This document shows, piece by piece, positions 1 to 64,000 of a stretch of DNA of 64,000 nt. Within the stretch, counting starts at the first letter, position 1, and each line of letters starts with the position of its first letter. The stretch comes from Eledone cirrhosa (lineage: Eukaryota): the NCBI GenBank assembly GCA_964016885.1, contig OZ024746.1:26908001-26972000 (forward strand), written 5' to 3'. The notes beneath the pieces were generated by a model that worked only from the letters and a program-made list of their open reading frames with translations, searched no databases and had not been told where the DNA came from. The position numbers and the translations under genes are program-made.

Positions 1-159
1 CATAACATTGATATATTTATTGAAACTTATCATATTTAAACCATTTATATTCTGTTATCTCACTTTTATTTCAATTTATGAAATATTTTGGTTATAAAAG
101 TTGGACAATTGATTATTATGACGTATACAATTACTGCTATGTCAACGTGTTTTACATTG

Positions 160-340
160 GTGTCAATATATTATTGAACTGGGTTTTACTAACAGTGGTG
201 TTAATATATTACTGAGCTGGGTTTTACTAACAGTGGTGTTAATATATTACTGAGCTGGGTTTTACTAACAGTGGTGTTAAGATATTACAGAGTTGGGTTT
301 TACTAACAGTGGTGTTAAGAAAGATATTGCAGAGCTGGGC
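160..340. repeat. 38-bp tandem repeat, ~4.5 copies (AATATATTACTGAGCTGGGTTTTACTAACAGTGGTGTT)
   Basis: Unit seen repeating directly; last copies degenerate. Confidence 0.9.
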
Positions 341-674
341 AACATGAATTAACTAATTACTTTAGGTTAACTAAATGGTATTTTTCAGTGAATCAAAAAC
401 GTTTTGTTTTGTAGTTTGAACTAGTCTAACATTTCATCATAGTAATTGTAAAAGTATTTTATATTTTGGGGTTGTATTCTGCTGCTTGTCTACCCATAAC
501 TCCTCTTGTTCACTTATATTGGATAACAGTTTGTATAACATTCTGGATTCTATTTGAAGAAAGTTTTTGTCAAATCTGTTGCCAAAACTAATTGTTTTGT
601 AGTTGAAGAAAAGTTGTTTGAAATATCTGTAGACTATTTAATGTTGGAAATTTTCAACAGTCTTTTAATATCAA

Positions 675-856
675 CATGAGCCAGTGGAAGATTGGATGCC
701 ATGCTTTGCAGCATAGTTACGCCCCTTTACGGTCTGATTTCAAATCCTGCCGAGGTTAAATTTGCCTTTCATCCTTATGGGGTCGATAAAATAAAACACT
801 GGGATAATTGCTGGCCTTGTGTCAAAAGTAGAAACTATTATTATTATTATTATTAT
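675..856 (+). mobile_element. tRNA-derived SINE (octopus-type) with (TTA)n tail
   Basis: B-box-like TTTCAAATCC, body TTTGCCTTTCATCCTTATGGGGTCGATAAAATAA, AAAGTAGAAAC + (TAT)n tail. Paralogs at 857-1080 and 19995-20172. Confidence 0.8.
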
Positions 857-1080
857 TGGGCAGCATCAGTAGAGCATCGGATGCCATGCTTTGCAACATA
901 CATTTACTTCCTTTTACGTTCTGAGTTCAAATACTGCTACAGTTAGCTTTGTCTTCATCCTTACAGGGTTGATAAAATATAGTACCAGTAATGCACTGGG
1001 GTTGATTTAATCGACTTTACGCTTTCCTTCAAATTATTGGCGTTGTGGCAAAAGTAGAAACAATTGTTATTGTTATTATT
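857..1080 (+). mobile_element. Second tandem copy of the same SINE
   Basis: CGGATGCCATGCTTTGCA...GAGTTCAAAT...CATCCTTACAGGGTTGATAAAAT...AAAGTAGAAAC aligns with the neighbouring copy. Confidence 0.8.
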
Positions 1081-1898
1081 TTCTGTTTGTAATGTTTAAT
1101 GTTTCCAAATGATGTTGACTAAAGAAGTAGATCTCTTGACTTTCTAGTTTTATAAGATCTCACTCCATTAAAAAGTTCATTTCATTTCAATAATGATTTG
1201 ACTTACACTGTATAAACACTTAATACTTCTTCAGAAAGTCTAAATCTTTGATTTCTCATTGTACTGGAGCATTGATCTAAATTTGTATATTTTGTTTTAA
1301 CTCATTATTATTGTGTTGTTTGATTTAATTTTGATTATTTCTATTAGTTTTTTGTTTGACTTAAAGGTAGTTCATTCTCAAGACATTATTTTCTCTAAAG
1401 AAAGTTATTATAGACTGCTATTGGTAGTTATGAGGGAGACATTTGTTGAGACATTCTCATAAATGTTAGATAAACATCAACTTTCTATGTCCTCTAAGCA
1501 CTTCTGCCTTGTCTAAACATTTGTCTTTGAAGCAAACAGTGAGAGAAAACATTGCAATCTATGTTAAATTTTTCCTAACATTAACTTCTAAATATGGAAC
1601 TTTATTTAAATTATGTTGTTTTATAGAACGTTTTTGTCAACATTTAGTATAAATCTACTTCAAATGAATGGTTGCCTTCTTTTATCTGATTGTATTCCAG
1701 TTATCAACATAAACTCTTCGAATTTAGGTCTTTAGTTAAGAAATCTTTCAAATAATGATTAACTTTTCAAAGTTATATTAATGCTTGATTTCAAATACTT
1801 CTCTATATGTCATTGTAATAGCCAATGGAGACGAGTTTATGGTATATATTTTATTTTTCTAGTACCTTATTAATAAATTATCTTGTAGTTTCTGTGAA

Positions 1899-1902
<4 letters not shown>

Positions 1903-1975
<73 letters not shown>
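1903..1975. repeat. Compound (CT)n(AC)n microsatellite
   Basis: Seen directly. Confidence 0.95.
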
Positions 1976-4377
1976 TGTGGGTGTATATACAGGTATAACA
2001 CCAAAGTAAGATGCATGCTGTCAGGATTAGAAGTGTGACTGAAGATTTTGTAATCAAACATTCTGTTGTAAAATTTTGTCAAAATGGTCTTCAATTTATA
2101 TTTTTAGAGCCTGTTTTATGTTTGGCTATAACAGTCTCGAAAATGAAATCATGTTGTAATGATTTTCACAATGATGCCATCTCCATTTAATCTTATTTTC
2201 TATCTGTCTCAAATTTGGATTACATCTTGTTTGTTTCAGGTGAAAAATAATCTAGTTTTCCCATATTGGGAAGTATGGTAGCATTATTAATTCAAATTAT
2301 TTTTCTTGTGCTTTCTAGATCATTGTTTTTATTACTTAAATGTCTGTTAGAGTTTAGCACCAACATGGGTTGCTAAATTGTTTCAAGTAAAATCAAGGTT
2401 AGACTTGGGATTCATTTGAGGTTAAATAATTTGGATGTCATTTTTTTTATTGCTTCAGAAAATGTTTTAAAAGTAACTAACAATTTTTTCATAAATCTAT
2501 TATGACTGATTACTGAGAAATAACTTTTTGAGAAGACCCAAGACTTAGTATGTGGCCGACATTAACATTTACAACACCAATCATTAATTTTGGTGTCTTA
2601 TGGTAGTAAACCATTTGTAAAATATTTTAACAGCAATCAATCATCAAAAACTCCTCATTTCTTATGAATTTTCACATATTTTCTGAAGTTGTAATTTCTT
2701 CTTAGTATATTTCTTTGTGTTCATGTTAGAACACTCCATAGATGATAAAATCTAGTTTGATATACAAAAAACCTCAGTATAAATAATTGTATCTTCTGTC
2801 AGAAATATTTATGAAAAGAAACGCAGAGACAATTTGACCCATGCAAACATGGTAAGGCATGTGTATGGCATGATACAAATAACTTTTAGGTTTTTGTTTT
2901 GGGATTTTGAAAGGAAGTTTAAAAAACTAAAACAGTTTCATAAATTTCTAACACGGAAATGACATCTTTTTCCATATATATTTTTATCTGGTTCTTGACA
3001 TAGCAGCAAATGTACACTAAACTCTATCATTGTTGCCACTATCATTTTTAAATGCTATTTGAAATGTAAAAAGAAAACAAAAAAACATGAAACTGATTTT
3101 TGTTTTTGTTTAACAAAGAAATTAGCTATCAACTTTCTCAAATTATTTATTTAAAACTCTTAAGTTTTTAATTTAATTTCAAATATTGATTTGGATACAA
3201 CCTCATGCTTCTGAATACATCATCATCAGGCTAACAGAGAGTTTGTAGATTTCTTTGGTTCTCCTATTGATCCCATATAATATTCTATATATTCAAAATT
3301 GCTAACATTAATTTTAGAAATAGAAATAAATCAATTATGTTGATTATTTAATTGTATTCTGATTTCTTTTACAAAATGTAAGAAATATTGTTTTCAATAC
3401 ATTCGAAAATATTTTAGTTTTTGTGACATAAAAGTTCTATAATTTACTTGAATTATTAATTTTGATATTTTAACATCAAATTAACTTGTTATTAACTGCT
3501 CACTTAATTTGCATTTCTTAATGATCTTTAGTTTCATTCTTAAGGTTTCTGTTAATTTGCTTTACATCAATCTTATACATCACAAAGAATATTTAATTTT
3601 GTTAATTAATTATGTGATTATTGAATTAATCCCATATCAATACATCTCTTTGTTGAAAAATATAATACTAATTACTATATTCTTTCATTTCCTGTTATGC
3701 AAAAATATGTTCAAGAGAAAGTGGGGTGGGACTGTATAATAGTATAATTTTTCTTACTACTGAAGAAAATATTGGCATTTATAAAGTAACTAACCACTCT
3801 TTGTGGAATTATTTGTTGTTGCTGAAATTTATGTCTAAATTTAACAGTAGTCTCCAGTAGTGGTTTGGTGAAACTTTAATTGAAGATAGCTGTTAATGGA
3901 CCTATTGCTATTGGTTAATGTCTTCATTTTGAAAACTCTTGCTTGTCTTTCCATTACAGATTGTGTGTTTAGAAATCTTAATTAACTTAATATATAATTG
4001 TGCAAACATTTCGATTGTCATTTGTTGTTGTTTTTTTTTATGCACCTTACAATTGAGATAAACTACCAATGCTGAATATCGATAGATTTTTAAACTGCAT
4101 TTTTGTTTACATACTTTCAATCAAAAGACAAATTATAGCAAGTTTGATCAAACCTGAAATGTTAACTGTTGTATATAAATGTTATGTGTATATTTTACTA
4201 GCTACTTGATTTGAAAAAAAATCTTTTTGTAAATATCTATCTAATCAGCATGATATTGGCTTGACCTGACTTATCCATTAACAATGGTTGGGGGTAAAAT
4301 AAATAAATAAATAAATATATTCTCTTTCTTTCAATCAACAATGAAAGATGTATGACATCATGGATCAGTAACATCAA

Positions 4378-4395
4378 ATATTATTATTATTATTA

Positions 4396-4438
<43 letters not shown>

Positions 4439-4793
4439 ATTATATAATTGTGGTTAAATATATTTGATAGCCACTCTCCATGACTGACCCAAGACTGTTC
4501 TACCTCTCTTTTTGAAGTATTCCATTATTGGAGATGAAATCTCTAACTTAAGTGACTGTTGGTGATATAAGCTTTTCTAACTTGATATTTTCATATATAT
4601 TTTTTTTTTTCGACATCATCAGCACCCACCAGATATTATTATTATTATTATTATTATTATCATTATTATTATTATTATTATTATTATTGTTATTATTATT
4701 GTTAGTAGTAGTAGAATATATGAAAACATGTCTACTAATTTATCATTGAACCATGTATAATAGAACACCAGCAATCTGTTTAATGTAGCAGTG

Positions 4794-4832
<39 letters not shown>
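4378..4832. repeat. Cluster of (TTA)n and (TA)n microsatellites
   Basis: (TTA)n at ~4378-4440 and ~4633-4700; (TA)n at ~4797-4832. Confidence 0.9.
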
Positions 4833-4837
<5 letters not shown>

Positions 4838-6189
4838 GGCTTAACATTAAAACTGTCAATGTTATATATAATTTTTTTTTCTTTTCTTTTCTTGATGAAT
4901 TTAAAACAAGAAACATTCATTGAATTTCAATAAATTATCGTACCTACATTAAAATTAGATATATAGCATCTTGAAAAATAAAAAAAAAATATTGTAAAAA
5001 AAAAGGTTTCTTTCTTTGTGAGCTTTTCAGTTAAATCTCATGTTTTCCTTTTTATTGAAGCTGAATGTAATTTATGGTATGATGAAAAAAACAAAAACAA
5101 AAAAAAAAAACACTATATTTTTTTCATCAAAATGTAATATTTTCTGTTGACAACCATCCACCTTATTACTATATTTTTGTTTTTAAAACATAACTGCTTA
5201 TTTTTTCTTTCCTTTTTTCTCAGTTTTTTTTTTTCCTGCTGTTTCTCTTTACATCTGATGTTCCAATTTCAACATTGCAATTTCTGCAAAAGTTTGACTT
5301 TTTACTAAAATAATTCTATTGAAAATGGCTTTCAATTTTTCAAAATAAGTCGACTAACTCAACTCTTTCTGCATAACACTTCACTGGAAATTATTTAAAA
5401 TAATACAAAATATATATGCAAACAATTCAAATTTTAAATCGCACACACACCCCAAAAAGTTGAAATTTGAGGAGAATTTTTATAAAATGCTAATGTATCA
5501 TTTTTAGGGTTGGGTGGTTAAGCTGGCTTTTTCTGTGAAAGAAATAGTTTGTTTCAACAGTTAGATTTTTATTTATGTTTATTTCATACCAATAATCATT
5601 CAAATATTTTGGATTATGTTTTAAATGAAAATACTTTTGAAAAATCATTTGAAAATGTATATTAAGTTTGTTAACAAAATCTATTAGCTCACCACTTTCA
5701 AAATTAGAAATCTGTAGATCATTAAATATGTATTGATTTTATTGGAAATCATTTTATGTAATAAATCTTTTTTGAAATACATGTTAAGGATTTGAGTGAA
5801 AAATCTGACATTTCATATGTTCAAGCTATTAGTTTTGATTCATGTTCATACTTTCTGGTTGCTATCCAACTTTTTTCTACCATGACACACTTATATTTTT
5901 CAATCTTTCTTCTACCAACAACCAACATATATCAACCATTGTCTGTCTCTTCAATTAACTTCTTGACTACTTCTCCCCTTTAAATCATACTGTCAAGTAC
6001 ATTTGTCTTGAAAGAATCCAAATGATGCAGAGTGGCAACGACTGTTGCCATGCAGGAAGCAAGGCAACCTCTTTAGTATTGGTGCTATGATAAAAGGCAT
6101 CCACTTATTAAACTAAAGTGGTGAATGAAGGCAATGTAAGTGGACCCATTATTATTTTTGCTGTAGACACGATGATAAAATGCACTTAT

Positions 6190-8900
6190 AACGTTCCTTT
6201 GTCATCTCTTCTATGAGATTCAGTGTTTTGAGATCATCTCTCACCAGTTCTGCTCAGGTTTTACTTGATCTTCCTCTACTGCAGCTTCCTTCCATTTTTT
6301 CATCCAGTGTTTATCCACATGACCATACCAACAGAGTTTTCTCTATTCCACACTACATCTGATTCCTCCTATATCCAGTTTTTCTCTCACTTCATCCATG
6401 TTCATGCACTTCATCCATTGTTCATACACACTAACTTTATCCAACAAAGTATACTCACTTCATTTCTCTCCAGCCTCCATATACTTTCTAAATTTACTAG
6501 TTTAATTTCCATGCGTCTTTACACTGGCATCATACAATTTTCCTTTCCATGCGACTTTACACTGGCATCACACAATTTTCCTTTCACTCAGACAGAAAAT
6601 CCCATTATTGTCAAGATATAGTAGCTCTCTGAACTCTTTCCATCTTGTTCTTAATCTAGCTACTGTACTCTCTGAGCAAACTCCTCCTCTGCTAATTAGT
6701 TCACCTAAGTAACATAAACTATCAACTATTTGTATGGTACCTTCCTGAGATTGGAAAATATTTATTTCACTAATGTTCTTACTACTAACTATCCCTGTGC
6801 ATCTGTCACATGCAAAGTTTACCTTTTCTGTTTGCCTGCCCACTATCCCACTACACCTTGTGTAAACATATCTTATTTTGAGTACATATCAAGCATGGCC
6901 ACTTTCCTGATGGAATTAGTCTTGTTCTCTTATCTACTTACTAAAACTTTAATCTTTGCTAGGTTTATTCTGAGACACTTTGATTTTTAGTTCTGTTTCC
7001 ACAGATTTAGCTATAAGAACCAAATCATCAACATGCAGAAGTTACCACAGAAAGCCAGTTTTAACTCCTGTTATGGTCAGGGAACTATAGTAAACAGGAG
7101 TGGGCTGATGACTGAACCACAATGAACACCCACCTGTACCTTGAATTCCTCACTAAATTCATTACTTTCAGTTTGCCAACAGCTCCTCTGTACATGGCTT
7201 ACACTGTTTTGATAAAGTAGTCCTCTGCATCCAGTTACCTTAACCATTTAGCATTTAAACTGGATGTAACTGGCCGCTCATATTGATGTTAAAGTATTAT
7301 TCTCAAAATAAATAATATCAAAATCTCTGATACAATATTATGTGAGATAAAGCCTTTACCACAAAAATATAATAGTATATGTAGAGTAATGTCAATGCTA
7401 AAGGGTTAAGGACCACCAGATGACAGATTATGGTACTCTGTCAAAAGTCTTTCCTAGATTAACAAAAGCTAGATATAGCAGCTTACACACTTCAGAACTT
7501 CTCTTGTAGTCTCACTAACAAGATAATGGTACTCCTTCCTAGCATAAAATCAAATTGTATTTCATCTAAATTTTGTTTTTCCTAATTTGTAGTGTTAACA
7601 CTTTTTCTGTTATAACTTGATCAATCAGTTTTATGTCTGTAGTTACTCATTTCAAGAGAATTACATTTTTTTCTTTTAACAGTTGATGATTATACTGCTA
7701 CACAAGTCATTGGGTATGACATCAATATGTATTAACTGATTATGTAGGTGATTAATTCACATTCTATTTCTCCCCAGAGTATTTCAGCATCCCAGTGACT
7801 ATCTCTGATGGTCTGGTGGCCATGCCATTTTTCATCTCCTTCATTGCTTATTTGACACCATAACTGTCTATTTCAATAGCTGGCTTCTACTTGGGGTAGT
7901 CCCTTTTCTTTCTGCCCATTCTCCACATTCATCAACCTCTCATAGTAGCATTTTCAGGCCTCTTTGCAATGCTGAACACTTCATGCTATTTGTCCTCATT
8001 TCATAACATATCAGCAAACCTCATTTCTGTTTCTCTATATAAACCTGTCATCTAGCTTTTCTTATAGCTACTTGATATTGCTTTTTGCACTCCCATTTTC
8101 CTAGTTTTTCCATGCCTGTTTCATATCTTTAATGGATTTGTCTATAGAACTATTCCATCACCAGGTCACCTTTCATCTGGCTGGTACTGTGCTCCTGCTA
8201 CAGATTACATCAGGAGCCTGATGCAGGTTGTCCTGTATAAACTACCAGTTGTCCTCTATCATATATATCTATCTCCACCCTCTCATTATACACATCATGT
8301 AGAGCTTCTCCAAATTTATATTTAACAAAGAGGTCTTTTAACTTTCAGATTATCCTGTATTTCCGATTCTTATTCTGGCGTCACAAATAACTAATTTGTG
8401 TTTGGTGGTGCATTCTTCTCCGGGAAAAGAATTAGTATTCCTAACCATCTGTTTATCTCATTTTCTCATGAGCATGAAGTCAATCTGGCTTGCATGCTTG
8501 TCTCATTGGTAGGGGATCAAGTTGTTGGCTGGTTTCCTGATGTTAGTGGTGCAGTTAATCAGGTCATTTGCATCACTGAATTCTATGAACCCATTGAAGT
8601 CACCAGCTAGGATGATGAAGTCTCTCATTGAAGTTGTCTGTAAGAAGTCCCCATAGAAACAGTCAGTTTTCTGCTTAGATTGTGGTGCATATGTAGAGCT
8701 AACTGTTGTGATTCTATGGCCTGTGGCTATTCTTAGTTTGATAATTTTGCCGAATATTCTAAATATCTTAATTAATTTGTATATCCATTTCTCAACTCGT
8801 AAAATGTCTACCTCACCTACCCCTGTGTCATTTACTACCCAGAAGAGCGTGTATCTAAACTATTTGACTCTGAGGAGTCTGGTTGATCCATTTCTCCATT
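6190..8900 (-). mobile_element. Decayed, near-full-length ORF of an RTE-clade LINE (APE endonuclease + RT + PHD insert)
   Basis: Minus ORF 6568-6843 (FACDRCTG...IVDSLCYLGELISRGGVCSESTVARLRTRWKEFRELL) aligns to the 56873-59428 protein. RT remnants at 7000-7500, APE remnants at 8400-8900. Many stops and frameshifts. Confidence 0.85.
7244..7405. mobile_element. piggyBac-type MITE nested in the RTE RT region
   Basis: TTAA at 7240-7243 and 7406-7409; TIRs CCATTTAGCATT / AATGCTAAAGGG. Removing it rejoins the RTE 'IWWSLR' motif to its continuation. Confidence 0.8.
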
Positions 8901-8959
8901 TTGCCTTTTTCTCCAGCCAAAGAAACCAAGCCAAAAACAAAGTATGAGCAAGACGTGGT

Positions 8960-9008
8960 CACTTGACCCATGCAATCTTGGAAAGTAGATGTTAAATGGT
9001 GATGATGA
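8960..9008 (+). mobile_element. RTE 3'-tail fragment
   Basis: GACCCATGCAATCTTGGAAAGTAGATGTTAAATGGTGATGATGA matches the tail at 59610-59660. Confidence 0.65.
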
Positions 9009-9118
9009 TAGAGAGATTGTGTCTGTGATTTATTAATGGGGAAAATGCAGTGCTACATTGTGTAGTTGTTGTTTAGCTCTAGGTCAGTCATATACTCCAA
9101 AATTTATCTGTAGTCTAT

Positions 9119-10400
9119 AATAGGGTTGGCTGAAAAGTTCATAAGTTGACCAAGATACTCTCACGGAATGTGACCAAATGTTGTTTATTTTTCAACATAA
9201 TCCCTCTTGCTGTCCAAACACTTGTTGCTGTGCTTGGATCCCATTGGTGAAGAAGCTTTCACCTTCTTCTTTGCCCACTTATTCCTGAGAGAGTCATCAG
9301 GGCAGAGTCCTCAAACACTCTTTCCATCAAGTCCTGTCAGAAGTAACCATCTCCAACTAATCTGGCTGGATCCCCAAGCGAGACCAGCCAAGCTCATGGA
9401 TGTTATCCAACCATCTTGCTTGGGGTCTGCCTCTGGGTCTCCTGCCGGTTGGTTTTACACCATAAAATCTGTCCACCGATTCTTTCCTGAGACATTCTAA
9501 CCACATGCCCATAGTATCGGACCTGTGATCTCTCATTTCAGCGAAGTAGCAGCTCTACCTGGAGTGACTTTCTGATCTTTGAACTATGCACTCTATCAAG
9601 TAATGTCACTCCAAAGACCCTTCAGAGGGGCCCCATTTCGACCCCTAATATTTGTGGTCGTATTCTTTTAGTCATAAGCCAAGATTCATGACCATAGGTT
9701 GGGGATGGCACGATTACGGAATTGAAGAGAGTGAGTTAGGCTTTTACACATCCCTTCCTTCTTACTGAAGCTGGTGCAGCAATGCACCAGCTCCTGCAAA
9801 TCTTGTACTTAATTCAGCCTCTTGCCTCCCATTACTTGTGAACATAGCCCTGAGATACATGAATTTTCCCACTTGCTTCAGTGGAACTCCATTCACATGT
9901 AGGCTTCCTGTTGGTAAAAAATGTCATCACTGCGATATTGGTCCCCTGCCAAGTGTTTTTTCATGTTAGGGAACAGATGATAATCATAAGAGGCCAAATC
10001 AGAATAAGGAGGGTGATGAACCAGTTCAAAGCCACAATCGCGCACAGCCGCCATGGAAACCAAGGACTTGAGTGCTGCAGCATTGTCCTGATGAAACAAG
10101 ACCCCTATCGTCAATTTTCCTAGGCATTTGGCCTTAATAGTCTTTCATAATTGCCTCAGCAAGTTTGTTTAGTACTCTCTATTGATGGCGAGGCCCTTTT
10201 GAAGATAGTCAATAAACACAGTGCCTTTTGCCTCCCCCAAAAACTGAGGCCATCACCTTCCCTGCTGATGAAACGACCTTGGCCTTCTTAGGAGCTGGTG
10301 AGGAGGGGTGTTTCCTCTGCATAGTTTGTCTCTAGCGCCAAGTGATGAACACCAAACTCATCCTGGGTTTGGTAAAGTTCAAGGAAACCAGTTGGATCTA
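9119..10400 (-). mobile_element. Mariner (Tc1/mariner) transposon remnant, interrupted at ~9258-9902
   Basis: Minus ORF 9893-10114 GVLFHQDNA...HPPYSDLASYDYHLFPNMKKHL has the mariner HDNARPH and YSPDLAPxDY motifs. TIR-like TATAGGGTTGGCTGAAAAGTTC at ~9119. Confidence 0.85.
9258..9902 (-). mobile_element. 5'-truncated RTE LINE (Rex3/Expander-like) inside the mariner
   Basis: Minus translation has YGHESW..T.RIR, GVTLLDRVHSSKIRKSLQVE and YGHVVRM motifs; (GAA)-type tail at ~9262. Confidence 0.7.
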
Positions 10401-10419
10401 CCTCAATTTTTTTTGTCAC

Positions 10420-10860
10420 AGCATGAGCACCTTACATGGTAGACAAGGGGCTTTTGTTGTGTCACCAGTAAGACCACATTACAGGGTAAGCCATTTCAGC
10501 AGTATTATGGGCAAGCGTGTTCTGCTTTGTACATATGAGTTGGTCAAGGGTGGTGTATCAGATGTGGAAGGTGGGGCTGGAGGATCGCATGTATGTAGGG
10601 GGTCAGATAGGTCTAGTGTGGGGTACTTAGCTGGTGAATGGTGGAGTGATTAATACATGGGAGGAAGGAGGAAGTAGATGTGGCACATACCAGAGACCAC
10701 TAGATGTTTCATCCTGTACACATGGGAAGGTGGATCTCCTACAATACTGCATAACACCAGAGATCACATCCTGTGTCATCACCTTTCACAGCTGTGAACC
10801 AATGACAAAGAGGCTCAAGTTAAGACACAGCTTTCTACACTCTGTGAAACCACTGAACAA
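10420..10860 (-). mobile_element. RTE 3' fragment (ORF C-terminus + 3' UTR)
   Basis: Resembles the 59250-59500 region; degenerate. Confidence 0.5.
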
Positions 10861-11127
10861 CAGAGCTTCTAGTCAGCGCCTGTCCCTGTGGTGCAGCCAC
10901 CTTAACAATGTGGAACACATGCCCTATCTCAGCCCTACAGAATTCCTCCCCCTTGGCTCCTGTAATGCCTGGCCATTCTGGTCCTACCTGAATCATCTGC
11001 AAACAGCTGTTGGTTGCTGTAGAGCCAACCTTCAGAAATGAGGATATGCCACCAATGATGATTCCAACTGCCAATGCAGGCAATTACAAACTATGAAGCT
11101 CCTAGTTTGCTCTAATTTTGAAGATTT

Positions 11128-11182
11128 CATCATCACCATCATCATCATCTTCGTTTAACGTCTATCTTCCACGCTAGCATGC
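11128..11182 (-). mobile_element. RTE 3' tail
   Basis: (TCA)n-CGTTTAACGTCTATCTTCCACGCTAGCATG is the reverse complement of the family tail. Confidence 0.75.
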
Positions 11183-12303
11183 ACACTTAATGACCTTGAA
11201 ACCTCAACATCCCGGGCAAGACTGTGCACAACACTAGATGGATGTGGTATAGCAACTCTATAAGAAGATAATCACCTTTGAGAGGTGCAATTGTGTGAGG
11301 TTAGTTTTTATCACCTCATCCTAAGCCATCTTCTTCCATAGCTGCCATTAACTTAAAGTGCCATTGCATGAATGCTGAAAGAAATATTCCTGGAGCAGGG
11401 TTCTGGGGATGAGTAGGAATTTGGAACAACTGACTTCTTGAAACAATGTTTCTGCGGATCGAATGCCATGTCATGTTCTGGACACCTGCAGGGTCATCAG
11501 CCCATCACATGAAGAAGAAGAGGATGCCAGCAACACTCTAGCCCTGCAAAGGTCACAGTAGGGGCAACAGCTACTCAGATGGATTTCAGACTTCAAATTG
11601 CATGAGGTGATCTTGAGATTAAGTTAGAGAGGGAGACATGGAGTTATGGGTGCCTTGTCAGAAATATGGGGAGCAGTGACATCATGTGAGTGGAAAGTGA
11701 TTAGGATGGTCTCTGCCTCTTTTTCTTCATCCAGTGTAAAGTGCAGACATCTCCATGGGTGAGATCTAGGTATGATGTAGGCATTTCTGGCCAGAGTCTG
11801 AGTTGGTAGAGTTTCACAGATTTATGCCACTAGATAAAAGCACTGATTGAGGCAAGACTGCAAGGTATGTGAATTTACATTTCCCATTTCACAATATATA
11901 TTCTGGATTGAGCTGTAGAGTTACTGTCATAATACATTGTGTACCTTGGGGAAACTAAACTTGGCACAGTACATCCCCCTCCAGGTCTGGCAACAGCCAA
12001 TTTCTTTGAGAAAAAGTAGCTAATGTTAAACAGTATGAAGAATGAATAAATCAATATAGAAAAAGAGCAGAAATAATTATAGAGGAATTGAAACAGAAAT
12101 GTCAGACACAGGGAAATGATTCCTGATGCAGAAGAGGTCCTGGGACAACAATGTGAAAGCTGAAAAGCTAGAAGGGTTTTAGATATTTTTTTCTAATCAG
12201 TGTATTTCTTTATTACCATATAAACATTTTATATTTTAAAATGTGAGAGAATACATGTACACTCAATAACAATTTTTTAGGCAAGCCAACACATTCATTC
12301 TCA

Positions 12304-13133
12304 GCATTGCCACACGTGTGACAGCAAGACACTGCATTGCTACCCAGGAGACAGGTGGACTCAGGGCATTGCCACCCAGGTGACAGCGAGACTCATGACT
12401 TTGCCACCCAGGTAAACAGCAAAACCCACAACTTTGCCACCCAGGTGACAGCGGGACTCACAACATTGCCACCCAGGTGACAGCGAGACTCATGACTTTG
12501 CCACCCAGGTAAACAGCAAAACCCACAACTTTGCCACCCAGGTGACAGCGGGACTCACAACATTGCCACCCAGGTGACAGCGAGACTCATGACTTTGCCA
12601 CCCAGGTAAACAGCAAAACCCACAACATTGCTACTCAGGTGACAGCGGGACTCACAACATTGCCACCCAGGTGACAGCGGGACTCACAACATTGCTACTC
12701 AGGTGACAGCGGGACGGGACTCACAACATTGCTACTCAGGTGACAGCGGCACTCACAACATTGCTACTCAGGTGACAGCGGGACTCACAACATTGCTACT
12801 CAGGTGACAGCGGGACTCACAACATTGCCACCCAGGTAACAGCAAAACCCACAACATTGCTACTCAGGTGACAGCGGGACTCACAACATTGCTACTCAGG
12901 TGACAGCGGGACTCACAACATTGCTACTCAGGTGACAGCAGGACTCACAACATTGCTACTCAGGTGACAGCGGAACTCACAACATTGCTACTCAGGTGAC
13001 AGCAGGACTCACAACATTGCTACTCAGGTGACAGCGGAACTCACAACATTGTTACTCAGGTGACAGCGGGACTCACAACATTGCTACTCAGGTGACAGCA
13101 GGCCTCCCTCACAACATTGCTACTCAAGTGACA
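12304..13133. repeat. 32-bp minisatellite, ~25 copies (TGCTACTCAGGTGACAGCGGGACTCACAACAT and variants)
   Basis: Direct tandem periodicity; three variant monomers cycle in the 5' half. Confidence 0.95.
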
Positions 13134-13439
13134 GTGATGCTAAGGTGCTAGATTAATATGGGAACAAGTAATTACAAATGAAAAATATATTGACATTTAT
13201 AAAATTATGGATAGTAATCAATACCATTAAATTTCTAACTAGAAACAGCCTGGTGTTTAAAGCTACTGGTTAAAGAATTTGGGTTCTTTACATTAACGAA
13301 TTGCCCCACAGCCAGACAGCATCTTTAATAGAGTAACAATACTTATGTAATGTACTATTTGATGAGGCTGACACCAGCAAACTGGGACCTCTTTAAAACT
13401 TACATGTGGCAATAAGTTGTATTGGTAATTCAAACGTTC

Positions 13440-13595
13440 ACTTTGTCATATAGTGTCACACTGAATCTCCCTGAGAACTATGATAAGGGTACATGTATCT
13501 GTGGAATGCTGAGCTACTTAAACATTAATTAACGAGTAAACTGTTCTTTTGATTGAAAAACTGGAACAGTCATCGTTGAAACTGACAGTGGTCCA
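13440..13595 (+). mobile_element. SINE body fragment (second family)
   Basis: TCACACTGAATCTCCCTGAGAACTATGATAAGGGTACATGTATCTGTGGA resembles an abundant octopus SINE body as I recall it; no second copy in the window. Confidence 0.5.
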
Positions 13596-13814
13596 GCATG
13601 TTAATGTGAATATATAAAGTTTTACACATTCACAGGCACTTCTATCTGGCTATAATCACCCTACATAATAAAATGAAGAGTAAATGATTGAGATCAAAGA
13701 CTTGCAGGAGTTAGCGAGAGCAGCTGACAAACATTTTCTATCTACAAGGGTTACGATCAATGCCATGAGATCGGCCCCAAGATATGGTGAAATAATTATC
13801 TTTAATTGTTTTTT

Positions 13815-14124
13815 TACTTGACCTCTTAGATGCTTGCAATCGACTTTTTCCCCAGAAAACGGAAACCCTAAACCTGACACGGGAAAAAAAATTATTACAA
13901 GCAATATAAGGGATTCAGAAAAAATTGTGGAAAGGTGTGTCGATCTGCGAAAGCCCAATGGTCTTTTCGTTCCTTTCCTACAAATCTTGTTTCGATGTCT
14001 TATTAGTCGATAACACGCAAAAAAAAACAACAAAAAAACAAAAAAAAAAACCCATGGAAAACTCAGCGGAGCCCCGCGTTCTCCGTGAAAAAAAAGTTGA
14101 TTGTCAGCATCTTGGAGGTCAGAT
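13815..14124. repeat. Imperfect ~45-bp inverted repeat with ~210-bp spacer
   Basis: TGACCTCTTAGATGCTTGCAATCGACTTTTTCCCCAGAAAACG vs CGTTCTCCGTGAAAAAAAAGTTGATTGTCAGCATCTTGGAGGTCA. Opposite-strand ORFs share KVDC.HL.GQ. Confidence 0.75.
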
Positions 14125-14345
14125 AGTTGATAGCATACGAAGGAATCGCTGAAAATTTTTTTTTACCCATTGAAATCGAATAGGGTGTTTTTTATTTATT
14201 TATAATACCTTAATAACTTTTAAAGATATATTTAATTTATTAACTGAGTCTGTAACTTAACATATGGTTCTTATAAAAAAAATGTCGGACGATTTTAATT
14301 TAAATTAAAACCCATTAAAATAAGTGGTTTAATTTTGTTTCATAG

Positions 14346-14442
14346 AGCCAGAGCTAGTTTTTATTGGATTGGTATCAAATATGAAATACCAACCCGGTGT
14401 TAACGAAACGAAATTTGAAATACTATTGGAAAGAAAACAACG
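14346..14442 (+). CDS. Candidate internal exon, (E)PELVFIGLVSNMKYQPGVNETKFEILLERKQR; gene unknown
   Basis: Acceptor TTTTGTTTCATAG, open frame, donor CG|GTTAGT. No recognisable homology. Confidence 0.25.
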
Positions 14443-14850
14443 GTTAGTATTTACGCATATTTTTATTTTTCCTTTTGTTTAATTATAATAACACACAGCT
14501 TCGAGAAATATGTCATGCCGACTGATTCTTTTTGGCAAAATTGTATTTAGGCTGCTATTATTTATCGGAGTAGGTACGAATGAGAAGATTTGTCATTCAC
14601 ACTATTAAAATGTCTCACTTTTTACTGACTCCGGAGCAATGGGCGACTTCTATCATTTCTATATCCCAACACTGGCCAATAACTGTATGGTGTAGGTTTG
14701 GATGGCAAACCAGTTCCTGAGTGTCTTCTGTTTGACCAATGCTTTGTGAATGGAATATGTATGTATATTAAAAGAAAGTGCTCAAGCACAGAAATGCTAC
14801 AAAGAATTTTCGAACTTAAGTCAGTTACTATAAAATAGCTTATAAAAGTT

Positions 14851-14920
14851 GCTACAAAGAATCGAATTCCTTATCTCCCAGATACCGGCTAGGTGCTCTA
14901 ACCATTGAGCTAAGTGGCCC
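14851..14920 (-). pseudogene. tRNA-like sequence (tRNA pseudogene or SINE head)
   Basis: Minus strand GGGCCACTTAGCTCAATGGTTAGAGCACCTAGCCGGTATCTGGGAGATAAGGAATTCGATTC: A box, D arm, anticodon arm (GGT), degenerate B box. Acceptor stem does not close. Confidence 0.6.
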
Positions 14921-15432
14921 CTGATGACCCCCATCCCCCCTCTCTCGGGGTCCTGACTCTTTTCCTATTACCCACACTACTACCCTAAGTATTGAGTACT
15001 CTGGTGCGTTATGGTCCACCTGCTTTCTTACCACACTTTCTTTGTTGTTCTCTTTCTCTCTCTCTCTCTCTTTATATATATATATATATGTATGTATATA
15101 TAATATATGGAGGCACATGGCTTAGTGGTTAGATCATTGGCCGCGATATCCAATTTTAGCGGCCTAAATGCCGCTTACTTCAATGTATAAGACTATTCCA
15201 ACAAATTTACATTCCCCTTTTTTTAGCCGTAAAAAGAAATATAGATTTATTTATTGTTTTTTTTTTTGCGATTTATTTGCCACTGGGGTATAGATTTCTT
15301 TATTTGCCCCTTTTTTGTTTGTTTGTTTGTTTTTTTTTGCGATTTATTAGCCTTTTGGGGTGACACACACCCCCGTAGAAAGTGTGCGACCTTTCTGCCA
15401 GGGAGCACAGAGAGAGGGGGTGCTCCCTTCTC

Positions 15433-15712
15433 TTACCTGTACAAGCCGATATAGAGAGATGGCCCACTTACACGGGTCATTATTGCTACTTTCACCCATC
15501 TGTCATGGAATTGGCTGGGACAGTGCCTTTTTCTCCACCTTGATCCTTCTTTCGAAGTGGTATCGGAAGAAGAGGACCATTTGTTGGCCGGCGACATATC
15601 CCCACAGTTTCCTCGTTGCAAACGCATCTGGGACATTTCTTTTCCAAGGGATTTCCGTCCCGGAATCCGTGTCTGTAGAGCCTTTCCCGAACGGGCAGGG
15701 CCCCTCGGTATA
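15433..15712 (-). mobile_element. L1/Tx1 ORF2 C-terminal fragment (left arm copy)
   Basis: Mirror of 16262-16543; ends ...FHDRWVKVAIMTRVSGPSLYIGLYR*. Confidence 0.65.
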
Positions 15713-15764
15713 ATAGTAAGTATTAGTGGTTGTAATAAAAATGCAATCAAAATGTAATAAATAC

Positions 15765-15900
15765 CTTCACCGATTTCTTTCCTTATATTATCAACAGAAG
15801 TTGGTATGTCACCCAAAGTTCGCTTTGTATGTTCCCGAATAGCAGTGAATTTTGATAAAACTGTTTCTAATTACTTCTCCACAGTAAGACAAATATCCAT
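15765..15900 (-). pseudogene. RMND5: RMND5-like first coding exon, left arm copy with premature stop (MDICLTVEK*)
   Basis: 136-nt mirror of 16074-16209; TAA at codon 10; same G|GTATTT donor. Confidence 0.7.
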
Positions 15901-16073
15901 GTGTAGTTGAAGAGGATAAGTATGAAAGAACAGTCATTTAAATTTACAGATGGACAGATGTGGTGTTTGGCAGGGTTTGAGATATATAGAAAAATAATTA
16001 TTTACAGAAAAAGAAAATAATAATAAAGAATTATTATAATTTTTTTAAAGATTTATATCTTTTTGGACTACAC

Positions 16074-16209
16074 ATGGATATTTGTCTTACTGTGGAGGAG
16101 GAATTAGAAACAGTTTTATCAAAATTCACTGCTATTCGGGAACATACAAAGCGAACTTTGGGTGACATACCAACTTCTGTTGATAATATAAGGAAAGAAA
16201 TCAGTGAAG
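16074..16209 (+). pseudogene. RMND5: RMND5-like first coding exon (captured fragment): MDICLTVEEELETVLSKFTAIREHTKRTLGDIPTSVDNIRKEISE
   Basis: Matches the recalled N-terminus of metazoan RMND5A/B (MDQCVTVERELEKVLHKF...). Similarity stops at a phase-1 donor AG|GTATTT; upstream acceptor TTTTTTTAAAG ends at 16050. No later RMND5 exons recognised in the window. Confidence 0.75.
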
Positions 16210-16261
16210 GTATTTATTACATTTTGATTGCATTTTTATTACAACCACTAATACTTACTAT

Positions 16262-16543
16262 TATACCGAGGGGCCCTGCCCGTTCGGGAAAGGCTCTACA
16301 GACACGGATTCCGGGACGGAAACCCCTTGGAAAAGAAATGTCCCAGATGCGTTTGCAACGAGGAAACTGTGGGGATATGTCGCCGGCCAACAAATGGTTC
16401 TCTTCTTCCGATACCACTTCGAAAGAAGGATCAAGGTGGAGAAAAAGGCACTCAGTCCCAGCCAATTCCATGAAAGATGGGTGAAAGTAGCAATAATGGC
16501 CCGTGTAAGTGGGCCATCTCTCTATATCGGCTTGTACAGGTAA
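16262..16543 (+). mobile_element. Internally deleted L1/Tx1 ORF2 C-terminal fragment (zf-RVT region + end)
   Basis: Frame reads YRGALPVRERLYRHGFRDGNPLEKKCPRCVCNEETV (L1/Tx1 zinc-finger signature), then shifts to GQQMVLFFRYHFERRIKVEKKALSPSQFHERWVKVA...*. Confidence 0.7.
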
Positions 16544-16974
16544 GAGAAGAAGGGAGCACCCCCTCTCTCTGTGCTCCCTGGCAGAAAGGTCGCACACTTT
16601 CTACGGGGGTGTGTGTCACCCCAAAAGGCTAATAAATCGTAAAAAAACAAAAAAGGGGCAAATAAAGAAATCTATACCCCAGTGGCAAATAAATCGCAAA
16701 AAAAACAATAAATAAATCTATATTTCTTTTAACGGCTAAAAAAAGGGGAATGTAAATTTGTTGGAATAGCCTCATACATTGAAGTAAGCAGCAACTACAG
16801 CAAGTAAGCGGCATTTAGGCCGCTAAAATTGGATATCGCCGCATCGGCTTTGCAATCGAAAGGTTGTGAGTTCAATTCTCAGACCGGGTGATGTGCTCTT
16901 TCCATGAGCTCCAATTTACTCAGCTGTAGAAATGAGATGATAGGGACTGGGGTCCCTATCATTCCACTGCAAAG

Positions 16975-18128
16975 TAGATAGTAGGAGTGTGGAAGATGAG
17001 GTGGGAAGCGGAGGAGGAGGAGACAAGGTGTTTGATGGTGGAGGAAACTTGTTGTTGGTAGAGGGGTGTGGGGTCAGGGCGTTACGGAGCTGCCTGAGGG
17101 TTTCAGCCGTGTAGAGGTCAGCGTGCCATACCACCACGGCGCCGGCTTGATGACGATGTCATCGCAGCTACGGAGAGCGATGAGTTCGCCCCGTGAGATG
17201 TTATTCCGTTTGGAACGGTGGCGGAAGTCGAAGCGATTTACTGTGCTACGGCAGGCGTCAACGAACGTGTCCAGGGTGCTAAATTGCCCTGGTGCCGGCG
17301 TCCAAGACGATGGTCGGCGGCACGGATCCGGCGAGAAACGGATCTGGGGCGTTCGGAGCCGGTGGTGTTAGATGGAAAATGTGCCTGTAGTTTCGTGCGT
17401 CGCACGAATCGTTCGACTTCCGTTCGGTTGCGGAACTCGTCGCTGTGTGGAGTGTGGGGTATGAAGCGAAGGCCTCTATTGATTAGTGAGCGCTCAGGTG
17501 CGGAGAGGGGGAGGTCAGGGGTATGGTGACAACAAGTGGGGGGTAGGGGGTGGGTTCTGTTTGGGTGTGGGGAGGGGAGGGTGGAGACGAGGTAAGGGTG
17601 TGAGGTGGGGGAGGGGAGTGTGTGGTGGAGGGTGGTGGGGATGGGTGTGGGAAGGTCACGGGGATGGGCGGGTGGTGGAGAGGAGTGAGTGAAGCTTAAG
17701 GGCTTTGGTGGAGGTGAGGAAGGAGAATAGGTCGTGGTTGAGGTTTTAGATGAAGAGGAAGATGGAGTGGGCAAGGAGGGGGGTGGCATGTGGAGTTAAG
17801 GTGGAGGAGGGTGGGGGTGAGTTCGTGGTCAAGGTTGTGGATGGTGGAGAGGGAGGTGCGGATGGAGTTGAGCATTAGGAGGCGCGAGGATCGGGTGAGG
17901 ATACGTTGGGTGGAGGGGGAAGCGGAAGGAGAGGTGTGGAAGTGTAGTCGGGAGAGGAGGCAGCGGCTGAGGAAATGGATGTGGTTGGAATGCCGGGTTT
18001 TGCCGAAGAGAAGGTAGGAGAGTTGGAGGGCCGAAGGGAGATAGCAGGGTGGGGGGGGGGGGGGGGTGAGAGGAAAAGTTTGAGGTGGGTGTGGAGTTGG
18101 TGGAGGAAGGATCTCAGGCTGGGCATGG
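16975..18128 (-). mobile_element. Penelope-like element (PLE) ORF N-terminal/pre-RT fragment, frameshifted
   Basis: LSAPERSLINRGLRFIP...EVERFVRRTKLQAHF and NISRGELIALRSCDDIVIKPA/AVVVWHADLYTAETLRQL match the PLE IVIKPADKGGAVVVW motif, with DKGG deleted. Adjacent (TA)n at 18138-18160. Confidence 0.8.
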
Positions 18129-18624
18129 TGGGTGTGGTATATATATATATACTATATATATGAACTTACAGTTATTTAATACATCCGGCTGTGAGTGTGT
18201 AATATATATTGTCTCTGTTAATCTTGTTTATATAGATAAATTTCTATCTTCAGTCCGTCAGTATCAAACTATTTTGAAGTCATAAACACTGTCGATATGC
18301 ATCGTAAGTATAAACATTTTTCTTTTACTTCTTTTTAATTCAGTTATTATTGAAATTTACTAATTATATTCTTTACAAAGAAATATATATTTGAGAGTGT
18401 TTAAAGTGTATGTAATTTACTGTATAAATTTTGTTTCCAGTGAAATAACAAGGAAGATTAATAAATGTGTAAATTTTTCTGAAAATCTTGTCAAGCGTCT
18501 TTCAGGGTATTATATCATATTGTCATGTTATGTCAGTTTATAACTTAAAATCGCTAAATTTGGACACAATAGGAACAAGTCTAAAAATCTACTAAAACTC
18601 GTTCTCACTTGGAATTCTATTTCA

Positions 18625-18775
18625 AACAAGAAAAAAGAAGAGGGCAAAACTCTGATACAATCAGGGAAATGGTGGCCATGTTCGATATGTAGAAAAGGAA
18701 CTGGCATAAATTCTATAAAATGTACACAATGTAGATCGTGGCCTACCTCTATGTAAAATGATGATGATGATGATG
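18625..18775 (+). mobile_element. RTE fragment (PHD insert) followed by a (GAT)n tail
   Basis: SGKWWPCSICRKGTGINSIKCTQCRSW matches 58630-58710. Confidence 0.7.
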
Positions 18776-18779
18776 AATG

Positions 18780-18809
<30 letters not shown>

Positions 18810-18816
<7 letters not shown>

Positions 18817-18897
18817 GTTTGTATTTGTAAAGCCAAAACAATGCAGGTATGGACATAGAATAAAATTGTTTTGGCTTTACAAATACAAACGTTTATA
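18810..18897. repeat. Perfect 33-bp inverted repeat, 22-bp spacer, between (TA)n tracts
   Basis: TATAAACGTTTGTATTTGTAAAGCCAAAACAAT ... ATTGTTTTGGCTTTACAAATACAAACGTTTATA. Confidence 0.9.
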
Positions 18898-19339
18898 CCT
18901 TATTACACAATGCTTCAAGTGAACTATAACTTCCTCCATATATATATATATATATATATACAAATATAAATTAGCGAGAATCGTTTTCGGCTCAGGAATT
19001 AACGAAAATCAACGTCCGATATGTGTGGCAAGCGCTCGATGAATCATATGAATCAGAGCTACAACATACGTTAAGGGCCAAACACACTGAGATGATGGTT
19101 AAACATATCATCCGCACAGCCAAAACAAAACGACCATATATAACATGTCATTATCATCACCATTTAACGTCTATTTTTCATGCTACTATGGGTTAGATGG
19201 CCGTTACATACTGAGACCATTCCAAGTATGGAATGTATGAATAAGATGGGATTGCTCCAATACATTTGGTCTTGTATCATGACAGCCCCTTCAACTTATG
19301 CTACTGTGGAATGTGGACATGAAATGATGATGATATACA

Positions 19340-19562
19340 ACAGGCTTTTGCACTTTCTGATTACCAAATTTCACTCACAATCTGAAAATAAAGTAAAAAA
19401 TATTTTTTCCATGTGTCACACAGTGAGTGAACCAAAGACCACATAGTTATGAAACAAACACTTTATAGTCATGTCTGCATTTTCCCAAGGTTTTCACACT
19501 GAGTGAACCGAAGACCACATAGTTATGAAGCACACTCCTTAACCAGACAATCATACCTGCAC
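19340..19562 (-). mobile_element. Degenerate tRNA-derived SINE head fragments (duplicated)
   Basis: GTGAACC(A/G)AAGACCACATAGTTATGAA occurs twice; minus strand has A-box/B-box-like motifs. Confidence 0.45.
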
Positions 19563-19828
19563 TTACTGCAATGTTATATAACTTATTTTTCCTAACTATG
19601 AAAACCTCCATTAATTAATGGACTACTTTCTAAATGATCATAGCAGAAATATTTACATTTCTCATTAATTATACAGGAAGTTTATCAACTTCAAGCTGTT
19701 GCAACATTCACCTAAATAACTTAAGATATTTAGTTTCATCCTGCAGTTGTCAATTGAACTTTGAAATCTGCCAGGCAGTAAAGTATTAGCAGTCAGTTAA
19801 CTGATCCCTAATAGATGCTAGATTATTT

Positions 19829-19920
19829 TACTCTACGAACGTTTCAATGCAGGAGGTTGGGCCATACCTCAATAGATATACTGGGCGGTGGTCCCACTGC
19901 TCTACATATCGTCAGGAGCA
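19829..19920 (-). ncRNA. Type I hammerhead ribozyme candidate
   Basis: Minus: UGCUC-CUGACGA-U-AUGUAG...CUGCAU-U-GAAA-CGUUCG-UA-GAGUA. Stems I, II and a short III form; U.U mismatch at the base of stem II. Confidence 0.65.
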
Positions 19921-19994
19921 TAGATGTTGTAATTATTCAAATACAAACAAGCAAAAGGTGACATAATACAGGTCAAATGGGATGGTGGATTGTC

Positions 19995-20172
19995 AGTATT
20001 GGTAGAGGGTCGGACGCCATGCTTTGCAGCAAAGAGTTACGGCCCTTTATGGTCTGAGTTCAAATCCCGCCGAGATTAACTTTACCTTTCATCCTTATGG
20101 GGTCGATAAAATAAAGTACCAGTAATACACTGGGATAATTGCTGGCCTTGTGCCGAAAGTAGAAACAATTAT
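19995..20172 (+). mobile_element. tRNA-derived SINE, same family as 675-1080
   Basis: GAGTTCAAATCCCGCCGAG...CTTTCATCCTTATGGGGTCGATAAAATAAAGTACCAGT...AAAGTAGAAAC. Confidence 0.85.
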
Positions 20173-20567
20173 AATACAGGTCAAACTCACAAAGCAAAAA
20201 AACAGCATGTCTGGTGCTATTACATTAAAAAGCAACGGAAAGTGTGCTCAAAAACAGAAGAAACAGGTTATTTATTGTTATTTTATTAAAATTTTGAGCT
20301 CTGCAGTTTGTGCAATAATGGCCCATAATGTAATCCATGGAGGTTGAAAAATCATCCAGCCTTTTCGATTACTGATTGACCAAGGGTACAGATTAGCATC
20401 ATGCTTCTATAATCTTTACCAGGATATATATTAATAAACTCCAATATAACCTAACACACACATATATATATATATATATATGGAAAGTTATATTTAAATT
20501 GTTGGGTTACAACTAGTAAATATTTATAACTGATATAAAAGCACTCGACAAGTATTTGGAGTATATT

Positions 20568-20937
20568 TACGATATTAAATAAATGGAAACTATATTTATA
20601 AAACCATATTTATTTCATTATATATATTTCAGGGATATCATATTAACAATATGCTATGCCTTCCTCAGACAAAATACAATATAGACAGTTTTATAGATAA
20701 ATAGATTTGACATACCGTTCAACATCGACTTGTATTTGAAAAGTTGATTTGGCAGAATCAACTTTTCAAATACAAGTCGATATTGAACGGTATGTCAAAT
20801 CTATTTATCTATAAAACTGTCTATATTGTATTTTGTCTGAGGAAGGCATAGCATAGTGTTAATATGATATCCCTGAAATATATATAATGAAATAAATATG
20901 GTTTTATAAATATAGTTTCCATTTATTTAATATCGTA
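20568..20937. repeat. 370-bp near-perfect spacerless palindrome
   Basis: Centre at 20752/20753; the arms differ at only a few positions; (TA)n follows. Confidence 0.95.
20829..20894 (+). ncRNA. Hammerhead ribozyme candidate (mirror copy on the minus strand at 20611-20676)
   Basis: UAUUUUGU-CUGAGGA-AGG...CCU-GAAA-UAUAUA-UA-AUGAAAUA. 8-bp stem I with two G.U pairs, palindromic stem III, AATAAA immediately after. Confidence 0.5.
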
Positions 20938-21599
20938 TATATATATATATATATATACTATGTGATATATGGCTTTTTCTCTCTATATATATACATATAT
21001 TTCTTAATTTGAATTATATATTCATTAAAAACAACAGAACGTTGGACAAGAAACGTAATTTCAATGACCCAGCTTCATCATCCAAATATGATGTAAGACC
21101 CTGGTGATTTTATGAGGCGTTAATTGCAGAATTAGTTATATAAGAGAACAGGATTTTGTTGAACAGGCCTTAAAGTTTCGGGCACTTGTCCTTCATCAGA
21201 AGATAGAAAAAGAAATAGAAGTGGAGAGATATTGTGCTGAGAAGGACCTGCCCAACCCATGCAAGCACGTAGCGGGTATAAATAAATTATTGGGTTGTTG
21301 TTTGTTGTTGATCAAATGTGTTTACCAATTCTAATGTGTGATAATTTGATGTCGTAAATCTATGGATAACTGTTGTCTTAAGTGAACTGGAGCGAACTAT
21401 TTTATCACAATGGTGTTATCTTCTGACAATCTGCAGATGGCCTCTAGAAAAGGATTCCTTCAGACAATTTGGTGACACTAGTCCCAAACAAAGAAATTAA
21501 ATATCTATGAAGCTAAAAGCTCAGTGTGTGTGATCACAATGATCTATTTAGCTAACTTGGGAACAAAAGTTCACTACACACACACACACACACACATAT

Positions 21600-21960
21600 T
21601 ATCATCATCATCGTTAAACGTCTATCTTCCACGCTAGCATGGGTTAGACAGGAATGGTCCCACTTGAGGCAATATTGATTGGGTGACCGTGTTTCACTCA
21701 TGAGGTTGGTCCTAACACCAACCACATTTGCAGTGGGGACTGGGAGCCTTTTTACCGTGTTTCCTACACGGCCACATTACAGCGTGGACTGTGTTTTTTT
21801 TTTTGTTGTGAGACCTACACAACCTCTTTAGTTTGGACTGGATGTTGTGGTACCAACATAACTTTACAGAGAAAGGGTGGTGTTGGTGGGAGTGGGAGGA
21901 TGGAGAAAGGGTAGTGGTTTGGGTGTATATCTGGTTAGGAGGGGCCTACTGACTGTAGGT
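21600..21960 (-). mobile_element. RTE 3' UTR + (GAT)n tail
   Basis: Aligns to 62993-63410 and to the reverse complement of 59430-59660. Confidence 0.85.
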
Positions 21961-22082
21961 TAACTTTAAGCTTGTGTGATTGACTTAATCTGTTACCCAG
22001 TTTAATGCAACCACCACTTGGTGCTTGGATACATTTAGTGGTGTCCACTATAATGCAAACATTCAGGGTAGATCTTTAGATT

Positions 22083-22174
22083 GTGGACACCCCATTTCCA
22101 CCCTCTCACTAGTGTCAGATGCCCTGAAGTGGACACCCCATTCCCACCCTCCCACTAGCCTCAAATGCCCTGAA
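22083..22174. repeat. 46-bp direct repeat, 2 copies
   Basis: GTGGACACCCCATT(T/C)CCACCCTC(T/C)CACTAG..CA.ATGCCCTGAA twice. Confidence 0.8.
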
Positions 22175-22457
22175 AAGAACCATGAATGCTGCTCTTATCT
22201 CCCTGATTAAACAGTTAAACTAATTTGTATAAATAAACAATTGACCCTCGTCTGTTTATATAATTTATGAGTACATTAATAATCTCTCAAACTCATATAT
22301 CTTTTCTGTGTAAAATGTCTTCTACCTTAATTCTGTAGAAATCTTCAAGATGTAATTCCTTGTTCAGTAAATACAGTTGTTCTTTTCTTATTTTGTTTTT
22401 AATTCGGATTTAAATTGATTAATATATTCACTGATCATTTTTCCTTTGTTCATATAG

Positions 22458-22514
22458 CTGACAAACTACAGCTACTTTTTGAAGATCTTATTCCAGATTT
22501 AGAATCTGGTAGAG
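22458..22514 (+). CDS. Candidate 57-nt phase 1-1 exon, (A)DKLQLLFEDLIPDLESGR(G); gene unknown
   Basis: Acceptor TTTTCCTTTGTTCATATAG, donor AG|GTTTGT, open frame in unique AT-rich DNA. Confidence 0.3.
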
Positions 22515-23128
22515 GTTTGTATGTTTTATTGTTTCAGCTCTCACAATTTCATACATTCTGCTTGGCTAATATTAAACTGATCATCAATTACACCGGTGCC
22601 ACCTATTTATGAGAGTCTAAAATCCTCTGTACTTTAGACTTCATTATCTGACAAACTAGTAACAAAGAAATGTATTTATCTCAAGAAGTAATTATGCTAA
22701 TAACTAATATGTCAATGTAAAAAAAAAAGAAGCATTTTCTACATTGAATGTCCTACAATTGTAAATAAGTTATAGATAATTTGTTAAGGAAAATGTGTTT
22801 AGTTTAATATAAACTTACTACTGTCATGTTAATTATTTTCTTTAACTTTTCTACATCAACACAATAAATCTGTAGTAACTTGTTATTGAACTGGTACAAG
22901 GTCACCTATTACACCCGTTAACCTACTATGCCTCACTTTCCAAACCCTCTACTAAATCACTTTATCATTCACTTTCTCTCTGAACTGCAACACACCTTTA
23001 AATTAAATAAATAAATGAGATATAACATGAAGAAATACTGGCAATGTGAGGAAATATTTAAAATCATTTTAACCCTTCTTTTTAAATTTAATTTGTATCT
23101 AACTACTTTAAGTATTGTATTTTATTAC

Positions 23129-26100
23129 AGACGTAATCTGTCACCCAATTTAACACCACCACCTGGTCCTTGGGTGGTAGATGTAATAAGTCACCTAGTT
23201 TAACACCACCACCTGGTCCTTGGGTGGTAGACGTAATCTGTCACCCAGTTTAACACCACCATCTGGTCCTTGGGTGGTAGATGTAATAAGTCACCCGGTT
23301 TAACACCACCACCTGGTCCGTGGGTGGTAGATGTAATAAGTCACCTGGTTTAACACCACCACCTGGTCCTTGGGTGGTAGATGTAATAAGTCACCCAGTT
23401 TAACACCATCACCTGGTCCTTGGGTGGTAGATGTAATAAGTCACCCAGTTTAACACCATCACCTGGTCCTTGGGTGGCAGGTGTAATAAGTCACCTGGTT
23501 TAACACCACCACCTGGTCCTTGGGTGGTAGATGTAATAAGTCACCTTGTTTAACACCACCACCTGGTCCTTGGGTGGTAGATGTAATAAGTCACCCAGTT
23601 TAACACCATCACCTGGTCCTTGGGTGGTAGATGTAATAAGTCACCCAGTTTAACACCACCACCTGGTCCTTGGGTGGTAGATGTAATAAGTCACCCAGTT
23701 TAACACCATCACCTGGTCCTTGGGTGGTAGATGTAATAAGTCACCCAGTTTAACACCATCACCTGGTCCTTGGGTGGCAGGTGTAATAAGTCACCTGGTT
23801 TAACACCACCACCTGGTCCTTGGGTGGTAGATGTAATAAGTCACCTTGTTTAACACCACCACCTGGTCCTTGGGTGGTAGATGTAATAAGTCACCCAGTT
23901 TAACACCATCACCTGGTCCTTGGGTGGTAGATGTAATAAGTCACCCAGTTTAACACCACCACCTGGTCCTTGGGTGGTAGATGTAATAAGTCACCCAGTT
24001 TAACACCATCACCTGGTCCTTGGGTGGTAGATGTAATAAGTCACCCAGTTTAACACCACCACCTGGTCCTTGGGTGGTAGATGTAATAAGTCACCCAGTT
24101 TAACACCATCACCTGGTCCTTGGGTGGTAGATGTAATAAGTCACCCAGTTTAACACCACCACCTGGTCCTTGGGTGGTAGATGTAATAAGTCACCCAGTT
24201 TAACACCACCACCTGGTCCTTGGGTGGTAGATGTAATAAGTCACCCGGTTTAACACCATCACCTGGTCCTTGGGTGGCAGATGTAATAAGTCACCCAGTT
24301 TAACACCACCACCTGGTCCTTGGGTGGTAGATGTAATAAGTCACCTTGTTTAACACCACCACCTGGTCCTTGGGTGGTAGAATGGTAGATGTAATAAGTC
24401 ACCCAGTTTAACACCACCACCTGGTCCTTGGGTGGTAGAGTGGTAGATGTAATAAGTCACCCAGTTTAACACCACCACCTGGTCCTTGGGTGGTAGAGTG
24501 GTAGATGTAATAAGTCACCCAGTTTAACACCACCACCTGGTCCTTGGGTGGTAGAATGGTAGATGTAATAAGTCACCCAGTTTAACACCACCACCTGGTC
24601 CTTGGGTGGTAGATGTAATAAGTCACCAGGTTTAACACCACCACCAGGTCCTTGGGTGGTAGATGTAATAAGTCACCCAGTTTAACACCACCACCTGGTC
24701 CTTGGGTGGTAGATGTAATAAGTCACCCAGTTTAACACCACCACCTGGTCCTTGGGTGGTAGATGTAATAAGTCACCCAGTTTAACACCATCACCTGGTC
24801 CTTGGGTGGTAGATGTAATAAGTCACCCAGTTTAACACCATCACCTGGTCCTTGGGTGGCAGGTGTAATAAGTCACCTGGTTTAACACCACCACCTGGTC
24901 CTTGGGTGGTAGATGTAATAAGTCACCCGGTTTAACACCACCACCTGGTCCTTGGGTGGTAGATGTAATAAGTCACCCGGTTTAACACCACCACCTGGTC
25001 CTTGGGTGGTAGATGTAATAAGTCACCCGGTTTAACACCACCACCTGGTCCTTGGGTGGTAGATGTAATAAGTCACCCGGTTTAACACCACCACCTGGTC
25101 CTTGGGTGGTAGATGTAATAAGTCAGACAGTTTAACACCACCACCTGGTCCTTGGGTGGCAGGTGTAATAAGTCACCTGGTTTAACACCACCACCTGGTC
25201 CTTGGGTGGCAGGTGTAATAAGTCACCTGGTTTAACACCACCACCTGGTCCTTGGGTGGTAGATGTAATAAGTCAGACAGTTTAACACCACCACCTGGTC
25301 CTTGGGTGGTAGAGTGGTAGATGTAATAAGTCACCCAGTTTAACACCACCACCTGGTCCTTGGGTGGTAGATGTAATAAGTCACCCGGTTTAACACCACC
25401 ACCTGGTCCTTGGGTAGTAGATGTAATAAGTCACCCAGTTTAACACCATCACCTGGTCCTTGGGTGGTAGATGTAATAAGTCACCCAGTTTAACACCACC
25501 ACCTGGTCCTTGGGTGGTAGATGTAATAAGTCACCCAGTTTAACACCACCACCTGGTCCTTGGGTGGTAGAGTGGTAGATGTAATAAGTCACCCGGTTTA
25601 ACACCACCACCTGGTCCTTGGGTGGTAGATGTAATAAGTCACCCGGTTTAACACCACCACCTGGTCCTTGGGTGGTAGATGTAATAAGTCACCCGGTTTA
25701 ACACCACCACCTGGTCCTTGGGTGGTAGAATGGTAGATGCAATAAGTCACCCGGTTTAACACCACCACCTGGTCCTTGGGTGGCAGGTGTAATAAGTCAC
25801 CTGGTTTAACACCACCACCTGGTCCTTGGGTGGTAGAGTGGTAGATGTAATAAGTCACCCAGTTTAACACCACCACCTGGTCCTTGGGTGGTAGATGTAA
25901 TAAGTCACCTTGTTTAACACCACCACCTGGTCCTTGGGTGGTAGATGTAATAAGTCACCCAGTTTAACACCATCACCTGGTCCTTGGGTGGTAGATGTAA
26001 TAAGTCACCCAGTTTAACACCACCACCTGGTCCTTGGGTGGTAGATGTAATAAGTCACCCAGTTTAACACCATCACCTGGTCCTTGGGTGGTAGATGTAA

Positions 26101-29100
26101 TAAGTCACCCAGTTTAACACCACCACCTGGTCCTTGGGTGGTAGATGTAATAAGTCACCCAGTTTAACACCATCACCTGGTTCTTGGGTGGTAGATGTAA
26201 TAAGTCACCCAGTTTAACACCACCACCTGGTCCTTGGGTGGTAGATGTAATAAGTCACCCAGTTTAACACCACCACCTGGTCCTTGGGTGGTAGATGTAA
26301 TAAGTCACCCGGTTTAACACCATCACCTGGTCCTTGGGTGGCAGATGTAATAAGTCACCCAGTTTAACACCACCACCTGGTCCTTGGGTGGTAGATGTAA
26401 TAAGTCACCTTGTTTAACACCACCACCTGGTCCTTGGGTGGTAGAATGGTAGATGTAATAAGTCACCCAGTTTAACACCACCACCTGGTCCTTGGGTGGT
26501 AGAGTGGTAGATGTAATAAGTCACCCAGTTTAACACCACCACCTGGTCCTTGGGTGGTAGAGTGGTAGATGTAATAAGTCACCCAGTTTAACACCACCAC
26601 CTGGTCCTTGGGTGGTAGAATGGTAGATGTAATAAGTCACCCAGTTTAACACCACCACCTGGTCCTTGGGTGGTAGATGTAATAAGTCACCCGGTTTAAC
26701 ACCACCACCAGGTCCTTGGGTGGTAGATGTAATAAGTCACCCAGTTTAACACCACCACCTGGTCCTTGGGTGGTAGATGTAATAAGTCACCCAGTTTAAC
26801 ACCACCACCTGGTCCTTGGGTGGTAGATGTAATAAGTCACCCGGTTTAACACCACCACCTGGTCCTTGGGTGGTAGATGTAATAAGTCACCCAGTTTAAC
26901 ACCACCACCTGGTCCTTGGGTGGTAGAGTGGTAGATGTAATAAGTCACCCAGTTTAACACCACCACCTGGTCCTTGGGTGGTAGATGTAATAAGTCACCC
27001 AGTTTAACACCACCACCTGGTCCTTGGGTGGTAGATGTAATAAGTCACCTGGTTTAACACCATCACCTGGTCCTTGGGTGGTAGATGTAATAAGTCACCT
27101 GGTTTAACACCATCACCTGGTCCTTGGGTGGGAGAGTGGTAGATGTAATAAGTCACCCGGTTTAACACCACCACCTGGTCCTTGGGTGGCAGGTGTAATC
27201 TGTCACCCAGTTTAACACCACCATCTGGTCCTTGGGTGGTAGATGTAATAAGTCACCCGGTTTAACACCACCACCTGGTCCTTGGGTGGTAGATGTAATA
27301 AGTTACCCAGTTTAACACCACCACCTGGTCCTTGGGTGGTAGATGTAATAAGTCACCCGGTTTAACACCACCACCTGGTCCTTGGGTGGTAGATGTAATA
27401 AGTCACCCAGTTTAACACCACCACCTGGTCCTTGGGTGGTAGAGTGGTAGATGTAATAAGTCACCCGGTTTAACACCACCACCTGGTCCTTGGGTGGTAG
27501 ATGTAATAAGTCACCCAGATTAACACCACCACCTGGTCCTTGGGTGGTAGAGTGGTAGATGTAATAAGTCACCCAGTTTAACACCACCACCTGGTCCTTG
27601 GGTGGTAGATGTAATAAGTCACCCAGTTTAACACCACCACCTGGTCCTTGGGTGGTAGATGTAATAAGTCACCCAGTTTAACACCACCACCTGGTCCTTG
27701 GGTGGTAGATGTAATAAGTCACCCGGTTTAACACCACCACCTGGTCCTTGGGTGGTAGATGTAATAAGTCACCCAGTTTAACACCACCACCTGGTCCTTG
27801 GGTGGTAGATGTAATAAGTCACCCAGTTTAACACCACCACCTGGTCCTTGGGTGGTAGATGTAATAAGTCACCCGGTTTAACACCACCACCTGGTCCTTG
27901 GGTGGCAGGTGTAATAAGTCACCTGGTTTAACACCACCACCTGGTCCTTGGGTGGCAGGTGTAATAAGTCACCTGGTTTAACACCACCACCTGGTCCTTG
28001 GGTGGTAGATGTAATAAGTCACCCAGTTTAACACCACCACCTGGTCCTTGGGTGGTAGATGTAATAAGTCACCCGGTTTAACACCACTACCTGGTCCTTG
28101 GGTGGTAGATGTAATAAGTCACCCGGTTTAACACCACCACCTGGTCCTTGGGTGGTAGATGTAATAAGTCACCCGGTTTAACACCACCACCTGGTCCTTG
28201 GGTGGTAGATGTAATAAGTCACCCGGTTTAACACCATCACCTGGTCCTTGGGTGGCAGGTGTAATTAGTCACCTGGTTTAACACCACCACCTGGTCCTTG
28301 GGTGGTAGATGTAATAAGTCACCCAGTTTAACACCACCACCTGGTCCTTGGGTGGTAGATGTAATAAGTCACCCGGTTTAACACCACTACCTGGTCCTTG
28401 GGTGGTAGATGTAATAAGTCACCCGGTTTAACACCACCACCTGGTCCTTGGGTGGTAGATGTAATAAGTCACCCGGTTTAACACCACCACCTGGTCCTTG
28501 GGTGGTAGATGTAATAAGTCACCCGGTTTAACACCACCACCTGGTCCTTGGGTGGTAGAGTGGTAGATGTAATAAGTCACCCGGTTTAACACCACCACCT
28601 GGTCCTTGGGTGGTAGATGTAATAAGTCACCCAGATTAACACCACCACCTGGTCCTTGGGTGGTAGAGTGGTAGATGTAATAAGTCACCCAGTTTAACAC
28701 CACCACCTGGTCCTTGGATGATAGATGTAATAAGTCACCCAGTTTAACACCACCACCTGGTCCTTGGGTGGTAGATGTAATAAGTCACCCAGTTTAACAC
28801 CACCACCTGGTCCTTGGGTGGTAGATGTAATAAGTCACCCGGTTTAACACCACCACCTGGTCCTTGGGTGGTAGATGTAATAAGTCACCCAGTTTAACAC
28901 CACCACCTGGTCCTTGGGTGGTAGATGTAATAAGTCACCCAGTTTAACACCACCACCTGGTCCTTGGGTGGTAGATGTAATAAGTCACCCAGTTTAACAC
29001 CACCACCTGGTCCTTGGGTGGTAGATGTAATAAGTCACCCAGTTTAACACCACCACCTGGTCCTTGGGTGGTAGAGTGGTAGATGTAATAAGTCACCCAG

Positions 29101-32100
29101 TTTAACACCACCACCTGGTCCTTGGGTGGTAGATGTAATAAGTCACCCGGTTTAACACCACCACCTGGTCCTTGGGTGGTAGATGTAATAAGTCACCCAG
29201 TTTAACACCACCACCTGGTCCTTGGGTGGTAGATGTAATAAGTCACCCAGTTTAACACCACCACCTGGTCCTTGGGTGGTAGATGTAATAAGTCACCCAG
29301 TTTAACACCACCACCTGGTCCTTGGGTGGTAGATGTAATAAATCACCCGGTTTAACACCACCACCTGGTCCTTGGGTGGTAGATGTAATAAGTCACCCAG
29401 TTTAACACCACCACCTGGTCCTTGGGTGGTAGATGTAATAAGTCACCCAGTTTAACACCACCACCTGGTCCTTGGGTGGTAGATGTAATAAGTCACCCGG
29501 TTTAACACCACCACCTGGTCCTTGGGTGGCAGGTGTAATAAGTCACCTGGTTTAACACCACCACCTGGTCCTTGGGTGGCAGGTGTAATAAGTCACCTGG
29601 TTTAACACCACCACCTGGTCCTTGGGTGGTAGATGTAATAAGTCACCCAGTTTAACACCACCACCTGGTCCTTGGGTGGTAGATGTAATAAGTCACCCGG
29701 TTTAACACCACCACCTGGTCCTTGGGTGGTAGATGTAATAAGTCACCCGGTTTAACACCACCACCTGGTCCTTGGGTGGTAGATGTAATAAGTCACCCGG
29801 TTTAACACCACCACCTGGTCCTTGGGTGGTAGATGTAATAAGTCACCCGGTTTAACACCATCACCTGGTCCTTGGGTGGCAGGTGTAATAAGTCACCCGG
29901 TTTAACACCACCACCTGGTCCTTGGGTGGTAGATGTAATAAGTCACCCGGTTTAACACCATCACCTGGTCCTTGGGTGGCAGATGTAATAAGTCACCCAG
30001 TTTAACACCACCACCTGGTCCTTGGGTGGTAGATGTAATAAGTCACCTTGTTTAACACCACCACCTGGTCCTTGGGTGGTAGAATGGTAGATGTAATAAG
30101 TCACCCAGTTTAACACCACCACCTGGTCCTTGGGTGGTAGAGTGGTAGATGTAATAAGTCACCCAGTTTAACACCACCACCTGGTCCTTGGGTGGTAGAA
30201 TGGTAGATGTAATAAGTCACCCAGTTTAACACCACCACCTGGTCCTTGGGTGGTAGATGTAATAAGTCACCCGGTTTAACACCACCACCAGGTCCTTGGG
30301 TGGTAGATGTAATAAGTCACCCAGTTTAACACCACCACCTGGTCCTTGGGTGGTAGATGTAATAAGTCACCCAGTTTAACACCACCACCTGGTCCTTGGG
30401 TGGTAGATGTAATAAGTCACCCAGTTTAACACCATCACCTGGTCCTTGGGTGGTAGATGTAATAAGTCACCCAGTTTAACACCATCACCTGGTCCTTGGG
30501 TGGCAGGTGTAATAAGTCACCTGGTTTAACACCACCACCTGGTCCTTGGGTGGTAGATGTAATAAGTCACCCGGTTTAACACCACCACCTGGTCCTTGGG
30601 TGGTAGATGTAATAAGTCACCCGGTTTAACACCACCACCTGGTCCTTGGGTGGTAGATGTAATAAGTCACCCGGTTTAACACCACCACCTGGTCCTTGGG
30701 TGGTAGATGTAATAAGTCACCCGGTTTAACACCACCACCTGGTCCTTGGGTGGTAGATGTAATAAGTCAGACAGTTTAACACCACCACCTGGTCCTTGGG
30801 TGGCAGGTGTAATAAGTCACCTGGTTTAACACCACCACCTGGTCCTTGGGTGGCAGGTGTAATAAGTCACCTGGTTTAACACCACCACCTGGTCCTTGGG
30901 TGGTAGATGTAATAAGTCAGACAGTTTAACACCACCACCTGGTCCTTGGGTGGTAGAGTGGTAGATGTAATAAGTCACCCAGTTTAACACCACCACCTGG
31001 TCCTTGGGTGGTAGATGTAATAAGTCACCCGGTTTAACACCACCACCTGGTCCTTGGGTGGTAGATGTAATAAGTCACCCGGTTTAACACCACCACCTGG
31101 TCCTTGGGTGGTAGAATGGTAGATGCAATAAGTCACCCGGTTTAACACCACCACCTGGTCCTTGGGTGGCAGGTGTAATAAGTCACCTGGTTTAACACCA
31201 CCACCTGGTCCTTGGGTGGTAGAGTGGTAGATGTAATAAGTCACCCAGTTTAACACCACCACCTGGTCCTTGGGTGGTAGATGTAATAAGTCACCTTGTT
31301 TAACACCACCACCTGGTCCTTGGGTGGTAGATGTAATAAGTCACCCAGTTTAACACCATCACCTGGTCCTTGGGTGGTAGATGTAATAAGTCACCCAGTT
31401 TAACACCACCACCTGGTCCTTGGGTGGTAGATGTAATAAGTCACCCAGTTTAACACCATCACCTGGTCCTTGGGTGGTAGATGTAATAAGTCACCCAGTT
31501 TAACACCACCACCTGGTTCTTGGGTGGTAGATGTAATAAGTCACCCGGTTTAACACCATCACCTGGTCCTTGGGTGGCAGATGTAATAAGTCACCCAGTT
31601 TAACACCACCACCTGGTCCTTGGGTGGTAGATGTAATAAGTCACCTTGTTTAACACCACCACCTGGTCCTTGGGTGGTAGAATGGTAGATGTAATAAGTC
31701 ACCCAGTGTAACACCACCACCTGGTCCTTGGGTGGTAGAGTGGTAGATGTAATAAGTCACCCAGTTTAACACCACCACCTGGTCCTTGGGTGGTAGATGT
31801 AATAAGTCACCCAGTTTAACACCACCACCTGGTCCTTGGGTGGTAGATGTAATAAGTCACCCGGTTTAACACCACCACCTGGTCCTTGGGTGGTAGATGT
31901 AATAAGTCACCCGGTTTAACACCACCACCTGGTCCTTGGGTGGTAGATGTAATAAGTCACCCAGTTTAACACCACCACCTGGTCCTTGGGTGGTAGAGTG
32001 GTAGATGTAATAAGTCACCCAGTTTAACACCACCACCTGGTCCTTGGGTGGTAGATGTAATAAGTCACCCAGTTTAACACCACCACCTGGTCCTTGGGTG

Positions 32101-35100
32101 GTAGATGTAATAAGTCACCTGGTTTAACACCATCACCTGGTCCTTGGGTGGTAGATGTAATAAGTCACCTGGTTTAACACCATCACCTGGTCCTTGGGTG
32201 GGAGAGTGGTAGATGTAATAAGTCACCCGGTTTAACACCACCACCTGGTCCTTGGGTGGCAGGTGTAATCTGTCACCCAGTTTAACACCACCATCTGGTC
32301 CTTGGGTGGTAGATGTAATAAGTCACCCGGTTTAACACCACCACCTGGTCCTTGGGTGGTAGATGTAATAAGTTACCCAGTTTAACACCACCACCTGGTC
32401 CTTGGGTGGTAGATGTAATAAGTCACCCGGTTTAACACCACCACCTGGTCCTTGGGTGGTAGATGTAATAAGTCACCCAGTTTAACACCACCACCTGGTC
32501 CTTGGGTGGTAGAGTGGTAGATGTAATAAGTCACCCGGTTTAACACCACCACCTGGTCCTTGGGTGGTAGATGTAATAAGTCACCCAGATTAACACCACC
32601 ACCTGGTCCTTGGGTGGTAGAGTGGTAGATGTAATAAGTCACCCAGTTTAACACCACCACCTGGTCCTTGGGTGGTAGATGTAATAAGTCACCCAGTTTA
32701 ACACCACCACCTGGTCCTTGGGTGGTAGATGTAATAAGTCACCCAGTTTAACACCACCACCTGGTCCTTGGGTGGTAGATGTAATAAGTCACCCGGTTTA
32801 ACACCACCACCTGGTCCTTGGGTGGTAGATGTAATAAGTCACCCAGTTTAACACCACCACCTGGTCCTTGGGTGGTAGATGTAATAAGTCACCCAGTTTA
32901 ACACCACCACCTGGTCCTTGGGTGGTAGATGTAATAAGTCACCCAGTTTAACACCATCACCTGGTCCTTGGGTGGTAGAGTGGTAGATGTAATAAGTCAC
33001 CCAGTTTAACACCACCACCTGGTCCTTGGGTGGTAGATGTAATAAGTCACCCGGTTTAACACCACCACCTGGTCCTTGGGTGGTAGATGTAATAAGTCAC
33101 CCAGTTTAACACCACCACCTGGTCCTTGGGTGGTAGATGTAATAAGTCACCCGGTTTAACACCACCACCTGGTCCTTGGGTGGCAGGTGTAATAAGTCAC
33201 CTGGTTTAACACCACCACCTGGTCCTTGGGTGGCAGGTGTAATAAGTCACCTGGTTTAACACCACCACCTGGTCCTTGGGTGGTAGATGTAATAAGTCAC
33301 CCAGTTTAACACCACCACCTGGTCCTTGGGTGGTAGATGTAATAAGTCACCCGGTTTAACACCACCACCTGGTCCTTGGGTGGTAGATGTAATAAGTCAC
33401 CCGGTTTAACACCACCACCTGGTCCTTGGGTGGTAGATGTAATAAGTCACCCGGTTTAACACCACCACCTGGTCCTTGGGTGGTAGATGTAATAAGTCAC
33501 CCGGTTTAACACCATCACCTGGTCCTTGGGTGGCAGGTGTAATTAGTCACCTGGTTTAACACCACCACCTGGTCCTTGGGTGGTAGATGTAATAAGTCAC
33601 CCAGTTTAACACCACCACCTGGTCCTTGGGTGGTAGATGTAATAAGTCACCCGGTTTAACACCACCACCTGGTCCTTGGGTGGTAGATGTAATAAGTCAC
33701 CCGGTTTAACACCACCACCTGGTCCTTGGGTGGTAGATGTAATAAGTCACCCGGTTTAACACCACCACCTGGTCCTTGGGTGGTAGATGTAATAAGTCAC
33801 CCGGTTTAACACCACCACCTGGTCCTTGGGTGGTAGAGTGGTAGATGTAATAAGTCACCCGGTTTAACACCACCACCTGGTCCTTGGGTGGTAGATGTAA
33901 TAAGTCACCCAGATTAACACCACCACCTGGTCCTTGGGTGGTAGCGTGGTAGATGTAATAAGTCACCCAGTTTAACACCACCACCTGGTCCTTGGGTGGT
34001 AGATGTAATAAGTCACCCAGTTTAACACCACCACCTGGTCCTTGGGTGGTAGATGTAATAAGTCACCCAGTTTAACACCACCACCTGGTCCTTGGGTGGT
34101 AGATGTAATAAGTCACCCGGTTTAACACCACCACCTGGTCCTTGGGTGGTAGATGTAATAAGTCACCCAGTTTAACACCACCACCTGGTCCTTGGGTGGT
34201 AGATGTAATAAGTCACCCAGTTTAACACCACCACCTGGTCCTTGGGTGGTAGATGTAATAAGTCACCCAGTTTAACACCACCACCTGGTCCTTGGGTGGT
34301 AGAGTGGTAGATGTAATAAGTCACCCAGTTTAACACCACCACCTGGTCCTTGGGTGGTAGATGTAATAAGTCACCCGGTTTAACACCACCACCTGGTCCT
34401 TGGGTGGTAGATGTAATAAGTCACCCAGTTTAACACCACCACCTGGTCCTTGGGTGGTAGATGTAATAAGTCACCCAGTTTAACACCACCACCTGGTCCT
34501 TGGGTGGTAGATGTAATAAGTCACCCAGTTTAACACCACCACCTGGTCCTTGGGTGGTAGATGTAATAAATCACCCGGTTTAACACCACCACCTGGTCCT
34601 TGGGTGGTAGATGTAATAAGTCACCCAGTTTAACACCACCACCTGGTCCTTGGGTGGTAGATGTAATAAGTCACTCAGTTTAACACCACCACCTGGTCCT
34701 TGGGTGGTAGATGTAATAAGTCACCCGGTTTAACACCACCACCTGGTCCTTGGGTGGCAGGTGTAATAAGTCACTTGGTTTAACACCACCACCTGGTCCT
34801 TGGGTGGCAGGTGTAATAAGTCACCTGGTTTAACACCACCACCTGGTCCTTGGGTGGTAGATGTAATAAGTCACCCAGTTTAACACCACCACCTGGTCCT
34901 TGGGTGGTAGATGTAATAAGTCACCCGGTTTAACACCACCACCTGGTCCTTGGGTGGTAGATGTAATAAGTCACCCGGTTTAACACCACCACCTGGTCCT
35001 TGGGTGGTAGATGTAATAAGTCACCCGGTTTAACACCACCACCTGGTCCTTGGGTGGTAGATGTAATAAGTCACCCGGTTTAACACCATCACCTGGTCCT

Positions 35101-38100
35101 TGGGTGGCAGGTGTAATAAGTCACCCGGTTTAACACCATCACCTGGTCCTTGGGTGGCAGGTGTAATAAGTCACCCGGTTTAACACCACCACCTGGTCCT
35201 TGGGTGGTAGATGTAATAAGTCACCCAGTTTAACACCACCACCTGGTGCTTGGGTGGTAGATGTAATAAGTCACCCGGTTTAACACCACCACCTGGTCCT
35301 TGGGTGGTAGATGTAATAAGTCACCCGGTTTAACACCACCACCTGGTCCTTGGGTGGTAGATGTAATAAGTCACCCGGTTTAACACCACCACCTGGTCCT
35401 TGGGTGGTAGATGTAATAAGTCACCCGGTTTAACACCACCACCTGGTCCTTGGGTGGTAGAGTGGTAGATGTAATAAGTCACCCAGTTTAACACCACCAC
35501 CTGGTCCTTGGGTGGTAGATGTAATAAGTCACCCAGTTTAACACCACCACCTGGTCCTTGGGTGGTAGAGTGATAGATGTAATAAGTCACCCGGTTTAAC
35601 ACCACCACCTGGTCCTTGGGTGGTAGAGTGGTAGATGTAATAAGTCACCCGGTTTAACACCACCACCTGGTCCTTGGGTGGTAGAGTGGTAGATGTAATA
35701 AGTCACCCAGTTTAACACCACCACCTGGTCCTTGGGTGGTAGAGTGGTAGATGTAATAAGTCACCCAGTTTAACACCACCACCTGGTCCTTGGGTGGTAG
35801 ATGTAATAAGTCACCTGGTTTAACACCATCACCTGGTCCTTGGGTGGTAGATGTAATAAGTCACCTGGTTTAACACCATCACCTGGTCCTTGGGTGGGAG
35901 AGTGGTAGATGTAATAAGTCACCCGGTTTAACACCACCACCTGGTCCTTGGGTGGCAGGTGTAATCTGTCACCCAGTTTAACACCACCATCTGGTCCTTG
36001 GGTGGTAGATGTAATAAGTCACCCGGTTTAACACCACCACCTGGTCCTTGGGTGGTAGATGTAATAAGTTACCCAGTTTAACACCACCACCTGGTCCTTG
36101 GGTGGTAGATGTAATAAGTCACCCGGTTTAACACCACCACCTGGTCCTTGGGTGGTAGATGTAATAAGTCACCCAGTTTAACACCACCACCTGGTCCTTG
36201 GGTGGTAGAGTGGTAGATGTAATAAGTCACCCGGTTTAACACCACCACCTGGTCCTTGGGTGGTAGATGTAATAAGTCACCCAGATTAACACCACCACCT
36301 GGTCCTTGGGTGGTAGAGTGGTAGATGTAATAAGTCACCCAGTTTAACACCACCACCTGGTCCTTGGGTGGTAGATGTAATAAGTCACCCAGTTTAACAC
36401 CACCACCTGGTCCTTGGGTGGTAGATGTAATAAGTCACCCAGTTTAACACCACCACCTGGTCCTTGGGTGGTAGATGTAATAAGTCACCCGGTTTAACAC
36501 CACCACCTGGTCCTTGGGTGGTAGATGTAATAAGTCACCCAGTTTAACACCACCACCTGGTCCTTGGGTGGTAGATGTAATAAGTCACCCAGTTTAACAC
36601 CACCACCTGGTCCTTGGGTGGTAGATGTAATAAGTCACCCGGTTTAACACCACCACCTGGTCCTTGGGTGGCAGGTGTAATAAGTCACCTGGTTTAACAC
36701 CACCACCTGGTCCTTGGGTGGCAGGTGTAATAAGTCACCTGGTTTAACACCACCACCTGGTCCTTGGGTGGTAGATGTAATAAGTCACCCAGTTTAACAC
36801 CACCACCTGGTCCTTGGGTGGTAGATGTAATAAGTCACCCGGTTTAACACCACCACCTGGTCCTTGGGTGGTAGATGTAATAAGTCACCCGGTTTAACAC
36901 CACCACCTGGTCCTTGGGTGGTAGATGTAATAAGTCACCCGGTTTAACACCACCACCTGGTCCTTGGGTGGTAGATGTAATAAGTCACCCGGTTTAACAC
37001 CATCACCTGGTCCTTGGGTGGCAGGTGTAATTAGTCACCTGGTTTAACACCACCACCTGGTCCTTGGGTGGTAGATGTAATAAGTCACCCAGTTTAACAC
37101 CACCACCTGGTCCTTGGGTGGTAGATGTAATAAGTCACCCGGTTTAACACCACTACCTGGTCCTTGGGTGGTAGATGTAATAAGTCACCCGGTTTAACAC
37201 CACCACCTGGTCCTTGGGTGGTAGATGTAATAAGTCACCCGGTTTAACACCACCACCTGGTCCTTGGGTGGTAGATGTAATAAGTCACCCGGTTTAACAC
37301 CACCACCTGGTCCTTGGGTGGTAGAGTGGTAGATGTAATAAGTCACCCGGTTTAACACCACCACCTGGTCCTTGGGTGGTAGATGTAATAAGTCACCCAG
37401 ATTAACACCACCACCTGGTCCTTGGGTGGTAGAGTGGTAGATGTAATAAGTCAACCAGTTTAACACCACCACCTGGTCCTTGGATGATAGATGTAATAAG
37501 TCACCCAGTTTAACACCACCACCTGGTCCTTGGGTGGTAGATGTAATAAGTCACCCAGTTTAACACCACCACCTGGTCCTTGGGTGGTAGATGTAATAAG
37601 TCACCCGGTTTAACACCACCACCTGGTCCTTGGGTGGTAGATGTAATAAGTCACCCAGTTTAACACCACCACCTGGTCCTTGGGTGGTAGATGTAATAAG
37701 TCACCCAGTTTAACACCACCACCTGGTCCTTGGGTGGTAGATGTAATAAGTCACCCAGTTTAACACCACCACCTGGTCCTTGGGTGGTAGATGTAATAAG
37801 TCACCCAGTTTAACACCACCACCTGGTCCTTGGGTGGTAGAGTGGTAGATGTAATAAGTCACCCAGTTTAACACCACCACCTGGTCCTTGGGTGGTAGAT
37901 GTAATAAGTCACCCGGTTTAACACCACCACCTGGTCCTTGGGTGGTAGATGTAATAAGTCACCCAGTTTAACACCACCACCTGGTCCTTGGGTGGTAGAT
38001 GTAATAAGTCACCCAGTTTAACACCACCACCTGGTCCTTGGGTGGTAGATGTAATAAGTCACCCAGTTTAACACCACCACCTGGTCCTTGGGTGGTAGAT

Positions 38101-41100
38101 GTAATAAATCACCCGGTTTAACACCACCACCTGGTCCTTGGGTGGTAGATGTAATAAGTCACCCAGTTTAACACCACCACCTGGTCCTTGGGTGGTAGAT
38201 GTAATAAGTCACCCAGTTTAACACCACCACCTGGTCCTTGGGTGGTAGATGTAATAAGTCACCCGGTTTAACACCACCACCTGGTCCTTGGGTGGCAGGT
38301 GTAATAAGTCACCTGGTTTAACACCACCACCTGGTCCTTGGGTGGCAGGTGTAATAAGTCACCTGGTTTAACACCACCACCTGGTCCTTGGGTGGTAGAT
38401 GTAATAAGTCACCCAGTTTAACACCACCACCTGGTCCTTGGGTGGTAGATGTAATAAGTCACCCGGTTTAACACCACCACCTGGTCCTTGGGTGGTAGAT
38501 GTAATAAGTCACCCGGTTTAACACCACCACCTGGTCCTTGGGTGGTAGATGTAATAAGTCACCCGGTTTAACACCACCACCTGGTCCTTGGGTGGTAGAT
38601 GTAATAAGTCACCCGGTTTAACACCATCACCTGGTCCTTGGGTGGCAGGTGTAATAAGTCACCCGGTTTAACACCACCACCTGGTCCTTGGGTGGTAGAT
38701 GTAATAAGTCACCCGGTTTAACACCATCACCTGGTCCTTGGGTGGCAGATGTAATAAGTCACCCAGTTTAACACCACCACCTGGTCCTTGGGTGGTAGAT
38801 GTAATAAGTCACCTTGTTTAACACCACCACCTGGTCCTTGGGTGGTAGAATGGTAGATGTAATAAGTCACCCAGTTTAACACCACCACCTGGTCCTTGGG
38901 TGGTAGAGTGGTAGATGTAATAAGTCACCCAGTTTAACACCACCACCTGGTCCTTGGGTGGTAGAATGGTAGATGTAATAAGTCACCCAGTTTAACACCA
39001 CCACCTGGTCCTTGGGTGGTAGATGTAATAAGTCACCCGGTTTAACACCACCACCAGGTCCTTGGGTGGTAGATGTAATAAGTCACCCAGTTTAACACCA
39101 CCACCTGGTCCTTGGGTGGTAGATGTAATAAGTCACCTGGTTTAACACCACCACCTGGTCCTTGGGTGGTAGATGTAATAAGTCACCCGGTTTAACACCA
39201 CCACCTGGTCCTTGGGTGGTAGATGTAATAAGTCACCCGGTTTAACACCACCACCTGGTCCTTGGGTGGTAGATGTAATAAGTCACCCGGTTTAACACCA
39301 CCACCTGGTCCTTGGGTGGTAGATGTAATAAGTCACCCGGTTTAACACCACCACCTGGTCCTTGGGTGGTAGATGTAATAAGTCACCCGGTTTAACACCA
39401 CCACCTGGTCCTTGGGTGGTAGATGTAATAAGTCAGACAGTTTAACACCACCACCTGGTCCTTGGGTGGCAGGTGTAATAAGTCACCTGGTTTAACACCA
39501 CCACCTGGTCCTTGGGTGGCAGGTGTAATAAGTCACCTGGTTTAACACCACCACCTGGTCCTTGGGTGGTAGATGTAATAAGTCAGACAGTTTAACACCA
39601 CCACCTGGTCCTTGGGTGGTAGAGTGGTAGATGTAATAAGTCACCCAGTTTAACACCACCACCTGGTCCTTGGGTGGTAGATGTAATAAGTCACCCGGTT
39701 TAACACCACCACCTGGTCCTTGGGTGGTAGATGTAATAAGTCACCCGGTTTAACACCACCACCTGGTCCTTGGGTGGTAGAATGGTAGATGCAATAAGTC
39801 ACCCGGTTTAACACCACCACCTGGTCCTTGGGTGGCAGGTGTAATAAGTCACCTGGTTTAACACCACCACCTGGTCCTTGGGTGGTAGAGTGGTAGATGT
39901 AATAAGTCACCCAGTTTAACACCACCACCTGGTCCTTGGGTGGTAGATGTAATAAGTCACCTTGTTTAACACCACCACCTGGTCCTTGGGTGGTAGATGT
40001 AATAAGTCACCCAGTTTAACACCATCACCTGGTCCTTGGGTGGTAGATGTAATAAGTCACCCAGTTTAACACCACCACCTGGTCCTTGGGTGGTAGATGT
40101 AATAAGTCACCCAGTTTAACACCATCACCTGGTCCTTGGGTGGTAGATGTAATAAGTCACCCAGTTTAACACCACCACCTGGTCCTTGGGTGGTAGATGT
40201 AATAAGTCACCCGGTTTAACACCATCACCTGGTCCTTGGGTGGCAGATGTAATAAGTCACCCAGTTTAACACCACCACCTGGTCCTTGGGTGGTAGATGT
40301 AATAAGTCACCTTGTTTAACACCACCACCTGGTCCTTGGGTGGTAGAATGGTAGATGTAATAAGTCACCCAGTGTAACACCACCACCTGGTCCTTGGGTG
40401 GTAGAGTGGTAGATGTAATAAGTCACCCAGTTTAACACCACCACCTGGTCCTTGGGTGGTAGATGTAATAAGTCACCCAGTTTAACACCACCACCTGGTC
40501 CTTGGGTGGTAGATGTAATAAGTCACCCGGTTTAACACCACCACCTGGTCCTTGGGTGGTAGATGTAATAAGTCACCCGGTTTAACACCACCACCTGGTC
40601 CTTGGGTGGTAGATGTAATAAGTCACCCAGTTTAACACCACCACCTGGTCCTTGGGTGGTAGAGTGGTAGATGTAATAAGTCACCCAGTTTAACACCACC
40701 ACCTGGTCCTTGGGTGGTAGATGTAATAAGTCACCCAGTTTAACACCACCACCTGGTCCTTGGGTGGTAGATGTAATAAGTCACCTGGTTTAACACCATC
40801 ACCTGGTCCTTGGGTGGTAGATGTAATAAGTCACCTGGTTTAACACCATCACCTGGTCCTTGGGTGGGAGAGTGGTAGATGTAATAAGTCACCCGGTTTA
40901 ACACCACCACCTGGTCCTTGGGTGGCAGGTGTAATCTGTCACCCAGTTTAACACCACCATCTGGTCCTTGGGTGGTAGATGTAATAAGTCACCCGGTTTA
41001 ACACCACCACCTGGTCCTTGGGTGGTAGATGTAATAAGTTACCCAGTTTAACACCACCACCTGGTCCTTGGGTGGTAGATGTAATAAGTCACCCGGTTTA

Positions 41101-44100
41101 ACACCACCACCTGGTCCTTGGGTGGTAGATGTAATAAGTCACCCAGTTTAACACCACCACCTGGTCCTTGGGTGGTAGAGTGGTAGATGTAATAAGTCAC
41201 CCGGTTTAACACCACCACCTGGTCCTTGGGTGGTAGATGTAATAAGTCACCCAGATTAACACCACCACCTGGTCCTTGGGTGGTAGAGTGGTAGATGTAA
41301 TAAGTCACCCAGTTTAACACCACCACCTGGTCCTTGGGTGGTAGATGTAATAAGTCACCCAGTTTAACACCACCACCTGGTCCTTGGGTGGTAGATGTAA
41401 TAAGTCACCCAGTTTAACACCACCACCTGGTCCTTGGGTGGTAGATGTAATAAGTCACCCGGTTTAACACCACCACCTGGTCCTTGGGTGGTAGATGTAA
41501 TAAGTCACCCAGTTTAACACCACCACCTGGTCCTTGGGTGGTAGATGTAATAAGTCACCCAGTTTAACACCACCACCTGGTCCTTGGGTGGTAGATGTAA
41601 TAAGTCACCCAGTTTAACACCATCACCTGGTCCTTGGGTGGTAGAGTGGTAGATGTAATAAGTCACCCAGTTTAACACCACCACCTGGTCCTTGGGTGGT
41701 AGATGTAATAAGTCACCCGGTTTAACACCACCACCTGGTCCTTGGGTGGTAGATGTAATAAGTCACCCAGTTTAACACCACCACCTGGTCCTTGGGTGGT
41801 AGATGTAATAAGTCACCCGGTTTAACACCACCACCTGGTCCTTGGGTGGCAGGTGTAATAAGTCACCTGGTTTAACACCACCACCTGGTCCTTGGGTGGC
41901 AGGTGTAATAAGTCACCTGGTTTAACACCACCACCTGGTCCTTGGGTGGTAGATGTAATAAGTCACCCAGTTTAACACCACCACCTGGTCCTTGGGTGGT
42001 AGATGTAATAAGTCACCCGGTTTAACACCACCACCTGGTCCTTGGGTGGTAGATGTAATAAGTCACCCGGTTTAACACCACCACCTGGTCCTTGGGTGGT
42101 AGATGTAATAAGTCACCCGGTTTAACACCACCACCTGGTCCTTGGGTGGTAGATGTAATAAGTCACCCGGTTTAACACCATCACCTGGTCCTTGGGTGGC
42201 AGGTGTAATTAGTCACCTGGTTTAACACCACCACCTGGTCCTTGGGTGGTAGATGTAATAAGTCACCCAGTTTAACACCACCACCTGGTCCTTGGGTGGT
42301 AGATGTAATAAGTCACCCGGTTTAACACCACCACCTGGTCCTTGGGTGGTAGATGTAATAAGTCACCCGGTTTAACACCACCACCTGGTCCTTGGGTGGT
42401 AGATGTAATAAGTCACCCGGTTTAACACCACCACCTGGTCCTTGGGTGGTAGATGTAATAAGTCACCCGGTTTAACACCACCACCTGGTCCTTGGGTGGT
42501 AGAGTGGTAGATGTAATAAGTCACCCGGTTTAACACCACCACCTGGTCCTTGGGTGGTAGATGTAATAAGTCACCCAGATTAACACCACCACCTGGTCCT
42601 TGGGTGGTAGCGTGGTAGATGTAATAAGTCACCCAGTTTAACACCACCACCTGGTCCTTGGGTGGTAGATGTAATAAGTCACCCAGTTTAACACCACCAC
42701 CTGGTCCTTGGGTGGTAGATGTAATAAGTCACCCAGTTTAACACCACCACCTGGTCCTTGGGTGGTAGATGTAATAAGTCACCCGGTTTAACACCACCAC
42801 CTGGTCCTTGGGTGGTAGATGTAATAAGTCACCCAGTTTAACACCACCACCTGGTCCTTGGGTGGTAGATGTAATAAGTCACCCAGTTTAACACCACCAC
42901 CTGGTCCTTGGGTGGTAGATGTAATAAGTCACCCAGTTTAACACCACCACCTGGTCCTTGGGTGGTAGAGTGGTAGATGTAATAAGTCACCCAGTTTAAC
43001 ACCACCACCTGGTCCTTGGGTGGTAGATGTAATAAGTCACCCGGTTTAACACCACCACCTGGTCCTTGGGTGGTAGATGTAATAAGTCACCCAGTTTAAC
43101 ACCACCACCTGGTCCTTGGGTGGTAGATGTAATAAGTCACCCAGTTTAACACCACCACCTGGTCCTTGGGTGGTAGATGTAATAAGTCACCCAGTTTAAC
43201 ACCATCACCTGGTCCTTGGGTGGTAGAGTGGTAGATGTAATAAGTCACCCAGTTTAACACCACCACCTGGTCCTTGGGTGGTAGATGTAATAAGTCACCC
43301 GGTTTAACACCACCACCTGGTCCTTGGGTGGTAGATGTAATAAGTCACCCAGTTTAACACCACCACCTGGTCCTTGGGTGGTAGATGTAATAAGTCACCC
43401 GGTTTAACACCACCACCTGGTCCTTGGGTGGCAGGTGTAATAAGTCACCTGGTTTAACACCACCACCTGGTCCTTGGGTGGCAGGTGTAATAAGTCACCT
43501 GGTTTAACACCACCACCTGGTCCTTGGGTGGTAGATGTAATAAGTCACCCAGTTTAACACCACCACCTGGTCCTTGGGTGGTAGATGTAATAAGTCACCC
43601 GGTTTAACACCACCACCTGGTCCTTGGGTGGTAGATGTAATAAGTCACCCGGTTTAACACCACCACCTGGTCCTTGGGTGGTAGATGTAATAAGTCACCC
43701 GGTTTAACACCACCACCTGGTCCTTGGGTGGTAGATGTAATAAGTCACCCGGTTTAACACCATCACCTGGTCCTTGGGTGGCAGGTGTAATTAGTCACCT
43801 GGTTTAACACCACCACCTGGTCCTTGGGTGGTAGATGTAATAAGTCACCCAGTTTAACACCACCACCTGGTCCTTGGGTGGTAGATGTAATAAGTCACCC
43901 GGTTTAACACCACCACCTGGTCCTTGGGTGGTAGATGTAATAAGTCACCCGGTTTAACACCACCACCTGGTCCTTGGGTGGTAGATGTAATAAGTCACCC
44001 GGTTTAACACCACCACCTGGTCCTTGGGTGGTAGATGTAATAAGTCACCCGGTTTAACACCACCACCTGGTCCTTGGGTGGTAGAGTGGTAGATGTAATA

Positions 44101-46351
44101 AGTCACCCGGTTTAACACCACCACCTGGTCCTTGGGTGGTAGATGTAATAAGTCACCCAGATTAACACCACCACCTGGTCCTTGGGTGGTAGCGTGGTAG
44201 ATGTAATAAGTCACCCAGTTTAACACCACCACCTGGTCCTTGGGTGGTAGATGTAATAAGTCACCCAGTTTAACACCACCACCTGGTCCTTGGGTGGTAG
44301 ATGTAATAAGTCACCCAGTTTAACACCACCACCTGGTCCTTGGGTGGTAGATGTAATAAGTCACCCGGTTTAACACCACCACCTGGTCCTTGGGTGGTAG
44401 ATGTAATAAGTCACCCAGTTTAACACCACCACCTGGTCCTTGGGTGGTAGATGTAATAAGTCACCCTGTTTAACACCACCACCTGGTCCTTGGGTGGTAG
44501 ATGTAATAAGTCACCCAGTTTAACACCACCACCTGGTCCTTGGGTGGTAGAGTGGTAGATGTAATAAGTCACCCAGTTTAACACCACCACCTGGTCCTTG
44601 GGTGGTAGATGTAATAAGTCACCCGGTTTAACACCACCACCTGGTCCTTGGGTGGTAGATGTAATAAGTCACCCAGTTTAACACCACCACCTGGTCCTTG
44701 GGTGGTAGATGTAATAAGTCACCCAGTTTAACACCACCACCTGGTCCTTGGGTGGTAGATGTAATAAGTCACCCAGTTTAACACCACCACCTGGTCCTTG
44801 GGTGGTAGATGTAATAAATCACCCGGTTTAACACCACCACCTGGTCCTTGGGTGGTAGATGTAATAAGTCACCCAGTTTAACACCACCACCTGGTCCTTG
44901 GGTGGTAGATGTAATAAGTCACTCAGTTTAACACCACCACCTGGTCCTTGGGTGGTAGATGTAATAAGTCACCCGGTTTAACACCACCACCTGGTCCTTG
45001 GGTGGCAGGTGTAATAAGTCACCTGGTTTAACACCACCACCTGGTCCTTGGGTGGCAGGTGTAATAAGTCACCTGGTTTAACACCACCACCTGGTCCTTG
45101 GGTGGTAGATGTAATAAGTCACCCAGTTTAACACCACCACCTGGTCCTTGGGTGGTAGATGTAATAAGTCACCCGGTTTAACACCACCACCTGGTCCTTG
45201 GGTGGTAGATGTAATAAGTCACCCGGTTTAACACCACCACCTGGTCCTTGGGTGGTAGATGTAATAAGTCACCCGGTTTAACACCACCACCTGGTCCTTG
45301 GGTGGTAGATGTAATAAGTCACCCGGTTTAACACCATCACCTGGTCCTTGGGTGGCAGGTGTAATAAGTCACCCGGTTTAACACCACCACCTGGTCCTTG
45401 GGTGGTAGATGTAATAAGTCACCCAGTTTAACACCACCACCTGGTCCTTGGGTGGTAGATGTAATAAGTCACCCGGTTTAACACCACCACCTGGTCCTTG
45501 GGTGGTAGATGTAATAAGTCACCCGGTTTAACACCACCACCTGGTCCTTGGGTGGTAGATGTAATAAGTCACCCGGTTTAACACCACCACCTGGTCCTTG
45601 GGTGGTAGATGTAATAAGTCACCCGGTTTAACACCACCACCTGGTCCTTGGGTGGTAGAGTGGTAGATGTAATAAGTCACCCAGTTTAACACCACCACCT
45701 GGTCCTTGGGTGGTAGATGTAATAAGTCACCCAGTTTAACACCACCACCTGGTCCTTGGGTGGTAGAGTGATAGATGTAATAAGTCACCCGGTTTAACAC
45801 CACCACCTGGTCCTTGGGTGGTAGAGTGGTAGATGTAATAAGTCACCCGGTTTAACACCACCACCTGGTCCTTGGGTGGTAGAGTGGTAGATGTAATAAG
45901 TCACCCAGTTTAACACCACCACCTGGTCCTTGGGTGGTAGAGTGGTAGATGTAATAAGTCACCCAGTTTAACACCACCACCTGGTCCTTGGGTGGTAGAT
46001 GTAATAAGTCACCCGGTTTAACACCACCACCTGGTCCTTGGGTGGTAGATGTAATAAGTCACCCGGTTTAACACCGCCACCTGTCCTTGGGTGGTAGATT
46101 TAATAAGTCATCCAGTTTAACACCACCACCTGGTCCTTGGGTGGTAGATGTAATCTGTCACCCGGTTTAACACCACCACCTGGTCCTTGGGTGGTAGAGT
46201 GGTAGATGTAATAAGTCACCCAGTTTAACACCACCACCAGGTCCTTGGGTGGTAGATGTAATCTGTCACCCAGTTTAACACCACCACCTGGTCCTTGGGT
46301 GGTAGATGTAATCTGTCACCCAGTTTAACACCAACACCTGGTCCTTGGGTG
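23129..46351. repeat. 50-bp satellite (58-bp variant), roughly 450 monomers: ACCCRGTTTAACACCACCACCTGGTCCTTGGGTGGTAGATGTAATAAGTC
   Basis: Continuous tandem periodicity; an 8-bp internal duplication (AGAGTGGT/AGAATGGT) gives the 58-mers; no spacers. Confidence 0.98.
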
Positions 46352-46544
46352 TCCTTGTTCTACCATTCAGGGTCTAGTCACCAATTTAAGGATAACTTCC
46401 TTCTTTACTGCCAGACTGAGTAAACCAGTAAATAAGTCATTATTAATCTGGTAAAATAGTAAATCCCAGATTATTGTATTTTTCTTTCGTTATTTCTGAT
46501 AATATAGTCACCATGAGAAACGCTTTCTGTTCTACAATTTGGTC

Positions 46545-46723
46545 TAATCATCATCATCACCAATACCACCTCCACCACTGCCACCGCCACCACCGCTGCC
46601 GCCACGACCACCACCTCTACCTCCACCATCACCGCCACCGTCACCGCCACCACTGCTGCCACCACTGCCACTGCCTTCCAGCTTTCTTGTAGCAGCCACA
46701 GATTTCGTTTATAATAATAAAAT

Positions 46724-46754
<31 letters not shown>

Positions 46755-46800
46755 GATGATAATAATAATAATAATAATGATAACAATAACAATAATAATA
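46545..46800. repeat. (CCA/CCG)n low-complexity tract followed by (TAA)n
   Basis: Seen directly; explains the His-rich and Ile-rich ORFs. Confidence 0.9.
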
Positions 46801-47410
46801 TCTTCTGGCAGTTGGATGTATTTAAACATGACTGTCTTGAATATATAAAATGATATTTCAAAATATATATCTTATATATTTTATTAGACAAATTCTTTAC
46901 TAGGAACAATTCAATGATCATCAGCAATGCATAAAGTAAAGGGTAGTCATTTGTCTGTTCAAGATATGTCAGTAGAAAGAAAAAGAACACTACGACAAAA
47001 TTATGAAGAAAAGAGACAAAGAACACGATGGACAAAGGAAATGAATTTAGATGTTATTCGATGCTATTTCATGTCTATTACAACTGACTCTACATCATAC
47101 AGGCGATCAATGCATCGATATTGGAAAAAACTATACCCAAACACAATTTGTACTGAACAACGAATAGCTGATCAGAAAAAACAAATATTCAGCCATGCAG
47201 ATGATACAAAGAGACTAAATAAGAGAGGAAATTGGTTGACAGAGTTAGAAATTGAGGATATAAAGTGTGAGTGTTACAATTTATTTGATACTGTTGTAAA
47301 TATAGGAAACGGTACTAGTGTTACGAATGATAGTAATGGTGATAGTATCAACAATGACCACAATACTAATGTTAATAAGAACTTAAAAATAGCAATGTTA
47401 ATGCTGTAGG
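46801..47410 (+). mobile_element. Dong/R4-clade non-LTR retrotransposon 5' fragment (ORF N-terminus at 46927-47270)
   Basis: RTRWTKEMNLDVIRCYF...SYRRSMHRYWKK...TEQRIADQKKQI...WLTELEIEDIK is the R4/Dong N-terminal pattern as I recall it. Flanked by (TAA)n, the known Dong target. Confidence 0.75.
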
Positions 47411-47609
47411 TGCTACTACTACTACTACTACTACTACTAATAATAATAATAATAATAATAATACAACTACTACTACTGCCTGGTCTGAAGTAGAGGTGTG
47501 ATTTATAGATTCAAATCCTGGACTGTAATTTGTGCTCAGAGGAAGCAGTCTGCATGTTGTTTGAGAATGGCCTACTGATCAACAAGAAATCTGAGCTTGC
47601 AACAAAATA

Positions 47610-47760
47610 TGCATGAGTAAATGCTTGCACTAAATGCATGAATAAATGCTTGCACTAAATGCATGAATAAATGTTTGCACTAAATGCATGAGTAAATGTT
47701 TGCACTAAATGCATGAGTAAATGTTTGCACTAAATGCATGAGTAAATGTTTGCACTAAAT
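47610..47760. repeat. 25-bp tandem repeat, 6 copies (GCATGAGTAAATGTTTGCACTAAAT)
   Basis: Seen directly. Confidence 0.95.
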
Positions 47761-47829
47761 CCATAAATTATATATCTACTTCAAATCAATAATGACCTTG
47801 GAGTATAAAAGACTAGATTTGCCTAACAC

Positions 47830-50800
47830 CTAACCTATTTTAGTAGTCATTACCTGGATATGGCTACTATGTTAGTTATTACTTGGACATGTCTACTTGT
47901 CCTACCTCGGTACCCATTGCCTGAACAGGGCTACTGACTTACCTTGGTAGCTATTACCTGGACATGGCTACTATGGTAGCTATTACCTGGACATGGTTAC
48001 TGTGGTAGCTATTACCTGGACATGGCTACTATGGTAGCTATTACCTGGACATGGCTAGTATGGTAGCTATTACCTGGACATGGTTACTGTGGTAGCTATT
48101 ACCTGGACATGGTTTCTGTGGTAGCTATTACCTGGACATGGTTTCTGTGGTAGCTATTACCTGGACATGGTTACTGTGGTAGCTATTACCTGGACATGGT
48201 TTCTGTGGTAGCTATTACCTGGACATGGTTTCTGTGGTAGCTATTACCTGGACATGGCTACTGTGGTAGCTATTACCTGGACATGGCTACTATGGTAGCT
48301 ATTACCTGGACATGGCTACTGTGGTAGCTATTACCTGGACATGGCTACTATGGTAGCTATTACCTGGACATGGCTACTGTGGTAGCTATTACCTGGACAT
48401 GGCTACTATGGTAGCTATTACCTGGACATGGTTACTGTGGTAGCTATTACCTAGACATGGTTACTGTGGTAGCTATTACCTAGACATGGTTACTGTGGTA
48501 GCTATTACCTAGACATGGTTACTGTGGTAGCTATTACCTAGACATGGTTACTGTGGTAGCTATTTCCTGGACATGGTTACTGTGGTAGCTATTACCTGGA
48601 CATGGTTACTGTGGTAGCTATTACCTAGACATGGTTACTGTGGTAGCTATTACCTGGACATGGTTACTGTGGTAGCTATTACCTGGACATGGTTACTGTG
48701 GTAGCTATTACCTAGACATGGCTACTGTGGTAGCTATTACCTGGACATGGTTACTGTGGTAGCTATTACCTGGACATGGTTACTGTGGTAGCTATTACCT
48801 GGACATGGTTACTGTGGTAGCTATTACCTAGACATGGCTACTGTGGTAGCTATTACCTAGACATGGTTACTGTGGTAGCTATTACCTGGACATGGTTACT
48901 GTGGTAGCTATTACCTGGACATGGTTACTGTGGTAGCTATTACCTAGACATGGCTACTGTGGTAGCTATTACCTGGACATGGCTACTGTGGTAGCTATTA
49001 CCTGGACATGGCTACTGTGGTAGCTATTACCTAGACATGGCTACTGTGGTAGCTATTACCTGGACATGGTTACTGTGGTAGCTATTACCTAGACATGGTT
49101 ACTGTGGTAGCTATTACCTAGACATGGCTACTGTGGTAGCTATTACCTGGACATGGCTACTGTGGTAGCTATTACCTAGACATGGCTACTGTGGTAGCTA
49201 TTACCTGGACATGGTTACTGTGGTAGCTATTACCTGGACATGGTTACTGTGGTAGCTATTACCTAGACATGGCTACTGTGGTAGCTATTACCTGGACATG
49301 GCTACTGTGGTAGCTATTACCTAGACATGGCTACTGTGGTAGCTATTACCTGGACATGGTTACTGTGGTAGCTATTACCTGGACATGGTTACTGTGGTAG
49401 CTATTACCTGGACATGGCTACTGTGGTAGCTATTACCTGGACATGGTTACTGTGGTAGCTATTACCTGGACATGGTTACTATGGTAGCTATTACCTGGAC
49501 ATGGTTACTGTGGTAGCTATTACCTGGACATGGTTACTGTGGTAGCTATTACCTGGACATGGCTACTGTGGTAGCTATTACCTGGACATGGTTACTGTGG
49601 TAGCTATTACCTGGACATGGTTACTATGGTAGCTATTACCTAGACATGGTTACTGTGGTAGCTATTACCTGGACATGGTTACTGTGGTAGCTATTACCTA
49701 GACATGGCTACTATGGTAGCTATTACCTGGACATGGCTACTGTGGTAGCTATTACCTGGACATGGTTACTGTGGTAGCTATTACCTGGACATGGTTACTG
49801 TGGTAGCTATTACCTAGACATGGCTACTATGGTAGCTATTACCTGGACATGGCTACTGTGGTAGCTATTACCTGGACATGGTTACTGTGGTAGCTATTAC
49901 CTGGACATGGTTACTGTGGTAGCTATTACCTAGACATGGCTACTATGGTAGCTATTACCTGGACATGGCTACTGTGGTAGCTATTACCTGGACATGGTTA
50001 CTGTGGTAGCTATTACCTGGACATGGTTACTGTGGTAGCTATTACCTGGACATGGCTACTGTGGTAGCTATTACCTGGACATGGCTACTGTGGTAGCTAT
50101 TACCTAGACATGGTTACTATGGTAGCTATTACCTGGACATGGTTACTGTGGTAGCTATTACCTGGACATGGTTACTGTGGTAGCTATTACCTGGACATGG
50201 TTACTGTGGTAGCTATTACCTGGACATGGCTACTGTGGTAGCTATTACCTGGACATGGCTACTGTGGTAGCTATTACCTAGACATGGTTTCTGTGGTAGC
50301 TATTACCTAGACATGGTTACTGTGGTAGCTATTACCTGGACATGGTTACTGTGGTAGCTATTACCTAGACATGGCTACTGTGGTAGCTATTACCTGGACA
50401 TGGCTACTGTGGTAGCTATTACCTAGACATGGTTTCTGTGGTAGCTATTACCTGGACATGGCTACTGTGGTAGCTATTACCTGGACATGGTTACTGTGGT
50501 AGCTATTACCTAGACATGGTTACTGTGGTAGCTATTACCTGGACATGGCTACTATGGTAGCTATTACCTAGACATGGCTACTGTGGTAGCTATTACCTGG
50601 ACATGGTTACTGTGGTAGCTATTACCTAGACATGGCTACTGTGGTAGCTATTACCTGGACATGGCTACTGTGGTAGCTATTACCTAGACATGGTTTCTGT
50701 GGTAGCTATTACCTGGACATGGTTACTGTGGTAGCTATTACCTAGACATGGCTACTGTGGTAGCTATTACCTGGACATGGCTACTGTGGTAGCTATTACC

Positions 50801-53800
50801 TAGACATGGTTTCTGTGGTAGCTATTACCTGGACATGGCTACTGTGGTAGCTATTACCTGGACATGGTTACTGTGGTAGCTATTACCTAGACATGGTTAC
50901 TGTGGTAGCTATTACCTGGACATGGTTACTGTGGTAGCTATTACCTAGACATGGCTACTGTGGTAGCTATTACCTGGACATGGCTACTGTGGTAGCTATT
51001 ACCTAGACATGGTTTCTGTGGTAGCTATTACCTGGACATGGCTACTGTGGTAGCTATTACCTGGACATGGTTACTGTGGTAGCTATTACCTAGACATGGT
51101 TACTGTGGTAGCTATTACCTGGGCATGGCTACTATGGTAGCTATTACCTAGACATGGCTACTGTGGTAGCTATTACCTGGACATGGTTACTGTGGTAGCT
51201 ATTACCTAGACATGGCTACTGTGGTAGCTATTACCTGGACATGGCTACTGTGGTAGCTATTACCTGGACATGGCTACTGTGGTAGCTATTACCTAGACAT
51301 GGTTTCTGTGGTAGCTATTACCTGGACATGGCTACTGTGGTAGCTATTACCTAGACATGGTTACTGTGGTAGCTATTACCTAGACATGGTTACTGTGGTA
51401 GCTATTACCTGGACATGGCTACTATGGTAGCTATTACCTAGACATGGCTACTGTGGTAGCTATTACCTGGACATGGTTACTGTGGTAGCTATTACCTGGA
51501 CATGGCTACTGTGGTAGCTATTACCTAGACATGGTTACTGTGGTAGCTATTACCTAGACATGGTTACTGTGGTAGCTATTACCTAGACATGGTTACTGTG
51601 GTAGCTATTACCTAGACATGGTTACTGTGGTAGCTATTACCTAGACATGGTTACTGTGGTAGCTATTACCTGGACATGGTTACTGTGGTAGCTATTACCT
51701 GGACATGGCTACTATGGTAGCTATTACCTAGACATGGCTACTGTGGTAGCTATTACCTAGACATGGTTACTGTGGTAGCTATTACCTGGACATGGTTACT
51801 GTGGTAGCTATTACCTGGACATGGTTACTGTGGTAGCTATTACCTGGACATGGCTACTGTGGTAGCTATTACCTAGACATGGCTACTATGGTAGCTATTA
51901 CCTGGACATGGTTACTATGGTAGCTATTACCTAGACATGGTTACTGTGGTAGCTATTACCTAGACATGGTTACTGTGGTAGCTATTACCTAGACATGGTT
52001 ACTGTGGTAGCTATTACCTAGACATGGTTACTGTGGTAGCTATTACCTGGACATGGCTACTGTGGTAGCTATTACCTGGACATGGTTACTATGGTAGCTA
52101 TTACCTGGACATGGCTACTGTGGTAGCTATTACCTAGACATGGTTTCTGTGGTAGCTATTACCTGGACATGGTTACTGTGGTAGCTATTTCCTGGACATG
52201 GTTACTGTGGTAGCTATTACCTAGACATGGTTACTGTGGTAGCTATTACCTGGACATGGCTACTGTGGTAGCTATTACCTGGACATGGTTTCTGTGGTAG
52301 CTATTACCTAGACATGGTTACTGTGGTAGCTATTACCTGGACATGGTTACTGTGGTAGCTATTACCTGGACATGGTTACTGTGGTAGCTATTTCCTGGAC
52401 ATGGTTACTGTGGTAGCTATTACCTGGACATGGTTACTGTGGTAGCTATTACCTGGACATGGCTACTATGGTAGCTATTACCTAGACATGGTTACTGTGG
52501 TAGCTATTACCTGGACATGGCTACTGTGGTAGCTATTACCTGGACATGGTTACTGTGGTAGCTATTACCTGGACATGGCTACTGTGGTAGCTATTACCTG
52601 GACATGGCTACTGTGGTAGCTATTACCTGGACATGGTTACTGTGGTAGCTATTACCTGGACATGGCTACTGTGGTAGCTATTACCTGGACATGGCTACTG
52701 TGGTAGCTATTACCTGGACATGGTTACTGTGGTAGCTATTACCTGGACATGGCTACTGTGGTAGCTATTACCTGGACATGGCTACTGTGGTAGCTATTAC
52801 CTGGACATGGTTACTGTGGTAGCTATTACCTGGACATGGCTACTGTGGTAGCTATTACCTGGACATGGTTTCTGTGGTAGCTATTACCTAGACATGGTTA
52901 CTGTGGTAGCTATTACCTGGACATGGCTACTGTGGTAGCTATTACCTAGACATGGCTACTGTGGTAGCTATTACCTGGACATGGCTACTGTGGTAGCTAT
53001 TACCTGGACATGGTTACTGTGGTAGCTATTACCTGGACATGGCTACTGTGGTAGCTATTACCTGGACATGGCTACTGTGGTAGCTATTACCTGGACATGG
53101 CTACTGTGGTAGCTATTACCTAGACATGGTTACTATGGTAGCTATTACCTAGACATGGCTACTGTGGTAGCTATTACCTAGACATGGCTACTATGGTAGC
53201 TATTACCTAGACATGGCTACTGTGGTAGCTATTACCTGGACATGGCTACTATGGTAGCTATTACCTAGACATGGTTACTGTGGTAGCTATTACCTGGACA
53301 TGGCTACTGTGGTAGCTATTACCTGGACATGGCTACTGTGGTAGCTATTACCTGGACATGGCTACTATGGTAGCTATTACCTAGACATGGCTACTATGGT
53401 AGCTATTACCTGGACATGGTTACTGTGGTAGCTATTACCTGGACATGGCTACTGTGGTAGCTATTACCTGGACATGGTTACTGTGGTAGCTATTACCTGG
53501 ACATGGCTACTGTGGTAGCTATTACCTGGACATGGCTACTGTGGTAGCTATTACCTGGACATGGCTACTGTGGTAGCTATTACCTGGACATGGCTACTAT
53601 GGTAGCTATTACCTAGACATGGTTACTATGGTAGCTATTACCTGGACATGGTTACTGTGGTAGCTATTACCTGGACATGGCTACTGTGGTAGCTATTACC
53701 TGGACATGGCTACTGTGGTAGCTATTACCTGGACATGGCTACTATGGTAGCTATTACCTAGACATGGTTACTATGGTAGCTATTACCTGGACATGGTTAC

Positions 53801-55985
53801 TGTGGTAGCTATTACCTGGACATGGCTACTGTGGTAGCTATTACCTGGACATGGCTACTATGGTAGCTATTACCTAGACATGGCTACTGTGGTAGCTATT
53901 ACCTAGACATGGCTACTGTGGTAGCTATTACCTAGACATGGTTACTGTGGTAGCTATTACCTGGACATGGTTACTATGGTAGCTATTACCTAGACATGGC
54001 TACTATGGTAGCTATTACCTGGACATGGTTACTGTGGTAGCTATTACCTGGACATGGCTACTGTGGTAGCTATTACCTAGACATGGTTTCTGTGGTAGCT
54101 ATTACCTGGACATGGCTACTGTGGTAGCTATTACCTGGACATGGTTACTGTGGTAGCTATTACCTGGACATGGCTACTGTGGTAGCTATTACCTAGACAT
54201 GGTTTCTGTGGTAGCTATTACCTGGACATGGTTACTGTGGTAGCTATTACCTGGACATGGCTACTGTGGTAGCTATTACCTAGACATGGTTTCTGTGGTA
54301 GCTATTACCTGGACATGGTTACTGTGGTAGCTATTACCTGGACATGGTTACTGTGGTAGCTATTACCTGGACATGGCTACTGTGGTAGCTATTACCTAGA
54401 CATGGTTTCTGTGGTAGCTATTACCTAGACATGGTTACTGTGGTAGCTATTACCTGGACATGGTTACTGTGGTAGCTATTACCTGGACATGGCTACTGTG
54501 GTAGCTATTACCTGGACATGGCTACTGTGATAGCTATTACCTGGACATGGCTACTGTGGTAGCTATTACCTGGACATGGTTACTGTGGTAGCTATTACCT
54601 GGACATGGTTACTGTGGTAGCTATTACCTGGACATGGCTACTGTGGTAGCTATTACCTGGACATGGTTACTGTGGTAGCTATTACCTGGACATGGTTACT
54701 GTGGTAGCTATTACCTGGACATGGCTACTGTGGTAGCTATTACCTAGACATGGTTACTGTGGTAGCTATTACCTGGGCATGGTTACTATGGTAGCTATTA
54801 CCTGGACATGGCTACTGTGGTAGCTATTACCTGGACATGGTTACTGTGGTAGCTATTACCTGGACATGGTTACTATGGTAGCTATTACCTGGACATGGCT
54901 ACTGTGGTAGCTATTACCTGGACATGGCTACTGTGGTAGCTATTACCTGGACATGGTTACTGTGGTAGCTATTACCTGGACATGGTTACTGTGGTAGCTA
55001 TTACCTGGACATGGCTACTGTGGTAGCTATTACCTAGACATGGTTACTGTGGTAGCTATTACCTAGACATGGTTACTGTGGTAGCTATTACCTAGACATG
55101 GTTACTGTGGTAGCTATTACCTGGACATGGCTACTGTGGTAGCTATTACCCGGACATGGTTACTGTGGTAGCTATTACCTGGACATGGTTACTGTGGTAG
55201 CTATTACCTGGACATGGCTACTGTGGTAGCTATTACCTGGACATGGCTACTGTGGTAGCTATTACCTAGACATGGTTACTGTGGTAGCTATTACCTGGAC
55301 ATGGTTACTGTGGTAGCTATTACCTGGACATGGTTACTGTGGTAGCTATTACCTGGACATGGTTACTGTGGTAGCTATTACCTAGACATGGTTACTGTGG
55401 TAGCTATTACCTGGACATGGTTACTATGGTAGCTATTACCTGGACATGGCTACTGTGGTAGCTATTACCTGGACATGGTTACTGTGGTAGCTATTACCTG
55501 GACATGGTTACTATGGTAGCTATTACCTGGACATGGCTACTGTGGTAGCTATTACCTGGACATGGCTACTGTGGTAGCTATTACCTGGACATGGTTACTA
55601 TGGTAGCTATTACCTGGACATGGCTACTATGGTAGCTATTACCTGGACATGGTTACTGTGGTAGCTATTACCTGGACATGGTTACTGTGGTAGCTATTAC
55701 CTGGACATGGTTACTGTGGTAGCTATTACCTGGACATGGTTACTGTGGTAGCTATTACCTGGACATGGTTACCTTGGTAGCTATTACCTGGACATGGTTA
55801 CTGTGGTAGCTATTACCTGGACATGGTTACTGTGGTAGCTATTACCTGGACATGGTTACTGTGGTAGCTATTACCTAGACATGGCTAGTATGGTAGCTAT
55901 TACCTAGACATGGTTACTATGGTAGCTATTTCCTGGACATGGCTATTGACCTACTTTGGTAGTCATTACCTGGACATGTCTATCT
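47830..55985. repeat. 29-bp satellite, roughly 275 monomers: GGTAGCTATTACCTRGACATGGYTWCTRT
   Basis: Strict 29-bp period over 47946-55945, with degenerate longer units at both edges. Confidence 0.98.
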
Positions 55986-56110
55986 GTTCTACCCAATTGC
56001 CACTTCCTTTTATACTTTAATTCATCTTTCCACTGTTTCTTCTTTCATCTCAGATTCCTCCGTTTATGTTTCTTATTTAATACACATGTGAGGATATGTA
56101 TATTTACCTT

Positions 56111-56883
56111 TCATCATCATCACCGTTTTACGTCCGTTCTTCCACGCTAGCATGGGTTAGACGGGTTGTCCTGTTGTGGGCAGTGTCTGGTCGGCTGACC
56201 ATGCCTTGCTCATACAGGAACTGATCTGGCTTGATTTCTACAGCTGGATGCCCTTCCTAACACCAACCTCATTTACAGTGAGTGCTGGGTGCTTTTTCGT
56301 GGCGCCTACACGTCCACTTTACAGTGTGGGCTGGGTGCTTTTTTGCCGTGGCACCTCCACGACCACCTTGCGGTGGGGGGAGTGGGGGCATATTGTTTAT
56401 ATGCTTCAGCATGTACCCATGGGAGGTCGGGTACCCTGTATTACTGCGTGACGCCAGAAGTCACGGTCGTGTGTCATTGACTTTGAGAGGTGTAGTTGGG
56501 TAAGGTCGGCTTTTATCACCTCATCCCAAGTCATCTTGGGTCTCCCCACTCCGCGGTTTCCATCAACTTCTAGTGCTCTGCACCTTTTTATGCAGCTGTC
56601 ATCCTTCATACGCATCACATGTCCATACCAGCGTAACCGCCTCTCCTGCACGCAGCATTTGATTCCTCTTATGTTCAGTCTCTCTCTCAATTCCTTTATG
56701 CTTTGTCGTTCACGTATATTACTGTTACACATCCATCGGAGCATGCAGGCTTCGTTTCTCTCTAATCTACGTAAGTCTTCCACCTTCAGCGCCCAGGTCT
56801 CACTACCATGCAACATCGCTGTTCGGATACACGCATCATACAGTCTGCCTTTCATTCTGAGGGAGAAGCCTTTTGCAGCTAGC
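56111..56883 (-). mobile_element. 5'-truncated RTE LINE (ORF C-terminus, 3' UTR, (GAT)n tail); sister subfamily of 56971-59660
   Basis: ORF 56406-56885 LAAKGFSLRMKGRLYDACIRTAMLHGSETW...ERRLRWYGHVMRM; tail at 56111-56160. Confidence 0.92.
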
Positions 56884-56970
56884 ATATTGTATTTGTATTT
56901 ATATGTGCATCAATGTTATATATTGTATTTGTATTTATATGTGCATCAATGTTATATATTGTATTTGTAT
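56884..56970. repeat. 36-bp minisatellite, left part (continues at 59660-59777)
   Basis: Unit TGTGCATCAATGTTATATATTGTATTTGTATTTATA on both sides of the LINE. Confidence 0.9.
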
Positions 56971-59660
56971 CAATCACTTGATCACCTACAGATCAGGGGA
57001 ACATACCAGCCAGGTAGATTATATCCTTACCAGAAGACGTGACAAAGTGACTGTTGTAAACACTAAATCCCTCCCCCATGAGGAATGCACCTCCCAACAT
57101 AGACTGATAATTAGCGACCTAATAGTCAGGACGAGACGTACTAGACAACAGAAGAGGACTATCCTCAGGAGAAAAATATGGAAGCTAAAGGACCCCACAG
57201 CCAAAAATAAATTCCAAAGCATATTACTTGATGCTTTCGACAGTAAGGAAGAGCAATTAGAGTCGTACAAGGTAGAGGAACAGTGGGAATTCCTGAAAGC
57301 AAACCTGCTGACGGCGGCAGACGAAGTCTGTGGCTGGAGCAGGCCTGTAGGCAGGAGGAGAGTAACATGGTGGTGGAACAGTAAGGTGGAGGGGTCAATT
57401 AAGGCCAAAAAGCAGGCTTGGAAAGTATGGCGGGATGGGGAAAGCAGAGAAGACTATCAAGTGGCCAGGAGGGAAGCTAGGAGACAAGTGTACTTCGCAA
57501 GAAGGGAAGCAGAGGAAAGAAAGTTCAAGCATGTTCTACAACGTGAGGACCAAAAACGTGAGGTGTTCAGGATTGCTAGGCAATGTGTCAAGGAAAACAG
57601 TGATATTGTCGGGGATAAGTGTGTACTTAACGATGACGGCATACTTGCCATCACCGACGCTGATAAGAAGGTAGCTTGGAAGTGTCACTATGAAAGGCTA
57701 CTAAATGAGGAGAATAAATGGGAGAAAAACAGTCTCCCCCACATCGACCCAATAGAGGGACCAGCAGTGTTAGTCGAGGGTAGTATAATAAGTAAGGCAA
57801 TCAAGGATATGAAGACGGGTAAGGCGGCTGGGCCTTCGGAAATAGTTGCTGAGATGCTGAAGGCATCTGGTACGGTGGGACACACCATGGTCACCCGGAT
57901 AGTCAACCAAGTCATACAGCATGGGGTTGTTCCGAAGGACTGGCGTAGCAGCATCATCGTTAACTGTTATAAGGGTAAAGGAGATGCCCTAGATAGGAGT
58001 AACTATAGAGGCATTAAATTAATCGACCAGGTCATGAAGGTCACGGAAAAAGTAATAGCGCAACTAATCAGAGAGCGAATTGATCTAGATGAAATGCAGT
58101 TCGGGTTTGTGTCAGGAAAAAGTACCACGGATGCTCTTTTCATTGTACGACAACTACAGGAGAAGTACCTAGCTAAAAGTAAACCCCTATACTTAGCTTT
58201 TGTCGACTTGGAGAAGGCCTTCGACAGAGTCCCCCGTTCCATTATCTGGTGGGCTCTTAGAAAACTAGGTGTTGATGAATGGCTTGTGAGAGCTATACAA
58301 GCCATGTATAAAGAAACAGTCAGCAAGGTTAGAATTAACAACGAATATAGTGAAGAGTTTAGTGTAAAAGTTGGTGTTCATCAGGGCTCTGTTCTTAGCC
58401 CCCTACTATTTATTATTGCCCTCCAGGCTATAACAGTGGAGTTCAAGACCGGCTGCCCATGGGAACTCCTATACGCAGATGATCTAACGCTCATAGCTGA
58501 ATCAATGGCCGAGCTAGAGAAGAAATTCCAAACATGGAAGCACGGCCTAGAATCAAAAGGCCTTAAAATTAACCTGGCTAAGACTAAAGTTCTAGTTTGT
58601 AAGAAAGAAAATAAGGCGGCGGTCCCCTTCGGGAAGTGGCCATGCGCAGAGTGTAGTAAAGGCGTAGGTAGAAATTCCATTTTGTGTCCCAAATGCAAAG
58701 TTTGGGTGTATAAAAGATGTAGTGGGATCACAGGTAAGCTAACTAAGAACATAGATTTTACATGTGGCCGGTGTTCTGGGGCAATAAGTAGCAGCAAGTG
58801 CCCACAAAATACTAGCTCTTTCAACTGCGCAGAGGGTTCTATAGAAATAGTGGACAGCTTCCGTTACCTGGGTGACAAAATCAGCAGTGGGGGAGGGTGC
58901 TCTGAAAGTACAGTAGCTAGAGTCAGAACTGGGTGGAAAAAGTTCAGAGAGCTTATACCACTATTAGCCGCTAAAGGGCTCTCCCTAAAAATGAAAGGCA
59001 GGTTGTACGATGCCTGCATACGAACAGCAATGTTGCATGGCAGTGAGACCTGGGCATTGTGTGCAGAGGATATACGCAGACTAGAGAGAAACGAAGCTTG
59101 CATGCTCCGCTGGATGTGTAATAGTAATATACGTGAACGACAAAGCATAAACGAACTAAGGAAAAAATTAGAAATAAGAGGGATCAGATGTTGTTTACTC
59201 GAGAGAAGGCTACGTTGGTATGGTCACGTGATGCGCATGAAGGACGATAGCTGTATAACAAAGTGCAGGGCAATAAAGATAGACGGTAGCCACGGAATAG
59301 GCAGACCCAGAAAAACCTGGGACGAGCTGATAAACTCCGACCTCACACACTTACACCTCACCAAGACAATGTCACTGGACCGAGACCTTTGGCGGTACTC
59401 AGTAATAGAGAAGACCCGCCTTACCTAAATACAAAGTAAAACCTACTACAGTCAGTAGGCATCTCTAACAAAACACGGATTAAAACCTCCCAGACCCACA
59501 CTGTAAACGTGGTTGGTGTTAGGAAGGGCATCCAACTGTAGAAAACCTGCCAGACAGTCCTATGCGAGCAAGACAATCACTCTTGCCTCAAGTGGGAAAA
59601 CCCCCGTCCAAACCCATGCAAGCGTGGAACACGGACGTTAAACGTTGATGATGATGATGA
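56971..59660 (+). mobile_element. Young 5'-truncated RTE-clade LINE with 3' UTR and (GAT)n tail
   Basis: Begins in the APE C-terminus (ITYRSG..SQVDYIL...SQHRLI); open RT; tail CCCATGCAAGCGTGGAACACGGACGTTAAACGTT(GAT)n. Confidence 0.95.
56972..59428 (+). CDS. RTE polyprotein lacking its N-terminus: APE tail, reverse transcriptase, PHD-type zinc finger
   Basis: RT motifs NYRGIKL, QFGF, AFVDLEKAFDRV, GVHQGSVLSPLLF, YADDL, FRYLG; Cys cluster at 58643-58774. The first ~33 aa of the computed ORF come from minisatellite. Confidence 0.9.
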   Translation, partial: NHLITYRSGEHTSQVDYILTRRRDKVTVVNTKSLPHEECTSQHRLIISDLIVRTRRTRQQKRTILRRKIWKLKDPTAKNKFQSILLDAFDSKEEQLESYKVEEQWEFLKANLLTAADEVCGWSRPVGRRRVTWWWNSKVEGSIKAKKQAWKVWRDGESREDYQVARREARRQVYFARREAEERKFKHVLQREDQKREVFRIARQCVKENSDIVGDKCVLNDDGILAITDADKKVAWKCHYERLLNEENKWEKNSLPHIDPIEGPAVLVEGSIISKAIKDMKTGKAAGPSEIVAEMLKASGTVGHTMVTRIVNQVIQHGVVPKDWRSSIIVNCYKGKGDALDRSNYRGIKLIDQVMKVTEKVIAQLIRERIDLDEMQFGFVSGKSTTDALFIVRQLQEKYLAKSKPLYLAFVDLEKAFDRVPRSIIWWALRKLGVDEWLVRAIQAMYKETVSKVRINNEYSEEFSVKVGVHQGSVLSPLLFIIALQAITVEFKTGCPWELLYADDLTLIAESMAELEKKFQTWKHGLESKGLKINLAKTKVLVCKKENKAAVPFGKWPCAECSKGVGRNSILCPKCKVWVYKRCSGITGKLTKNIDFTCGRCSGAISSSKCPQNTSSFNCAEGSIEIVDSFRYLGDKISSGGGCSESTVARVRTGWKKFRELIPLLAAKGLSLKMKGRLYDACIRTAMLHGSETWALCAEDIRRLERNEACMLRWMCNSNIRERQSINELRKKLEIRGIRCCLLERRLRWYGHVMRMKDDSCITKCRAIKIDGSHGIGRPRKTWDELINSDLTHLHLTKTMSLDRDLWRYSVIEKTRLT

Positions 59661-59777
59661 TGTGCATCAATGTTATATATTGTATTTGTATTTATATGTG
59701 CATCAATGTTATATATTGTATTTGTATTTATATGTGCATCAATGTTATATATTGTATTTGTATTTATATGTGCATCA
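59660..59777. repeat. 36-bp minisatellite, right part (~3.3 copies)
   Basis: Same unit as 56884-56970. Confidence 0.9.
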
Positions 59778-60477
59778 CTGTTTTATGTCTTTTTTATGCT
59801 TGCATGGGTTAAATAGGTTGTTATATTCTGAAGTTAGACATGTAAGATGACTGTCCCAACACTAACCACTTCACAGGGTGTACTGGGTGGGTTTTATTGT
59901 GGTACCACCATAACTATTTGATAGGGTGCACTGGGTGTTTCTTATCATGACTCTGAAATACTACTTTACAGAGTAGGCTGAGTGCATTTTATTGTGAGAC
60001 CAGCACTACCACACTTCAACACTATGGCACTTATGGTTGGGAGGGCAGTGATGGGGATGAGAGCAAAGTGCTGCTTGCTAGGGCTTCAAAATAAGTAAGA
60101 GGTATATTCACAGATTTAATATTGTACTCCAGTTTGTCTTTATATCTGAGTAATGGCCTGCCTATATTATGTGGATCATTATGAAGTTGACTGTATAAAA
60201 GCACCTTGAGTGTGCAGTCCTCAGTCATGCATAGGATATGACCAGCCTATCTGAGTTGGGATTGCATCAGAAATGAATCAATCCCATACCTCATGAATAT
60301 ATCAGAAAGTGCATAACCACAGTCAATGTTTGTGAAAGACATCAAGCTTATAAATGTGTCCATGACTCCAAGCCATATAAAAGTGTTGTTAGTACCACTG
60401 AAAAATAAACTGCAATTTTGGTTTTCAGGGATAAACCTCTGACACCCCATAGATGATGATGTAGTTTTCCAAAGGCG

Positions 60478-60691
60478 TCATCATCATCATCATCATCATT
60501 TTACGTCCGCTTTTCCCTGCTTGCAAGGGTGGGACAGGAACTGATTCTGGCTTGATTTCTACAGCTGGATGCCCTTCCTAACACCAACCTCATTTACAGT
60601 GAGTGCTAGGTGTTTTTTTTTTCTGTGGCGTCTACACATCCACTTTACAGTGTGGGCTGGGTGCTTTTTTGCCGTGGCACCTCCACGACCA
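60478..60691 (-). mobile_element. RTE 3' UTR/tail (56111-56883 subfamily)
   Basis: Nearly identical to 56215-56365. Confidence 0.85.
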
Positions 60692-60869
60692 ATTTGCAGT
60701 GGAATGATATGGACCACAGTCCCTATCATCCCATTTCTACAGCTGAATAAACTGGAGCAATGTGAAATAAAGTGTCTTGCTCAAGGAAACAACACATCAC
60801 CCGGTCTGAGAATTGAACTCACAACCTTTCGATTGCAAGGCCAATGTTCTAACCACTAAGCCATGTGCC
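60692..60869 (-). mobile_element. Uninterrupted tRNA-derived SINE (paralog of the split copy at 15109-16973)
   Basis: Minus strand: A box TGGCTTAGTGG, B box GAGTTCAATTC, body CCTTGAGCAAGACACTTTATTTCAC. Confidence 0.88.
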
Positions 60870-62485
60870 ACTAAGCCACTAAGCCATGTCAGTTGCTTTG
60901 GAAATGTGATTGACAATGTCATCATTCAGGGATCACCTTGCTGCCATGGTAAGTAAAGGAGTTCACATACTTCAGATCCATCAACAGTGATGAGAACATG
61001 TGAATGCCGATGCCCTTGCTGTCCTTGACCAATATCTTTTATTTGCCTGGGGTTGGTTGGCTTTGGTTGATGTGCTACCTCAGTCTTTTTAATGCCGATT
61101 GTGAAACCAAGTACCTTACAGGCAAGCGAGAAGTGGTTCATCAATTCTTGTACCTCTTTGAGGGGTGTTGTAACAAGTGCAACATCATCAGTAAGCAGTA
61201 AATCATGAATAACACTTTGTCTAAGTGTTTTAGCCTTAAATCACTGATGGTTGAATAACCCACCTGATGTATGGAATTCAGTGCTGACACCAGTTCTAAG
61301 TCACTAAAAGCATACTGGAGCATTACAGAGAACAAAGCAAAGAGAACAGGAGCTATGACACAACCATGCTTTGTACCATTTGTGACATCAAAGGGTTCAG
61401 AGCACTCACCATTTGACATAATTGATACTCTCATGCCCTCATGAAAAGACATGATAACATTCAGCATATTGTCAGGTTTGCCAAGCTTTTTGAGGATTTT
61501 TCAGAGAGCTTTATGATTGGCAGTGTCAAAGGCTTTGGTCAAGTCAACAAAGACCATAAACAGTTCCTGGCTCTTTTCACAAACCTTCTCAGCAATCTGG
61601 TGAAGGGAGAAAATCATGTGAATAGTATCCCGACCTGTGCAGAAACCACATTGATTTTCAGGGTAGATATCATCCAGTTTGGATGTAATTCTGTTGAGAA
61701 CGACATGAGCAAGTACCTTTCCTGCAATACAGAGAAGGGAGATGCCATGAGAGTTGTCACAGATAGTTTTTTTACCTTTGTTCTTGAAGAGATGGATTAT
61801 AGATGCATCTCTGAAGTCTTGAGGGACATGTTTGAACTTTCAGATTTCCAGAAATAGCTGAAGAAGTTTACAAACCAGTTTTTGACACATATTTTAAAAT
61901 TTCAGGTGGGATGCCATCTTTATGAGGCGCTTTATTGGATGACAGTTGCTTGATAGCTGCTTGTATTTTATTCAAGCTTGGGTTGAATACTAATTCGGTT
62001 ATCTCTGGCCTTTGTGAATAGATAATATTACATCTTCATCTACATTTAACTCTATATTTAACCTTTTCAAAGTATTCCTTCCATGGAGAGAGAGTATCTC
62101 AACTTCGTGTATAGGGTTGTACAATCAGAAGATAGAACTGGATTTGATTTGTTCTCCCTCTGACCATACACTGCCTTCAGACCATTATAAAAGGCCCATG
62201 ATCCTTTTTAGTGGCAGCATCTTGTAGTTCAGCTGCTCTAGCTGCCCACAAGGCATCCTTAATCTTTCTAAGTGCTTGTTGCTTACAATCTTTTAGGCTT
62301 TCGTTTTAGTTTCCAATCCGAGTTTTTGTTTCCAATCCAAAGCCTATTATGCATCTTGCTGATAAGATTTTGGACATCTGAATTGCTTTCATTAAACCAT
62401 TCCTGGTGTTTTCTCATAGGAAATCCTAAGATTTCTACAGAGGCTGCATAGATGACATCTTTGATGATATATATGTATATATATA

Positions 62486-62900
62486 TCATCATGATCATCA
62501 TTTAATGTCTGTTTTTCCTGCTAGCAGGGACTGGACAGGTCTTCATAGACTGAGTCTGTACTTAAAGGAAGCTACTGACCTCTAAGATGGGCTGGAGGCC
62601 AGCATCTTGCTTACATATGATCATGTGCTCTACAGTGTGTATTTTATTGAGAGACCAGCACTAAGGAGATTGTTATGCCTTTGACACATTTGAAGGGTCC
62701 TCCTGACCTTTTGTTTTGCAGGTTTTCTATGGCTGGATGCCCTTCCTATCACCAACCTCTATAAAGAGAGCTGAGTGCATTTTATTGGGACATTAGCACT
62801 ACCACATTTCAATATTTGAGCGCTTGTGCCCTTGGCAATGAGGGCAGTAAGATGGAGTGGAGAGATTAAAGCAGGGTGTAGGCAGCAGTGGGTGACATAT
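62486..62900 (-). mobile_element. Degenerate RTE 3'-UTR-related element
   Basis: (TCA)n TTTAATGTCTGTTTTTCCTGCTAGCAGGG tail and GGCTGGATGCCCTTCCT motif. Confidence 0.6.
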
Positions 62901-62911
62901 AAATGAATCCC

Positions 62912-63501
<590 letters not shown>

Positions 63502-63523
63502 TATATATATATATATATATATA

Positions 63524-64000
63524 TTCTTCTTAGAGAAGAATAAGCCACTATACTTTGCTTTTGTTGACCTAGAGAAGGCCTTTGATAGGGTACACCGATG
63601 TGTCATTTGGTGGTCCCTAATGAAACTAGGTGTAGAGGAATGTGAGGACAGTGCAAGCTATGTACAGAGGAGCTGTCACTAAAGTGAGGGTAGGAATGGA
63701 GTTTAGTGAGGAATTCCAGATACAAGTAGGAGTACATCAGGGTTCGGTCCTCAACCCGCTCTTGTTCATTATAGTCCTCCAAGCCATAACAGAGGAGTTT
63801 AAGACTGACTGCCCATGGGAACTTCTCTATGCTGATGATCTGGTTGTTATAGCAGAATCAGTAGAGGAGCTAGAGAATAAATTTTGGCTATGGAAACAGC
63901 AGTTGGAATCAAGAGGACTGAGAGTGAACATAGCTAAGACAAAAGTGTTGATAAGTAGAAAAGAGGGCAAAGCTCCGATTCCATCAGGGAAATGGCCATG
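63524..64000 (+). mobile_element. RTE RT fragment running off the window end
   Basis: FLEKNKPLYFAFVDLEKAFDRV, GVHQGSVLNPLLF, CPWELLYADDL; one frameshift near 63645. Confidence 0.9.

Follow-up and report, generated by a model that had tools for sequence, protein, structure and literature searches.

An RMND5 exon carried in both arms of a foldback Merlin transposon family

Introduction

The window analysed here, a stretch of 64,000 nucleotides corresponding to G000:C6:26,908,001-26,972,000 within a 3.0-Gb genome, contains at 15142-16840 a long inverted repeat with Merlin-like ends in which a piece of the host gene RMND5 stands once in each arm. The locus consequently raises the question of how a host exon came to lie twice, as mirror images, within a single mobile element, and of whether the exon does anything there. 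The account developed below, in which considerable confidence can be placed, is that the element is a non-autonomous Merlin belonging to a family that likely made a single RMND5 capture behind its transposase gene, that the captured piece was likely mirrored by arm-to-arm copying, and that the exon is carried as neutral cargo.

Results

Structure of the element

The preliminary description had reported inverted arms of ~770 bp around a 159-bp spacer, and alignment of the arms (15142-15907 with 16067-16840) bore this out, with 12 mismatches and five indels (20, 3, 14, 3 and 2 nt) and the spacer located at 15908-16066. Read inward, the right end is GGCGATATCC, while at the left end C replaces the first G. 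The degenerate 8-bp target site duplication (TSD) that had also been claimed consists of the flanks TCATTGGC (left) and GCATCGGC (right), identical at six of eight positions, and the empty paralogous SINE duly carries a single ACATTGGC at the unoccupied site. Each arm contains the 136-nt ATG-to-GT segment previously noted, in opposite orientations (Table 1); the right copy is open, but the left copy is not, a TAA at codon 10 (MDICLTVEK*LETV) having been overlooked.

The bulk of the arms and nearly all of the spacer proved to be cargo (RMND5 5' flank and the 3' end of a LINE), recognisable Merlin terminus being confined to the outermost ~100-120 bp on either side. The capture had been described as an exon plus the start of an intron, and both are present; the cargo additionally includes ~150 bp of the RMND5 5' flank and the LINE 3' end. 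Comparison with the related loci L069 and L042 placed a central deletion junction, with 3-nt microhomology (ACT), at 16067-16069. When 400 bp of each arm was folded as a hairpin, the resultant z value was -52.6 relative to 20 shuffles, well beyond what chance would produce.

Table 1. Features of the element and of its empty target site, in window positions
Feature	Position	Strand	Basis
Host SINE 5' part, ending in left TSD TCATTGGC (15134-15141)	15110..15141	+	alignment to empty paralogue 60692-60869
Left Merlin terminus, first base C vs family G	15142..15243	+	terminus common to transposase-bearing L042, L126, L069
Left-arm LINE 3' end and reiterated tail, borders approximate	15244..15710	-	mirrors 16265-16718
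Left-arm RMND5 intron 1 start	15711..15764	-	parent match up to L056:6519
Left-arm RMND5 coding exon 1, TAA at codon 10	15765..15900	-	
RMND5 5' flank, likely 5' UTR; bulk of apparent spacer	15901..16047	-	aligned to parent L056:6172-6335
Remnant of Merlin sequence behind transposase stop, up to central deletion junction	16048..16069	-	comparison with L069, L042
Right-arm RMND5 coding exon 1, open over 45 codons, followed by donor GT at 16210	16074..16209	+	
Right-arm RMND5 intron 1 start, deletion-shortened vs older copies	16210..16264	+	
LINE 3' end: ORF2 end, partly deleted 3' UTR, reiterated AATAAA tail	16265..16718	+	70% identity over 37 aa to L138 LINE; 8 LINE copies aligned
Right Merlin terminus, final letters GGATATCGCC	16719..16840	+	
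Right TSD GCATCGGC (16841-16848), then remaining host SINE	16841..16975	+	
Empty paralogous SINE, unoccupied site	60692..60869	-	

Elsewhere in the window, an AT-rich near-perfect palindrome at 20562-20943 (188-nt arms, 6-nt loop) is unrelated to the RMND5-carrying Merlin, and large satellite arrays occupy 23129-46351 (50-bp unit, ~453 copies) and 47945-55942 (29-bp unit, ~276 copies). A LINE-like frame of 855 codons at 56409-59425 is preceded by an inverted copy of its own 3' part, a duplication that explains the 461-nt inverted repeat in that vicinity.

Merlin identity and copy number

Merlin elements are defined by GG ends, TSDs of 8-9 bp and a DDE_Tnp_IS1595 transposase (available sections of PMC8101967). 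The element at 15142-16840 derives from a Merlin family and has lost the transposase by deletion; by every defining feature examined, except an intact partner, it is a Merlin. The GG-initial 21-nt terminus has 144 exact matches in the genome as against none for the reversed control, so that the termini are not single-copy, and the further copies with 8-bp TSDs that had been anticipated are numerous: among 60 paired ends from the fetched loci, the TSD is exact over 8 bp in 41 and matches at 7/8 in six more, with a 6/8 match in one pair (that of the window element itself) and a match of 5/8 or less in 12, some of which are probably mispaired nested ends. An exact 9-bp TSD was found in none of the 60.

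Between the family termini, locus L042 encodes a transposase that matches PF12762 (DDE_Tnp_IS1595) above the cut-off at E=3.8e-15, and ends of the window type also occur on the transposase-bearing loci L062, L068, L069 and L126. The frame in L068 contains IDES, HTD and IEG motifs, which we take to be the catalytic blocks of the DDE triad. The description of the ends as Merlin-like accordingly holds. A MULE or Pack-MULE, with its 9-10-bp TSD and Mutator transposase, was rejected on the TSD lengths and on the PF12762 transposase; hAT, which shares an 8-bp TSD, was rejected on the PF12762 transposase within the family ends.

A genome search with PF12762, in which 150 of 448 candidates were scored and 25 loci fetched, revealed the window's ends on two of the 25. 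Using the transposase gene itself, 14 near-complete copies at 92% identity or more, plus fragments, were recovered (40 of 53 candidates scored), and among these 14 no intact frame was detected, the longest open frame being 283 aa. The autonomous partner that had been predicted is thus represented by transposase-bearing copies with the same ends, though not, among the 14, by one with an intact frame.

The 23-nt start of the RMND5 exon occurs 109 times in the genome, the parent included, which corresponds to at least 108 exon copies in elements, and in one sequence run the contig depth of the element-type exon was 799 compared with 9.4 for the parent flank, a difference of ~85-fold. The terminal inverted repeat (TIR) of ~770 bp is longer than the 24-462 bp of the original Merlin description and shorter than the 1000 bp listed in a table for two entries from zebrafish, as far as the available text of that literature extends.

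Two further observations concern Merlin copies at large. An open Merlin transposase frame of 332 aa in L090 (C27:18,611,836-18,612,822), which has no clear TIRs nearby, may represent an ancient copy or one that has been domesticated. In L141 (C2:27,943,041-27,946,503), L135, L105 and L139, family members are nested within the arms of others.

The captured exon and its parent gene

An exhaustive protein search conducted with the 45-aa exon peptide returned 49 matches at E<=0.001, one of them (P0049) a named insect RMND5 for which a PDB search gave human RMND5A at E=1e-79, and the proposal that the peptide is the RMND5 N-terminus was thereby confirmed. The peptide gave no match in Pfam or in a word-indexed protein search, and in a search of the PDB it ranked RMND5A top, but only at E=0.085. 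The parental locus was reached by a CTLH search of the genome and lies at G000:C5:79,536,336-79,558,761, where successive exons match P0049 residues 1-45, 47-94, 249-283 (weakly), 316-371 and 371-391. The captured exon is therefore exon 1 of RMND5, the intact gene being located on a different contig from the window.

The match between element and parent begins ~165 bp upstream of the ATG and ends ~50 bp inside intron 1, with older element copies reaching ~80 bp into the intron, and since it begins so far upstream of the ATG the apparent spacer of the window element is mostly RMND5 5' flank. The 5' joint of the cargo falls in an AT-rich overlap, and the borders of the captured piece are approximate. 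Throughout 120 kb around the parent gene, similarity to the element is confined to the captured piece. With a parent that is identifiable and itself outside the transposon, a captured piece inside TIR ends, and TSDs that are distinct among copies, the element has the core attributes of a Pack-TIR.

These data also bear on the reading that the window holds the real first exon of RMND5, or that the palindrome is an artefact of assembly, to which only a negligible probability can be assigned. In its favour, the exon in the right arm has an open frame and a preserved GT donor, and long inverted repeats may be assembled wrongly; set against this are the complete gene on C5, the arms differing by their 12 substitutions and five indels, the recurrence of the same deletion junction across many contigs, at 32 fetched loci of which some overlap, and independent contigs in which the element-type exon greatly exceeds the parent flank in depth. 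The parent locus and the dispersed copies refute both versions, and the exon in the window is neither the sole genomic copy nor part of the real gene.

The expectation that other copies would carry different host-gene cargo was not borne out: no other host gene was recognised as cargo, and the arms of sister families (see below) have the look of AT-rich repeats. In L140:2858-4311, unrelated DNA of 1.45 kb takes the place of the right part of a family member; it is possibly a second capture and looks like repeat fragments (LINE-like and SINE-like). Upstream of the parent gene, 270-330 bp before the ATG and outside the captured piece, L056:6003-6065 contains motifs that are presumably CCAAT-box-like and CCGGAAGT; the stretch is likely to be the RMND5 promoter.

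Palindromic shape and arm-to-arm copying

In all 16 distinct copies that retain the transposase 3' end (two loci without it being left out of the count), the RMND5 5' flank lies behind the transposase, and in seven of the 16 the exon, whole or partial, is present in both arms. One complete form, L126 (C11:53,551,045-53,554,872), is a 3,828-bp palindrome with an arm identity of 97% and an exact TSD, in which two transposase genes face outward with the cargo behind each. The window element has this same shape with the centre deleted at the 3-nt microhomology; other central deletions have yielded forms from ~370 bp upward, and many family copies have lost the exon by deletion.

Mirroring is not peculiar to the family with the RMND5 cargo. 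Members of a second Merlin family with GGCACTACAAC ends, L122 (C28:102,762,751-102,766,035), L123 and L125, are likewise palindromic with two outward-facing transposase genes, L125 having an exact 8-bp TSD, and in a third family with GGCGATCC ends (L127:3979-5839 and L128:3700-5587; ~70% transposase identity to the RMND5-carrying family) the transposase 3' end is mirrored in the left arm and the 8-bp TSDs are exact. Since all five loci are mirrored without the RMND5-LINE cargo, the mirror shape is independent of the cargo, and likely predates its capture. A cargo-free member of the RMND5-carrying family itself was not found: one reconstructed empty-arm pattern, the only reconstruction used, gave no matches, and old-type termini gave 10 matches with no cargo-free full element among them, the five other old-type loci inspected being short deletion derivatives. 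It is for this reason that we infer, rather than observe, the order of events set out below.

Comparison of 44 arms from 22 elements (eight of 30 having been dropped because only one arm passed extraction) indicated that the arms of single elements copy each other. Of 42 variants found in exactly two of the 44 arms, 21 fell in paired arms, belonging to a single element, where ~1 would be expected; the mean arm distance was 1.7% within and 3.0% between elements; and one and the same exon deletion is present in both arms of L126, L068 and L075. The homogenisation is partial, because the mate was the nearest arm in 19 of the 44 cases and not the nearest in the remaining 25, and assembly polishing could have contributed to the similarity of arms.

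Among 70 full exon copies, three of them gapped, six differences from the parent are common to 66 of the 67 without gaps, which points to one capture. Taken with the palindromic L126, the cargo-free mirrored sisters and the variants shared between arms, this makes a single RMND5 capture followed by mirroring into both arms likely. The earlier suggestion that captured DNA was copied into both arms is in keeping with the mirrored exon and the shared arm variants, and is refined by the finding that the mirror shape also belongs to sister families with no such cargo.

The LINE part of the cargo and the route of capture

The LINE 3' end adjoins the start of the RMND5 intron in sense orientation with RMND5. 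The fragment alone has no Pfam match, its identity having been established via full LINE copies, in particular through a 37-aa stretch that is 70% identical to the complete LINE of L138, an element with endonuclease, RT and zf-RVT domains (Pfam). The family, with 4,386 candidates in the genome, is one that we take to be Tx1-like. Wherever the RMND5 intron piece is intact in the mapped copies, the LINE comes after it; the joint between them has 2-5 nt of microhomology, and the cargo LINE reaches the natural LINE 3' end. At the very site where it ends, a full-length member of this LINE family, flanked by a 17-bp TSD, interrupts a Merlin arm at L138:2600-7540, a coincidence of site that favours LINE insertion into Merlin over capture from an RMND5 intron.

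Relatives of the L138 LINE often have 3' flanks of the TATATC type, which suggests a target preference of the family. A separate observation is that L135:4744-6690, nested in a Merlin copy, is a 1.9-kb inverted duplication with frames of 186-237 aa that presumably resemble a Penelope-type GIY-YIG end.

In the history proposed, a LINE would have inserted into a Merlin arm at the site also hit in L138, and repair of a break in the element would then have switched templates to genomic RMND5 DNA, a mechanism that has been proposed for Pack-TIRs, thereby replacing the stretch from the transposase 3' end to the middle of the LINE. The half-element would subsequently have been mirrored about a hairpin upstream of the transposase, with likeness of the arms kept by conversion, and central deletions would have given rise to the 1.7-kb form, moved in trans by the family transposase with the exon as neutral cargo.

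Template switching at the DNA level, in a Merlin arm that already bore the LINE, is judged the probable route of capture, given that intron sequence is included, that no clean TSD was found around the cargo, and that the route has been described for animal Pack-TIRs (available text of PMC8277862). The parent gene being on another contig speaks against it, single-copy animal Pack-TIRs having a cis bias according to the same text.

For the capture step only, it is conceivable, if rather unlikely, that the reverse transcriptase of the LINE, after copying the LINE 3' end, jumped to unspliced RMND5 pre-mRNA as template and so produced a chimera that was inserted in a Merlin arm. The shared orientation of RMND5 and LINE together with the intact LINE 3' end is the configuration of an mRNA/LINE chimera; the natural 3' end also falls at the site which the same LINE family used in L138, the RMND5 piece is the 5' end of the gene with no RMND5 sequence after the LINE, the 2-5 nt junction microhomology fits, and mammalian mRNA/L1 chimeras are mostly sense first exons (10.1101/2025.02.02.635956, in the part available). 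Such a route would nevertheless have needed an unspliced template, such events are rare (17 in the available part of that source), and by analogy with L138 a TSD of ~17 bp would be expected, whereas no clean TSD was found around the whole RMND5-LINE cargo, a region reshuffled by deletions and repeats.

A LINE might alternatively have entered RMND5 intron 1 first, in an allele since lost, so that flank, exon, intron and LINE were captured as one genomic piece. A single capture would then account for the LINE always following the intact intron piece in mapped copies. We regard this as very unlikely: at that position the parent today contains a repeat of very high copy number and no LINE match, no intron sequence follows the LINE, and the LINE 3' junction falls on a LINE target site in the Merlin arm. 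The history with template switching into an arm already bearing the LINE is that retained here.

Fate of the exon copies

All six element-wide differences from the parent are non-synonymous, and at five of the six positions the parent agrees with the exon of a relative (P0002), so that these five arose on the element lineage. With 21.5% of changes expected to be synonymous, the absence of synonymous changes among six has a probability of ~0.23 and is compatible with neutrality. Variants that arose later among the exon copies comprise eight synonymous and 40 non-synonymous changes, as against the same neutral expectation of 21.5% synonymous. Of the 70 full copies, five have stops, three are gapped and 61 are open. 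From these sequence comparisons the copies appear to be decaying neutrally, with no sign of selection on the peptide.

Besides organism A, two organisms labelled B and C are represented by sequence runs in which an element-type exon has the same diagnostic bases at five positions, and in the run from organism C most of the transposase gene is covered too; the capture therefore likely predates the split from organism A, or else crossed between them. Run X7, with another organism label, contains next to no element sequence and X5 has no transposase cover, neither of which shows absence. The parent upstream flank (L056:5600-6212) differs from run X6 (organism C) at 52 of ~610 letters, and the organism C element exon contig differs from a family copy at 5/247; the low divergence of that contig is possibly indicative of a slowly changing master or of transfer between species.

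A function for the mirrored exon, either through hairpin small RNAs regulating RMND5 or through a short dominant-negative peptide, is improbable on these data. A read-through transcript is predicted to form a hairpin of ~770 bp (400 bp per arm folded), blocks of 21-44 nt are perfectly identical between the arms and the 5' flank and exon of the parent, and silencing of RMND5 is on these two grounds possible in principle; the presence of the cargo in the runs of two other organisms would also suit a function. Opposed to it are the neutral variation among copies, stops included, the uniformly non-synonymous element-wide changes, five of which depart from the state of parent and relative, the occurrence of mirroring in cargo-free sister families, and the many family copies that have deleted the exon.

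A broader and quite speculative synthesis, which we think has little chance of being correct in full, would regard octopus-type Merlins as whole-element palindromes with mutually copying arms, in which any cargo automatically becomes a hairpin; the family would have taken up a LINE-made RMND5 pre-mRNA chimera, and small RNAs from tens of hairpin loci could repress RMND5, which encodes a subunit of the CTLH/GID ligase, in trans. Neutral carriage of the exon is the reading adopted here.

Discussion

With this family, the capture of gene fragments known from other animal DNA transposons reaches the Merlin superfamily and likely a cephalopod. The series from palindromic to half-deleted to fully deleted forms bears on how a foldback shape arises and is maintained, and allows a direct test of conversion between arms. 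The exon copies can mislead both the annotation of RMND5 and the mapping of reads. An influence on RMND5 regulation, hypothetical on these data, would add interest.

Plant Pack-MULEs are TIR transposons that carry gene fragments, and small-RNA effects on their parent genes have been proposed. They differ from the RMND5-carrying Merlin in superfamily and in TSD length.

With Merlin as defined in the available sections of PMC8101967 the family shares the 5'-GG ends, the 8-bp TSD and the DDE_Tnp_IS1595 transposase. The same sections record Merlin as abundant in Octopus bimaculoides (191 sequences) and tabulate Repbase Merlin-1_DR and Merlin-N5_DR with 1000-bp TIRs. Two features set the present family apart from the Merlin elements of those sections, with whose Repbase entries comparison was by tabulation only: its arms consist largely of captured host and LINE DNA, and entire elements are palindromic, with a pair of transposase genes. 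Two papers on mollusc transposable elements (PMC10294476 and PMC13282606) mention Merlin and, in their available parts, describe no capture, and the main text of PMC8277862 mentions neither Merlin, octopus nor mollusc. A literature search, with most subscription journals, Repbase, Dfam and the supplements of PMC8277862 and PMC13282606 outside its scope, found no prior description of an exon-carrying, Pack-TIR-like or whole-palindrome Merlin, or of RMND5 in connection with a transposon or octopus; Pack-TIR capture as seen here is thus likely to be new for the Merlin superfamily and for a cephalopod.

The fusion of a gene's first exon, in sense, to the 3' part of a LINE resembles the mRNA/LINE-1 chimeras of 10.1101/2025.02.02.635956. 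In the available text of that source, however, the chimeras are single insertions with a TSD around the whole, whereas the unit described here has no such TSD and has been multiplied by a DNA transposon.

Animal Pack-TIRs, including the multicopy Ssk-FB4 and Pack-hAT-N8_XT, offer a further parallel (PMC8277862, as far as its available text extends): each is a TIR element holding a piece of a host gene with introns and 5' flank, transposed repeatedly with distinct TSDs, and Ssk-FB4 is likewise a long-armed foldback (~700 bp). Some Pack-TIRs are transcribed or give rise to chimeric RNA. The multicopy cases in that source number ~3-4 copies, are non-autonomous and carry the cargo between their TIRs, whereas here the exon copies, far more numerous at 108 or above, lie inside both arms and ride in transposase-bearing copies as well. 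Ssk-FB4 yields a protein; the RMND5 cargo, by contrast, appears to be decaying.
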